The notes under the pieces: model-generated
Told to the model about the DNA's origin: nothing
Seen by the model: only the letters and a program-made list of their open reading frames with translations
Databases searched by the model: none
Translations under genes and position numbers: made by a program
Origin: Octopus vulgaris
Taxonomy: Eukaryota
DNA: 64,000 nt
Assembly: GCA_951406725.2 (NCBI GenBank)
Contig: OX597821.1
Span: 72,664,001 to 72,728,000 of the forward strand
Direction of reading: 5' to 3'
Part shown: positions 1 to 64,000 of the stretch, one piece after another
Layout of the letters: every line of letters begins with the position of its first letter
Numbering within the stretch: position 1 is the first letter of the stretch

Positions 1-255
1 AAGTCAGAAACAGGTAGTCTGATCATTTATTCACTCCTCTGTTTTTTCTCTACAAATTCAGAAATATGATGAGGTCAGTTCACTTGATGTTGTTCTCTCT
101 CTGTTAGTCTATCTGTCTCTCACTTAACCATATAATTATTTTGGTAAATTTCATTCCGGTAAATGTAACGCCATAGAAACTGAAATTCCTTATTCTTTTT
201 ATTTATATTTCTGCAAAAATCCTCTTCAAAAAATAAACACATCATCTTGAGTAAC

Positions 256-963
256 ATACAGTTCTATATTTAAGAGATGAGGAATTATGTACACTATTTA
301 CATTTGACGGATATTTGTCCTCATCTTCTTTGCTGTTAACACAACGTTTCAGCTGATATACCCTCCAGTCTTCATCAGGTATCTTGGAGAAATTTTGAAC
401 CTGGGTTCTCATTCCCAAGGTATTTTTTGATATTATTATTATTATTATTATTATTATTGTCATTGCCTTTGCACAGCTTATAATACTGAAGATTCACTAC
501 CAGTGAACTAAGGTAACACCTCTTATTTTTTGAGCACCATCCGGAGTATTCGGGTGGTTCCAAGCAGTGCTGTTTTCTGCAAGTGCTCCACCCTTATTGC
601 AGCCCCTATCTGTTCCACGTACTTCTTGAGATTTTTACTCACCATTCCCAGGCTTCCGACTACTGCTACCTTTTTCATCGACCACAACTGCTTAACTTCC
701 CAAGCTATCCCGTCATATTTCTTATTATTATTACTATTACTATTATTATTATTCCGAGTTCGATTTGAGGCACTGACCTGAATGATAATAATAATAATAA
801 TAATAATAATAATATCGAAAAATACCTTAGGAATGAGAACCCAGGTTTGAAATTTCCCCAAGACACCTGATGAAGGCTGGAGGGTATATCAGCCAAAACG
901 TTGTGTTAACAACAAACAAGATGAGGACAAATATCCGTCAAATGTAAATAGTGTAAATAATGT
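256..963. mobile_element. Inverted pair of a tRNA-headed element with a Penelope-type hammerhead tail, containing a nested R4/Dong fragment
   Basis: Arms ~256-435 (-) and ~755-963 (+) are inverted copies. Exact 12-bp flanking duplication ATCTTGAGTAAC at 244-255 and 964-975. CTGATGA..GAAACGTT motif present in the arms. Confidence 0.75.
459..722 (-). mobile_element. 3' fragment of an R4-clade (Dong-like) RLE non-LTR retrotransposon
   Basis: Translates to AWEVKQLWSMKKVAVVGSLGMVSKNL..LQKTALLGTTRILRMVL, a typical R4-clade C-terminus. Flanked on both sides by (TAA)n. Matches 19017-19436. Confidence 0.75.
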
Positions 964-2232
964 ATCTTGAGTAACCATAGTAACTTTTGTTCCGCTCTAA
1001 AATTACAGAGTCTTAGGTATAAATTACTTTTATAACATTTATTAAATTAAAGTTAATATAATTTAACTCTGCAAGAAGTTTTTGTTATAGAAATTCTGAG
1101 AGAAGATCTTCCCACAGTCTATTAAATTCGAATGATGGTTTTCTTGATATCAAAATTCTACATAATAAAAACCTCAGGGAGTTGAATACCATCTGTTGGT
1201 AACGTGATCCATCATGAACCTCTTGGAAACGAGGAAGTGGAAGAAGTTGGTATTCAGAAGAAAAAGAGACAAACATATTAAGGAAATTAAAGTAAAAATA
1301 AATAATCTATATATTCTATATATATATATATATACAATATAAACAAATTAATTATATATATATAACTATATATAACAATATAAAGACACTAACATAATGT
1401 ACATACATATACAGAATGGTGTGGAATGGTTGCTGGGAAGAGATCTTCATTTTAGAAAAGCTGTTAAGAGTTTAACGCCATCAGTTAACAAAAAAGGAAG
1501 CCCTGCACCAAAAACATCTGTTATTTCATTTAACTCAGTCAAAGTAAATGGAAACGTTTTGTGTCGATAAAGATAAGACTATTTACACAAGGGGCTGTAC
1601 AATAGTTCAATGGTTTATAAAAAAGGGAAAAAAATCTTTTCCAAAATGCATTTTTTTAAAAACTAAATTTCAGTAATGGTGATGTTCTAGGTTTTCATAT
1701 TTTTTGTATATAATCAAATCTAAATATTTTAAGATATATATTTTTTTTAACAATCATAAAAACCTGCTAGTCTGAAACAATTGACATTCTCATTTGCAAA
1801 ATATCTTTATTTTTGCAAATGTTTTTTGAAATCTGAACTCCAATTAAAAGAAAGGTACAAAAGTAACATATTATTGCTAGAAACATGGCCAAAGTAGATT
1901 TAAAGACCAAAATTCCAGTGACAAAATAATGGTAATAATCCTCTAAATCAGTGGTTCTCAGCCTGGGGTCTGTGGACCCCTGGTGAGCCACAAAGGTAGT
2001 ACTGAGGGTCCATGAGCTAAATTGAAAATTTCATATATGAACACAAAGTTAAATGCTAGAAACAACAACAAATTATGAGAAAAACCATCAAAGTTCTAAA
2101 TGCAATTAAAAAGGAGAGAAAAAGAAAAAAGAAATTTTAATGAAAGTAAACATTGGTAAATCAAATTTTTTCAAAAGAATTGGTTGATCTGTCAAGAACA
2201 CCTTTTCTTTAATCTGTTGAGATAATTGATGG

Positions 2233-2455
2233 TGATGCTGTATGGTTGAGAGGCTTGTCTGGTTTCAAGTTCAGTCCCTCTAAGTGGAACCTTAGGCAAG
2301 TGTCTTCTCCTATAGATCCGGAATGAACAAAACTTTGAGAGTGGATTCGGGAGATGGAAACTGAAAGAAGCTTGTTGTATACGTATATGTCTCCTTGTCT
2401 TGATATCAGGTGATAGTTGTAAACAAGTGCCACTGTCATACAAGTGGTGAAATAG
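2233..2455 (+). mobile_element. tRNA-derived SINE family A (degenerate)
   Basis: Shares GGCAAGTGTCTTCT..GTGGATT..GGAAACTGAAAGAAGC with 14216-14577. Confidence 0.65.
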
Positions 2456-2939
2456 GCCAAGAGATAAGGTACTGGACTACATATAAACTAGTCAGAGGTT
2501 CAAGTCTACAGCAAATATTTTGTCATGTTTCTGGGTAGGTCACATTCTCCTACATTGTCCTTGACTAAATAATGGTTGTTGGGAATTGATATCTTGATAG
2601 GATGCCAGACAAACTAGAATCTTAACATTTAGGAGGTGAGATTTATCTCTCGACTACATTATCCCAGGAACCTGGAGCTCAGTTCTGATTCTCAAAAGAA
2701 CCCAGGTGACATTACTGTGGATGCAACAGCTAAAGTAGATTAGATAAACTTAGCCAAGGAGATAATGTAACACCAGGGACAGAGCGTAAATGACCAATCC
2801 CTAGGCTAGTTGTCCAGGATACAGTTATTGATAGCTAGCCATTTTCTATTCAGTGTGAATTCAAGAAAAATAGAAAATTGAAGAAATAGGTAAATAAAAC
2901 ATATAAAATAGTCTTAGTAATAAAAAAAAATCTACTTAC

Positions 2940-3001
2940 TTAATTCTTCCATGATTTTGGAATAAAGTGGATGGTCCCAGGATGTACGCTCTGTCATACA
3001 A
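2940..3001 (-). CDS. Dystrophin-family gene exon, C-terminal half of the WW domain (S)CMTERTSWDHPLYSKIMEEL
   Basis: 62-nt exon with acceptor ttttaacttccag and donor gtaagt. WDHP motif; dystrophin has NHETQTTCWDHPKMTEL. Phase-2 start fits the 21311-21371 exon. Length equals human DMD exon 63 as I recall it. Confidence 0.88.
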
Positions 3002-3510
3002 CTGGAAGTTAAAATGTAAAAACATGAAAATAAAAAAGTTATTTACTTTGGAATCATACAATGTCAAAATGTCTGATAAAAGAATTAGAAAACTTTTTGT
3101 TCTCTTTTAATTGGTTTACATTACACAAAAGTGAAACAAAAAGGACTTGAGGTTCACCTGTGAACCCCTTATATTTCAGATATATCAATGACTTTGGTCA
3201 CTTAGTGTCCACTGTGGAAAACTGCTGACTGTGGTAGTGGACACATAGGCATTGGATGCAGAGGAAGTGAAAAAATTGGCAAAAAAATTAAGAGAACATG
3301 TCCTGCCAGGTGTGTAACGTTTATGTGTATGAGCAAAGTGGTTAAGAGAAACTGAGAGAAAAACCAGGTGTAAAAGTAATTAGATGTAATGTACAGGTGA
3401 GATGACTGAATTATAAAGTGCAACAGATGTGTAATGTGTGTGACTGATGTCAGGTGAAGAAGTGTCAGGAGATCCGAGTGGGAAGGAAACTGTTTTTTTG
3501 TTTTTTCGTT

Positions 3511-3795
3511 TCATCATTTAACGTCTGCTTTCCGTGCTAGCATGAGTTGGACGGTTCGACCGGGGTCTGGTAAGCCAGGAGGCTGCACCAGGCTCCAGTC
3601 TGATCTGGCAATGTTTCTACAGCTGGATGCCCTTTCTAACGCTAACCACTCTGTGAGTGTAGTGGGTGGTTTTTAAATGCCACCGGCACAGGTGCCAGGC
3701 GGGGATGGCAACGGCCATGATCGGTTGGTGCTTTTTACGTGCCACCGGCACTGGTATCACAACTACAATTTCCATTGATTTTTTGATTGATTTTG
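3511..3795 (-). mobile_element. RTE LINE 3'-tail copy
   Basis: Reverse complement of the CACCCACTACACTC..TTAGGAAGGGCATCCAGCTGTAGAAAC..(GAT)n tail seen at 45250-45426. Confidence 0.8.
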
Positions 3796-3964
3796 ATAAA
3801 CCAAAGAAGAAATGGCTAACAGAACACTACAGGTGGTGAGATGCTGCTTTGAGGAGGGGCCATCCACTTTGCCATGCCAGCACGGGAAAGTGGATGTAGA
3901 AATGATTATCAAGATGATGATGATGACATGTCAAACACAGGAGTCTAGACAGGAAGTTCACTTT

Positions 3965-4340
3965 GCAATCAAATGGTTCTGGGTTCAGTTCCACTGCATG
4001 GCACCTTGGACAAATGTTTTCTATTGTAGCCCAAGGCAGACCAATGCCTTGTTAGTGAATTTGCTAGGTAGAAACTGCGTGGAAGCCTGTCACATGCACG
4101 TGCATGCGTGTGTGTGTGTGTGTAAGCAGGCATCTTAAGTGTTCGTGTTTGTCCTTCAACACTTGACAACTGATGTTGGTTTGTTTCTGAGCCTGAGACC
4201 TAGCAGTTCAGCAAAAGGAGATCAAAAGAACAAGTACCAGATTTAAGAGTACACGCAGGGGTTGATTCTATCGACCAAACTCTTCAAAAAGTGGTCCTCC
4301 CAGGAGAGCCATAATCCACTGACAGAAACAAGTCAAAGAG
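3965..4340 (+). mobile_element. SINE family A
   Basis: GGTTCAGTTCCACTGCATGGCACCTTGG head, internal (TG)n, shared 3' body. Confidence 0.7.
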
Positions 4341-4574
4341 TGTACAGACAGAGAGAGAGAGGAGAAAATGACTATAGTGAAACAAGATTTCTTGACTGAC
4401 CTTTTAGCACAAGCCTACATAAGTTGGAGAAAGGGTGTAATGGATCTAATAAAGCCTAGTGTATTACCATTTCCATTGACTTGCGGAAGAGCAAAAACAA
4501 AGTTGATACCGATATGATTTTAACTCGGAACCAAACACTCTCCATTATTTATGTCAAACATTATTTATTTAAAC

Positions 4575-5056
4575 CAGGGTCACCAAACTTTTTCCACCAT
4601 CGATCCCTTTTAGCCACTTCTTCTGCATTGACCACCCTCTTCATTTAAAATATCTTAATACTGTCACCCTATTTTACCATATCTTAAATGTGTACCAGGT
4701 TCTGATGCTGGCAATTAAAATTTTAGCTAAAATATGCATGTACGACAAATTAAGAAATTCTATTGAAGATGACACACTTTTTACATTTAAAAGTACGAGT
4801 ACGAGTATACAGTATTACACTTTGAATTTTTATGAAATAGTTTTCACGGTTAGAAAATGTGAATAACTCATCATATGCTGGAATATCTTTTACCGAAATT
4901 GAGAACATCAATGCAAGGGATGAGCATGGCGCTGACTAAGTATTCAAGCTGTTTATCTGGGTGCCGACCCTCATTCGACCTGTTGGCTATCATCAACTCC
5001 CTGTAATTCTTCACCAATCCCTAAGGGGTCCCTCAGATCCCCTTCGGCAAGCCCCG
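4575..5056. mobile_element. Non-autonomous hAT-type DNA transposon
   Basis: Exact 8-bp duplication ATTTAAAC at 4567-4574 and 5057-5064. Degenerate CAGGG.../...CCCG termini. Confidence 0.6.
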
Positions 5057-5319
5057 ATTTAAACCAACAATAAGTAATGACAACCTTATGGCTTCTGGTT
5101 TTGCTACAAGAACTACAAGTTTTAGGGAGGAATACAGTCAACAGACTATTTTACGATATTGACTAGCACACATTTTATAGCCCCAGGATACTGATGGCCC
5201 TTGTGGCATTTGAACCCAGAACATAACACTAACTAAACATCACAAGACATTAGTAGATGAGCACAGCAAATTCTGTTATCAACAACATATGGAAGAGACT
5301 GCCATCTTTTGTATAAAAG

Positions 5320-5322
<3 letters not shown>

Positions 5323-5355
<33 letters not shown>

Positions 5356-5622
5356 GAGGGAGAGAGAGTGAGAGTGAGAGAGTGAGAGTGAGAGAGAAAG
5401 AGTGAGAGAGAGAGAACTTGGTTTTGTAAGAGATTATTGTTAATTTGAGATAACATAAACTGCTGCCAGAATTCAAATTGACAAAAATGGCTAGAGTTAC
5501 TAGCAGCAGCAGCAGCAGCAGGAACAGACTGGTGGTGGTGGTGGCAGTTGGGTTGATTAGTTAGTATAAAAGATTAATTCTGAGATAAACAACAGTACAT
5601 CAAGAAATAGGATTTTTAAAAG

Positions 5623-5671
<49 letters not shown>

Positions 5672-5750
5672 GGAGAGAAAGAGAGAGATGAGGGGAGAGA
5701 AAGAGAGAGATAATAGGGAAAGAGAGATGAGGGAGAGAGAGAGAGAGGGG
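5323..5750. repeat. (GA)n / GA-rich microsatellite cluster
   Basis: GA tracts at 5323-5415 and 5624-5750; (CAG)n at ~5502-5521. Confidence 0.95.
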
Positions 5751-6499
5751 GGAAGAGGATTAAGTCTAACGAATATTGACACCCTGTTTCAAAATGTGAC
5801 ACATGGCCAGCTCTACCCAAAGTGGATTTGAAAGAGGAATTATATCGATATTATTACCCATCAGTTAAACCATCATACGTTAGTCTGTATCTTAAAAAAA
5901 AAAGAAGTAAAAAAGAGAAAATCTGCCTGCCACCCCACCCCTCACCTACACACACAAAGATACTGCTTGTAATAATCATGATTAATTCTTTGGCAAGAGA
6001 ACTCAGCTGAAATCATAATAAATAAAACAGTTGCATAATATATTAGAGTTATAGGAGAACTTTTAATAACCCTTTCACATTTAAACCAGCCGTGTGTCTG
6101 GTTCAAATATCCTTTCTGATTCGTGTTCAAAACGTCGAGATCTGACCTCTCACACCTACCCTACAATGTCATTCGAAACATAAACAGTCATACCACCAAA
6201 ATATCAAAAGCTGCAAGATAATGCGTGATTAATTCAAAAGAACCTTAATAAACAAGGATTAAATTTGGTGGAGGAATCTGAACGCTGAATGAGCATCTAT
6301 GATAATGCCCATGGGCATTATCATAGATACTCATTATCATAGATACTCATTATCATTAGTATTATTAATAGTATTTTGATGAATCACTTGAGCAAAAAAA
6401 GTATTTTACATTGATTTAAAAGACTAATAAAGTCAGAAGTGATTTTATCTTTCTTCATTCTGGGGTCAACAGTTTTAGATTTATTTAAATTCAGTGAAA

Positions 6500-7057
6500 T
6501 CAAAATCAAAGTGAAATTCGGTGACTGGCCTCCGTGCTATCAGGGTGCAAAGAGCACCATATGAGTATGATCATTGACAGAGTGGCTAACCGGCTTCCAT
6601 GCCAGTGGCACATAAAAGGCACCATTCGAGTGTTATCGTTACCAGCATCACCTTACTGGCACTTGTACCCCGTGCTAGTAGGGTGTTAAGAGCACCATCC
6701 GATCGTGATCGTTGCCAGAGCGGCTAACTGGTTTCCTTGCTGGTGGCATGTAAAAAGCACCATTCAAGCGTGATCATTACCAGCATCGCCTTACTGGCAC
6801 CTGTGCTGGTGGCATGTGTAAAAAGATTTGAGCGAGGTCATTGCCAGTACTGCCTGACTGGCTCCATGCCGGTGGCACGTAAAAAGCACCCACTACACTC
6901 TCGTAGTGGTTGGCGTTAGGAAGGGCATCCAGCTGTTGAAACTCTACTAGATCAAGATTGGAGTCTGGTGCAGCCATCTGGTTCACCAGCCCTCAGTCAA
7001 AATCGTGCAACCCATGCTAGCATGGAAAACGGATATTAAACGATGATGATGATGATG
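6500..7057 (+). mobile_element. RTE LINE 3'-tail copy with internal ~60-bp subrepeats
   Basis: Repeated GGTGGCACNTAAAA units, then the conserved tail and (GAT)n. Confidence 0.85.
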
Positions 7058-7139
7058 TGAAGTTAATAAACTCAACAGCACAGAATGTCCCTACAAGAAT
7101 TTGAGACGTTTGGAGTATCTTAGAAATTATCTTTTCATC

Positions 7140-7488
7140 GTTTACCTTTTATCTCTTCGTCATTAGTCTGTGGCCATGCTGGGGCACCACTTTGAAGAAA
7201 TTTTAGCCAAATGAATCAACCCCTGCACTTACCCTTTTATAAAGCCTGGCACTTATTCAGTCGGTCTCTTTTGCCAAACACTTGTCAAGCAGTGGTGGGA
7301 GACAAACACAGACACACACACACACAGAAAATAAGCTTCTTTCAGTTTCCATGTACCAAATCCACTCAAAGCTTAGGTTGGCTCAAGGCTATAGTAGAAG
7401 ACACTTTCCCAAGGTGTCATGCAGTGGGACTGAACCCAGAACCATGTGGCTAGGAAGCAAGCTTCTAACCACACAATCAAGCCTGCAC
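7140..7488 (-). mobile_element. SINE family A
   Basis: Reverse complement of the family A head and body. Confidence 0.75.
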
Positions 7489-9163
7489 CAGAATTTTTTT
7501 ATATACTGTAATATATATCACCATCACCATTTTATGCATACCTTTTCCCTGCGGGTATAAGTTGGACACGCCTTTCACTTGGACTGTGGCCGGGACACTG
7601 TCTTCAAGGGCTTAGTAGAACAGACAGACACCAGGACTTATTTTTCTTCATTATTATATTGGATTCTTTTGCCAAACTGTTAAGTTACGGGAATGTAAAC
7701 AAACTAACATCAGTTGTTAAGCGGTGGAGTGGACAAACCCAAAGACACAGGCATATATACACGACAGGCTTCCACACAGTTTCTAATGAAATTCATTCAA
7801 AAGGCACATGTCAATGCAAGACCCTTGCCCAAGTTTGAACTGGAAACCTGAAACTCATGGTTGAAAAACAAGTTTCTTAACCACACTTCCAGGCCTGCAC
7901 CCATCACTCGTTTAGAAGATCATTAATTAATTCCAGTTTGACAAAAGCTTTGCATTTGCCAGTAATTTTATGCTTTGATGTTTAGAAATAAGAACAGCAG
8001 TTCTTAGTGGGCTATGAATGATGGATTCTGTGGCTGTGACTGATGAAGTGCAACCATGCAGAAATGCCTGCTTTACAGTCTAATGATGTATTTCATAACC
8101 CAGCTCAGTAGATTTTCACACACATTGTCTATAAGGAGAATCTTTTTTTCCAAAGACACTGTAGTAAAGGTCTTTTCTATAGTTGAGTGTACACAACCAT
8201 GTTAAATATGGAACCACACAATCTGACCCATGCAAGCATTGAAAAGTGGATATCAAAATGATGATGATGACAGTTTAATGAAAATACTTTCTATTTATCC
8301 ACCTTACTAAAAATGAAACAAAAGAAAAGATAAACAAACAGAGCAGCTGTTTACTTTTAGTGGTGGGATTTAAAAATTATTCCTGACAAAGAAAGTCTTA
8401 TGAATCAGTGTACAAAGTATAATTAGAGAGGGGGGGAGAGAGAGAGAGAGTGTGTGTGTGTGTGCGTGTGTAAACATTCCTAACTATTTCTTCCAGTTTT
8501 ACAATGAGTTGAATGACAAATAAATAAAATTTCAAAAGCATAATTAGTTAATTAAGTAAAAATAAGAGAGGTTGATTGCTGTGCAAATGTTTCATTATTT
8601 CTGTCTAGACTTAATTGCTTTTAAATTTAATATCTGGATACCTCCTACCACACAGGTACGTGTGTGCGTGTGTGGTGGAAACCTTTTATTCACACACCCA
8701 TGCTTGAACTGTAACAATAGCGATGTCTTTCACATTCATATTCCTGGGTCTGTTGAATCACAAAACCAAAAGAGTGAACTTTATCGACTAACAATGCCTG
8801 GGATACCAAGTTCACTTCTCTGTTGTGGCTCTTCCACTTTCTCTATGTATTTCGGTCACTCAGGAATATCGTTAGCCCTAGATCTTTAAAAGCGCTAAGA
8901 CTGCCATTTCCTAATCAAGGGGAAAAGGTCAAACGATTAACTAACACACTTGTTGGAGTGTGGTTAAGAAGTCAGCACTTCAACATGTTCCAGGTTCAGT
9001 TCCAATGCGAGGCACCGTGGGCATAGTGACTTCTACTCCAGGTGGAGCAGAGCCTTGTGAAGGCATTTGGCAGACAGGAACTGAAAGAAGACCATCATGT
9101 GAGTGTGTGTGTATATACACATGTATATCTATATCATCATTTAACAAATATGTGTATGTATAT

Positions 9164-9201
<38 letters not shown>

Positions 9202-9206
9202 GTGAA

Positions 9207-9480
9207 GGCGCATGGCTTAGTGGTTAAGGTGTTGCATTCACGATTGCGAGATCATGGGTTCAATTCCCAGACTGGATGTTGTGTTGTGTTTTTGAGCAAA
9301 GCACTTCATTTCATGTTGCTCTGCAATCATTTCGACACCTGACCTGTTGCACCTGTACAGGTAATGTTGATCTGATGGAGGGAGTGAGCTTAAGTCTACA
9401 CAAACATTTGATCACTATAAACAGATCATCTGTCTGGTTGTTCGGTAAGAAATTGTCAGACCTTTATACGTCGACTAACA
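9207..9480 (+). mobile_element. tRNA-derived SINE family C
   Basis: A box TGGCTTAGTGG and B box GGTTCAATTCC; head related to 28945 and 46461. Confidence 0.7.
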
Positions 9481-11751
9481 ATGGGAGAATATACATATAT
9501 ATGTAAATCCACACACATGTATATATATATGTATATATATATATGTATGTATATATCTAAATGTGTATGTACACATACATATACACTTGTATGCGTGTGT
9601 CTCCTTGTGCAGTTGTAAATGAGTGACATCATCATATAAGTGGTGTTATCTGTTTCCATGGAAACAGGTTAGGGTTAGCAACAGGAAGAGCATTTGGCTG
9701 TAAAGAAAATCTGCCTCAACAGATTCCATCTGACCCATACAAGGAGAAGTGGAGACATTTAAATGATGATGATGATTATATAGTGTTTATATTCATTGTA
9801 TGAATGTAGAGTTGCCTTTCTCATGACACATTGCTTGAATCAAGAAATCATCAAAATGAGTTTTAGGTTTTTCTTTGATGCAATGAGGTTTGCAACACCT
9901 TCCAGGTTGTCTTCTACGGAACCCTCTGTTTTCTCAACTCAGTCCTGACTCTTTCTTTTCTAAATCTTCTTCGACCCATTTCTATTACAGAAAATTGTTA
10001 TTGCCAATTTCACGGCACTGTGAAAATCCCATCTTTCATCCTCCATTCACATGACAATCCCAAATGGGAATCCCATTGTCACCTCTCCTGCAAACACTTT
10101 ATTTGCAGACATTTCATGTACAGTTTCTGCCCCACAAATTCTATAGACACACTGCAAAGTGAGCAGTGAATAAGTGGAGACAATAATGGACGAGGAGTCT
10201 TGTCAAGGAGATGCTAACCTCTCTACAAATATAACCTGTGCCCTCTATAAAATGGTTGATGATATGAAGGGTATCAAACTGAAGAAGGTAAACCACAAAT
10301 GGAATATAAAGGTGTCCTCTGATCTGCCTAACAGGGTTATAAGGTCTGAATAAGGACTTGGACAGTGACAATTTGTCCAACCTATGTCAGCATGGACAGC
10401 AGGTATAAAACAATGAGGATGACGAAGATGATGGTGGTGCTGTCTGAGAGTGAAGATTTGACAATAATTTTGTTATTACTGTCACATTCATTCCTATTCT
10501 TTAAAAATCTGAACTATTAGAACTTGGAAAAATATTTCCACCACTCTTGCATCAATGTTTGTATCTCAGTTGATTAATATCAGTGAGAGAGGAGAGAGAG
10601 AAAAAAAGATAGAAGGGAACCAGAGGGAAAGGGAGGGAAAAGAAAGAGAAAGAGTAAAACGGAGATTACAAAAACTAGAAATGTTTTAAAACCAAACCAA
10701 AAATTTATAACAATTATTAATGATGTTAACGAACATTTAAAAATAGTTTTGAATTTTAAGACTCTCTTTCCTTCAGCAGCAGCAGAAGCGGTAAATTAAA
10801 TTAAATTTGTCTAATTGGCACTGGAGTCAAGGTAGGTGGTAGATTGATAAAGGTTTACGTAAAGTAAGGTAATATTGTTATCAGCTACAAGATGCTCTAC
10901 ATATATTAGTTATAAATCTGGGTACTTAGTTGAGAAAATGGGGGGATGGATGGGGAATGGAGAGAGAAAGAGAGATGGTGATGGTGGTGTAAGCAATAAA
11001 ATAAGAACAAGTTATGTACCAATCATAAGGGCCATCATAACTATAGACAGATTTTACAAGTTGCAGAATAAGGGAAGAACTACCAAATTCTTTGTGAATT
11101 TTATCTGAGGTTAATACATTAATCAACGAGATTTGTTTCTCATCCACTTAATATCAAGAAAACCAGAGTTAAGGACCAGCTTTCAGCTCCTAAGTGAAAT
11201 CTGTCTACTTTTAGGAAAGAGAAGACAGAAAAGAAAAAAAGTTGAGAAGAGTAGGGAAAAGAAAGAGGAAGAGGTGAAAAGGTAAAGAAGGAGAGAGAAA
11301 AAGAAAGAAAGAAAAGTGAGTGTGATAAAGCAATTTCCAGCTCTTGTTTGGCATTGTACCATTCCAGTGGATGATGTTCTACTGTAAAATATATGAAAGC
11401 TAGCTAGACGTGGTAGATGTGTTGCTATCAGTATTTCGAGAGATACAATCATACTGTTGTAGTATCTTCTAGCTAGACATGGCACATCTGTTGCTATCAC
11501 CATGCTGGAATTTCTGGTGAAACTGATAGATTTAAAATTTGAAAAAAAAAGAAAAGAGAAAAAAAAATGGAAGAAAAAAAAACAAAAACATGAGCCAATG
11601 TAATTCATCACTGAGTGAAGTCAGGTCATTTTTTTTTTATGTCTACAGTTTAGGAAGAGAGACTGGATGGTGAAGAACCAGGTGAAAGGAAAAGAGAGAG
11701 AGAGAGCATGTAGTTGAGTGTTTTCTTCATACAATTTATTATTACCATGTT

Positions 11752-12165
11752 AGGGTGGCAGCAGACACAGTAGAGCGTCAGGCAAAATACCTGGGTGCAC
11801 AGTTTATGTCTACCAATATTCTGAGTTCCAATTCCACCAAGGTCAGCTTTACTTTCCATCCTTCCACAATGGATAAAATAAAATGCCAATCAAGTACTAG
11901 GGTCAGTTCAATCCACTAGCCCCCTCCCCTCAAAACTGCTCCCTAGTGCCTAAATTAGAAGCAATTATTATTATAAAGGTGGAGAGCTGCTAGAATCTTT
12001 TGTGCATTGGACAAAATCCGTAGACTTCAGATTCTATCAAGGTTGATTTGACCTTTCCTCTTTTGCAGGGTTGATAAAATAAGTACCAGTTACATACTGG
12101 GGTCAATGTAGTAATTGATTTCTTGGACCTCCCCTCAAAATTCTGGCTTTGTGCCAAAATTCAAA
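11752..12165 (+). mobile_element. Two tandem SINE family B copies with a Meta-SINE-like central domain
   Basis: TGGCAG..GAGTTC(A)AATTCC head and CTTTC(C)ATCC..GATAAAATAAGTACCAG core. Confidence 0.65.
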
Positions 12166-12177
12166 GGAACTAGTATT

Positions 12178-12599
12178 TACATTATTTACATTTGACGGAT
12201 ATTTGTCCTCTTCTTGTTTATTGTTAACACAACGTTTCGGCTGATATACCCTCCAGCCTTCATCAGGTGTCCTGGGGAAATTTGGAACCTGGGTTCTTGT
12301 TCCAAAGGTATTTTTCAATGTTATTATTATTATTCAAGTCACTGCCTCGAATCAAACTCGGTATCTACTAACCTCAAGATTCCAGGCAATGACCTAAATA
12401 ATAATAATAATAACAATAACAACAACATCAAAAAATACCTTAGGAATGAGAATCCAGGTTCGAAATTTCCCCCAAGACACCTTATGAAGGCTGGAGGGTA
12501 TATCAGTTGAAACGTGTTAACAACAAACAAGAAGAGGACAAATATCCATCAAATGTAAATAATGCACATAATTTCTCATCTCTTGAATATAGAACTGTA
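12178..12599. mobile_element. Second inverted pair of the tRNA/hammerhead element
   Basis: Inverted arms homologous to 256-963. Near-duplication GAACTA(G/T)TATT at 12167-12177 and 12600-12610. Confidence 0.75.
12227..12270 (-). ncRNA. Minimal type I hammerhead ribozyme of Penelope-like-element type
   Basis: Minus strand reads ACAC-CUGAUGA-A-GGCUG-loop-CAGCC-GAAA-CGUU-GUGU. Stem I is ACAC/GUGU, stem II is GGCUG/CAGCC, and a palindromic ACGU replaces stem III. Confidence 0.72.
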
Positions 12600-12633
12600 G
12601 AACTATTATTATTATTATTATCAATGTTATTAT

Positions 12634-12860
12634 TGTGGCAAGTTGGCAGAATCGGTAGAGCATCAGACAAAATGCTTAATGGCATTTTGTCCATCTTCAT
12701 TGTTTCATGAGTTCAAATTCCACTGGGGTTGGTTGACTTTACCTTTCAGCCTTTTTGTGGGGTGGTGGTGATAAATTAAGTACCAGCTGAGTATTAGGGT
12801 CGATGTAATCGACTGTCCCCTTTCCCAGATTTCAGGCCTTGTACCTATACTAGAAAGAAT
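12634..12860 (+). mobile_element. SINE family B
   Basis: Matches 35932-36140 and ends in (ATT)n. Confidence 0.7.
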
Positions 12861-14113
12861 TATTATTATTATTATTATTACTATTATTATTATTATTATT
12901 ATTAGCATTATAGAGAGGTGAAGAGGCACAAATAGTTGTGTGCCTGACTAAATACCTTGTAGTATTTACTCTCATCCCTATCAAGGGATGTAAGTGAATA
13001 CTCAATCCCGACATAATTGAATAATGTCAGATGAAATGCAAGGAATTTAGTCTGGCACTGTTTGAAAAGAAAACCTTCTCAAAGTAAGGTTTTGGCCTTC
13101 CTCCCAGTTTGGGGTTCATAAAACATGTACCAGTCATTGACTGAGGGACTGATTCAATTTACTGTACCCACCTGCCTCTATATTTGTACCCAGGTACCAA
13201 TGTCAGACACCACTATCACTGAGCACTGTTACCTGCCGTATTTATATTCTAATCATTGCCAAAAGTTATTTTAATTTCCATTTAATCTGTCTTCTTTTCT
13301 TTCTCTTCTTCCTTCGGTGGTGGTGGTGGCAGTGGTGGTGGTGGCGGTTGTGTGCATTGTGATACATACACAACCTCATTGAAGGCATCTTGAAATAGAA
13401 GGATGCTGGATGAAGATACAGTCTGCGTGGAAGTGCGCATCACTTGTATGGATGTGTGTAAACACATATTTGTGTATGTATTTATGTGGGAGGGTGCACG
13501 TGTGTGTGTGTGTGTAATGAAGAAGAGTAGATGTAAACGAATGAAAGTATACGAGTTTGTGTGTGTGATATTAAGTATGCGATGCAGTTGATTAAAAAGC
13601 ATGTGTTAATGTGGGTGTGCAGGAAGGTGCGTCTGTGTGCGTGTGTGTGTTGCGCATGTGAGTGAAGGGTAGGTTTCTAAACACTCCAGTTTATATCCGT
13701 TTGTGAGGGAAGATGAGGATAGAAATAGGCTTTGGTTTACAACAGACATAGAAACAGAATGAAATGTTAGAGAATGTGTGTGTGTGAGTGTGTGTGTGTG
13801 TGTGCAAGAGAAGAGAAAAGGAAAGGGTGAGAAAAGAGATGCGTATGGGGGAGAGAGACAGTGGAAGGAGAGAGAAACAGAGAGGAGGAGGGGGAGAATA
13901 AAAAGAGAAAATAATTATGGAAGAGTATTTCTTGAAATAAATATAAAGAATATTTAGAAGAAAAAGAGGAGAGACTTGGCCAGGAAAAAGGATGTAACAG
14001 GAAGTGGGGGAGGGATATATATATAAATGATTGCAGCGTAGAAGGTGTTTATAAGCCATTTAAGAAACACAAAAAAACCATTAGATTCAACATTTAAATT
14101 TAATTTAAAATTG

Positions 14114-14150
<37 letters not shown>

Positions 14151-14215
14151 TTTTTTTCTAGTTTCAGCTCAGAGCTGCGGCCATGCTGATGCATATATAT
14201 ATATATATATATAAA

Positions 14216-14577
14216 GGTGTAGGAGTGGCTGTGTGGTAAGTAGCTTGCTTACGAACCACATGGTTCCGGGTTCAGTCTCACCTTGGGCAAGTGTCTTCTA
14301 CTTTAGCCTCAGGCTGACCAAAGCCTTGTGAGTGGATTTGGTAGACGGAAACTGAAAGAAGCTCATCATGTATGTGTGTGTACCTGTTTGTCCCCCCAAC
14401 ATCACTTGACAACCATTGCTGGTGTATTTAGGTCCCCGTAACTTAGCGGTTCGGCAAAAGAGACCGATAGAATAAGTACTAGGCTTACAAAGAATAAGTC
14501 CTGGAGTCAATTTGCTTGACTAAAGGCAGTACTCCAGCATGGTCATAATCAAATGACTGAAACAAGTAAAAGAGTAA
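14216..14577 (+). mobile_element. SINE family A, near full length
   Basis: A box TGGCTGTGTGG, B box GGTTCAGTC, body ending AAACAAGTAAAAGAGT. More than 10 copies in the window. Confidence 0.85.
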
Positions 14578-14729
14578 AAATTATATATATATATAAATAA
14601 ATATATATATCATCATCGTTTAACATCCGTTTTCCATGCTGGCATGGGTTGGATGGTATATAAAAAATTACATATTTCGTTTTGGGATCTGGTTTGCAAG
14701 ATCCTTTATGTGAGATCGTGTGTTGAAGC

Positions 14730-14966
14730 ATATTCTATTTTGTCTGGGAAGAGCCATTCTTTTTTAGTGCCTTATAATTTAACACACTAACCGGTAAAAT
14801 TTCCACTTATTTCTTTTTTATTTTTCTCTCAACCATAATAAAAAGTTGCAAGACGCAACGAAAATTTTAGAAAATTAAAAAAGAAACAAGTGGAAATTTT
14901 AACAGTGAGTGTGTTAAATAATAAGGCACAAAAAGAAAATGACTTTCGCTAGACACAACAGTATAT
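14730..14966. repeat. Imperfect long inverted repeat (MITE-like), ~100-bp arms
   Basis: GTGCCTTATAATTTAACACACT..AAAATTTCCACTT pairs with AAGTGGAAATTTT..AGTGTGTTAAATAATAAGGCAC. Confidence 0.7.
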
Positions 14967-15005
14967 AAAATTATATATATATAAAATTATATAATTCTAT
15001 ATAAA

Positions 15006-15129
<124 letters not shown>

Positions 15130-15842
15130 AAGATAAAGAGAGAGAATTGATTTAAAGCAGTATCTTCTTTCCCATAAAAAAATATATAAATAACAATCCA
15201 ACAAAGCATCCAGATTGTTCTTTTTTTAATTGAATTACTGTGGAAATTTGATATATAAAAGTTATTTCATTTTAGAATTCCATTTATACACAATATGCAC
15301 AAAGCATCTCACCCTTAATTATATTCATGCTTCACTTATAATCCTTGGCAAGACTTTGTATTCAAACAACCAAAGCCTTTTGTCACTTCACAGGTGGGGA
15401 TTTCAGCCAATTCCCAGATTCCCATGAGGCATTACTTAAAACTAAATAACTTGTATCTCATTCAGGTGCTGAACGGCAATCAGCATGTCAAAGAATAGAC
15501 CCAGTGTTTACTCTGCGTGTCATAAAAGGGGACTAAAAGGAGCTGAGGTGGGATTTGCACTCTGACTTTGTAAAACCCTTACCAGCAACGACTACCCAAA
15601 ACAGACCCAGGAGTTGGAGGGTTGTCACTTGGGTGGTGCAAAGGTGTCAGATGCCAGGAGTAGGGAATCACCAACAAATTATGGATGCAGTGACATTTTG
15701 TTACAGCACATGCTACTACCACTACTACTACTGTTATTACTACTACTACCACCACCACCTATTTATGATACATACAATAAAAGTATAATTGGCTTGGTTT
15801 GTCAACCAAGGTCACTAGTTCGTATCCCATCACATATATTAG

Positions 15843-15845
<3 letters not shown>

Positions 15846-15878
<33 letters not shown>

Positions 15879-16060
15879 TTAGTGCTTGTTGTCCATGCTG
15901 ACATGAGTTGGACAGTTTGACCAGGGCTGGCAAGCTGGAAGGCTGCACCAGACCCCAGTCTGATTTGGTATGGTTTCTACAGCTGGATGCCCTTCCTAAC
16001 GCCAACTACTTTAATGGGTGCTTTTATGTGCCACAGCATGGATGCCATTTGTGTGACACT
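15846..16060 (-). mobile_element. RTE LINE 3'-tail copy
   Basis: (CAT)n followed by the reverse-complement tail. Confidence 0.8.
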
Positions 16061-16399
16061 GGTATTATGGTTAAGAGAACCTATTCTCAAATAGTCCACA
16101 ATCTCTCTCTAGTTGTGAGTAGATGCCACAGAGTAGGAGCACCTTACCACTGGAAGCAGTGGGAACATAGTCCAATTGACAAGTGTTCCATTAGCTTGCA
16201 GGTGGACTCTGACAAGCTAAAATCTTTAGAGGTTGTCTTGATAAATCATAAGACTCCCTTTTGAATAAATAACACACCAACATATGAATTTCTGAATTTG
16301 ATGGCATGAAACATGCATGTATTTATTAGATGTACCACGATTTCTGCAGAACATATTTAAGGGGGAGGGGATAAAAAAAAAGTTTTTAATGCAAGAAAA

Positions 16400-16738
16400 A
16401 TAAATATCAAATGGAAATTGCAGTTGTGATACCTGTGCCGGTGGCATGTAAAAAGCACTATCTGAACGTGGCCAATGCCAGCGCCACCTTGACTAGCTTT
16501 TGTGCCGGTGGCACGTAAAAAGCACCAACCGATTGCGGTCGCTGCCAGCCACCCCTGGCACGTAAAAAGCACCCACTACACTCACAGAGTGGTTGGCGTT
16601 AGGAAGGGCATCTAGCTGTAGAAACACTGCCAGATCAGATTGGAGCCTGGTGCAGGCTCCTGGCTTCCCAGACCCTGGTTGAACCGTCCAACCCATGCGA
16701 GCATGGAAAACGGACGTTAAACAATGATGATGATGATG
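16400..16738 (+). mobile_element. RTE LINE 3'-tail copy
   Basis: Conserved tail plus (GAT)n. Confidence 0.85.
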
Positions 16739-17582
16739 AAAGCTTACAGGAGCCCTAACTTCACATACATGACCTGAGGTGACTTTGGCCTTAAAAGAGT
16801 GCATTTTATATGCCATCAAATATGGTATTGAGTAACACAATATTTGCCCCATGAAAGTGTATATTTTATCTTTTGTGAAAACACACACACACACACACAC
16901 ACAACAGAACACCCTCCCTCAACAATCTACACATGCTTTATGAAATTATATGAGAGGGATGGGCTCCACCACGCTGAGTTGCTCTGAAAACATTATATAT
17001 GTCACCGAATATTTGGTTCACTGGTAACAAAGCTTTACTGTGGTCCATCCTGTACGTATTCCATGTGATTTTATTTTCAACTTAGAACACCTACGTTTGA
17101 TAAGAATCTTTTCAGTTGGTGAATGTAAACAGAACACAGATTCTTTGAGTGGTAGGACAGAAGTTGTTTAATGTTGAATGTTAAAAGAAACAGCAACTAA
17201 TAAATATACAGCTATCCAGTTAGATCTTTAAGTTTACAAGAAGCAGTTTTCTCCCCCACAAAACATTTCCCTTCTCAAAAAAATGTTTAAAAAGAAAACA
17301 AAAAAAACCCCATGATCATCCCAGGTCTCAAATGCACAGATGGGTCTCCCATAAGCTAATTTTCTCCTTGCTTTAATGCACTAAAAACATTTCCCTCCCC
17401 TAAATATGTGCTGTTGAAATTAGGGTGCATCTTCTGATATGCCTGTGTCTTTTATGCCATCAATTTTGGTAGTTTACACAAAGAACTAAATATCTTTCTG
17501 GAAGAGGAAACAGCCAACAAGAAGACTAAAATAAAACAAGAAAAAAAAAAAACAAGAAAAAAAAAAACAAGTAAACACCAGT

Positions 17583-17810
17583 TTAACCCTTTAGAATTGA
17601 GATTTCTCTGTCAAATGTAATGCTTATTTATTCCTTGTTTCGAATTAATCCTGGATTATTTTATAGCTTTGAGATTTTGGTGATGTGAATGTTTATGTTT
17701 AGAATGACATTGTAGGCTGAAAATGAGAAGCTGGATCTAGCCAGTATGAACACGAAACAGGTAGAATATTAGGGCCTGATATGGGTGGCTTAAAATGATA
17801 CAGAGTTAAA
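17583..17810. mobile_element. TTAA-flanked MITE, second (older) family
   Basis: TTAACCCTTTAG..GAGTTAA. Homologous to ~49539-49747, ~6067-6290 (reverse) and ~52445-52640. Confidence 0.55.
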
Positions 17811-18607
17811 GAATACTTGAAAAGCAACATAAAAAAGAAAGAAAAATGGCAACAACCCCAGATTACACAATAAACAAGGTTAACTGCCTTTTAACAAAGG
17901 TGATACAGTTTTTGTAAATCTTGGGAGGAAATCCATTTATTTTGTTTATAAAGCTTTCTTTATATTCAGAATCTTGTAAGAATAATACTACAATTGTATC
18001 CACACCTGGTTTCAATAGACATAACAATGGAATTTTTATTAAACTTAGAATTTTCAAAACAAAACAAGAATAAATGAATTGTTGAAATTCACAGAATGAA
18101 TTATTATAATAAGATTGTTTTATCTTTTAGTAATTTTAGTCACTGGAATATGGCCATGCTGGGGCACCACCTTGAAGGGTTTTAGTCAAACAACCAGTAC
18201 TTTTTTTTTCAAAAGTTTGGTACTTATTCTATCAGGTTCTTTTGTTGAACTGCTAAGTTGCAGGAATATAAACTAAGCAACACTACTGTCAAGTGGAGAG
18301 ACAAATATAAACACACACACAATTCACTCAGAGGGCATTGGTCAGTCTGAGGCTGAAGTGGAAAACACATGTCTAAAGTGCTACCCTGTGGACTCCCTAA
18401 CCCCATGGCCATCCCTCCACCTGAATAATGTAGAAACCACAGTAAAATCCGTCATCAACAAGAAAATCCCTGTTGACTAAATTTTCATGAGAAATCATCA
18501 ATAATTTGCTTTCATCAGACAAAAAAAAAAAGTCTTCAAAATCTGTTTTCCACAAAATCAGGATTTGGGAAAAATATGCTGGAAATGAAGTTTGAAACCC
18601 AATGACC

Positions 18608-18836
18608 TTAAGCCTTTCGTTACCAACCCGACTGAAACCAGCTCAGGCTTTGAATACAAACGTCTTGTTTTCATAAGTTTTGAATTAAAATCTTCCACCA
18701 AACCTTAGTCACAATTTATGTTCCTACCACAAGCTGAATGATAACAAATTAATTTCACGAAATTCTTTGTTATATTTAAAGTAATTGGAAGAACACACAG
18801 AGTATCTCAAAAGAAATACAGTAACGAAAGGGTTAA
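18608..18836. mobile_element. piggyBac-type MITE
   Basis: TTAA duplication; TIR CCTTTCGTTAC/GTAACGAAAGG; ~225 bp. Confidence 0.85.
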
Positions 18837-19016
18837 TAGTGGCCTCAGAAATGATGATTATTCTCAACTCGTTGGGAAAACTGGAAAACCCAGGGGTGAT
18901 AAATTTTCAGTTTCAGAGTTAATTGTGACAAACCATATTAGAAAGGATTAAATAAAGTACATATTCCTCTTTAGCATTTAATAATAATAATAATAATAAT
19001 AACAACAATAATAAAA

Positions 19017-19436
19017 ATGCGACCATGGGATAGGAAATAGGAAATCAGATATAGTGTTAATTGAGAAATAAAACAGACTACACTGGATCACAGATATAGC
19101 ATGCCCAACTGACAACAAGGTATGCGATAAGGAAGAAAGAAAAGTCGATAGGTAAAACAGGTTAGCTTGGGAGGTAAAGCAGTTGTGGTCGATGAAAAAG
19201 GTAGCAGTAGTACCAATAATTGTTGGAGCCCTGGGAACAGTGAGCAAAAATCTCGAGAAGTATGTGGAACAAATAAGGGCTGCAATAAGAGTGGAGTACT
19301 TGCTGAAAACAGCACAGCTTGGAATGGCCTGAATACTCCAGAAGGTGCTTGAAAAATAAGAGGTGTTACCTTAGTTCACTGGTAGTGAACAGCAGACACC
19401 ACAGTACATCTCCAGCATTAGAAGCTGTGCAAAGGT
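19017..19436 (+). mobile_element. R4/Dong-like RLE retrotransposon 3' fragment with stop codons
   Basis: RKSDIVLIEK..DIACP..LAWEVKQLWSMKKVAVVPIIVGALGTV, an RLE domain. Embedded in (AAT)n. Confidence 0.8.
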
Positions 19437-19474
19437 AGTTGTAGTAGTAAAAATAATAATAATAATAATAATAA

Positions 19475-20035
19475 ATGCCCTGATGCAGTACCAAGCAGTG
19501 GCTCTCATGGCTTCTGATCTTAACTGATTGGAAGTGTTATCATGCACATTGTTTTGTCTTGGTATAAAAGATGGGCTACAGCAAATATTCTGCTCAATAC
19601 CACAGATTTGCTTGTCAGTTGTTTGACCTTAACCAGATGAGCATGTCCCTTAGAGGCTGATAATATGTGCATCTCTGATCACAAACAGAAGTTGTGGGGG
19701 AGCATCATAGCCATGTGTTGAGAGGAATTCTTTGGGGTTTGGATAATTCACCTCTGGAAACATAGGTATTACATTCAACATCCTTAAACAACCCTTATTC
19801 AGGGACCTTTTGCACGGGATGGGTTACTTGACCGGAAGAAAATTCTAACTGGGCCCCACCTGCAAGGTCATATGCAGTTTATCTTGATACGAGATCACCA
19901 TGTCGCGCACACACGGTTGTGATGCATTTGCCTGATGTACCCCTATCAGACGGGTAGTCATGATGGGTATACTGGGCTTCGTATATTTTACCCCCCATGT
20001 CACTTTGATGGTATGCACTGCTCTCTCACTCAATA
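19475..20035 (+). mobile_element. Unclassified (AAT)n-associated interspersed repeat
   Basis: A near-identical reverse copy of its first ~400 bp lies at 26061-26461. Both start next to (AAT)n. Confidence 0.75.
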
Positions 20036-20585
20036 ATAATAGTAATAATAATGATTGATGATAATGATGATAATAACAACAACAACAATAATAGTAATAG
20101 TAGTAGTAGTAATAAGATGAGTTAATGCATTCATGACAGAACAGGGAAATAGATTGAAATGGTTATTAAACTGATGACGATGCTAATTATCTGGAGCTGG
20201 AGAACAATATATTGTTTAGTCAATTTAACTAAGTACTAAATTAATCTTATTTACTTAATTACATCAGCCAAGCCATTAACCAAAGCATATTTGTATGATG
20301 AATGAATGCATATGTGATGTGTGTATCTATATATATATTAACGAGTATTCATTGAGAGCATATTCACACATTTTGAAAAAGTAAAATACACATACACACA
20401 AAAAAAGTCAATAATTAGTTCCTGTGTAATTAATTGTATGTCAGAGCCAGAGTCTCCTAACCTATGATTAAGTCATTAAGTCTTAAGGAATGGCCACTGA
20501 AGACTGTCTCCATGTATCATACTTTGTGAACTCCATTCCTTCTTAGTGCTATCCATATTCGTTGGAACCAACAAAACACTTGGTA

Positions 20586-20963
20586 TTTACATTATTTACA
20601 TTTGACGGATATTTGTCCTCATCTTATTTGTTGCTAACATAACGTTTCAGCTGATATACCCTCCAGGTGTCTTGGGGAAATTTCGAACCTCGGTTCTCAT
20701 TCCTAAGGTATTTTTCGATGTTATTATTATTATTATTATTATTCAGGTCACTGCCTGGAATTGAACTTGGAATCTTGGGGTTAGTAGCCCGCGCTCTTAA
20801 CCACTATGCTATATGCCCATGGGCATATTTCCCCAAGACACCTGATGGAAGCTGGAGGGTATATCAGCCAAAACGTTGTGTTAACAACAAACAAGATGAG
20901 GACAACTATCCGTTAAATGTAAATAATGTACATAATTCCTCACCTCTTAAATATAGAACTGTA
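20586..20963. mobile_element. Third inverted pair of the tRNA/hammerhead element, with a complete tRNA-like head
   Basis: Minus strand 20820-20741 has A box TAGCATAGTGG and B box GTTCAATTCC, then (AAT)n and the Penelope-like tail. Probable duplication AAAACAC(T/C)TGGTA at 20573-20585 and 21191-21203. Confidence 0.75.
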
Positions 20964-21192
20964 TTAACCCTTTCGTTACCAACCCGGCCGAAACTGCCTC
21001 TGGCTCTGAGTAACAAATATCTTGTTTTCATAAGTTTTGAATTAAAATCTTCCACCAAACCTTAGTCACAATTTATGTTCCTAACACTAGCTGAATGATA
21101 ACTAAGTTATTTTACTAAATTCTTTGTTATATTTAAATTAATTGAAAGAAACACAGAACATCTCAAAATAAATACAGTAACGAAAGGGTTAA
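20964..21192. mobile_element. piggyBac-type MITE
   Basis: TTAA-CCCTTTCGTTAC...GTAACGAAAGGG-TTAA. Confidence 0.9.
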
Positions 21193-21310
21193 AACACCTG
21201 GTAATTTTAAAAATGAGGTGCCACACCTTACAAGCAGTTGGAACCAACAAGACAATATATGCCTGATACTATATAAAGCTACATTCCAAATAAATATTTT
21301 ATTAACTTAC

Positions 21311-21371
21311 CTGAGATAGTAGGGGATGCGATTGGAAGTTTCCATCTTTTCCCAGCCATTTGTCATTCGTT
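21311..21371 (-). CDS. Dystrophin-family gene exon, N-terminal half of the WW domain xRMTNGWEKMETSNRIPYYL(S)
   Basis: 61-nt exon with acceptor tttttattccttcctgttacag and donor CAG|gtaagt. W..PYY pattern as in dystrophin SVQGPWERAISPNKVPYYIN. Phase 1 to 2. Length equals human DMD exon 62 as I recall it. Confidence 0.88.
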
Positions 21372-21676
21372 CTGTAACAGGAAGGAATAAAAACAAGGAT
21401 AGTTTGAAATATAATAGCAGAAGAATACAGATTCTTTCCTAAATTATAAAAATTCTCTACAAAGGAAACCGGGGAAAGAAGGTAATATTCCGATTGAGGT
21501 AAAGCTTGAAACATGAAAGAATTCCGATTCTTTTTTTGGGAAAGAAAGAAACGAAATGAAAGAGAAAGCTTTCAGCACATGTCACTTGGCTGTAAATTAT
21601 AGTTCTATCAAAAGGGTAATTGGTACTGCAAGCTGAAGTCTTTCTTGTAATTATACCATGTACTCCTCCTTGTCAT

Positions 21677-21858
21677 CAGCATCATCATCATCATCATCAT
21701 CATTGTTTAACATCCATTTTCCATGCTGGCATAGGTTGGACAGTTTGACTGAGATCTGGAGAGCCAGCAGCTGCACTAGGCCCCAATCTGATCTGGCAGT
21801 GTTTCTACAGTAGGATGCCCTTCCTAACGCCAACCACTCCAAGAGTGCAGTGGGTGCT
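21677..21858 (-). mobile_element. RTE LINE 3'-tail copy
   Basis: (CAT)n plus reverse tail. Confidence 0.8.
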
Positions 21859-21966
21859 GATATTTATTAAATTTTGGGAAGGCTATCTATCCTATGATGA
21901 TGACATAGTGTTATATAGAAAATCCACTCTGACACCAACATTAAAAAAAAAGGGGAAAATTATATG

Positions 21967-22278
21967 GATAAGTAAATAATTTATTCTCAGACACAGAATA
22001 ATGCTGACAGAACAGCAAGAACAGGATTAAATATCCAATATTTTGTGGAAAAATATGTCAGCAGTCATCCATGAGACTCAAGCTCACATCTCTGTGATTA
22101 CCAGTCAAGTACTTTACCATTAAGCTAAACTGTCCACTGATAAATTAATCCAAAATTTGTGAATTCGAGTCTTATGGCTGGCCCCTGACCAATTTTTCTG
22201 CAAAATATGGATATTTTATCCTGTTCCTGCTGTCCTGTCAGCATTATCCTGCGTTTGAGAATAAATTATTTCCTTATC
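21967..22278. mobile_element. Inverted-repeat element with ~120-bp arms enclosing a tRNA-like head
   Basis: GATAAG..TTATTCTCA..AATGCTGACAG..AACAGGAT pairs with ATCCTGTT..CTGTCAGCATT..TGAGAATAA..CTTATC. Minus strand 22136-22069 reads GGACAGTTTAGCTTAATGGTAAAGTAC.., which is tRNA-like. Confidence 0.7.
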
Positions 22279-22596
22279 TTTCAATACATCTCAGCGCTTC
22301 TAAAAGCAAACTTTGTTTACATTTATTAAAAACTTTATACGAGTATATATATATATTGCACCTAGAAAGTTACCCTCCGAGGCACAAGTCTTGCTTCAAC
22401 ATCCTCAGGACACAACCACCAAGAGTCTCAACGAGATCCAATAATTGCTATTGGAGAAAAAGATGGCACTGTTTGCTTTATTATCGAAAGGAGTCGGGGG
22501 AGTGATAAGTTTAATTTAAAGACTACAAACGATTCTGAAAGAAAACCCAAACAGATAAACTATTAATCTGTGAATAAAAGGTGGAAAACAATAATG

Positions 22597-22812
22597 TCAT
22601 CATCATCATGGATTAATGTTCGTTTTCCATGCTGGCATGGGTTGGACGGTTTGACTGAGGGCTGGAGAGCCAGCAGCTGCATCAGGCTCCAATCTGATCT
22701 GGCAGAGTTTCTACAGCTGGATGCCCTTCCTAATGCCAACCACTCTGAGAGTGCAGTGGGCGCTTTTTATGTGCCACGGGCACATGATCCAGTCAGGGGG
22801 TACTGGCATCGG
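22597..22812 (-). mobile_element. RTE LINE 3'-tail copy
   Basis: Reverse tail. Confidence 0.8.
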
Positions 22813-24775
22813 TCAGGGGGCACCAGCCCCAGCTATGAAATATTTTGGTTTGAATGAGTCTGAATGAAAGTTAAAATAAAATAAAAAGAACACAAGATAA
22901 ATAATATAATAAAATATAAAGAAGACAATGTTGGTCTAAAATTTAAAATAGGTTTTCCATGTGAATGGTGACACAGGTTGGGGTAAAACCTTCCACTAAC
23001 AATACATTTTATAATAATCGAGGAGGCTAAACACCAGACATTAAGAAAAAAGTTTACAGATGGAAAAGTTCAGTAAGACAATATATGGAAGTAAGCTGTT
23101 CCAGCAGCACCGAAAACAATTTACAGAGATTAACTGTGAGAAGAAAAAAAAAAACGGAGCTTCTATGCAAGTGGCAGCAAAGTGTTCTTTAAATATCCCA
23201 CTCTGCATGGTTTACAAGAAGAAAAAAAAAAAGGAAAAGAGGAAAAAAATGGAATGACATATGGTCAATCATAGCTTAGATACTAACTTAGGGTTAAACA
23301 AATAACATGTTAAGTGAGTAGGAGCATTGTGCAATACTATTTAGATGGATACATAGAGAGAGGGAGGGAGAGAGAGAGAGTGGGGAAAAGAGAGGGAGAG
23401 AGAGATTTGATGTAGAGCAGGTATCCTCTACTCAATGGTAAACTGGTGAATTTACAAAAGATAGAATACATTCCACTACTCAAATAATTTCTCAGAGCCA
23501 TTTTATGCCAACAGAACTGACAACATAAAAATAAGACACTGAATGAAGACAGGTTATGTGCCTCATTGTAAAGACATTTCAGAGCATTGTTACATAGTTG
23601 TTCTTGTCACATAGTTGTTCTGTGGATTTAAATTAGTTACATCAAACTAGATGCACCTAGAATTGAACTTGCGACTAGTAATTACACTACTACACTTGTG
23701 TATTTGTATCTATGATACATTGAATATATTGTGTGAATACGAAAGGGACAGAGAATATGAAGTAATTAGCATATGTCAATTAGATTTGGAAGTTTTATAA
23801 GGATTCTCAATTCAACCTTACGATGTAGAATAACATTAGCAACTAAACTGGTAGGAACTGATGCTTCCATAAAGTTGTGATCTACAATCACGTAGACGTG
23901 TGCATGCTTGTGTGTGTGTGCGTGCGTGTGTGTGTGCGTGCGTGTGTGTGTGTGCGTGCGTGAGTGGTAGGTCTACACTGGAAGTACAAGCCCAGACATA
24001 TTCAATTTCATCTAAATGTCAAACTGTTGAAATGGTGCAGCCAACATTTGGATGATTTAGTGAAGAAGAATGGACTCATTCCACCAGAAAGAATCTTCAA
24101 GTTAAAAGAGAGAGGGAGAGAAAATTAAGCACAAATGCTACAACATTTACCATTTTAATCTTCTTAAATAAGTGAGTATTTTCTTAAATTAAATGCCAAG
24201 GCAAATGTAAAAAGTGTAATATTAGATAAAAAAAAAAAGCTTTTTTTTTTTTGGAGATCTGGCAATGGTTTGCCAAAATCTCATAAACCAAGAATAAATC
24301 AATGAACTTATGGCAAAATTACTTCACTGGGGATTCTATACAGTCACCGATTTATAGATTTTATTAAATTTTAAAATGAAAACCCCTCAATAGATTGGGA
24401 TTTTCTCTTTGAAATGAAATGTTTATCAATAAACTAACATCTGTTCAATATAGTTTAATCTATTTACTACAATTGATAAAATTGGTCTTCATTAAAAACA
24501 AAAAAAATGTTGATTGAGAGAAACTTAGACACTTGTCCTTTTCTGTTTCTTATGTTTATCAAAGGAATAAAAACTCCTCAGTATGTGTGTGTGTGTAGCG
24601 AGGGTATGAGAGGTATTGGTATCTAGAAGACCCAAAGAATGGCAGGTAATGCTAGGTAAGTACTATGGACAGGCCGTAGTTAAACTCTTGGTTCGATAGT
24701 GAGACGAGTGGGGAGTCTAATGTGGGTCTTGTATTTGCATGCATTAGCCTTGGCTTTGTTATCTCATTTTGTCTA

Positions 24776-24818
<43 letters not shown>

Positions 24819-24824
24819 ATCTCT

Positions 24825-25261
24825 GGAGATATGCTGTGACTGAGAAAACCCAGCAAACAAAGTGAGTTCACAGCTGTAACTTACACCAGTGTCACATAAC
24901 CAGCCCCAGCTCACTCAAAATACCTTGGATCGTAGGGTTACATGCCGTGCTTGAGGAGACCTATCGAGTGAAATACATCAAAACCAAAATCAAATGGAAA
25001 TTGTAATTGCGATCCCCGAGCTGGTGGCACGTAAAAAGCACCAACTAATCGTGGTCGTTGCCAGTCCCCCTCTGGCTCCTGTGCCTGTAGCATGTAAAAA
25101 TCACCCACTACACTCTCTGAGTGGTTGGCATTAGGAAGGACGTCCAGCTGTAGAAACACTGCCAGATCAGACTGGAGCCTGATGCAGCCTCCTGGCTTCC
25201 CAAACCCCAGTCAAACCATCCAACCCATGCCAGCATGGAAAACGAACATTAAACAATGATG

Positions 25262-25263
<2 letters not shown>
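24825..25263 (+). mobile_element. RTE LINE 3'-tail copy
   Basis: Conserved tail plus GATGAT. Confidence 0.8.
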
Positions 25264-25292
<29 letters not shown>

Positions 25293-26060
25293 CATATATA
25301 TATTTATATGTATGTATATATATCTGACAGGATAAGCATCTGGCTGCAGACAAAAATCAACCTCAATAAACTCTATTTAACCTCTGTGAAAGTGAAAAGT
25401 GGACGATGATGATGATGATGATGATATATAAAATAAAAATGGAACATTTCATAACCACTCTTAATTCTCATTGTACTTTCTAACCTGTTGTATTTTATTA
25501 CACAACTTGAAACTTTCTACAAATCAACCCATTTTCTCTTTCTACGGCTCACTGATTATTTACAAACGGTTAGTTTCTTATAAAGTCTATGAATGGAAAA
25601 AGAGTTTCTTTATGAAACATGTGAATGCAGCAGATTTACTAATTACGACACACCCACAGAAAGTCACAAGACAGGAAAGGTGTAGTTACAAAACTAGTTA
25701 CAACCGCAGCAACTGGTTGCCTCAAGCATTTAATTGATAATGAGCTTTTAGTAAGTACTTATTCCATTAGTTAGTAACATAGTTACTACTGGGCATAAGT
25801 AGGTCTTGAAAACACTAGCCAAATAGGAAGCTAATAAAGTAATAATTGCTGGCAATTTTTTCTTTCCCTTTTTTTTTTTTTATTAAAGAAGAAAAAGGAT
25901 CGTACATATTTCATATTTCAAACAGATTTAATATAAATATGAAACTAGATGCTCACACACAAACACATTGTGCAAATTCATTTGTTATTCATTCGTAAAT
26001 TTTACATGAATTAGTGATATGAGCTTGGTAGCCTAGAAGCTTTAACCCTTTCGTTACCAA

Positions 26061-26461
26061 CAACACATGACTTTGCAGGTGAGACCCAGTTAGAATTTTC
26101 TTCAGGTCGAGTAACCCATCCTGCGCAAAAGGTCCCTGAATAAAGGTTGTTTAAGGATGTTGAACTAAACACCAATGTTTCCAGAGGTGAATTATCCAAA
26201 CTCCAAAGAATTCCTTTCAACACATGGCTATGATGCTCCCCCACTGCTTCTACTCGTGATCAGAGATGCCCATATCGTCAGCCACTAAGGGCCATGCTCA
26301 ACTGGTTAAGGTCAAACAACTGATAGGCAAATCTGTGGTATTGAGCAGAATATTTGCTGTAGCCCATCTTTTATACCAAGACAAAACAATGTACATGATA
26401 ACACTTCCAATCAGTTAAAATCAAAAGCCATGAGAGCCACTGCCTGGTACTGCATCAGGGC
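26061..26461 (-). mobile_element. Copy of the 19475-20035 repeat
   Basis: Reverse-complement match. Confidence 0.75.
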
Positions 26462-27890
26462 AATTATTATTATTATTATACATGTGTAGAAGGTTATACA
26501 ACACAGGTGGCAGACGACAGTTTGAAACCTGTTTTGTTCTGCATACAACAGCAACATGATAGCATTGTGCACAACAGCAACATGACACTATACTTAAGAG
26601 TAACATTATCTGGAGGATCACCGAACATAGCATGAGGCAACCAGGTGCAAAGAAGGACAATGAAAACTGAGGCTGAAGCTGCCCACCCCTTGTGGGAATG
26701 GGTGGGGGTAAACGAAGGATTAATGACAGTGTTGATTACAATTATAATTCCTGAGAAACAAAAACACAAATTTTAATGAGAAAGTTTCACTGATTGAAAT
26801 CAATCAAGAATCCATGTATGACTGGAACTTATTTTATCAACTCTGGAAGGATGTAACGGAACTACTGAAGGATGTTTCTCAATATTTTCCCTCCTCTGAC
26901 AATTCCCCCATTTATTTGATAGCGAAAGGCAGGTGATGGTAAATTGGAATCAAAAGATGTGCATTCAGTATTGTTGATCTAAGAAGAATGGTAAGAACAA
27001 TGGGAAGAATCAGAAGAACAAAGAAGAGAAGATGGAAAAAACAATCTGGTTTTAAAAAAACACACCAAAAAACTCCAAATATTTGTCTAATATAAGCTGA
27101 AGGATACCCGCCCCCACTCCCTTGCTAAAAAAAAAAAAAGAGAGAAAATCTGTAGGTGGATAAGCATCAAACTTTAATGGGAAAATGAGGAGGGGGCTGG
27201 GGTTATCAGTGAAAGGGCCCAACTGTCTGTTTATCTTCTCTTTTATCAACAATTCTGAGAAATCCTTTTGTATGACACCTGGAAAAGAGATCCTTACCCT
27301 TCCCTGCGACCCACTTATGTTTATGTCCAACACACACAAAAAGCATTGATATTCATTACAATCAGAAACACTGAACTATTTTCCAAATCTTCTTCTAAAA
27401 GTGTGGCAGAAAGAAAGAAAACACAGTTCTGTTTATTTGTACCAGTTTCAGATTGAATGGAATAAACAAAGACAAGCCTCTAACACCAAACACCAGAACT
27501 CTCTAGAAACAGGACACTTTGACCTTTTTTCTGTTTAGCTAACTTGTATCAATAACAACAGATTTTTGTGATAAAAATATAAATAAAAAAAAGGTAAATT
27601 GGTTTAGAGTAGTAAAGAAATAAATAAAGGAGACAAGCGCCCTATTATTACAACCCAGATTTGGGTGTCAGAGGAGGCAGACAATGGAGCAGGGCAGGAG
27701 GTAGATTAATCAAATTTAGTAGACAGTAGGTTTTCAGCTCAGGTGTGGCTGAATCTACACCCAAACACCTCGTTCCTGCCACCTGAAAACCAAATAAACA
27801 TCTTTAAAGGTGAGATGGAGAGAGAAAAAGTTTACCCAACCTTCTAAGAAAACAAGGACACTGACATATGTGCTTAAGATCTTATACTGG

Positions 27891-27921
<31 letters not shown>

Positions 27922-28499
27922 AGAGGGGAGAAAGAGAGAGAGAGGAGGGGAGGGAGAGAGAAAGAGAGAGAGAGAGGGTGTGCTTAGCTATTCATTCTCA
28001 TCACTGGAATGGGTACATTTAGGTGCAGCAGCAGATGACTTCTTTTTTTTTTTTAGTGTTTAAGAGTGCAGAACAAAGTAAATAGGAGTTAAGAAGCAGC
28101 TTGAAGTGAAAAAAAAAAGACAATAAGGATACAGAATGAGAGAGGTGGGAAAAACAGTAGTGGTGGTGGGTGAAGTAAAAAGGAAAAAAAAAACAGAAGC
28201 AAATGTAACTAAATAAGAGAAAAGAAAATTATATTCTAAGAGAAGCCTTAAACAATTTGACTTGCATTCCATTGAATGGAATGCAAGTCAAATACTCACA
28301 GAGTGCAAAAATATGCATAACTTTTCTTATTAAATGATAGAAGTTATTCATTCTTCACATGTTGGAAACTTATTCCCCTAGAGTAACATTTTGTCATGTT
28401 CTCTTTTTTTTTTTTTGCTGCCAAATAATGGATTCAAAGCAGAACCATTGTGCTGTCATTGAGTTGTTAACGAAGGATGAGTGTGGGCTGTCCGAAGCT

Positions 28500-28754
28500 C
28501 CCTGTGCCAGTGGCATGTAAAAACCACCATCCGAATGTGGTCGATGCCAGTGCTGCCTGACTGGCTCCTGTGCCGGTGGCACATAAAAAGCACACACTAC
28601 ACTCTTGAAGTGGTTGGCGTTTGGAAGGGCATCCAGCTGTAGAAACTCTGCCAGATCAGATTGGAGCCTGGTGCAGCCTCCCGGCTTGCTAGTCCCCAGT
28701 CAAACCGTCCAACCCGTGCCAGCATGGAAAACGGACGTTAAACGATGATGATGA
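28500..28754 (+). mobile_element. RTE LINE 3'-tail copy
   Basis: Conserved tail. Confidence 0.8.
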
Positions 28755-28764
28755 TGGTGGTGGT

Positions 28765-28940
28765 ACAGGTTGTTTGAAAAGATGACACCAATGACAAGAG
28801 CGACAGACGCAAAATGGATGAAGAAGTTCAAGGAAGGAGAAACGAGCATTGAAGACAAATCACCCAGTGGGGGACCATCAACTGTGACCACTGACAGGAA
28901 TCACCAGCATGTGGATGAATTGATTCACACAGACAGATGA
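28765..28940 (+). pseudogene. Mariner transposase N-terminal (HTH) fragment
   Basis: KWMKKFKEGETSIEDKSPSGGPSTVTT..VDELIHTDR resembles mariner WxxxFxxGxxSxEDxxRSGRP. Confidence 0.7.
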
Positions 28941-28944
28941 CTGA

Positions 28945-29440
28945 ATGGCCCAGTGGTTAGGGGAGCGGACTCGAAGTCGTAGGATTGTGGTTTCGACTCC
29001 CAGACTGGGCATTGTGAGTGTTTATTAAGCGAAAACACCTAAAGCTCATCGAGGCTCCGGCAGGGGGTGGTGGCGAACCCTGCTGTACTCTTTCACCACA
29101 ACTTTCTCTCACTCTTTCTTCCTGTTTCTCTTGTACCTGTATTTCAAAGGGGCCAGCCTTATCACACTATATCATGCTGAATCTCCCCCCAGAACTATGT
29201 TAAGGGCACACGTGTCTGTGGAGTGCTCAGCCACTTGCATGTTAATAAATGAGCTGCGACGTCACTGGTGCCAAGCTGTATCGACCCTTTGCCTTTCCCT
29301 TGGATAACACTGGTGGTGTGGAGAGAGAGGAGGCTGGTATGCATGGGCGACTGCTGATCTTCCATAAGCTTGTGCCTCAGAGGGGAATTTTCTAGGTGCA
29401 ATCCCATAGTCATTCATGACTGAAAGAGGCTTTTACCCAT
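28945..29440 (+). mobile_element. SINE family C
   Basis: TGGCCCAGTGGTTAGG..GTTTCGACTCC head; body shared with 46461-46757. Confidence 0.75.
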
Positions 29441-31214
29441 TACCCTATGTACATATAATGGCATGGAGAAGGGAGGCTGGTATGCAATGGTGACTGCTTG
29501 CCATCCATAAACAACCTTGCCCAGACTTGTGCCTCAGAGGGTAACTTTCTAGGTGCAATCCCATGGTCATTCATGACCGGGGGTGGGGTCACAACACAAC
29601 AACAACGCATTACAGAAGACGGTAGAAGACAGTGGAAAGTGCATGCAAAATGGGTATTTTTGGCAGTTGACACTCAATTTGAAGAAGAGAAGGGTGGAAA
29701 TCTGTTCTTATCTACTGGAAGCATTTGAAGCTAATAAAGGCACTTTCCCCCCCAATCTGGTGACAGGCTGGCATCTGGGTGGATCTTTATGATCCACCCA
29801 GGGTCAGACTATGGAATGGTATCACAACTCCAAGACCTGAAAAGTTCAAGAGCTAACAATTTCATACAAATTTTGAAACTAAAACCAAGACTAATTTGGT
29901 GGATACTAAGAACAGCCAATGATGATGATGCTTGTGGAGAAAGTATCTTGTAATCTTCCAGCTGGGGAGCTGCTAGGAAAGAATCAGAGGACACATGCAT
30001 CCATGATGATAACTTTCTGTGACAACCCTGCCTCCAGGAATTTTCCCTATTTATAGCCTCACTCCATTAATGCCAAATGTATCATTGCTCTAAATAGTAG
30101 AAATCTGAGGAAAATAGTGATCACTCTCTAGTGATAAAAATTAATTCCCTAAAATTCACAAAATGGAATAAGAATTCTTTTACCATAATACACAAGTTAA
30201 TGTTTTTAAGTTAAGTCATTCATTAGAGGAGAAATGACGGGAGGTTGGCAGTAAACTAAGTAATTTATTGGTCTCAAGGAGGATCTAGGAACCCTTGAGT
30301 GTTCCTACACATCTAATTAATGATTAACTAGGTTGTGCAATATTGAACTTAATTTGTTAGTTTACTCAAAATCATACACACACACAGTTTCTGTCTCTCT
30401 CAACATTTCTGATGAGTTGAATAACTTTTTTTTTCTCCAGAATTGCATAAATATATAGAAAAACAAGGTAGTATCTGTCTGGCAAGTTTGTTTCTAAGTA
30501 ATACCAAATGTGGAACAGTGGTTTTATTGACTCTAATGAATCAGATTTCTATTTTAGCTTATCAACCACCAACACACAAAAATGTAAAAGAAAAAAAGGA
30601 AAAAAATAACAAAAAAAAACCCCCTGTAAGTTAATCAAAACAGTTGTATAGGAAGAGCATATAAAATGGTGTTTCTAGAACAAAATGTTTTTATAAAGAC
30701 AAGTCTTTTAGCAATTAAATGATTAGACCATATTCTTAACCTAATAACTGAGAAAAAATAAATAAACTGAAAGTTTAGTGGAGTCTGAAAAACATGGTGA
30801 AATGGCCGGGATGTGTAGCTTTTGATGTAAAATATATGGTGTCTAGATGTCAGATAATTAAAAATAAAAATAAATACAAGGCCCTTAAAAATGCTGGTTA
30901 AACTAAACAGATGTTTTTTAGATAAATTGATCTCTTAGCATTTTCTTCAGTAGACTTTACAGAAATAATGAATAGTGTCTACAATTAGCCATTTAATTGA
31001 CCAGGTGCCTGCATAGAAAGGCTCAAGTTTTTTGTTTATCCCATTTAAAGAGAAGCATGCAGACCTCTATCTTTAACAAGCTCTAAAACTAAAAAACATT
31101 ATATTCTTCCAGCAGATGCCAATGTGTATGTGTGTAACTTCAACAAGTTTTATAAAAAAAATTACTTCACTTTCCCCAATATCAGCATCCTTTTTACATA
31201 ATGTAATCATCATT

Positions 31215-31601
31215 ATCATCATCATCGTTTAACGTCCGCTTTCCATGCTAGCATGGGTTGGGCGATTTTACTGAGGACTGGTGAACCAGATGGCTGCACC
31301 AGGCTCCAATCTTGATCTGGCAGAGTTTCTACAGCTGGATGCCCTTCCTAACGCCAACCACTCCATGAGTGTAGTGGGTGCTTTTACATGCCACTGGCAC
31401 GGGGCCAGTCAGAAGGTACTGGCAACGACCTCGCTCGAATCTTTTACACATGCTACCAGCACAGGTGCTAGTAAGGCGATGCTGTTAACGATCCTGCTTG
31501 AATGGCGCCTTTTACGTGCCACTGGCATGGAGGCCAGTTAGGCACTCTGGCAACGATCACGCTCGGATGGTGCTCTTAGCACCCTACTAGCATGGGGCAC
31601 C
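31215..31601 (-). mobile_element. RTE LINE 3'-tail copy
   Basis: Reverse tail with subrepeats. Confidence 0.85.
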
Positions 31602-31952
31602 AAGTTATTCAAAACAGGTCTCTTCACTTCCCAGTATCAACATCATCCTTACAGATGCTCATTACATTGCTACCAGAACATTTGGAACTAAAAAAAAAAC
31701 AAAAAAAAAGAAGCTTCTAACATCAGACATCAATGATTTGCTGCCACATCCAACAGTACCCACTCTTACACAGATGACCCCCCCCTCATTCCCTTCCAAC
31801 CGAGACACACAACATGCCAAATCCACACCCAACTCCATAAACAGAGAAACCTGAAAAGCACCCACCAATGAGAATATGTCAATTTGTCTCTTTCAACAAC
31901 AAGAAAAGATCACACCCACTCCATAATTGTGAGCAACACTCTACAAGAGCCC

Positions 31953-32181
31953 TTAACCCTTTCGTTACCAACCCAGCTGAAACCGCCTCTGGCTCTGTAG
32001 TACAAATGTCTTGTTTTCAAATGTTCAGAATTAAAATCTTCCACCAAACCATAGTCACAATTTATGTTCCTAAGACTCGCTTAATGATAGCTAAGTTGTT
32101 TTACTAAATTCTTTGTTATATTTAAAGTAATTGAAGGAAACACAGAACATCTCAAAATAAACACAGTAACGAAAGGGTTAA
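31953..32181. mobile_element. piggyBac-type MITE
   Basis: TTAA duplication and 12-bp TIR. Confidence 0.9.
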
Positions 32182-32259
32182 AATCACTTCCAATTTTAAG
32201 GTCCCACTACTACCAAGAAATTCCCCAGGTGGAATCACATTATTAACAGAACAATTTCA

Positions 32260-32420
32260 GTCCCTAACATCACCAAAGCTGCAGTGATGAGGTCCAGAAT
32301 GGAATATTGCTCCCATGTCTGGGAGGGTGCTGATGCACATACACATTCTAGACTGCATCCAGAAAAGAACCACCTGGTTGAGTGGCATAAAGTCACTCAC
32401 AGACACAAGCCAGCTTCTGG
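32260..32420 (+). pseudogene. Degenerate CR1/Jockey-group LINE RT C-terminal fragment
   Basis: RSRMEYCSHVWEGA motif; a similar relic lies near 61890-62200. Confidence 0.5.
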
Positions 32421-34016
32421 TAGAACAGTCTCCTCTAGCTGTTCTTTTGTGTTGCCTCTGCTCATGCCACCTCCAATTAGGAATTCCCATCCAACTCCAC
32501 CATGACCCACACTGTGTACAGCCTTTTGTTCTCTCAATGTTGGAAGCCCTTCCCAGTGCCAACCCCTAACTGTTTTACAAGCAAAGTAATAATCTTCCAG
32601 GACATGTTTGAATGGAGAATTGCAAACAAATGACAGCATATTAAGCTTTTTTGTGTATAGAGATTGTGCAGCATCTCCAGAAAGACACACTGCAAGCGAA
32701 TGGTGCCAACTGCATGAACAGTTAAGCCATTGTTTACAACCAGTGAACATATATAAAAACTAGGGAAAATCCACATGCACCCGTGCAAACGCTAACTTAC
32801 ACACATATAGTCTAACCTAAGTAAGCAGGGAAAGTGGATGTTGGAATGATGTCTATACATACACACATGCATGTTATATATATGACAGACATCTTTTAGT
32901 TTCTGACTAACAAATCCACCCACAATTTTGGTTGGTCTGTGGCTATAGTAGAAGCCATTTGTCCAAGATGCCAAACTGTACAACTGAATACGAAGCCACA
33001 TGGTTGCAAAGCAAACTTCTTCACACAGCTAAACCTGCACCTACACACCCTTTATTTATTCCATCTTTCCATAAAATCTAAAATTGGATAGGTATAGCTG
33101 ACTTTCATTATTGCAGCAGAATTGGTAGATTCTTAAACAAAACATTGTACGAGTATTTAGTTACATCCTTTTTTATCTTCTGGGTCAAGTTGCGACTGGG
33201 ATTGACTTTCACTATTTCAGGTGAGATAAAACAAGCACAGTCGACTGACTACACACAATTCGGGTCAGCAAAATATTTTCAGCAATGTCAAATCAAATTT
33301 GTCTATCTTCAGACAAAATAACAAACTAAAAGATTTAATTACTAAAGGAACCCCAGTCGAAAATCAAAGGCAACCAAAAGACTAGGAAACGGTTGTTGAC
33401 AAAGGCATTGTTTGACTTAAACAACAATGATAAAACTTTCATGTTATTCAAATGCAAAGACAAATCTATGTTGTCATACATGTCCAGTTCATACACACTG
33501 GTCAACGTATCACCCCCCCCCTATTCTGTGTGACATGTTTGTAGCAGTTGAGGGTCATTGATACATCAGACATCACAAATAAAGTTAAACACCTGAATCA
33601 AAGAGACCAAAAGATTAGCCAACAGACATTCATAATACACAAATTTAATGAAGTTAAAGACAAGATACGATGCTCAACATCCTGAGATCAAATTCCTTTG
33701 GGATTAACTTTGCCTTTCGTCCCTTTCATATCCTTAAAATAATAGTCAAATAAATTACAACCTTTCTGAAACAATGTGTAGTACCGTGTGCCTATGTCAG
33801 AAAATAATTTATACATTTGTTACTGTTTAGATTCATATCACATTTTTCTGTAGAAACTTAATGACAATGGACACAGTTCCGTATCAGTGAGAAAATCTGA
33901 ACCACTAACTTTAGAAGTTAATTGGTTGATATCCTATATCAACTTAGTATTTTCAGTTCACATTTTTTGCATAAGCAAAGGGTGTGTATATCAGCGAATA
34001 CTAATATCATTTCTAA

Positions 34017-34228
34017 GGTAGGGAAATGGCAGAATTGTTAGCATACCGGTCACAATGCTTAGCAGCATTTTGTCTGTCTATGTTCTGAGTTCAAATTCCA
34101 CCCAGGTCAACTTTGCCTTTCATTCTTTCAGGGTTGATAAAATAAGGACCAGATGAATACCGGGGTCACTGTAATCAACTTCTCCACCTCTCACAAAAAT
34201 GCTGGCCCTGTGTCAAAATTTGAAACTA
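34017..34228 (+). mobile_element. SINE family B
   Basis: GAGTTCAAATTCC B box and TTGCCTTTCAT..GATAAAATAAG core. Confidence 0.75.
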
Positions 34229-34241
34229 AACATTGACTAGT

Positions 34242-35085
34242 GACCAAGACCTTTGGTGATGTGCTGTGCTTGAGAGGACCTGTCAAGCCAAGTGTTCCCA
34301 TGCTAGTAGCATGTAAAGAACACCTTTCAAGTGTTGGGCCTCACGGAGGCAATGACCAAGACCTTTGGCATTATGTCGTGTCTGAGAAGAAGACCCATCA
34401 AACTGAGCAAAATTGCAGTTGTGGCAGATACCAGTGTCATGCAAATTGGCACCCATGCCAGTGGGATGTAAAAGCACCCATTACACTTGTGGAGTGGTTG
34501 GCATTAGGAAGGGCATCCGGCTGAAGACAACTAGACCAAATCAGACTGGAATCTGGTGCAGCATGCCAGCCTCGGTCAAACCATCCAACTCATGCCAGCC
34601 TGGACAACGGACGTTAAAAGATGATGATGATGATGATTAATATCACCTACAGTTTTCAAATATTTTCTGCCAGCATAGATATCCACCTATAATAATTTTG
34701 CAAGTAGTAGGGTGCTAAGAGCAGCATCCGAGCGTGATTGTTGCCAGAGCGGCTATCTGGCTTCTGTGCCAGTGGCATGTAGGAGGCACCATTCGAGCAG
34801 GATCATTACCAGCATCACCTTACTGGCACCTGTTCTGTTGACAAGTGTAAAAAAATTCGAGCGAGGTTGTTACCAGTACCGCCTGACTGGCCCCCATGCC
34901 AGTGGCACGTAAAAGCACCCACTACACTCTCGGAGTGGTTGGCATTACGAAGGGCATCCAGCTGTTGCAACTCTGCCAGATCAAGATTGGAGCCTGGTGC
35001 AGCCATCTGGTTTGCTAGTCCTCAGTCAAGTCGTTCAACCCATGCTAGCATGGAAAGCGGACATTAAACGATGATGATGATGATG
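34242..35085 (+). mobile_element. Two adjacent RTE LINE 3'-tail copies (34242-34637 and 34707-35085)
   Basis: Each ends in the tail plus (GAT)n. Confidence 0.8.
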
Positions 35086-35931
35086 AAGAAAATGGCTTCC
35101 TAAAACATACAGGAAATCTCAGACAAGTAACGTTGAGTTGATACAACAGCTTCTATGTGATATGAACACTTGGTTGAGGAACATGAAAACCTACATGAGT
35201 GCAAAGAGCATATGTTTGTGGTAGAGAAGGATAGCATTGATGGAATCAACTCTGTAGAGTCATACAAAACAATAAACTATTGATTGGTATAACAGGTTTC
35301 CAACCCAATTAGTGAGTTTCATTTTGCTTGTTTTACAGTTAACAGAAAAAAAAACCTTTATGATTAAATCAAACAAACCTGCTATTTTAAATACCCTCAA
35401 TCCCTGGACTGGTAAATATACATACTAATAGAACTATTTTATTAACAATTGCTCCTCTACAGGAACTGGTTTGGATATTTATTTAGTTTCACTGTTTAAA
35501 CCTAGACTGTTCAATATACTAAAATACACCACCACCACCACCACCTCCTCCTCTCACATAATGATTGTAATGATGGAACTGAGCAGAAACATTGAAACTT
35601 CAGCTATGAAATACACTCTGCTGCCCATATTAGATGCTTTTTTTTTTCTTTCTTGTTTCAACACCCAAATCGCACATCTTTAGATAAATATTCTTTAAAA
35701 ATTGCTTAAATATACTCTGCATTGAAAGTATAAGAGTGGACTCCAAGCAAATATAAAAGATGCTTGAGTGAATTTGTGTTTCCTGATCCGTTTTATATTT
35801 GTGTTAATGTTCTGTTTATATGCAAAATATTTGCCATGAATTATAAATTCTTGATTTGAGGAAAACCTTTTATATAATTTCCACCATAGCAGTTAGGGAA
35901 GAGGTGAAGCGATGTTATATCTGGTGCCTTT

Positions 35932-36140
35932 AAGGCGGCAAGCTGGCAGAAACGTTAGCACGCGAGATGAAATGCTTAGCGGTATTTTGTCCGTTTTTAC
36001 ATTCTGAGTTCAAATTCCACCAAGGTCAACTTTGCCTTATGGGGTTGATAAAATAAGTACCAGTTGCATACTGGAAATGATCTAATCAACTGGCCCCCAC
36101 CCCCAAAATTTTGGGCCTTGTGCCTAGAGTAGAAAAGAAT
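35932..36140 (+). mobile_element. SINE family B
   Basis: GGCGGCAAGCTGGCAGAAACGTTAGC head, B box and core. Confidence 0.8.
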
Positions 36141-37322
36141 ATTTAATTCCATCTCTTTTGTACTGAGTTCAAATCACATCAGAATTGACTGATTTTCTCC
36201 ATGATAAATAGGTAGGCGTAAATCCAATTATGCTCGTCACCTCTTAATTTGCAATCTTATGCCAATATAACTAATATTATTTGTTGATATTAGTGTCCAA
36301 TGTTGCTCCACAGTATGGCATCAGATGTGATTACTAAATCAAACTTGTTGACAGACACCAACCTTTAAGTTGGTGCCATTTGTGGTTCTTCCAAAATAAC
36401 TCCAATCAAGAAGTGTTCTTGTGAAGATGGCTCAATTCCAGAAAGTGAATCATAACCAACTTACTTCTCATTCTTCACCTCAGGAAGTCAACCAACTGTA
36501 AAGTATTGCAACTTTTATCTCATAAGGGAGGGGGAGGGAGGGGAGGGAAAGAGAGACAAGGAGGGGGAAGGGAGAGAGAGAGAGAGAGAGAGATAGAGAG
36601 AGAAAGAGAGAGAGATTTGCCCAAGCAAGAATATTAAGAATATTCTGGTATGGCCTGTTAGCAGAAAGCAAAAACGGTTTGACAAATAGCAGAAGTAGAT
36701 ATGGTTTCTTCAAACTGCCAAACCGAATAGCTTGTGGCATGCATTTTTTTTTTTTACACAGGAAGTTGTCAAAGCAAATTCAGATTTATGTCCATTTCCT
36801 GCAGGTCTAATAATATACCATAAAACACTTAGAACTCTAAATGGTTTAGTAACAAGATGTCAAGAAGTTGGTGGCCACCAAAGCAGATGCCATGTTGTAC
36901 AATGACAGATTTCAGAATCCATAAACCCACCCACTTAAAAAAAGAAGAAAAGAAAATATACTGATTTTTCTATTTTGTTGTTTAACCCCAGGTCAGCTGT
37001 CACCGAGCAGCACTATGAACAGGGTGCTCCAGCTGTGAGCATCCATCTGTTTTTTTCTAGATCTATAACCCAACTCAGTTGAGGTGATGGGGTGGGGTCT
37101 TGTGGGTACTTGGTGGCTTTACTGGTGCTGATACCACATAAAGAGCACCCAGTAATTAAGTGGTTGGTGTTAGAAAGGGCAACCAGCTGTAGAAACCATG
37201 CCAAAGCAGGTGCAGATAACCCCCACCCTGGCTTGTTTGCTCTTCTCAAACCCAAAGCAGCAGAGAAAGGATGTTAATGATGAAGACTGCATTTTAAAGT
37301 AAATTATCTAATGCATTAAATT

Positions 37323-37714
37323 TTATGTTTTTATTTGTTTCAGTGATTTGACTGTGGCCATGCTGGAGCACTACCTTTTAGTTGAGCAAATTGACCCCAG
37401 GACTTATTGAAAGCCTAGTACTTATTCTATCAATCCCTTTTTGCCAAACCGCTAAGTTATGGGATCGTAAACACGCTAGCATCGGATGTCAAGCGATGTT
37501 AGGGGGACAAACACAGACACCCAAACATATACACACACATACACATATATAGGATGGGCTTCTTTCAGTTTCCGTCTACCAAATCCACTCACAAGGCTTT
37601 GGTCAGCCTGAGGTTATAATAGAAGTCACTTGCTCAAGGTGCCATGCAGTGGAACTGAACTCGAAACCATATGTGGTTGGTAAGTAAGTTACTTACCACA
37701 CAGTCAGTCCTGCA
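37323..37714 (-). mobile_element. SINE family A, near full length
   Basis: Reverse complement of 14216-14577. Confidence 0.85.
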
Positions 37715-37949
37715 CTAGGTTTGATTTTGAAATATTTAGTTGTTATTTCTAGCAGATTGAATGACCATGTAGGAGCTCTCCCATTAGTTTCTGGTTGTGA
37801 AACAAACTTTATTTTGGGGGCAAAAAAGGGGATGGCAAAATCAAGCGCTTCAGATAAAAGGTCTTGTGATATTTAGTCACTCCTTTGTTTTAAACTCTTC
37901 TGACCTTGACTTTGTCTTTCATTCTTTGACTTCACTTGACTTGAGACAG

Positions 37950-38345
37950 CATTCACCCGGGGTGAGTTGAGCTGGCTTCATTCATCCTCAATGCTGCATC
38001 TCTCACAAACGCCGACCGGACCTGGCGATTTGAGGCTAACGACCATGTGATCCCCAACCACTCCTTATTCCAGCGGCGAACGCCATAGATATGGGGGCTT
38101 AGGTTGGGTTCCAGATCAGCCTTGACTGTCATCAGCCAGGTTTTTTGTTGTCCACCACATCGATTTCACCAACCCTGAAGGGGAGCTGGGGCAATTGATT
38201 CATAGATGAATTGTCCTGGTTGACGACAGAGGGCATGACCCAGCCTAAGCAGATGTCTCGTTAGGATGACTTGTCGGAGGGAGGTGACTTTGCACTGGTG
38301 TTGCACTGAATTGTTGGAGACAAAGTGATGCCATTCCTTAAATGG
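37950..38345 (-). pseudogene. Degenerate RTE-clade LINE C-terminal fragment from a different family
   Basis: Minus strand encodes LGHALCR..GGQQKTWLMTVKADLEP..YGVRRWNKEWL..LASNRQ. Confidence 0.65.
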
Positions 38346-38596
38346 CCAATAAAATAGGCACCAACAGTACCATAGTCACTATAGTGTCTCATAACACTTT
38401 TCACTGTAACAAACTGAAGAACTGGTCTCCATGGAATGATTCTGCACTGCAGTGACTTTTTTCCATTGCTTCTCCAAGTGCACAGAAAGAATTGAACCTG
38501 GAACTACAAGCTAATGGACTATGGCTGCTTAGAGCAGAGAGTTGTTCCTATTTTGTAATTAGGAGGACCAGGTCACTTGAGAGTTAAGAGCTCTGT

Positions 38597-38977
38597 CCAT
38601 TGAGTCAAGTACATCAACATCAAAATAAATATCAAATGGAATTGTAGTTGTGATACCTGTGTCGGTGGCACATAAAAAGCACCATCCGAACATGGCCGAT
38701 GCCAGCGCCGCCTTGACTGGCTTCTGTGCCGGTGGCATGTAAAAAGCACCAACTGATCATGGCCGATGCCAGCGCCGCCTTGACTGGCTTCTGTGCCGGT
38801 GGCACATAAAAAGCACCCACTACACTCACGGAGTGGTTGGCGTTAGGAAGGGCATCCAGCTGTAGAAACACTGCCAGATCAGACTGGTGCCTGGTGCAGC
38901 CTCCTGGCTTCCCAGACCCCTGTCAAACCGTCCAACCTGTGCTAGCATGGAAAACGGACATTAAACGATGATGATGA
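38597..38977 (+). mobile_element. RTE LINE 3'-tail copy
   Basis: Subrepeats plus tail. Confidence 0.85.
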
Positions 38978-40137
38978 TATATGATGACAGCAGGATACAA
39001 AATACCAATTCCTTCATTAATTGTCTGTAGCTCTAACCATTCCATCATCTGCCCCATCACCAGTGATACACTGGAAATTAAGTCAATAAAACATACCCTT
39101 CCTCTATAAATGCAACTGGTGCCAATGAAAGGATTTAATTGGAGAAGAGACATTTAAGTTAAACATGGGACTCAGTTTTCAATTCTTAAGATTCCATTTG
39201 AATTATGTCACTAAATCTGTTGGGAAAAACACAACCATCACAGAATCTTCTGTTTTGCCTCATTTATATATGAGAGATTATGTAGAGACCCATTTCTCTC
39301 TGAGGTTACTTTCTAATCTGGGAGTGCTTCCATATCAAGGATTGTATAGGAAGAGGTGAAGTCAGTCATGTGCCAGTCGATTCGGTTATCATTATCATTT
39401 TCTGACATCATCATCATCGTTATATGCAAAGGTTAGATTGTCAAAAATGGTAAGAGCACCAAGAAGCTTTCTTGGTGCTCATCACCACTAAATTCAAATC
39501 AGAATTTTTTATTTATTTTTTTTGTAAGTTGCAGGTCAATAAAACAAGTATAAATTGTACACTGGATCGAGGTTATGCACCAATGTGAGAAGCTTATTAT
39601 TATTATTAGTTCTTAACCTATCCAGTGTTTCCAACACTACTATTACTACTACTACTACTACTACTACCAACAGTTCCAGCACCACAAAAAAGGTTATTAT
39701 ACACACCACCATCACCACTGCCGCGGCTGCCACTTCCACCCCATCTTTCTTGTTGCTTAATCAAGGCTACTGGTTATTACTCTTATTAAACCCAAAAGAA
39801 ATTACTATTATTAGAATGCCAATAATAAATGTCAACATACATATATGTAGGTATGTATATTATATATATATATATGTATATGATAGGTAGATAAAACTTG
39901 CTTAGAAGAGGATGCATGGCGTTCAGTCATCTAATAATATAAATAATATTATACATGCATATATATATATATATATATATATATGCATATGTACATACTT
40001 ACATCTATATGTATATGTATGCATATGTGGGCACAGGACATCATGAAATGTGTACAACAAAAAAGTAAAAAGTACAAGTACATGGAATATGAACTATTTT
40101 TTCAAACAACAAAAGACACAAATGGAAAACAAGACAC

Positions 40138-40178
<41 letters not shown>

Positions 40179-40296
40179 TCATCATCATCAAACATCCACT
40201 TTCCATGCTGGCATGGGTTGAACAGTTTAACTGAGGACTGGCAGGCCAGAAGGCTGCACCAGGCTCCAATCTGATCTGGCAAAGTTTATTTATTTA

Positions 40297-40339
<43 letters not shown>

Positions 40340-41766
40340 TGTGTGTGTGTGTGTGTGTGTACGTAAATGTAATTCACAAATAGTCCTAATGAGAGAAATG
40401 TATCATCACTAGTTTCAAGGTGTGTGTGTTAATATTAACAGCATTTATCTCACAGAAGGCAATCTGAAAGGATATCTATTTCTATCTCAATAATGCCCCC
40501 CACCCTCTTGATCCTCCTCCATCAAACACACACACACACACACACTAAATCAGAGATTAGAATGAACATTGATGCAGTGAGATGGAGTCTTGATAACAGA
40601 CACATTCATATTAACACATACAGACAGCCACAAGAACACACACAAATGTGAAAAAGAGGATATGAAAGATTTGTCAAACGATAATCTGTTAAAGCTACAT
40701 CAATTGAGGTTAGTTTGCTTAAAGAACATCAGGTTTTTTTTTTCTGTTTTTTTTTTTTTCGAAGAGATATTTCCAAATTTATTTTTCGCATCCATTAAAA
40801 GAGAATTGAAACAAAACAAACGGTTGTTAGTCAAGCTGATTATTATAGATAAAGAGACATTAGGAAAAGAAGTCGTCATGAGAACCAGTAAAAGTTAACG
40901 AATGGTGTGCACCAGAATGAATCAGAAGAGTCTTTTATTGAGTGAGGTTGTGGTTGTTGTTTAGGCTCAGATCAAACAGACAGACGATCGGCTGCCATCT
41001 TGTTCTTTTTTAAATCATCGTTTCATTAACATTTGCATCACTAATTCTCTTTTAAAAGGTGTGAAGGTTATAACTTCACATTTTACCATTGTTTTGAAAA
41101 TATGGAATAGCATTTTAATATCTGCAGGAACTTGCCATCCAATAATGATCCTGAAGAATGTATAGACATCATATCACTGCACGCCTGTCTCTTGTGAATT
41201 TGTGATGATATACCATCACAGTAAGGCAGCGAGCTGGCAGAAACATTAGCATGCCGGGTGATATGCTTAGTGATATTTCATCTGTCTTTACGTTTTGAGT
41301 TCAAATTCCGCTGAGGTCGACTTTGCCTTTCGTCCTTTCGGCACTAATTGATAACTTCAAAATTGAAAGGGAGGAAGACATAAAAAGGAGATCTTGTATA
41401 TTCCCCATTTATAAAGAGTTGTGAAAACAGCCCTGGGGATGGAGGGGGTCGCCCCTAACCCCTAATTTTTTATATATATATTTTTCCAAACTAAAAATGT
41501 CAATTAAAAAAAAATTAAATTAAAATCATCTTGTAAATATAAAAAAGAAATACATTCTTTCCCCACAGACTAATAACAGTTAAGTTATATATTTTTTCCA
41601 ACTAATTTTATTGTATTTTATAGTAGATTATTTTAATTGCTTAAATTATTTTATTGGAAGTAACTTTCTATGTGTATTCCATACAATAAGGTTATCCTAA
41701 AAGAGGAGTTGTTCTATTGGTAAAATCCCAAATTTGTAATAATATTATATAGCCAAAGATAAGCCC

Positions 41767-43005
41767 TTGTACCTGGCTTTTGTTGACTTGGAGAAAGCCT
41801 TTGACAGGGTCCCCCGATCCCTTATCTGGTGGTCAATGAGGAAACTAGGGATAGAAGAATGGTTGGTGAGAGCTGTGCAAGCTATGTACAGAGACGCTGC
41901 TAGTAAGGTGAGGGTTGGCAACGGGTACAGTGAAGAATTCCGGGTAGAGGTTGGGGTCCACCAAGGTTCAGTCCTCAGTCCCCTCCTATTTATCATAGTC
42001 CTCCAGGCAATAACGGAGGAATTCAAGACAGGTTGCCCCTGGGAGCTCCTCTATGCTGACGACCTTGCTCTAATTGCTGAGACACTATCAGAACTGGAGG
42101 AGAAGTTTCAGGTGTGGAAACAAGGTTTAGAATCAAAGGGCCTTAGAATCAACCTAGCCAAAACCAAAGTCCTAATAAGTAGGAAGGTAGATCAATCACA
42201 AACGCCTTCAGGTAGATGGCCCTGCTCGATCTGTAAAAAAGGTGTAGGTAGAAACTCTATAAGATGCACCAAGTGTAAGCTATGGACACATAAGAGGTGC
42301 AGCAATGTCAAAGGAAGGCTAACTAGGAAAATAGTTTTTGTCTGTGGCAAATGCTCTGGAGCAATAAACACTGGAAATGTGCAGAGACCAACTTCTGCCA
42401 CGTTCCAGGGAGACAAACTAGAAGTAGTTGATAGCTTCCGCTACCTAGGAGACCAAGTCAGTAGCGGGGGTGGGTGTGCTGAAAGTGTAACTGCTAGAGT
42501 AAGAATAGCCTGGGCAAAGTTTAGAGAGCTCTTACCCCTGCTGGTGACAAAAGGCCTCTCGCTCAGAGTAAAAGGCAGACTGTATGATGCATGTGTACGT
42601 ACAGCCATGCTACATGGTAGTGAAACATGGGCCGTGACTGCTGAGGATATGCGTAAGCTCGCAAGAAATGAAGCCAGTATGCTCCGATGGATGTGTAATG
42701 TCAGTGTTCATAATCGTCAGAGTGTAAGTTCCTTGAGAGAAAAGTTGAACCTAAGAAGCGTCAGTTGTGGTGTGCAAGAGAGACGGCTGCGCTGGTATGG
42801 TCATGTGACGAGAAAGGCTGAAGATAGTTGTGTGCAAAAGTGCTACACCCTAGCAGTTGAGGGAACCTGTGGAAGAGGTAGACCCAGGAAAACCTGGGAC
42901 GAGGTGGTGAAGCACGACCTTCGAACTTTAGGTCTCACTAAGGAAATGTCTAGAGACCGAGACCTATGGAAGTATGCTGTGCGTGAGAAGACCTGGCAAG
43001 ACTAG
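41767..43005 (+). CDS. RTE LINE reverse transcriptase (5'-truncated, no true start) with an inserted PHD-type zinc finger
   Basis: FVDLEKAFD, GVHQGSVLSPLLF, LLYADD (YADD at 42052-42063), FRYLG, HGSETW, RRLRWYGHV, GRGRPRKTW. C4HC3 cluster at 42223-42354. Confidence 0.92.
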   Translation: MYLAFVDLEKAFDRVPRSLIWWSMRKLGIEEWLVRAVQAMYRDAASKVRVGNGYSEEFRVEVGVHQGSVLSPLLFIIVLQAITEEFKTGCPWELLYADDLALIAETLSELEEKFQVWKQGLESKGLRINLAKTKVLISRKVDQSQTPSGRWPCSICKKGVGRNSIRCTKCKLWTHKRCSNVKGRLTRKIVFVCGKCSGAINTGNVQRPTSATFQGDKLEVVDSFRYLGDQVSSGGGCAESVTARVRIAWAKFRELLPLLVTKGLSLRVKGRLYDACVRTAMLHGSETWAVTAEDMRKLARNEASMLRWMCNVSVHNRQSVSSLREKLNLRSVSCGVQERRLRWYGHVTRKAEDSCVQKCYTLAVEGTCGRGRPRKTWDEVVKHDLRTLGLTKEMSRDRDLWKYAVREKTWQD

Positions 43006-45250
43006 TCAGGCCATAACCCGTGGCCCCTACCTGGGACGTAGTCAGTCCTCCTGTGCATACCTTCCTTCTTGTGACACTTATGAAGACCTGTTGAGGCAAG
43101 TGAAAATCAAATCAAATCAAAACAAATCAAAATAGATGAACATCAGTGGAATTGTATTCTTTGTGGTACCAGTGCCGGTGGCACACAAGAAAACCACCCA
43201 AACGTGGCTGTAGCCAGTACCGCATCGACTGGCCTCCGTGCTGTGGGCACAACAAACACCATCCGATCGTGGCCGTTCGCCAGCCTCATCTGGCACCTGT
43301 GTCGGTGGCACATAAAGACACCATCCGAAGACCCGGCGACGTAGTCAGTCCACCTGTGCATACCTTCCCTCTTATGACACTTGTGAAGACCTGTTGAGGC
43401 AAGTGTGTGACACTTGTGAAGACCTGTTGAGGCAGAGGCAAGTGTGTGACACTTGTGGAGACCTGTTGAGGCAAGTGTGTGACCCTTGTGAAGACCTGTT
43501 GAGGCAAGTGAAAATCAAAAATCAAATCAAACCAAATCAAAATAGATGAACATCAATGGAATTTGTATCTTGTGGTTCCAGTACCGGTGGCACACAAGAA
43601 AACCATCCGAACGTGGCTGTAGCCAGTACCGCATCGACTGGCCTCCGTGCTGTGGGCACAACAAACACCATCTGATCGTGGCCGTTCGCCAGCCTCATCT
43701 GGCACCTGTGTCGGTGGCACATAAAAACACCATCCGAAGACCCGGCGACGTAGTCAGTCCACCTGTGCATACCTTCCCTCTTATGACACTTGTGAAGACC
43801 TGTTGAGGCAAGTGTGTGACACTTGTGAAGACCTGTTGAGGCAGAGGCAAGTGTGTGACACTTTGTGAAGACCTGTTGAGGCAGAGGCAAGTGTGTGACA
43901 CTTGTGGAGACGTGTTGAGGCAAGTGTGTGACACGTGTGACACTTGTGAAGACCTGTTGAGGCAAGTGAAAATCAAACCAAACTTGTGAAGACCTGTTGA
44001 GGCAAGTGAAAATCAAACCAAATCAAAATAGATGAACATCAATGGAATTTGTATCTCTGTGGTTCCAGTACCGGTGGCACACAAGAAAACCATCCGATCG
44101 TGGCCGTTCGCCAGTTTCATCTGGCACCTGTGTCGGTGGCACATAAAAACACCATCCGAAGACCCGGCGACGTAGTCAGTCCACCTGTGCATACCTTCCT
44201 ACTTATGACACTTGTGAAGACCTATTGAGGCAAGTGAAAATCAAAATCAAATCAAATCAAATCAAACCAAATCAAAATAGATGAACATCAATGGAATTTG
44301 TATCTTTGTGGTACCAGTACCGGTGGCACACAAGAAAACCATCCGAACGTGGCCGTAGCCAGTACCGCATCGACTGGCCTCTGTGATGTGGGCACATAAC
44401 AAACACCATCCGATCGTGGCCGTCCGCCAGCCTCATCTGGCACCTGTGTCGGTGGCACATAAAAACACCAACCGAAGACCCGGCAAGACTAGTCAGGCCA
44501 TAACCCGTGGCCCCTACTTGGGACGTAGTCAGTCCACCTGTGCATACCTTCCTTCCTTCTTGTGACACTTGTGAAGACCTGTTGAGGCAAGTGAAAATCA
44601 AATCAAATCAAATCAAAATAGATGAACATCAATGGAATTTGTATCTTGTGGTACCAGTGCCAGTGGCACACAAGAAAACCATCCGAACGTGGCCGTAGCC
44701 AGTACCGCATCGACTGGCCTCCGTGCTGTGGGCACGCAACAAACACCATCCGATCGTGGCCGTTCGCCAGCCTCATCTGGCACCTGTGTCGGTGGCACAT
44801 AAAAACACCATCCGAAGACCCGGCAAGACTAGTCAGGCCACCTGGGACGTAGTCAGTCCACCTGTGCATACCTTCCTTCTTGTGACACTTGTGAAGACCT
44901 GTTGAGGCAAGTGAAAATCAAATCAAATCAAAACAAATCAAAATAGATGAACATCAATGGAATTTGTATCTTTGTGGACCAGTGCCGGTGGCACACAAGA
45001 AAATCATCCGAACGTGGCCGTAGCCAGTACCGCATAGACTGGCCTCCGTGCTTTGGGGACGTAACAAACACCATCCGATCGTGGCCGTCCGCCAGCCTCA
45101 TCTGGCACCTGTGTCGGTGGCACATAAAAACACCATCTGAGCGTGGCCGTCTGCCAGCCTCGTCTGGCACCTGTGTCGGTGGCACATAAAAACACCATCC
45201 GAGCGTGGCCGTTCGCCAGCCTCGTCTGGCACCTGTGTCGGTGGCACATA
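43006..45250 (+). repeat. Six tandem 300-420-bp 3' UTR modules with nested 25-31-bp and 60-bp repeats
   Basis: GTAGTCAGTCCNCCTGTGCATACCTTCC recurs near 43038, 43341, 43750, 44172, 44526 and 44849. Confidence 0.9.
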
Positions 45251-45922
45251 AAATCACCCACTACACTCTCGGAGTGGTTGGCGTTAGGAAGGGCATCCAG
45301 CTGTAGAAACACTGCCAGATCTGACTGGCCTGGTGCAGCCTTCGGGCTCCCCAGACCCCAGTTGAACCGTCCAACCCATGCTAGCATGGAAAACGGACGC
45401 TAAATGATGATGATGATGATGATGATATACTCTCATGATAAATTTTGTGAAGGTACAAAGCAAAAATATTCTAAGCCTTATAAAATTGAGTCTGTACAAA
45501 CAAGGAAATTTATAGACCTTCAGAATTTATTTAGTTGAGACAGAAGACAAATGATTGATAAGATAACCAAAAGGTCAACAGACCATGTTGTGACATGAGT
45601 AATACATTGTTCTTGGCCAAAGTACTTAAACCTTAATAGTTCACTCCATCTCTCTCTACGTAGGCGGACAAAAATGGTTCCCTGCAGTTTGTAGCAGGAA
45701 TATTGTAAAATTAATGATTGAATTGTGAGAGCATTGGAATATAGCCCTGTGGTATTTCCTTTGGCTCTTTATATTCTGAGTTCAAATCCTGTTAAGATCA
45801 ACTTGGCCTTCCATCCTTCGGGGGTTGATAAAATAAAGTACAAATTAAGTTCTAGGGCTGACTAAATGCCCCCATCTCCCCTTCAAAACTGCTGGCACTG
45901 TACCTAAATTAGAAACAATATT

Positions 45923-46128
45923 CTTTTCTACTCAAGGTGTGAAGTTCTTTTGGGAGGCAGCCAGTTGATTAGATCAACCTCAGTATACAACTGGTACTTA
46001 ATTTATCAACCCCGAAAGGACAAAAGGCAAAGTTGACCTTGGCGGAATTTGAACTCAGAAGTAAAGACAGACAAAATACCACAAAGCATTTTGCCCAGCG
46101 TGCTAACATTTCTGCCAGCTCACTGCCT
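45923..46128 (-). mobile_element. SINE family B
   Basis: Reverse complement of 35932-36140. Confidence 0.75.
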
Positions 46129-46460
46129 AAATTAAAAACAATATTGTAAGATTAAGGGGTCCCACTGATATCTGTAATTTAACAAAACTGCTGAGTGGGG
46201 AGTCCCGACAATCATGATGACTTAGGGAATTGTCTTGGTTGACTGAAACAGCAATTCCCTAAGGAAATCAAGGCCTCTTTGGTAAAGAGAAATTCTTTAC
46301 TTTCCTCAGTATTATCATCATTACTGTCATCTCACCTAAAACTAGGTCTTTGGATTATTCCAGACAATAATATTGTTTCATTTTATTCATTTTGTTTGTG
46401 GTAGTTGGTGCTCATGTAGTAAAAGAGAAATTAGTTGTCTTGCAGGAATATGAAGACAAG

Positions 46461-46757
46461 CACATGGCCTAGTGGTTAGAGCAGCGGACTCGCGGTTGAG
46501 GGATCACGGGTTCGAATCTCAGACCAGGTGATGTGTGTATTTATGAGCGAAACACCTAAGCTCCACACGGCTCCGGAAGAAGATAATGGCGGACTTCTGC
46601 TGACTCTTTCGCCACAACTTTCTCTCACTCTTTCCTCCTGCATCTTGCAGCTCACCTGTGACGGACCAGTATCCCGTCCAGGTGGGGAACCTACACGCCA
46701 AAGAAACCAGGAAACCGGCCCTTATGAACCAGGCATGGCTCAAGAAGGAACAAACAA
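46461..46757 (+). mobile_element. SINE family C
   Basis: TGGCCTAGTGGTTAGAGC..GGTTCGAATCTC Pol III boxes. Confidence 0.8.
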
Positions 46758-47085
46758 GCGACACGAGTCAGCACTTTCAACCAATGAGATTAATAGTTTT
46801 CTTAATTATTATTTTTGTTAATCTATATCTCATTAATTAGCTAAAGCAGCTTAGTTGTTGGGGAATATAAAGTCGTTACAAAAACAGCTGGTGGTTGTTT
46901 TGAGAAATGAGTTTATTTTTTAAACCAACGTATTTGTAATCATTCACTTAAGCGTATTAATAATTAAAACTTGGTTTCACTATAGAATGATACTCAGAGG
47001 ATATTGACCAAGTAACTTAATAAACATAGCAAGAGTACCAGACTGATCGGTCAATTTTAGATATTCTAAAATCTTGACTCACAGT

Positions 47086-47319
47086 TTAACCCTTTCGTTA
47101 CCGTATTTATTTTGAGATGCTCTGTGTTTCAATCAATTAATTAATTTTAGATATAACAAAGAATTTAGTAAAACAACTTAGTTATCATTAAGCTAGTGTT
47201 AAGAACATAAATTGTGACTAAGGTTTGATGGAAGATTTTAATTCAAAACTTATGAAAACAAGACATTTATATTACAGAGCCAGAGCCGGTTTCAGCCAGG
47301 TTGGTAATGAAAGGGTTAA
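47086..47319. mobile_element. piggyBac-type MITE, opposite orientation
   Basis: TTAA duplication, TIR, and reverse complement of the 20964-21192 body. Confidence 0.9.
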
Positions 47320-48015
47320 CTGTCACCAATAGTCCAAAATTCACTATATGAAAGTATATTTATATGCTGGAAAAGAAAGTACAGAGCTGTAGAATGGATT
47401 TAGGTAGCTTCATTATTTCTTTATAATCTCAGTAAAAAGCTTAAAGAAAACAACAGAATAAAATTAAATTGGGAAACAAGTATTTATACAAGGCTGCTTG
47501 AGTGAGACTCTTGGAGTTTTACTGAAATAGGAAAATATATATTCAAAAGCAATTTCCTGTAATACATTACAAAATATATTGGTAAACAGTAAATATCAAC
47601 CAAGAAGATAGCTGTGTGCTTATTGTGGAACACACTTGGAGAGAAAGAAGATGAAGAAAGAAATGGTGAAATGATATCTAAAGATATTGGACTACACACA
47701 CGAGTTAACAAAGAATCAACCCAAGCTGTGATATGCTCGTTAGCATACCTGTCCAACCCATGCAGGTATTTACCTTTTATGTTTTACTTCTTTTAGTTAT
47801 TACACTGTGACCATGCTGGGGCATCGCCTTGATGAAATTTTTGTTGAATGAATCGACCTCAGCACTTTTAATTCTTTTTTTTTTTTTAAAGCTTAGTACT
47901 TATTCTATTGGTCTCCTTTGCTGCACTGCTAAGTTACAAGGGATGTAAACACACCAACACTGGTTGTCAAGTGGTGCTGAGAAGACAAACACAGGCACAA
48001 AGGTGCACACACATA

Positions 48016-49024
48016 CAAGGGGAAGTCAAACATTATCCGCACTTTCACCATAACATATCGTTATTATTGTCACACTGCTTCTGCACTTGCATGCTTATAG
48101 TTGGTACTATTGTGATCACGTGATCGAAGTTCAAGCCTGATCATGCCATTTTTTTTTTCTGGCTATACTGTGTAAGCATGGCCGTTCCACTAGCAATGTG
48201 CACCAAAGAAGAACAAAGAGCAGTGATCTGATTCCTCTGGGAAAGGACTGTACAATCAACAGTGCAAGATACAGTGCTTTGCTGGCCAACAAAATGATGC
48301 CAGGAATTCACACCAAGCACCGAAGCCTATTGTTGAAGAAAATTTTGTTGTTACATGACAATGCACGCCCCCACACGGCCAACCAGACTGTTGAAACCAT
48401 TAACCGATTGGGTTTTGAGGTGCTGGAACACCCTGGCTTACAGCCCAGATCTCACCCCTTCCAACTATCATATCTTTGGACTGCTCAAAGATGGTTTATG
48501 AGGTTGTTGATTTCCTACAGATGAAGACATGAAGGAAGCAGTGCCTAAATGGTTACACACCCAACCGAAAACCTTCTTCTTGGAGGGAATATGCAAGCTT
48601 GTGAACTGTCAGACCAAAGGCATCAAAAAGGAAGGAGCCTATACAGAAAAGTTATGCACGTGTTTATCCTCTGCTTTTATGTAAATACACAAAAACATTC
48701 AAGCGAGGTCATTACCAGTGCCGCTGGACTGGCTCCTGTGCAGGTGGCACATAAAAAGCACTATTTGGGCGTGGCCGTTGCCAGTACCACCAAACTGGCC
48801 CTCGTGCCGGTGGCACGGAAAATCACCCACTACACACTCGGAGTGGTTGGCGTTAGGAAGGGCATCAAGCTGTAGAAACTCTGCCAGATCAGATTGGAGA
48901 CTGGTTCGCCAGACCTTAGTCAAATCGTCCAACCCATGCTAGCATGGAAAGCAGATGTTAAATGATGATGATGATGATGATGACACTGGAAAAATGAGTG
49001 CGTATAATCTTTGACTCTCCCTTG
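48016..49024 (+). mobile_element. Internally deleted mariner element with a transposase pseudogene, inserted in a family A SINE and containing an RTE tail (48697-48983)
   Basis: TA flanks. TIRs CAAGGGGAAGTCAAACATTATCCGCACT / AGTGCGTATAATCTTTGACTCTCCCTTG. Motifs LLHDNARPH, LEHP and YSPDL(T)PS with frameshift and stops. Confidence 0.88.
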
Positions 49025-50602
49025 TAAGATATGTACATAAATATACACTGAGCTTCTTTCAGTTTCCATCCACTCACAAGACACTTTTCCAAGGTGTCTT
49101 GCAGTGGAACTGAAATCAGAACAATATGGTTAGGGAGGAAGCTTCTTACCATGCAACAATACTTATAGGTAGGGTAAAAAAAAAAAATAAAAAGCAATGC
49201 TAAAATGATGATAATAATGGATTCTTGAATTAGGAGAAATGAATTCAAATTCTACTTGAATGCATCGATGTTTAGAGAAGCTATTTAATATTTCTAATGC
49301 TTGATAATGTAACAAAGGAAAATTCTTGACTCAACAACCAAACTGAGTGCCACATAGAATTGCTGTTTTTTCTTCCAAATAACACAAAACATAACAAACA
49401 AGGTGATTCCTTTGCCTGAAATTTCTATAATCCATTTGACAATCTGTCAACATCCGAGTCCAGCAGAGGCAGGAATGACATTTCTTCACTAAAGATGCTG
49501 AAGGCCAAATTGAAGACCAAATCAATGGTTAATTACAATTAACCATTTAGCATTGAGATTATTCTGTGAAATGTTCTGCTTTTTCATTAATCATGGATTA
49601 TTTTGTTGCTTCAGAATTTTGATGATGAAATTGTATATTTTATAGTGGCCTTGAAAGGCAAGTGTGATAGGCTGGATCTGGCTGGTTAGAACAGAGCAGG
49701 AAGCATATTTGGGCCACATACGACCAGTTTAAATACTAAAAGGTTAAATAAAAGAAATTGACGTAATCCAAATGCAAGAATAACATGCTAAATTATCAAA
49801 TCTTCAACATTTATGTGTTGTTAAGAAAGAAGTTATGAGCTCCATGTGAAGCTGACACACGTGTATCACACAACTAATGTAAACAAGAAGAAAGCTGTGT
49901 CTGTGAACGGTAACATCTGTACCTTCTTTATCATTTATCTTCATAAATATCAGTGTCCCATAGCTCTGCACTTCTCTCTTTCTTTATCCACCCCAACCAC
50001 ACACACACACTCACTCAACTCTATCATCTGATAGAACAACTTTTTATCTCTGTAGTAATCTGGATGGTATGACCATTCTCAACAACTCTTGGGTGGAGTT
50101 GAAATTAGAGATACAGTAAGTAACCAGATTGACAACAACCAAAATATTGTGAATAAAATAGAATTATTCAAAAATAAAAACATTATTTGTCTATCAATAA
50201 CTGTAAATGTAGTCACTATGGAAACCTAAAACTGAAATACTTCAAGATTTATCTATCTTGATTAGTAAGGAAAAAAAAAAGTTTTTAAATTTATCTTGCT
50301 GAACTTTAAAAACTAAATAATCTGTCTCATAAATATCAGTATACTTGAAATGCCAAAAACGTTCTCCACTTCCATGTAATAAAAGTGTATGAAATATTTC
50401 TTGTTTAATCTGTCCCTACAACCATTCTTTTAATAACAAGAAAAAAGAAAAGTCTTTTTCTTCTTCAGTATTAATAGAAAGTTTTTTGTTCCTTAATAAC
50501 ACAATTATTAATATTTTAATGGTCTTCCTATTACAGAGTTAGGGCTGAACATAGCTGTGGAAACAAATATGTCTAAGGTTTTTAATACTGGAGATAATGG
50601 CT

Positions 50603-50950
50603 GAGGAGTGGCCCTGGCAAAAAGTTTGCTTTCCAATCACATGGTTCCTGGTTCAGACCCACTTTGTGGCACATTGGGGCAGGAGTCTTCTACTATAGCC
50701 TCAGACCAACTAAAGCCTTGTGAATGGATTTGGTAGACAGAAACTGAAAGAAGCCTGTTTGTATATGTATGTGTCTGTTACCCACCACCACTTGGTAACC
50801 AGTGTTGGTGTGTTTACGTCACCATAATTTAGTGCTTCAGCAAAAGGACCAAGAGAATAAATGCCAAGCTTTTAAAAAAAAGTACTGGAGTCAATTCATT
50901 TAATTAAAATTCTTCAATACAATGCCCCAGCATGAAATAAGTAAAAGACA
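50603..50950 (+). mobile_element. SINE family A
   Basis: Head and body match. Confidence 0.75.
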
Positions 50951-53284
50951 AAGAAGTCACTACTAGCCGATCCAAATAAAGGAAAATGTGATGCTGATGG
51001 AGTAGAATTCACCAAACACCAACATAATGATAAATCTGCTCTGTTTTTGCTATTCTGGTATCAGGTTTCATTTGATTAGAATAAAGAAGTTGACTTCATG
51101 CAATTTCAACAATAAAACAGCAAACCTCAACAATTCTATTATCTCTTCGTTGTTAATTGAATCCTCATCATTAAAGATAATATTTAACAGAAACAGTAGA
51201 GTGAACAAAATGCTTGGCGAGACACCTCTCTATATTTTGAATTCAGATTCAGTTGGGGGTCGACATTGATTTTCATCTTTTAAAGTCAATAAAATGTTTA
51301 ACAGCCAATCCAACCAACAACCATTCGTCTTTATCTCTTGGGCCTAAATAACCCTAATCCTTCTTTAAAGGACTAATTAACAACTAAAATGGATCAAAAT
51401 GGAAATCTTTTAAAAATCAAAAACTTTTTAAATTTAAAATATATTTATTTCTTCTTAAAATAAATAAATCTTAATTTTTAGTAAATTTCCATTTTTATTT
51501 ATTAAAAAAAAATTTTTTGTCATAAATTGGTTTAAAAGAAGGGCATAAGGTACTAAAAAATTGGTTACGGTGGAATTTGCAATATTTTAATAAGAATAAC
51601 TTAAAAACATTTAACAATAACAATTTTAGACATTGAGAATTATTTCACAGAGAAAGCAAGATTTATTTGAAATATAAAAAAGGAATATGAAGAAACAAAC
51701 ATTTTTACCTGTGTGCAAAAAAACAACAAAAAAAAGAACAAACGAAAATTTATAAGACAAACTTCATTTGACAGATGTTGGAGAAATTGGTGAAGAGTAT
51801 ATTATAAATAGGTGAAGCAGAGAGTATTATAAATAGGCGAGGCATAGAGTATTCATAAATAGGTAGAACCAAGGAATTATATAAATAGGAAAAGCACAAA
51901 ATGGAACCATCACCAAATAGAAATGAACTCTGTAAATCCCTGTTTACAACTGGTACCAAAGAATTGATGGGTGACAAATGGAAATCATTAAAATCAGAAA
52001 TCTATGCTTCATATTTAACTATTTACAGTAATGTCGTAAACATGTGAGTTGGCAGAAATGGAAAGGCTTTGATTTAAATAAATTGCAGTCTTTAATCTTA
52101 TCTTCTGAGATTAATTTTACTTTTCATTGCAAAATTTGTAAAACAAATACCAAGATTATTATATATTGAGGATTATCCAATCAGATGTAATTCTTTTCTA
52201 CAAAGATCGGTTAAGTGCTGAAGTAATTTTACAGCATTAGTATCGAGACAAGCTACTTTGTTCTCCAAAATGTTGGTACCAGTAGATCATATTTAGTCTC
52301 AAACTAGACATAATCCCAAACACCAGCAACATTAATCATTTAATCAAATGCCACAAAAGGCCTAATCATCAATCATTTCATGTCCGCAGCTAAATTAATT
52401 CTCAATTTATTCCAGTGGGGAATCAATCATTTGTCTTTTGCTCGTTAACAATCTAATTATTCTGTCAAATCTATTGCTAATTTATTCAAATTGTTTTGAA
52501 TTAATCATTCATTATCTTGTTGCCTCGAGATTTCAATAATGTGATTGTATATTTTCAGAATAACATCATTGTAGGGTTGGCGTGAGAGGCTGGATTTGGC
52601 CATGTCAAGCATAAAATATTCTGACTAGACACGATACTAAAGAGTGAAAACTTTCACTTTATGTTACTGTCTGGTTTCTCATGCAAGTAATGGCATTGGT
52701 AAGTTTGTAGTAAGTGAGATAAGCCTCTTTGGATTTGTGTCATTTCAAGTATGTGATTCACCATTTACCTCCCACACAATTGCAGCTCATCAGTTACAGC
52801 AAACACTCGTGTACCATCCATTCACTTGTGTCTGGGCATTTCTTCCAATTACATTAACTTAGAACTTTGTTCCCAAACCTCCGTATATCTTAACATTGCA
52901 GTCAATATGCGTTAATTAACAGGTTCCTCTCATATCGATGCAGATTTTCACCATTCACGGATACTCGCTAATACAACGCCATGAGTTATCATACTTAATC
53001 TAGTCTGCTAATAGGAATAGAATTTATTCTTAATTTCTTGCATTTCTCTGAAATGCTTGCTTTAATACACTTTCACTATGTTTGGTTGAGACAGTTGACC
53101 CATCCTTCATAATATCTTTTGACATGGAACTCATAGTAAGAGTTTAGCATAACTGCAGATGCCAAAGTTGCAGTACCAGTGAATCCAAAAACCTAGTCTT
53201 TAGTGAAACAACAGAGTTGATAACCATTCCTCTAATACTAATACCACCAAAGTAACAGAATTTAAAAAAACGAGAAAAAAAAAT

Positions 53285-53436
53285 TACACAGGATGGTTCA
53301 AATGCAAACAATTTTTCATATGAAAAACTATAACATTTACATATTTCTCCTCTTACAATAATTTCATTAATAATGCATCATATTTCAAAATATGAGCCAT
53401 TTTTTCTCAATCATTTCCAGTTGAACCAACCTTGTA
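53285..53436. mobile_element. Possible Tc1/mariner-type MITE
   Basis: TACACAGGATGGTTCAA ... TTGAACCAACCTTGTA imperfect inverted ends. Confidence 0.4.
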
Positions 53437-56157
53437 AATTTAAAACCAATGCAAAAAATGGTTGAAAAGCTTTAAGTTTGAAGCTGGAGAAAAACAAATT
53501 ATTTTTAAAATAAACAGTTCAGGTTAGAATAAATCAAGATTTGTTAGCACCAGTACAATTGATCTTTGTTAGCAATGCCCTCGTGGTTTATGACTGATAG
53601 CACCAACGGACCTGTCACCAGACTTTATTAGTACTAAGAGATGTTATGTTTCAAATTTGTTAAGAGCAGCTATATATACTAGCTTGTTAAAAGTTAAATC
53701 TAGAACATTCTAAACAGACTAATATTATTAGTTATGTTTTAACCAAGTTGTAAAGCAATAATAAAACCTAGAAAATGGATGAGTTTTCAAGTGGAAAATA
53801 TAAGCCCCGTTTTTAAACTATATCGCTTATTTCACTTACCTCTACAGACATAGTCCCTTCCAAATTTAAAGAGAATTGTTAAGCGTTTGGGGGATGCCTA
53901 CTTCAAAGAGTAATTTCTCTTTCAAACACAGTACTTCTTCTTCCTTGCTATTCAAAGAATAACAAAGAACATTTGAATAACAAAATAGTTATTCTTCGTT
54001 ATCCAAGCATTAAGATGAACAAGAACGAGTCTTCCTGGCTGATTAGATGTCAACCAATTAACAGAGCAACAGAACACCTATTGATTAACTAAAGTATCGA
54101 CATAAGAAATCAATGTAAATTGAGCTACACTAGAGGACCTCACTAATTAATTAATTAATTTCTTGGGGACTCACCAATGAAATAACGATTTCTCAAACTG
54201 TAACAAGATAAAAATATAGTAAACTAAACCGATTCTGATAGAGAACTGGTGTTTATGGATCCAGATGGAAGAAAAAGCAGAGCCGACCCTGGCAAGATTT
54301 ACACTGTAAGGTATTTCTCCATTATCATTGAACTCAATGAAAGCATTATTAGCATGGAGTAAAGGGTGAAACAGGTTTTGATAGCTGACATTTTATGTTT
54401 ATTTCAAGCAGTCAATGACTCAAGCTTTGGTCAGTTCTGGAAGCCTATTAATTATAAGGCTAGTCTTGTGAACAGAAACACTGACAGTTTCTGTTAAATA
54501 TACTAATGTTATTATATGCTCTGCTGATTTGGTGGCCTTACAACAGATTAAGACTAACAGGAGTTATTTAAGTAAAATAACTTGTACCAAAAGGACCAAC
54601 ATACACAGCTAAAGTGATTAAAGCAACAGTAACAACAACTGTCCTTTTTAAAGATCAAAGCATACTGGTTTAATTCACTGGAGCTAGTCAACAGCTGCCA
54701 CTTGACTAAACACTTGTTGAGCGTCCTGACTAATTTGGCAATTCATTTCATATCATAAAACAAGATTTTCTTTTGGCCCATCGAAAAACAGTGCACTGTT
54801 AAAACCCTCTTCAAAACATAACTTGTGTATAGAAGGGATGACTAAAAGTAGGTTTTATTTTCAAAAGAGTCCAGATACTTATAAAATAGAAATAGATAAA
54901 TATTTATAATTCTAGATTTAAATACTTTAGTAACCATTTTATATCCAACTGCAATAAAAATGCTCTGTAAAAGTGCTTCTTTTCACTTACACCTTCTTCA
55001 GAGGAGCAAGTGCCAGCCATAAAAATGTCAGATCCAATCTACCAGAGAAATGCTTTTCTTAAATATGTAGGTTGCTCTGTCTTGGTTGATATGAGGAATT
55101 TTATCTGCTTGGTGACCTTACAGGTTTGAAAGAGATAATTAACTAAGGTGAAATAGCATGGGGTAGGGTGGCAGAAAGCAGCTTCGGACTAATAACAAGA
55201 GATAACTGTTTTTAACCATGGGTGGGACAAGAAGTAGCAATATCACCTTGTGAAATATAGTCGGCAAATCTTTCTTGTAAAGATACTGTATGTATCATCA
55301 TGGTTTTTGTCTCTTTTACCACAGGTTTGGAAGCTGCAAGATAAGTATAGAACTCGGTTAGTGTCTGCAAAGAGATTCACAACTCTTAGAGGAAAAGCCA
55401 TGGTGACAATGGCGTAGAGTTTGGTGTAGATGATGATGATGATGATGGGTACTCATTAAAATAATCAAAGTTAAAATGGAAGAATGAAACAAGAAGAAAT
55501 TCTTTAGTTGGTAACACACCTATGTTCACAATATGGAAATAAAATGAAAACTGCAGTTCAAATTTATTTGTTTTCAAAGAATTCCCCCCCCCATCACTAA
55601 TTTACTCTAATCCAGGTGTAGCACACATTAAAAATTATTCACACACACATAATTTAGTTACAAAAGAAACAAAAGTATAATTACTAATTAAGATGTTATC
55701 ACAGCACAGTTGGATGTGTTCAGAAAGGAAAAAGAAAATCTGAGAATCCAAAACCAAAGAAAGAAATCATAACATGATGTGCTGAGAAAGAATAACATTT
55801 AACTAAGGAATTGCCTTAAGACAGAATCAGATAAAAGCAACAGCCAGAAATGGTAGATTAGCTGAAAATTGGCAACAAGAGACAATCAACTGACTAACAC
55901 CGAAGATCACTAAATGTAGTCAATTGTGCTGTAGTTTGGTACAAACTGTAATTTTGGTTGGTAATTTATAAGGATACAATACTATCAGTATGAAATTCAC
56001 GGTGATTACAAACAGTTACATTTCTAATACTGCAAAGAGAGTTGAGTACAAAACAATTTAGGTAACGAAATGAACAAAAAACTTAAGTAAGCATAAAAAT
56101 AATCTCTCTCTAGTGAGCAGTAAGTTAAATCAGTTTTTAGATAATGCACAGGTATAT

Positions 56158-56341
56158 ATCATCATCATCGTTTAACGTCCACTTTCCATGCTAGCATGGG
56201 TTGGATGGTTTGACTGAGGACTGGTGAGCCAGATGGCTGCACCAGGCTCCAATCTGATCTGGCAGGGGCAGAGTTTCTACAGCTGGATGCCCTTCCTAAC
56301 ACCAAGCACTCCAAGACTGTAGTGGGTGCTTTTACGTACCA
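56158..56341 (-). mobile_element. RTE LINE 3'-tail copy
   Basis: Reverse tail. Confidence 0.8.
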
Positions 56342-57600
56342 CTCAGAACGTAACGACAGATGAAATACCGCTAAGCATTTCACCCACCGTGCTATCTGAT
56401 TCTACCAGCTTGATGCCTTAAGTCTTTTAAAAACCGATGCTTTGATGAGTTTTTATAGTGTTCACTAAGGAGAGAAGTTCAAACCTGAAGAGAACACAAA
56501 CTCAATTAAGATTTGTTAGAAAACTGCTACATGAAGTGAAATACATTGAATTAAGTGTGCTACCCAAATATACAACAAATGTTTGTCTGCAGCAAGGTGA
56601 AAAGAATTCTAGAATTTCAGGCTAAGTTTTGAGAGCAAAAAGCCTTTAAGCTAGTACAATGTCACACCCTTCTTTTAACCATTTCTTCTACTCACTATAG
56701 TTAACTAGGAATATCAGTACAAACTATTGGTTGAATACCAGACACACGAGAGGAAAGTGCATGCTAGTTTGTGAGCTGAAATCTAATTCAATGCCAAGAA
56801 TTACTGGTAAGAGTGATAATGTATAGAATATCTTAATATTTGCACAGATAAAAAGTGGAGGTTATATGATACAAGCAGGTTGGCTGGTGGGCTGGGTCAT
56901 GTCAAGAATGGCAACAATTTCTAGAAAGTGATAACCAGCAATGTCGAAGTTATGAAAAGAAGTAACGCAAAGAGTTAAATGGAAGTAGTTTATATAATAT
57001 ATGTGAATTAAACAGATTGAAGTAATATATAATTCATTGCCTGGGAATTAAAGATGTACGTATCAAGAATTTGCTGACAAGAGAAAAAATACATCGGCAC
57101 TAAGTGTAGATAAGATCTGACTGCACAACTGTTATTTGGTGATAAATAGGAGAGGTGTACGTCTGTGGAAGCTTCAAAATAATATACAAGAGAAAATATA
57201 AACAAAGCACCATGTTAGTGTTGTGGATAATGCAGTAGAGGATGAAGAAGTATAGGTTTCCTGTTGTTCTTTTTCAATCAAACTCGTGTTCCTTCTGATT
57301 AACTTAGCAAAGCTGATGTGGAAGTAGATTAACCGATCATACAACTAAAACAGATAAAAAGCAAACAAAGCTGGGAAGTGTGACACCAGAGAATGAAAAC
57401 GAGGGAGAGACTCTGCAGTATTTACCATATCTTTAGAAAGAATGGTTACAGTGTTCATATTTACACAACAGTGTAAGGCGTCTTACTGCAGAATATTCTT
57501 ATTCACAGCCGTTTCTGTAGGTAGACGGACATTACTACCTTTAATTAACTCAGGATGAAACAATAAACCAAATCCATCCAAGAAAAAGAAAAGATTATGA

Positions 57601-57908
57601 CCTAACTCATCGTAAAGTCAATACCACCATGACTGATATCCAATCTACAGTGGAGAAGGCTAGCCACTGGATTTGGTTAAAAAGAGACGATGAGCGATGG
57701 CTAGAAGTATATTGAGTTCATCATAACTAGCTGATCTAGCAAGCGGGGCCTCATATCAGTGAGGGGGCCGGTGCGCATTGATGCCGTCGAGAGGTAGGCC
57801 CCGAAACGGCGCGCATTCTCTCCTGATGACCCCATACACTTGCTAGCTTCCGATATACGGAGCTTTTAACTGGTAGCACTTGCATGTGCAAGTTGTTTGC
57901 AAGATATC
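57601..57908 (+). repeat. 5' copy of the direct terminal repeat (last ~38 codons plus 3' UTR)
   Basis: Base-by-base comparison with 61337-61645. Confidence 0.97.
57736..57846 (+). ncRNA. Candidate non-circularly permuted hammerhead ribozyme (copy 1)
   Basis: GCCGUC 57783-88, GAGAG 57789-93, AGGCCCC-GAAACGGC 57796-810, CUCUC-CUGAUGA 57818-29. Upstream GGGGCCU 57745-51 is complementary to the strand before GAAA. Confidence 0.62.
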
Positions 57909-57937
57909 TAAGACCTTGTGGTAGGTAACCACTGACA

Positions 57938-58033
57938 AACCGGAAAGACGGTTAGGCATCTTGGAAAGACAAGAGGACTGCTCGGAAAGACCAGCGGACA
58001 ATAGGAAAGACTATCGACACCAGGAAAGACTGG
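57938..58033 (+). other. Array of five RNA hairpins with an invariant GAAAGA loop in the element 5' UTR
   Basis: AACCG/CGGTT, TCTTG/CAAGA, GCTCG/CCAGC, ATAG/CTAT and CCAG/CTGG each flank GAAAGA; period 19-21 nt. Confidence 0.85.
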
Positions 58034-58175
58034 CGGAGGCTACGGACTTACGATCCTCGCCTCTGTATTTTATTGTAACAGACATAACAGGAAAAGACAG
58101 CCCCATGATTGACCGAGAGGGGGAGTCGAGAATCAATCAAACCCAGTCAGCACGGAAACGACCTTTGAAACGAAC

Positions 58176-61100
58176 ATGATTATTCATTCGAACAGCGGAC
58201 GAAATGCAAACAACTTTGGATGCAAGCTGTGCTATAGAACCTTTGCAACTGAGAGAGGCTTGAAGATACATCAGGGAAAGACTTGTGAGAAGAGGACAGA
58301 GCAGTGTGGATCGTCAGATCGTAAAACACGTGGCAAATCATCCCCGGACTCAAACCACAGCGGATCGATAAATGCTACAGCACAGAACTCTTCACGTGAA
58401 GAAACTACAAGTCATGAAACTGGTGCATCGGATAATACTCAGAGGAAACCGAGGGTTTTGTGGCCTGCTGCTAATGAGAAAGTGAAATATAAAGAGTTTG
58501 AAAACAAGGTTTGTCGGACTCTTTATAAAATGACAGGCTCTACAGTGGAAAAACTGGGAAAATTATCAAGCTCAATATACGATGTAGCAAGAGATTTATT
58601 TGGAATAAAAGAGAATATCCGACTAGAGAAAGGAAAGTGTGGACCAAGCAGGAGGATCAGAAAAATGCAGCAGTTGAGGAAGGAAAAGTCCGACTTAAGA
58701 AAGAGATGGAGATGTGCTGCACTAGATGAGAAACCTGGCCTTGCGTTGCTGTATAACGATTTGAAGAGGAAATGTCGTTATGTGCAACGACATATTCGCC
58801 GATATGAGCGTCGAAAAGAAAGTAAAAGGACTCGAGGGCAGTTTCTGAAGGACCCGTACGGGTTTACTAAGAAGCTGTTCACTGAGCCGAAGAGTGGTAC
58901 TTTATCGTGCACTAAAGAAGAATTGGATGCTCATATCAAGGAAACCTACAGCGATCCGCACCATAATCAGCCGCTGCCATCTCTACATGGGCTAAATCAT
59001 CTCTCAGGACCTGATATCGAATTCCAGATTGGGGACATCAGGGAGAGAGAGGTGAATGACTTCGTAAGAAAAGCTAGAGCGAAGAGTGCCCCAGGAGGTG
59101 ATGGCGTCTCATATAAAGTCTACAAATACTGCAATCGTCTGCGAAAGAAGCTCTTCGTCCTAATCCGACAACTGTGGCGCGAGGAGACTATAGTAGAGGA
59201 TTGGTGTAAGGCAGAAGGTATATACCTGCCGAAAGAGGCCAATGCAAAGACCATAAAACAGTTTAGGCCGATATCCTTATTGAATGTGGAAGGCAAGATC
59301 TTTATGGGAATTCTGTCGAGGAGAACAGTGACATATTTACAGAGTAACGGATATGTTGATGAATCTGTTCAAAAGGCCGGAATCCCCGGGATCCCTGGAT
59401 GCGTTGAACACTGTTTTTCGATTTGGAAAGCGATTCAGGATGCCAAACAGAACAAGAAAAGTCTGAACGTGGTATGGCTCGACCTAGCTAACGCGTATGG
59501 TTCAGTGCCACACAAATTACTAATAACAGCCATGGACCACTTCCACATTCCTGACAAAGTGATCAAAATAATGAGGATGTACTATGAAAGTTTCGAAATG
59601 AGGTTTACAACTGGAAGTTTTACAACAAATTGGCACCGATTGGAGGTTGGCATTGCTGCTGGCTGTACAATATCTGTCACGTGGTTTATCTTAGTCATGG
59701 AGTTGATTTTGAAAGGTGTAGATTTTTCGGAACAAATCGCCCATGTACAATCGCCTAAGAAAGCCTTCATGGATGACGTGACACTTCTAGCTACAGATAA
59801 ACAAATCATGCAGAATGCCCTTTTGAGATTAGACGAACGTGTAAGGTGGTCAAGGATGCGATTTAGAGCAAAAAAGTCGCGTAGTCTGACATTTGTTAAG
59901 GGAGTGCAGAAAGAATTTAAATTTCGAATATCGGAAGAAAGCATTCCAACAGTCAAGGAAGAGCCCGTCAAGAGCTTGGGACGAGTATACGCTGGAACAT
60001 TGTCAGATAGAAGTCGTGGGATTGAAATTATGAAACAGGCCGAGGCTGGGTTATCAGCGATTGATGTTTCGAAGTTACCAGGTAAATATAAAATTTGGTG
60101 CTTGCAGTTCGGCCTGTACCCGCGACTTGCGTGGCCACTTTTAATATACGAAGTAGCATTGTCACGAGTTGAAAAGATCGAACAAAAATGTAATGTGTTC
60201 ATTAGAAAGTGGCTAGGTCTACCTCGTATGTTGAACAGCTCAGCTCTTTATCGTAAAAGAGGTTCGTTGCAGTTACCAATAGCATCAATAGTCGAAATAT
60301 ATAAGTTGGGGAAGATACGGACGGTCATGATGCTGAGAGAATCGAAGGATATGGAAATCAGGCGTAACCCACCAGAGGTGAAAACAGCCAGGAAGTGGAA
60401 AGCAGAAGCAGAAACTGACAACATCTTGTCTTCTCTTACACACAGAGATATGGTGGGAGCAACGCAGAACCATCGGAAAGGATTTGGTTTTGGCGCGGAT
60501 CAGTTCAGACCGTTTGCAAGCATGATGCCGTGTGAACGCAGATCTGTTGTTAGCAACAGCGTCAAAACAAGAGAAGCAGAGAGAAGAGAGCTTCATTTGA
60601 TCCGATGTGTTCATCAAGGTCAGATGACGAGATGGGAAGAACATGTTGTTGAGAGGAAGATAAGTTGGGATGAGATGTGGAAGTGGACAACATCTCGGCT
60701 GAGTTTCCTGATTCGTTCATCTTATGATGTTTTGCCATCACCTACGAATCTAGTAAGATGGAACGTCTTAGAGAATGACGTCTGCAAATGTGGAAAAGTC
60801 GGTACACTAAAACATATTCTTTCCAACTGTTCGTTAGCATTGAACAGGTACACATGGAGGCACAACTTGGTCCTTAAGGTTATCTTCAATGCTATAAAGA
60901 ATCAAATTCATCTCAACAACACTGAGGAAAAATCGTTAAAAGTACCATCAAGAGAGTTCATTACCTTCGTGCGACCAGGTCAGCAGATCCGTTTCAAGAA
61001 GAAGACCAAGAAACTTCCTGAGAAAAATGAAAAGTGGAACGACTATTGGGAGGTAACTGCAGATTTACCTGGGTGCCAGGTTTTCTTTCCCATCCCAGTT

Positions 61101-61451
61101 TCGAAAAAACCAGATATTTTGATGTGGTGTGAAAGAAAGAAAGTTTTAAATATAGTCGAGCTAACGGTTCCTCACGAAGATAATATGGACGCCGCTCGAG
61201 CTCGAAAATTAAACTGTTATGAAAACCTCCTCGAGGAATATGAAGACGCAGGCTGGAAAGCGGAACATTTTCCTATCGAAGTCGGATGTAGAGGGTTTGT
61301 AGGACACAGCGTGAGACGACTGTTGTTATCGTTAGGCCTAACTCATCGTAAAGTCAATACCACCATGACTGATATCCAATCTACAGTGGAGAAGGCTAGC
61401 CACTGGATTTGGTTAAAAAGAGACGATGAGCGATGGCTAGAAGTATATTGA
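58176..61451 (+). CDS. Non-LTR retrotransposon protein: N-terminal zinc finger, reverse transcriptase, CCHC knuckle, restriction-like endonuclease (HERO-like)
   Basis: CKLC..GLKIHQGKTC; KSAPGGDG, FRPISLLN, WLDLANAYGSVPH, GIAAGCTIS, AFMDD (FMDD at 59766-59777); CKC..HILSNC..RYTWRHN; KPDIL..VELTVP; PIEVGCRGF. Confidence 0.95.
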   Translation: MIIHSNSGRNANNFGCKLCYRTFATERGLKIHQGKTCEKRTEQCGSSDRKTRGKSSPDSNHSGSINATAQNSSREETTSHETGASDNTQRKPRVLWPAANEKVKYKEFENKVCRTLYKMTGSTVEKLGKLSSSIYDVARDLFGIKENIRLEKGKCGPSRRIRKMQQLRKEKSDLRKRWRCAALDEKPGLALLYNDLKRKCRYVQRHIRRYERRKESKRTRGQFLKDPYGFTKKLFTEPKSGTLSCTKEELDAHIKETYSDPHHNQPLPSLHGLNHLSGPDIEFQIGDIREREVNDFVRKARAKSAPGGDGVSYKVYKYCNRLRKKLFVLIRQLWREETIVEDWCKAEGIYLPKEANAKTIKQFRPISLLNVEGKIFMGILSRRTVTYLQSNGYVDESVQKAGIPGIPGCVEHCFSIWKAIQDAKQNKKSLNVVWLDLANAYGSVPHKLLITAMDHFHIPDKVIKIMRMYYESFEMRFTTGSFTTNWHRLEVGIAAGCTISVTWFILVMELILKGVDFSEQIAHVQSPKKAFMDDVTLLATDKQIMQNALLRLDERVRWSRMRFRAKKSRSLTFVKGVQKEFKFRISEESIPTVKEEPVKSLGRVYAGTLSDRSRGIEIMKQAEAGLSAIDVSKLPGKYKIWCLQFGLYPRLAWPLLIYEVALSRVEKIEQKCNVFIRKWLGLPRMLNSSALYRKRGSLQLPIASIVEIYKLGKIRTVMMLRESKDMEIRRNPPEVKTARKWKAEAETDNILSSLTHRDMVGATQNHRKGFGFGADQFRPFASMMPCERRSVVSNSVKTREAERRELHLIRCVHQGQMTRWEEHVVERKISWDEMWKWTTSRLSFLIRSSYDVLPSPTNLVRWNVLENDVCKCGKVGTLKHILSNCSLALNRYTWRHNLVLKVIFNAIKNQIHLNNTEEKSLKVPSREFITFVRPGQQIRFKKKTKKLPEKNEKWNDYWEVTADLPGCQVFFPIPVSKKPDILMWCERKKVLNIVELTVPHEDNMDAARARKLNCYENLLEEYEDAGWKAEHFPIEVGCRGFVGHSVRRLLLSLGLTHRKVNTTMTDIQSTVEKASHWIWLKRDDERWLEVY

Positions 61452-61645
61452 GTTCATCATAACCAGCTGATCTAGCAAGCGGGGCCTCATATCAGTGAGG
61501 GGGGCCGGTGCGCATTGATGCCGTCGAGAGGTAGGCCCCGAAACGGCGCGCATTCTCTCCTGATGACCCCATACACTTGCTAGCTTCCGATATACGGAGC
61601 TTTTAACTGGTAGCACTTGCATGTGCAAGTTGTTTGCAAGATATC
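61337..61645 (+). repeat. 3' copy of the direct terminal repeat
   Basis: Matches 57601-57908. Confidence 0.97.
61472..61583 (+). ncRNA. Candidate non-circularly permuted hammerhead ribozyme (copy 2, 3' UTR)
   Basis: GCCGUC 61520-25, GAGAG 61526-30, GAAACGGC 61540-47, CUCUC-CUGAUGA 61555-66. Confidence 0.62.
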
Positions 61646-62725
61646 AGGAAATTAAACTGACCAACGCTAAAGTTTACACAATGTAGACATAAATGAACTG
61701 TAAAGATGTGGTAAATAGTCTAGTTAATTATAATCATAACAACAATTAATCTTGAACATTTAATTACATTAGCAGTTTCACAAACTATGCTATACAATCG
61801 AAGGAGAGATTGCAAGTGCTAGAAATTGGAACATCTTTAATTTATTCTGTTACAAAAGACTAATTCAATAAAGAATAAAGAAATATTTCAAAAAGGGATC
61901 CACAAAAGGAGTACCGTTTCCCCCACATCTTCTGGAATGGTGCAGTTACCAAACCCACCGACCCCTAGACTGTACCCAAAGAAAAGTCAGGCAACTGATT
62001 GGCATAAACTCACTCACACCAAATATATTCCAGCCTCTATCCTACAAGACCTGCTGTCACCCTTCTACTTTTCCTATGGCTACTAAAATGGTCTCAGTTC
62101 CCTGCAGTTGGCCAGTCTTAAACCATTGCCAGTCAGGCACTCCAAGCCCACACATTTCTCATTTTCTAATCATCCATATTGTGTCCACTTAACCAAGTCC
62201 CATCCTAAACAGTATGCCTGGTTCAATATCTCAGGTGTTGGTCATCTGGAATCATTTGTGTATTTTTCCTGTATCTCAGTTATGTTAATGGCATCAGGTG
62301 GTCTTAGAGGGCCTGCAGAAACCATGAGCAAACCCTACCCCCTCAAAACAAAAGTTTGATAATGGGGGCCAGTACCAAATCCTAGGGAACACCAAAGTTG
62401 AAAGGATGTGGGTCAGAGAGAGCTCCAGTAATCTGATAGGAATCTACCAATCAAAGAGATGAGATATAGATGAAGAGAACTGGCAGATAGTTTTAATGGA
62501 ATAGGTACATGCCAGGTAGAGTCTTGTTGATGTTGAGAGCAATGTCATTGCTTCCACCAACTTTCTCTCTTCTACTGAATGACATGAGACTAGGTTTCAA
62601 GTAGATTTAGCTTTACAAAAGATGTACAGCCAGTAGTCATTAAGGAAAGAGAGAGAGATTCAAAGTGTTGGAAAATGTCATCATCATCGTTCGACTGTGG
62701 TCGAGACAATGGAATTTACTATGCT

Positions 62726-63084
62726 TGGTTCCAGGTTCAATCCCACTGCATGGCACCTTGGGCAAGTGCCTTCTACTATAGCGTTGGGCCGACCAAAGCC
62801 TTGTGAGTGGATTTGGTAGAGGGAAACTGAAAGAAGCCTATTGTATATATATATACATACATTATATATATATATATATACATTATATATATATATTAAA
62901 TATAAATATATATATATATATATATATTTAAATATAAATATATATATATATATAAATTAAATATAAATATATATTCCAGGTTCAATCCCACTGCATGGCA
63001 CCTTGGGCAAGTGCCTTCTACTATAGCGTTGGGCCGACCAAAGCCTTGTGAGTGGATTTGGTAGAGGGAAACTGAAAGAAGCCT

Positions 63085-63166
<82 letters not shown>

Positions 63167-63447
63167 TAAATTAAATATAAATATATATATATATATATAT
63201 ATAAATTAAATATAAATATATATGTATGTATTTGTATGCATGTGTGTGTATGTGTGTCTGTATTTGACCCCCACCATTGCTCGACATCAATGTTGGTGTA
63301 TTTATGTCCTTGTAACTTAGCAGTTCTGCAAAAGCGACTGATAGCATAAGTACTAGACTTACAAAGAATAAGTCCTGGGGTCTATTTGTTCGACTAAAAG
63401 TGGTGCTCCAGCATGGCCACAGTCAAATGACTGAAACAAGTAAAAGA
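62726..63447 (+). mobile_element. SINE family A with a tandem duplication of its head and (AT)n
   Basis: TTCCAGGTTCAATCCCACTGC..GAAGCCTATTGT is identical at 62729 and 62974. Confidence 0.85.
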
Positions 63448-63794
63448 ACGAAAGACTAGGCTGAGTAAGCAAGCTGGATGTTAAAAAGTATAAACATGAA
63501 TGAACAAGGACTGTTTGGTATAAGCCAAACAGTAGAGGACACCTGCCGACAGGTGAGAAAGCCATGAAAAGATATGGTCAGGTGGAGAGTTGAGGATGTT
63601 GAGCCTCTCATACAAGATGACCTGCAACGGATAGCAATGACATGCTATGTGCTGTAGACCCGTCCAACCCAGGCCAGCATGAAAAAAGAAAAAAGAACAT
63701 TAAAACAATGATGTCATGTGTATGCTGGATAGGGAGACATGGGAAAGAAAAGGGACAGAAATTTGAGGTTAGACTAAATTATCATAAAACTTCA

Positions 63795-64000
63795 ACTACC
63801 TATTTCTTTACTACCCACAAGGGGCTAAACACAGAGAGGACAAACAAGGACAGACAAACGGATTAAGTCGATTATATCAACCCTAGTGCATAACTGGTAC
63901 TTATTTAATCAACCCCGAAAGGATGAAAGGCAAAGTCGACCTCGGCGGAATTTGAACTCAGAACGTAACGGCAGACGTAATACCTATTTCCTTACTACTC
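63795..64000 (-). mobile_element. SINE family B
   Basis: CCCCGAAAGGATGAAAGGCAAAGTCGACCTCGGCGGAATTTGAACTC is the reverse core plus B box. Confidence 0.8.

Follow-up and report, generated by a model that had tools for sequence, protein, structure and literature searches.

A probable HERO-type retrotransposon of Octopus vulgaris and the possible origin of its partial tandems from circular RNA

The window, a stretch of 64,000 nucleotides from Octopus vulgaris, contains a young retrotransposon, probably of HERO type, with a unit of 3737 nt, encoding reverse transcriptase (RT) and a restriction-like endonuclease (RLE). Upstream of the unit lies a duplicate of its 3' end that varies in length between copies; the likely cause is that the RT goes a little more than once around a circular RNA made by the ribozyme. 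We assign a probability of roughly 0.65 to this reading, namely predicted double cleavage, ligation to a putative circle and internal target-primed reverse transcription (TPRT) for more than one lap. All coordinates are positions within the window, forward strand.

Architecture of the element and its copies

57601..57908, +: upstream duplicate (predicted second-lap cDNA), the final 108 nt of the ORF including the stop, then 3' UTR; left edge copy-specific
57899..57915, +: fixed junction GATATC/TAAGACC, the predicted internal priming site; new insertions have their templated 3' end at junction position -1
57939..58033, +: five hairpins whose loops are of GAAAGA type and whose stems vary; relatives have the same loops on other stems
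58101..58139, +: predicted pseudoknot where the open frame begins, CCCC/GGGG and TGATTGA/TCAATCA; stem 2 covaries
58113..61451, +: single ORF of 1112 aa from stop to stop; the frame is free of stops over 58113-61448
61337..61645, +: downstream repeat, made of the ORF end and the 3' UTR

The ORF carries an N-terminal zinc-finger-like motif, the RT (with WLDLANAYGS and FMDD), a CCHC-like motif and the RLE (PD..E..K), in that order. RVT_1 (E 5e-19) is the sole domain matched in a Pfam search. A preliminary description of this DNA had called the ORF intact; the frame is indeed open, but a motif in the endonuclease region has Cys where five of five other young copies compared have Arg. As in the HERO clade, RT and C-terminal RLE are encoded in one ORF, and insertion is largely non-specific or microsatellite-biased, judging from 2318 candidate places found with a query biased towards long 3' ends. 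Non-specific insertion is likewise described for HERO (PMC4640811). By eye, the RT region has SLLNVEGK, QKAG.PG.PGC.EH, RMRFK..KSRSL, EPVKSLG, LPGK.K.W and RKWLG in common with HERO-1_BF and HEROTn (rows in the supplement of PMC7650587), and this comparison favours HERO over the Utopia and R4 rows.

The pseudoknot at the ORF start may serve as a cap-independent start of translation or bind a protein. A 6-G variant with an in-frame AUG was dropped as the true start, since most relatives retain the 5-G frame (PRGG). HDV-like readings of this pseudoknot and of the 3' motif were also dropped, because the conserved catalytic C was not seen by eye in either.

The two repeats, offset by 3736/3737, were compared over 303 columns and differ in two, a T/C exchange and a G within a G run, which agrees with the 308/309-bp direct repeats described earlier. 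Calling them LTR-like was a misnomer, as their left edge is variable and a convincing target site duplication (TSD) is missing; an LTR retrotransposon can be dismissed, with no fixed-length terminal repeats, no convincing TSD in the 16 loci compared and no integrase, RNase H or protease next to RVT_1 in the Pfam result. The reported lack of poly(A) and of a clear TSD was borne out: no poly(A) is present at the element, and comparison of 16 of 39 loci gave one 12-bp match within a microsatellite and five 4-bp matches, none convincing. Insertion targets are AT-rich with the pattern N-T-A, 11 of 58 lying within (TA)n. The sequence match beyond the junction is significant to +2 only and may reflect endonuclease preference.

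The preliminary description had further predicted a fixed junction, a variable left edge and an upstream duplicate in every full-length copy. All 19 exact-pattern junctions lack an inserted base, and left edges range from -6 to -1975. Among the 40 best junction-free 5'-UTR matches, 36 continue into the element's own 3' end, four are truncated and none begins at unit position 1, so that a free-standing full-length copy is absent from this set. The partial tandem with fixed junction was seen in all copies extending to the 5' edge (0/36 without duplicate), and copies diverged by 22% keep the same build. One locus, L113, has lost about 40 nt spanning the junction, and no copy exceeding about 1.5 laps was seen. 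Duplicate lengths resemble first-lap truncation lengths (medians 305 and 330, KS p 0.36); 28 of 35 measured duplicates reach beyond the predicted cut (-119), none ends at it, and the longest (1675, 1975 nt) belong to the youngest copies.

Repeats of the same locus are equal in age (Spearman 0.96, 22 loci). At L097 and L104 the two repeats have rare variants in common, and each is the closest match of the other, while in about 18 young or old loci the nearest match is not the own partner, a test with weak power for very young and very old loci; same-template origin is therefore shown for two loci only. The L091 repeats differ in 11 of 1968 columns, with nine rare variants confined to one side. 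Clustered internal deletions with microhomology across genomic copies show that the RT switches templates; splicing was rejected as their origin, the joints lacking GT..AG and being different at each locus. At L202 two families about 70% identical are joined head to tail, an arrangement that calls for switching between molecules, insertion in tandem or an assembly error.

A permuted hammerhead ahead of the priming site

57736..57846, +: permuted hammerhead, 5' copy, with the cut predicted after 57788; its G run lacks one base relative to the 3' copy
61472..61583, +: 3' copy, predicted cut after the GUC ending at 61525
61481-61484, 61485-61500, 61501-61506 and 61507-61512, +: x, hairpin, y and p1 of the 3' copy
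61519-61525, 61526-61530 and 61534-61544, +: stem III/cut, stem I and y'+GAAAC
61555-61566 and 61567-61570, +: stem I'+CUGAUGA and x'
57789..61525, +: the 3737 nt from cut to cut, predicted to form the linear monomer and the putative circle

Each repeat had been said to hold a hammerhead-core motif set, with GUC sites 3737 nt apart. The spacing is correct (GUC ends at 57788 and 61525) and the blocks are present, but they stand in the non-canonical order S-G-C and a canonical stem II is impossible (C opposite C). Stem II is instead closed through a four-way junction by an upstream strand, in 21 of 29 ribozymes versus 20 of 812 swapped controls. On the sequence, this is a new hammerhead permutation with predicted self-cleavage and not an ordinary hammerhead. 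Covariation of stems I and III extends to a fifth pair, which was not a search criterion and holds in 25/27 and 26/27; a helix of at least 5 bp between stems I and II is present in 21/27, a count without control set. The Rfam search gave no match at the ribozyme, and the MFE z-score at the motif is just -0.47, single-strand folding being uninformative for a pseudoknotted motif.

The closest comparison is with type-SGC hammerheads (Eckert et al. 2023, PMC10085705), which share the S-G-C order, the short stem I-to-II linker, a helix joining stems I and II and all core nucleotides including G10.1-C11.1. In type SGC, stem II pairs with the strand directly after CUGAnGA, in many cases beyond a single bulged U, whereas this is absent in 26/27 of our sequences (10.1-11.1 pairs in 1/27): the chain is opened after CUGAnGA and two extra helices lead to the four-way junction. 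That study assumed that such an opening could not occur, and the rows of its alignment examined here bear JGI environmental ids, none tied to a retrotransposon.

The ribozyme is conserved about 120 nt ahead of the predicted priming site. It is found in 31 of 38 metagenome relatives that reach the ORF end, in the sense strand in every case, and 12 relative contigs run from it into the 5' UTR; L207 and L179 show partial tandems at a single locus, with flanks. The spacing from cut to pseudoknot across the junction is 283-334 nt in relatives and 325 in the window copy. L170, L209 and L214 extend 343-582 nt beyond the ORF with no ribozyme match, and no relatives were found in the viral or genome contigs searched. 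A predicted self-cutting RNA just upstream of the start of copying is common to the element and many distant relatives. In X1 and X3, contigs from presumed-RNA runs together span all 30 bins, with the junction crossed by one contig of X3; such contigs cannot reveal ends, strand or circles and are not counted as evidence.

Templates that could yield the partial tandem

If the ribozymes cut, 5' ends should accumulate at the cut site, as had been predicted, and 12 of the 36 cleanly truncated copies around it begin at +1, exactly after GUC^, against a mean of 0.65 at the other 37 positions near the cut (Poisson p about 1e-9 to 1e-11). Eleven of these 12 sit behind a T. The 871 copies that read through the site include none with 1-8 inserted and none with 1-5 deleted bases.

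In the circular-RNA model a transcript entering from upstream would be cut at both ribozymes, and the 3737-nt monomer (5'-OH, cyclic phosphate) would be ligated by an RtcB-type ligase or by the ribozyme. The ORF could be translated cap-less, perhaps through the pseudoknot at its start. The endonuclease would nick at an AT-rich N-T-A site, and priming by the RT would be internal, at ..GCAAGA(T/C)AT. Most cDNAs would end early, full laps running on into the 3' region, and a second-lap cDNA that passes about 175 nt would restore the second ribozyme; of the 35 duplicates measured, 20 have a length of 190 nt or more. About 2% of templates may be nicked at the cut site, where the RT would run off.

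The fixed junction, variable left edge, absent free-standing full-length copies and 5'-end pile-up support the earlier circular-RNA interpretation, together with the 36 read-ons, duplicates past the cut, equal repeat ages, the lack of shared left flanks, seamless read-throughs and the ribozyme in relatives. Against it stand the L091 discordance, L202, L113, the limit of about 1.5 laps and the ribozyme-less L170, L209 and L214. A ligated linear multimer would produce identical footprints. In vitro, RtcB closes retrozyme monomers cut by hammerheads into circles (PMC7229834); also counting against a circle, PMC11167929 describes a Penelope-like element whose ribozyme is dispensable and whose main in vitro template is unprocessed RNA.

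Among the alternatives, an unligated cut-to-cut monomer fares best, although we consider it improbable: the RT would cross a nick held shut by the ribozyme stems or jump seamlessly to another monomer. End-to-end jumping is known for the R2 RT, and run-off products at the cut, the template switching and the cross-family tandem at L202 are in its favour; yet crossing would have to succeed in about 98% of cases with no indel in 871, and the extra T of 11/12 run-offs never occurs inside read-throughs. Slightly less probable still is a template that is transcribed from a partial tandem already present, exceeds unit length and stays uncleaved, as for the Penelope-like PAc, with a slow or regulatory ribozyme. 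Duplicates could then only become shorter, whereas the longest ones belong to the youngest copies; the build persists at 22% divergence, the 44 loci revealed neither common left flanks nor 5' transductions, and first-lap lengths are mirrored by second-lap lengths.

Ordinary linear LINE RNA, the duplicate being a second copy inserted at the 5' end of a full-length copy or an RT jump there to a second RNA, is largely refuted and very improbable. A fresh start also fits the duplicate lengths, the N-T-A target is similar to the junction, and L202 and the L091 discordance agree with it; but no copy reaching the 5' edge is missing the duplicate, both repeats are equal in age, the cut-to-pseudoknot spacing is conserved across the junction, and no reason is given for the conservation of a ribozyme that would sever the template. 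That the upstream ribozyme alone acts and releases the RNA 5' end, with a precedent in R2's 5' ribozyme (PMC7650587), is refuted by the duplicate lengths, as duplicates of at most 119 nt with a pile-up at 119 are expected while 28/35 are longer and none ends there.

Relation to known elements and significance

R2 proteins are the best match to the ORF by both sequence and fold, and TPRT by RT+RLE is common to both elements. R2 differs in being site-specific and in having a 5' HDV-like ribozyme and linear RNA, and to our knowledge it forms no partial tandem as a rule. The build resembles that of Zebulon, a fish RT+RLE element for which a partial tandem structure has reportedly been described. 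The Penelope-like PAc (PMC11167929) shares the partial tandem, a hammerhead in the repeat, internal RT start and AT-rich targets, but has a GIY-YIG endonuclease, a telomerase-like RT, a multimer-mRNA model and no cut-site footprint found; with RVT_1 and best matches to R2 our element is no Penelope-like element. Retrozymes (PMC7229834, as above) offer hammerhead-cut monomers, circularisation and a proposed circle-templated reverse transcription as in our model, but are small, non-coding and non-autonomous with type I/III ribozymes, whereas the 1112-aa ORF provides the element's own RT and endonuclease. A literature search found no ribozyme or circular intermediate for HERO.

We suggest tentatively, at somewhat less than even odds, that much of the HERO clade consists of autonomous protein-coding circular-RNA retroelements, with a 3.7-6 kb circle made via this previously undescribed four-way-junction hammerhead permutation, cap-less translation from the conserved pseudoknot and rolling-circle TPRT. 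The motif itself is a hammerhead of new topology whose natural covariation is strong, and the circle model offers a testable mechanism for partial tandems as well as a candidate large natural IRES-bearing circle. If true, a LINE-type element that is autonomous and passes through a viroid-like stage of circular RNA would join R2-type TPRT to retrozymes and solve the problem of 5'-end loss without LTRs, and an RT+RLE enzyme priming internally on circular RNA would be of interest for RNA-templated gene insertion.

The element and its protein

The probable HERO-type element occupies positions 57601 to 61645 of the window, and the features needed here are the following:

57601-57908, upstream repeat, a duplicate of the element's own 3' end
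58113-61451, open reading frame with RT and RLE
61337-61645, downstream repeat
57788 and 61525, predicted cuts after GUC

The direct repeats, the RT+RLE ORF and the pair of GUC sites, which lie 3737 nt from one another, agree with a preliminary description. The protein contains an RVT_1 domain, its best sequence matches are R2 proteins, and these are also the top fold matches (E 5e-33, TM about 0.6) of its AlphaFold model (mean pLDDT 84). Compared by eye, its RT motifs agree with those of HERO-1_BF and HEROTn in the PMC7650587 supplement. Young copies differ in a run of five or six G at 58114-58123; the 6-G form (copies L094, L095, L097 and further contigs) brings an upstream AUG into frame, and the 5-G form retains the PRGG frame found in relatives.

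Elsewhere in the window a second open frame of 420 aa with RT-like motifs (41743-43002; LAFVDLEKAFDRV) looks by eye like a different non-LTR element, and a short interspersed repeat family with three copies and (TA)n runs at the flanks is found at 50646-50846 and 62729-63334.

Upstream duplicates in the genome

The searched genome (2.8 Gb in 227 contigs) gave 2318 candidate places for the 3' end and 68 for the 5' UTR, and the best 40 of each were scored. The repeat characterises the family as a whole. All 40 matches of the 5' UTR query, which is free of the junction, were examined: 36 run on upstream into the element 3' end, four are truncated within the 5' UTR and none starts at unit position 1. 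The smallest extensions among the 36 are about 7 and 14 nt, and one locus (L113) lacks about 40 nt across the junction. Using an exact pattern tolerating 0-6 extra bases, 19 junctions (GATATC/TAAGACC) were found, none with an insertion. The fixed junction and the variable left edge (-6 to -1975, counted from the junction) of the preliminary description are thus both borne out, as is the lack of a clear TSD (no convincing one at 16 loci examined). An internal motif served to sample 60 copies, in 58 of which the 3' end was located; it is templated up to ..GCAAGA(T/C)AT and followed by N-T-A.

Of 35 hand-listed duplicate lengths (omitting three unclear loci and one of two loci related by segmental duplication), 28 reach beyond the cut, and these agree with the first-lap truncation lengths (KS p 0.36). 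Both repeats of one locus are equally diverged (rho 0.96, 22 loci). In L097 and in L104 the two repeats of the locus have rare variants in common, in a test for which the majority of loci are uninformative, and the repeat pair of L091 is discordant. Nothing in common was seen among 44 left flanks compared.

Nine copies of about 1.1 kb are internally deleted (L039, L040, L044, L051, L122, L124, L127, L128, L130), most of them also with the upstream duplicate. Their joints cluster (unit 680-825 to 3110-3400) with breakpoints that differ per copy and some microhomology, possibly reflecting a long-range contact in the RNA. L129 is a single insertion with two different deletions, and L110, L117 and L130 contain inverted element pieces.

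Zebulon, reportedly described by Bouneau in 2003, is said to be a partial tandem, and therefore this architecture is probably already known.

A predicted permuted hammerhead ribozyme and related elements

The blocks of the predicted ribozyme follow each other in the order cleavage block, GAAAC block, CUGAUGA block. This pattern gave 34 matches in 80 metagenome loci (protein identity 31-69%), every one on the sense strand and one, within an ORF, probably false; resampled controls gave 0, 0, 1, 0 and 0. The ribozyme is present in 31 of the 38 loci that reach the ORF end, several of which belong to the same family; two of the remaining seven are interrupted by a contig end, two have <200 nt and three lack it. 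The hammerhead core forms the invariant alignment columns and stems I and III covary. The canonical 10.1-11.1 pair of stem II is formed in 1/27. Instead, an upstream strand y is the partner of the strand preceding GAAA, and an upstream strand x that of the strand following CUGANGA, a hairpin exactly occupying the gap in this arrangement (21/29 ribozymes versus 20/812 with partners swapped). The pair adjoining GAAA is G-C in 21/21, i.e. the usual G10.1-C11.1.

The type-SGC hammerhead of Eckert et al. (PMC10085705) has the same topology, but the version described here is reopened between A9 and 10.1, where one or two inserted bases at most were assumed to be accepted. The term type-SGC is confined to that paper in the literature searched. 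For HERO and the remaining RLE elements, neither a hammerhead nor a circular intermediate was found in a search without most subscription papers and Repbase Reports, which included parts of PMC7229834, PMC11167929, PMC4640811, PMC7650587, PMC11331408, PMC2684134, PMC7599744, PMC2871265 and a 2026 retrozyme preprint. What appears to be new is the form of the ribozyme, the footprint at the cut site and the model of a circle, the type-SGC comparison covering parts of PMC10085705 and its supplement.

Ten metagenome contigs show a permuted order or overlapping ends (L167, L168, L177, L191, L199, L203, L209, L211, L226, L227), and in twelve contigs the ribozyme is contiguous with the 5' UTR motifs; permutation by collapsed assembly is possible only if the junction exists. 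Partial tandems with flanks are seen in L207, whose duplicate measures 1680 bp at 99.9% identity, and in L179, where it measures 37 bp. L202 (3560-3824) joins two families, about 70% identical, head-to-tail at or near the junction; this is a cross-family template switch, a tandem insertion or a misassembly, and one circle does not explain it. Covariation is also seen in GAAAGA hairpins and in a predicted pseudoknot at the ORF start, through which most relatives keep the PRGG frame; the window copy has a stop immediately upstream. In L174, L175, L206, L228 and L229 the ribozyme lies 0.7-2.5 kb past the ORF, so that their units would measure up to about 6 kb. For most of the 120 protein homologues listed, the contig is 3.6-4.4 kb long, close to the length of a single unit.

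Footprints at the predicted cut site and the probable template

In exact patterns the base before GAGAGG is C in 591 copies and another base in 57; twelve of the latter were inspected and mostly reflect CpG decay, but three begin exactly at GAGAGG. A truncation pattern covering -12 to +26 around the cut gave 64 places, of which 28 with upstream element sequence were set aside. Twelve of the 36 clean truncations left begin at +1, whereas the other positions average 0.65 (maximum 5, at -12). The preceding base is T in 11 of these 12, from which we infer that the RT ran off at a 5' end left by cleavage and added an A. After correction for an estimated sensitivity of 0.57 there are about 20 run-off-type copies versus 871 read-throughs, and none of the 871 has 1-8 inserted or 1-5 deleted bases by a gap pattern backed by a positive control.

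Because the priming site lies 120 nt from the 5' end of the cut-to-cut unit, full copies require either that the cut be ligated or that the RT jump there. Ligation is favoured by seamless read-through together with extra-T run-offs, and this contrast, with the longest duplicates being in the youngest copies, leads us to give a circular template a probability of about 0.65. Crossing of a nick at the cut is unlikely, as read-through is seamless while run-offs carry the extra T. Slightly less likely still is an uncleaved linear precursor as template, since duplicates are longest in the youngest copies rather than shrinking. Tandem insertion is very improbable. With a circle as template, the ribozyme would cleave the RNA, the monomer would be ligated, translation may be cap-independent, and target-primed reverse transcription would run for more than one lap, the second lap giving the upstream duplicate.
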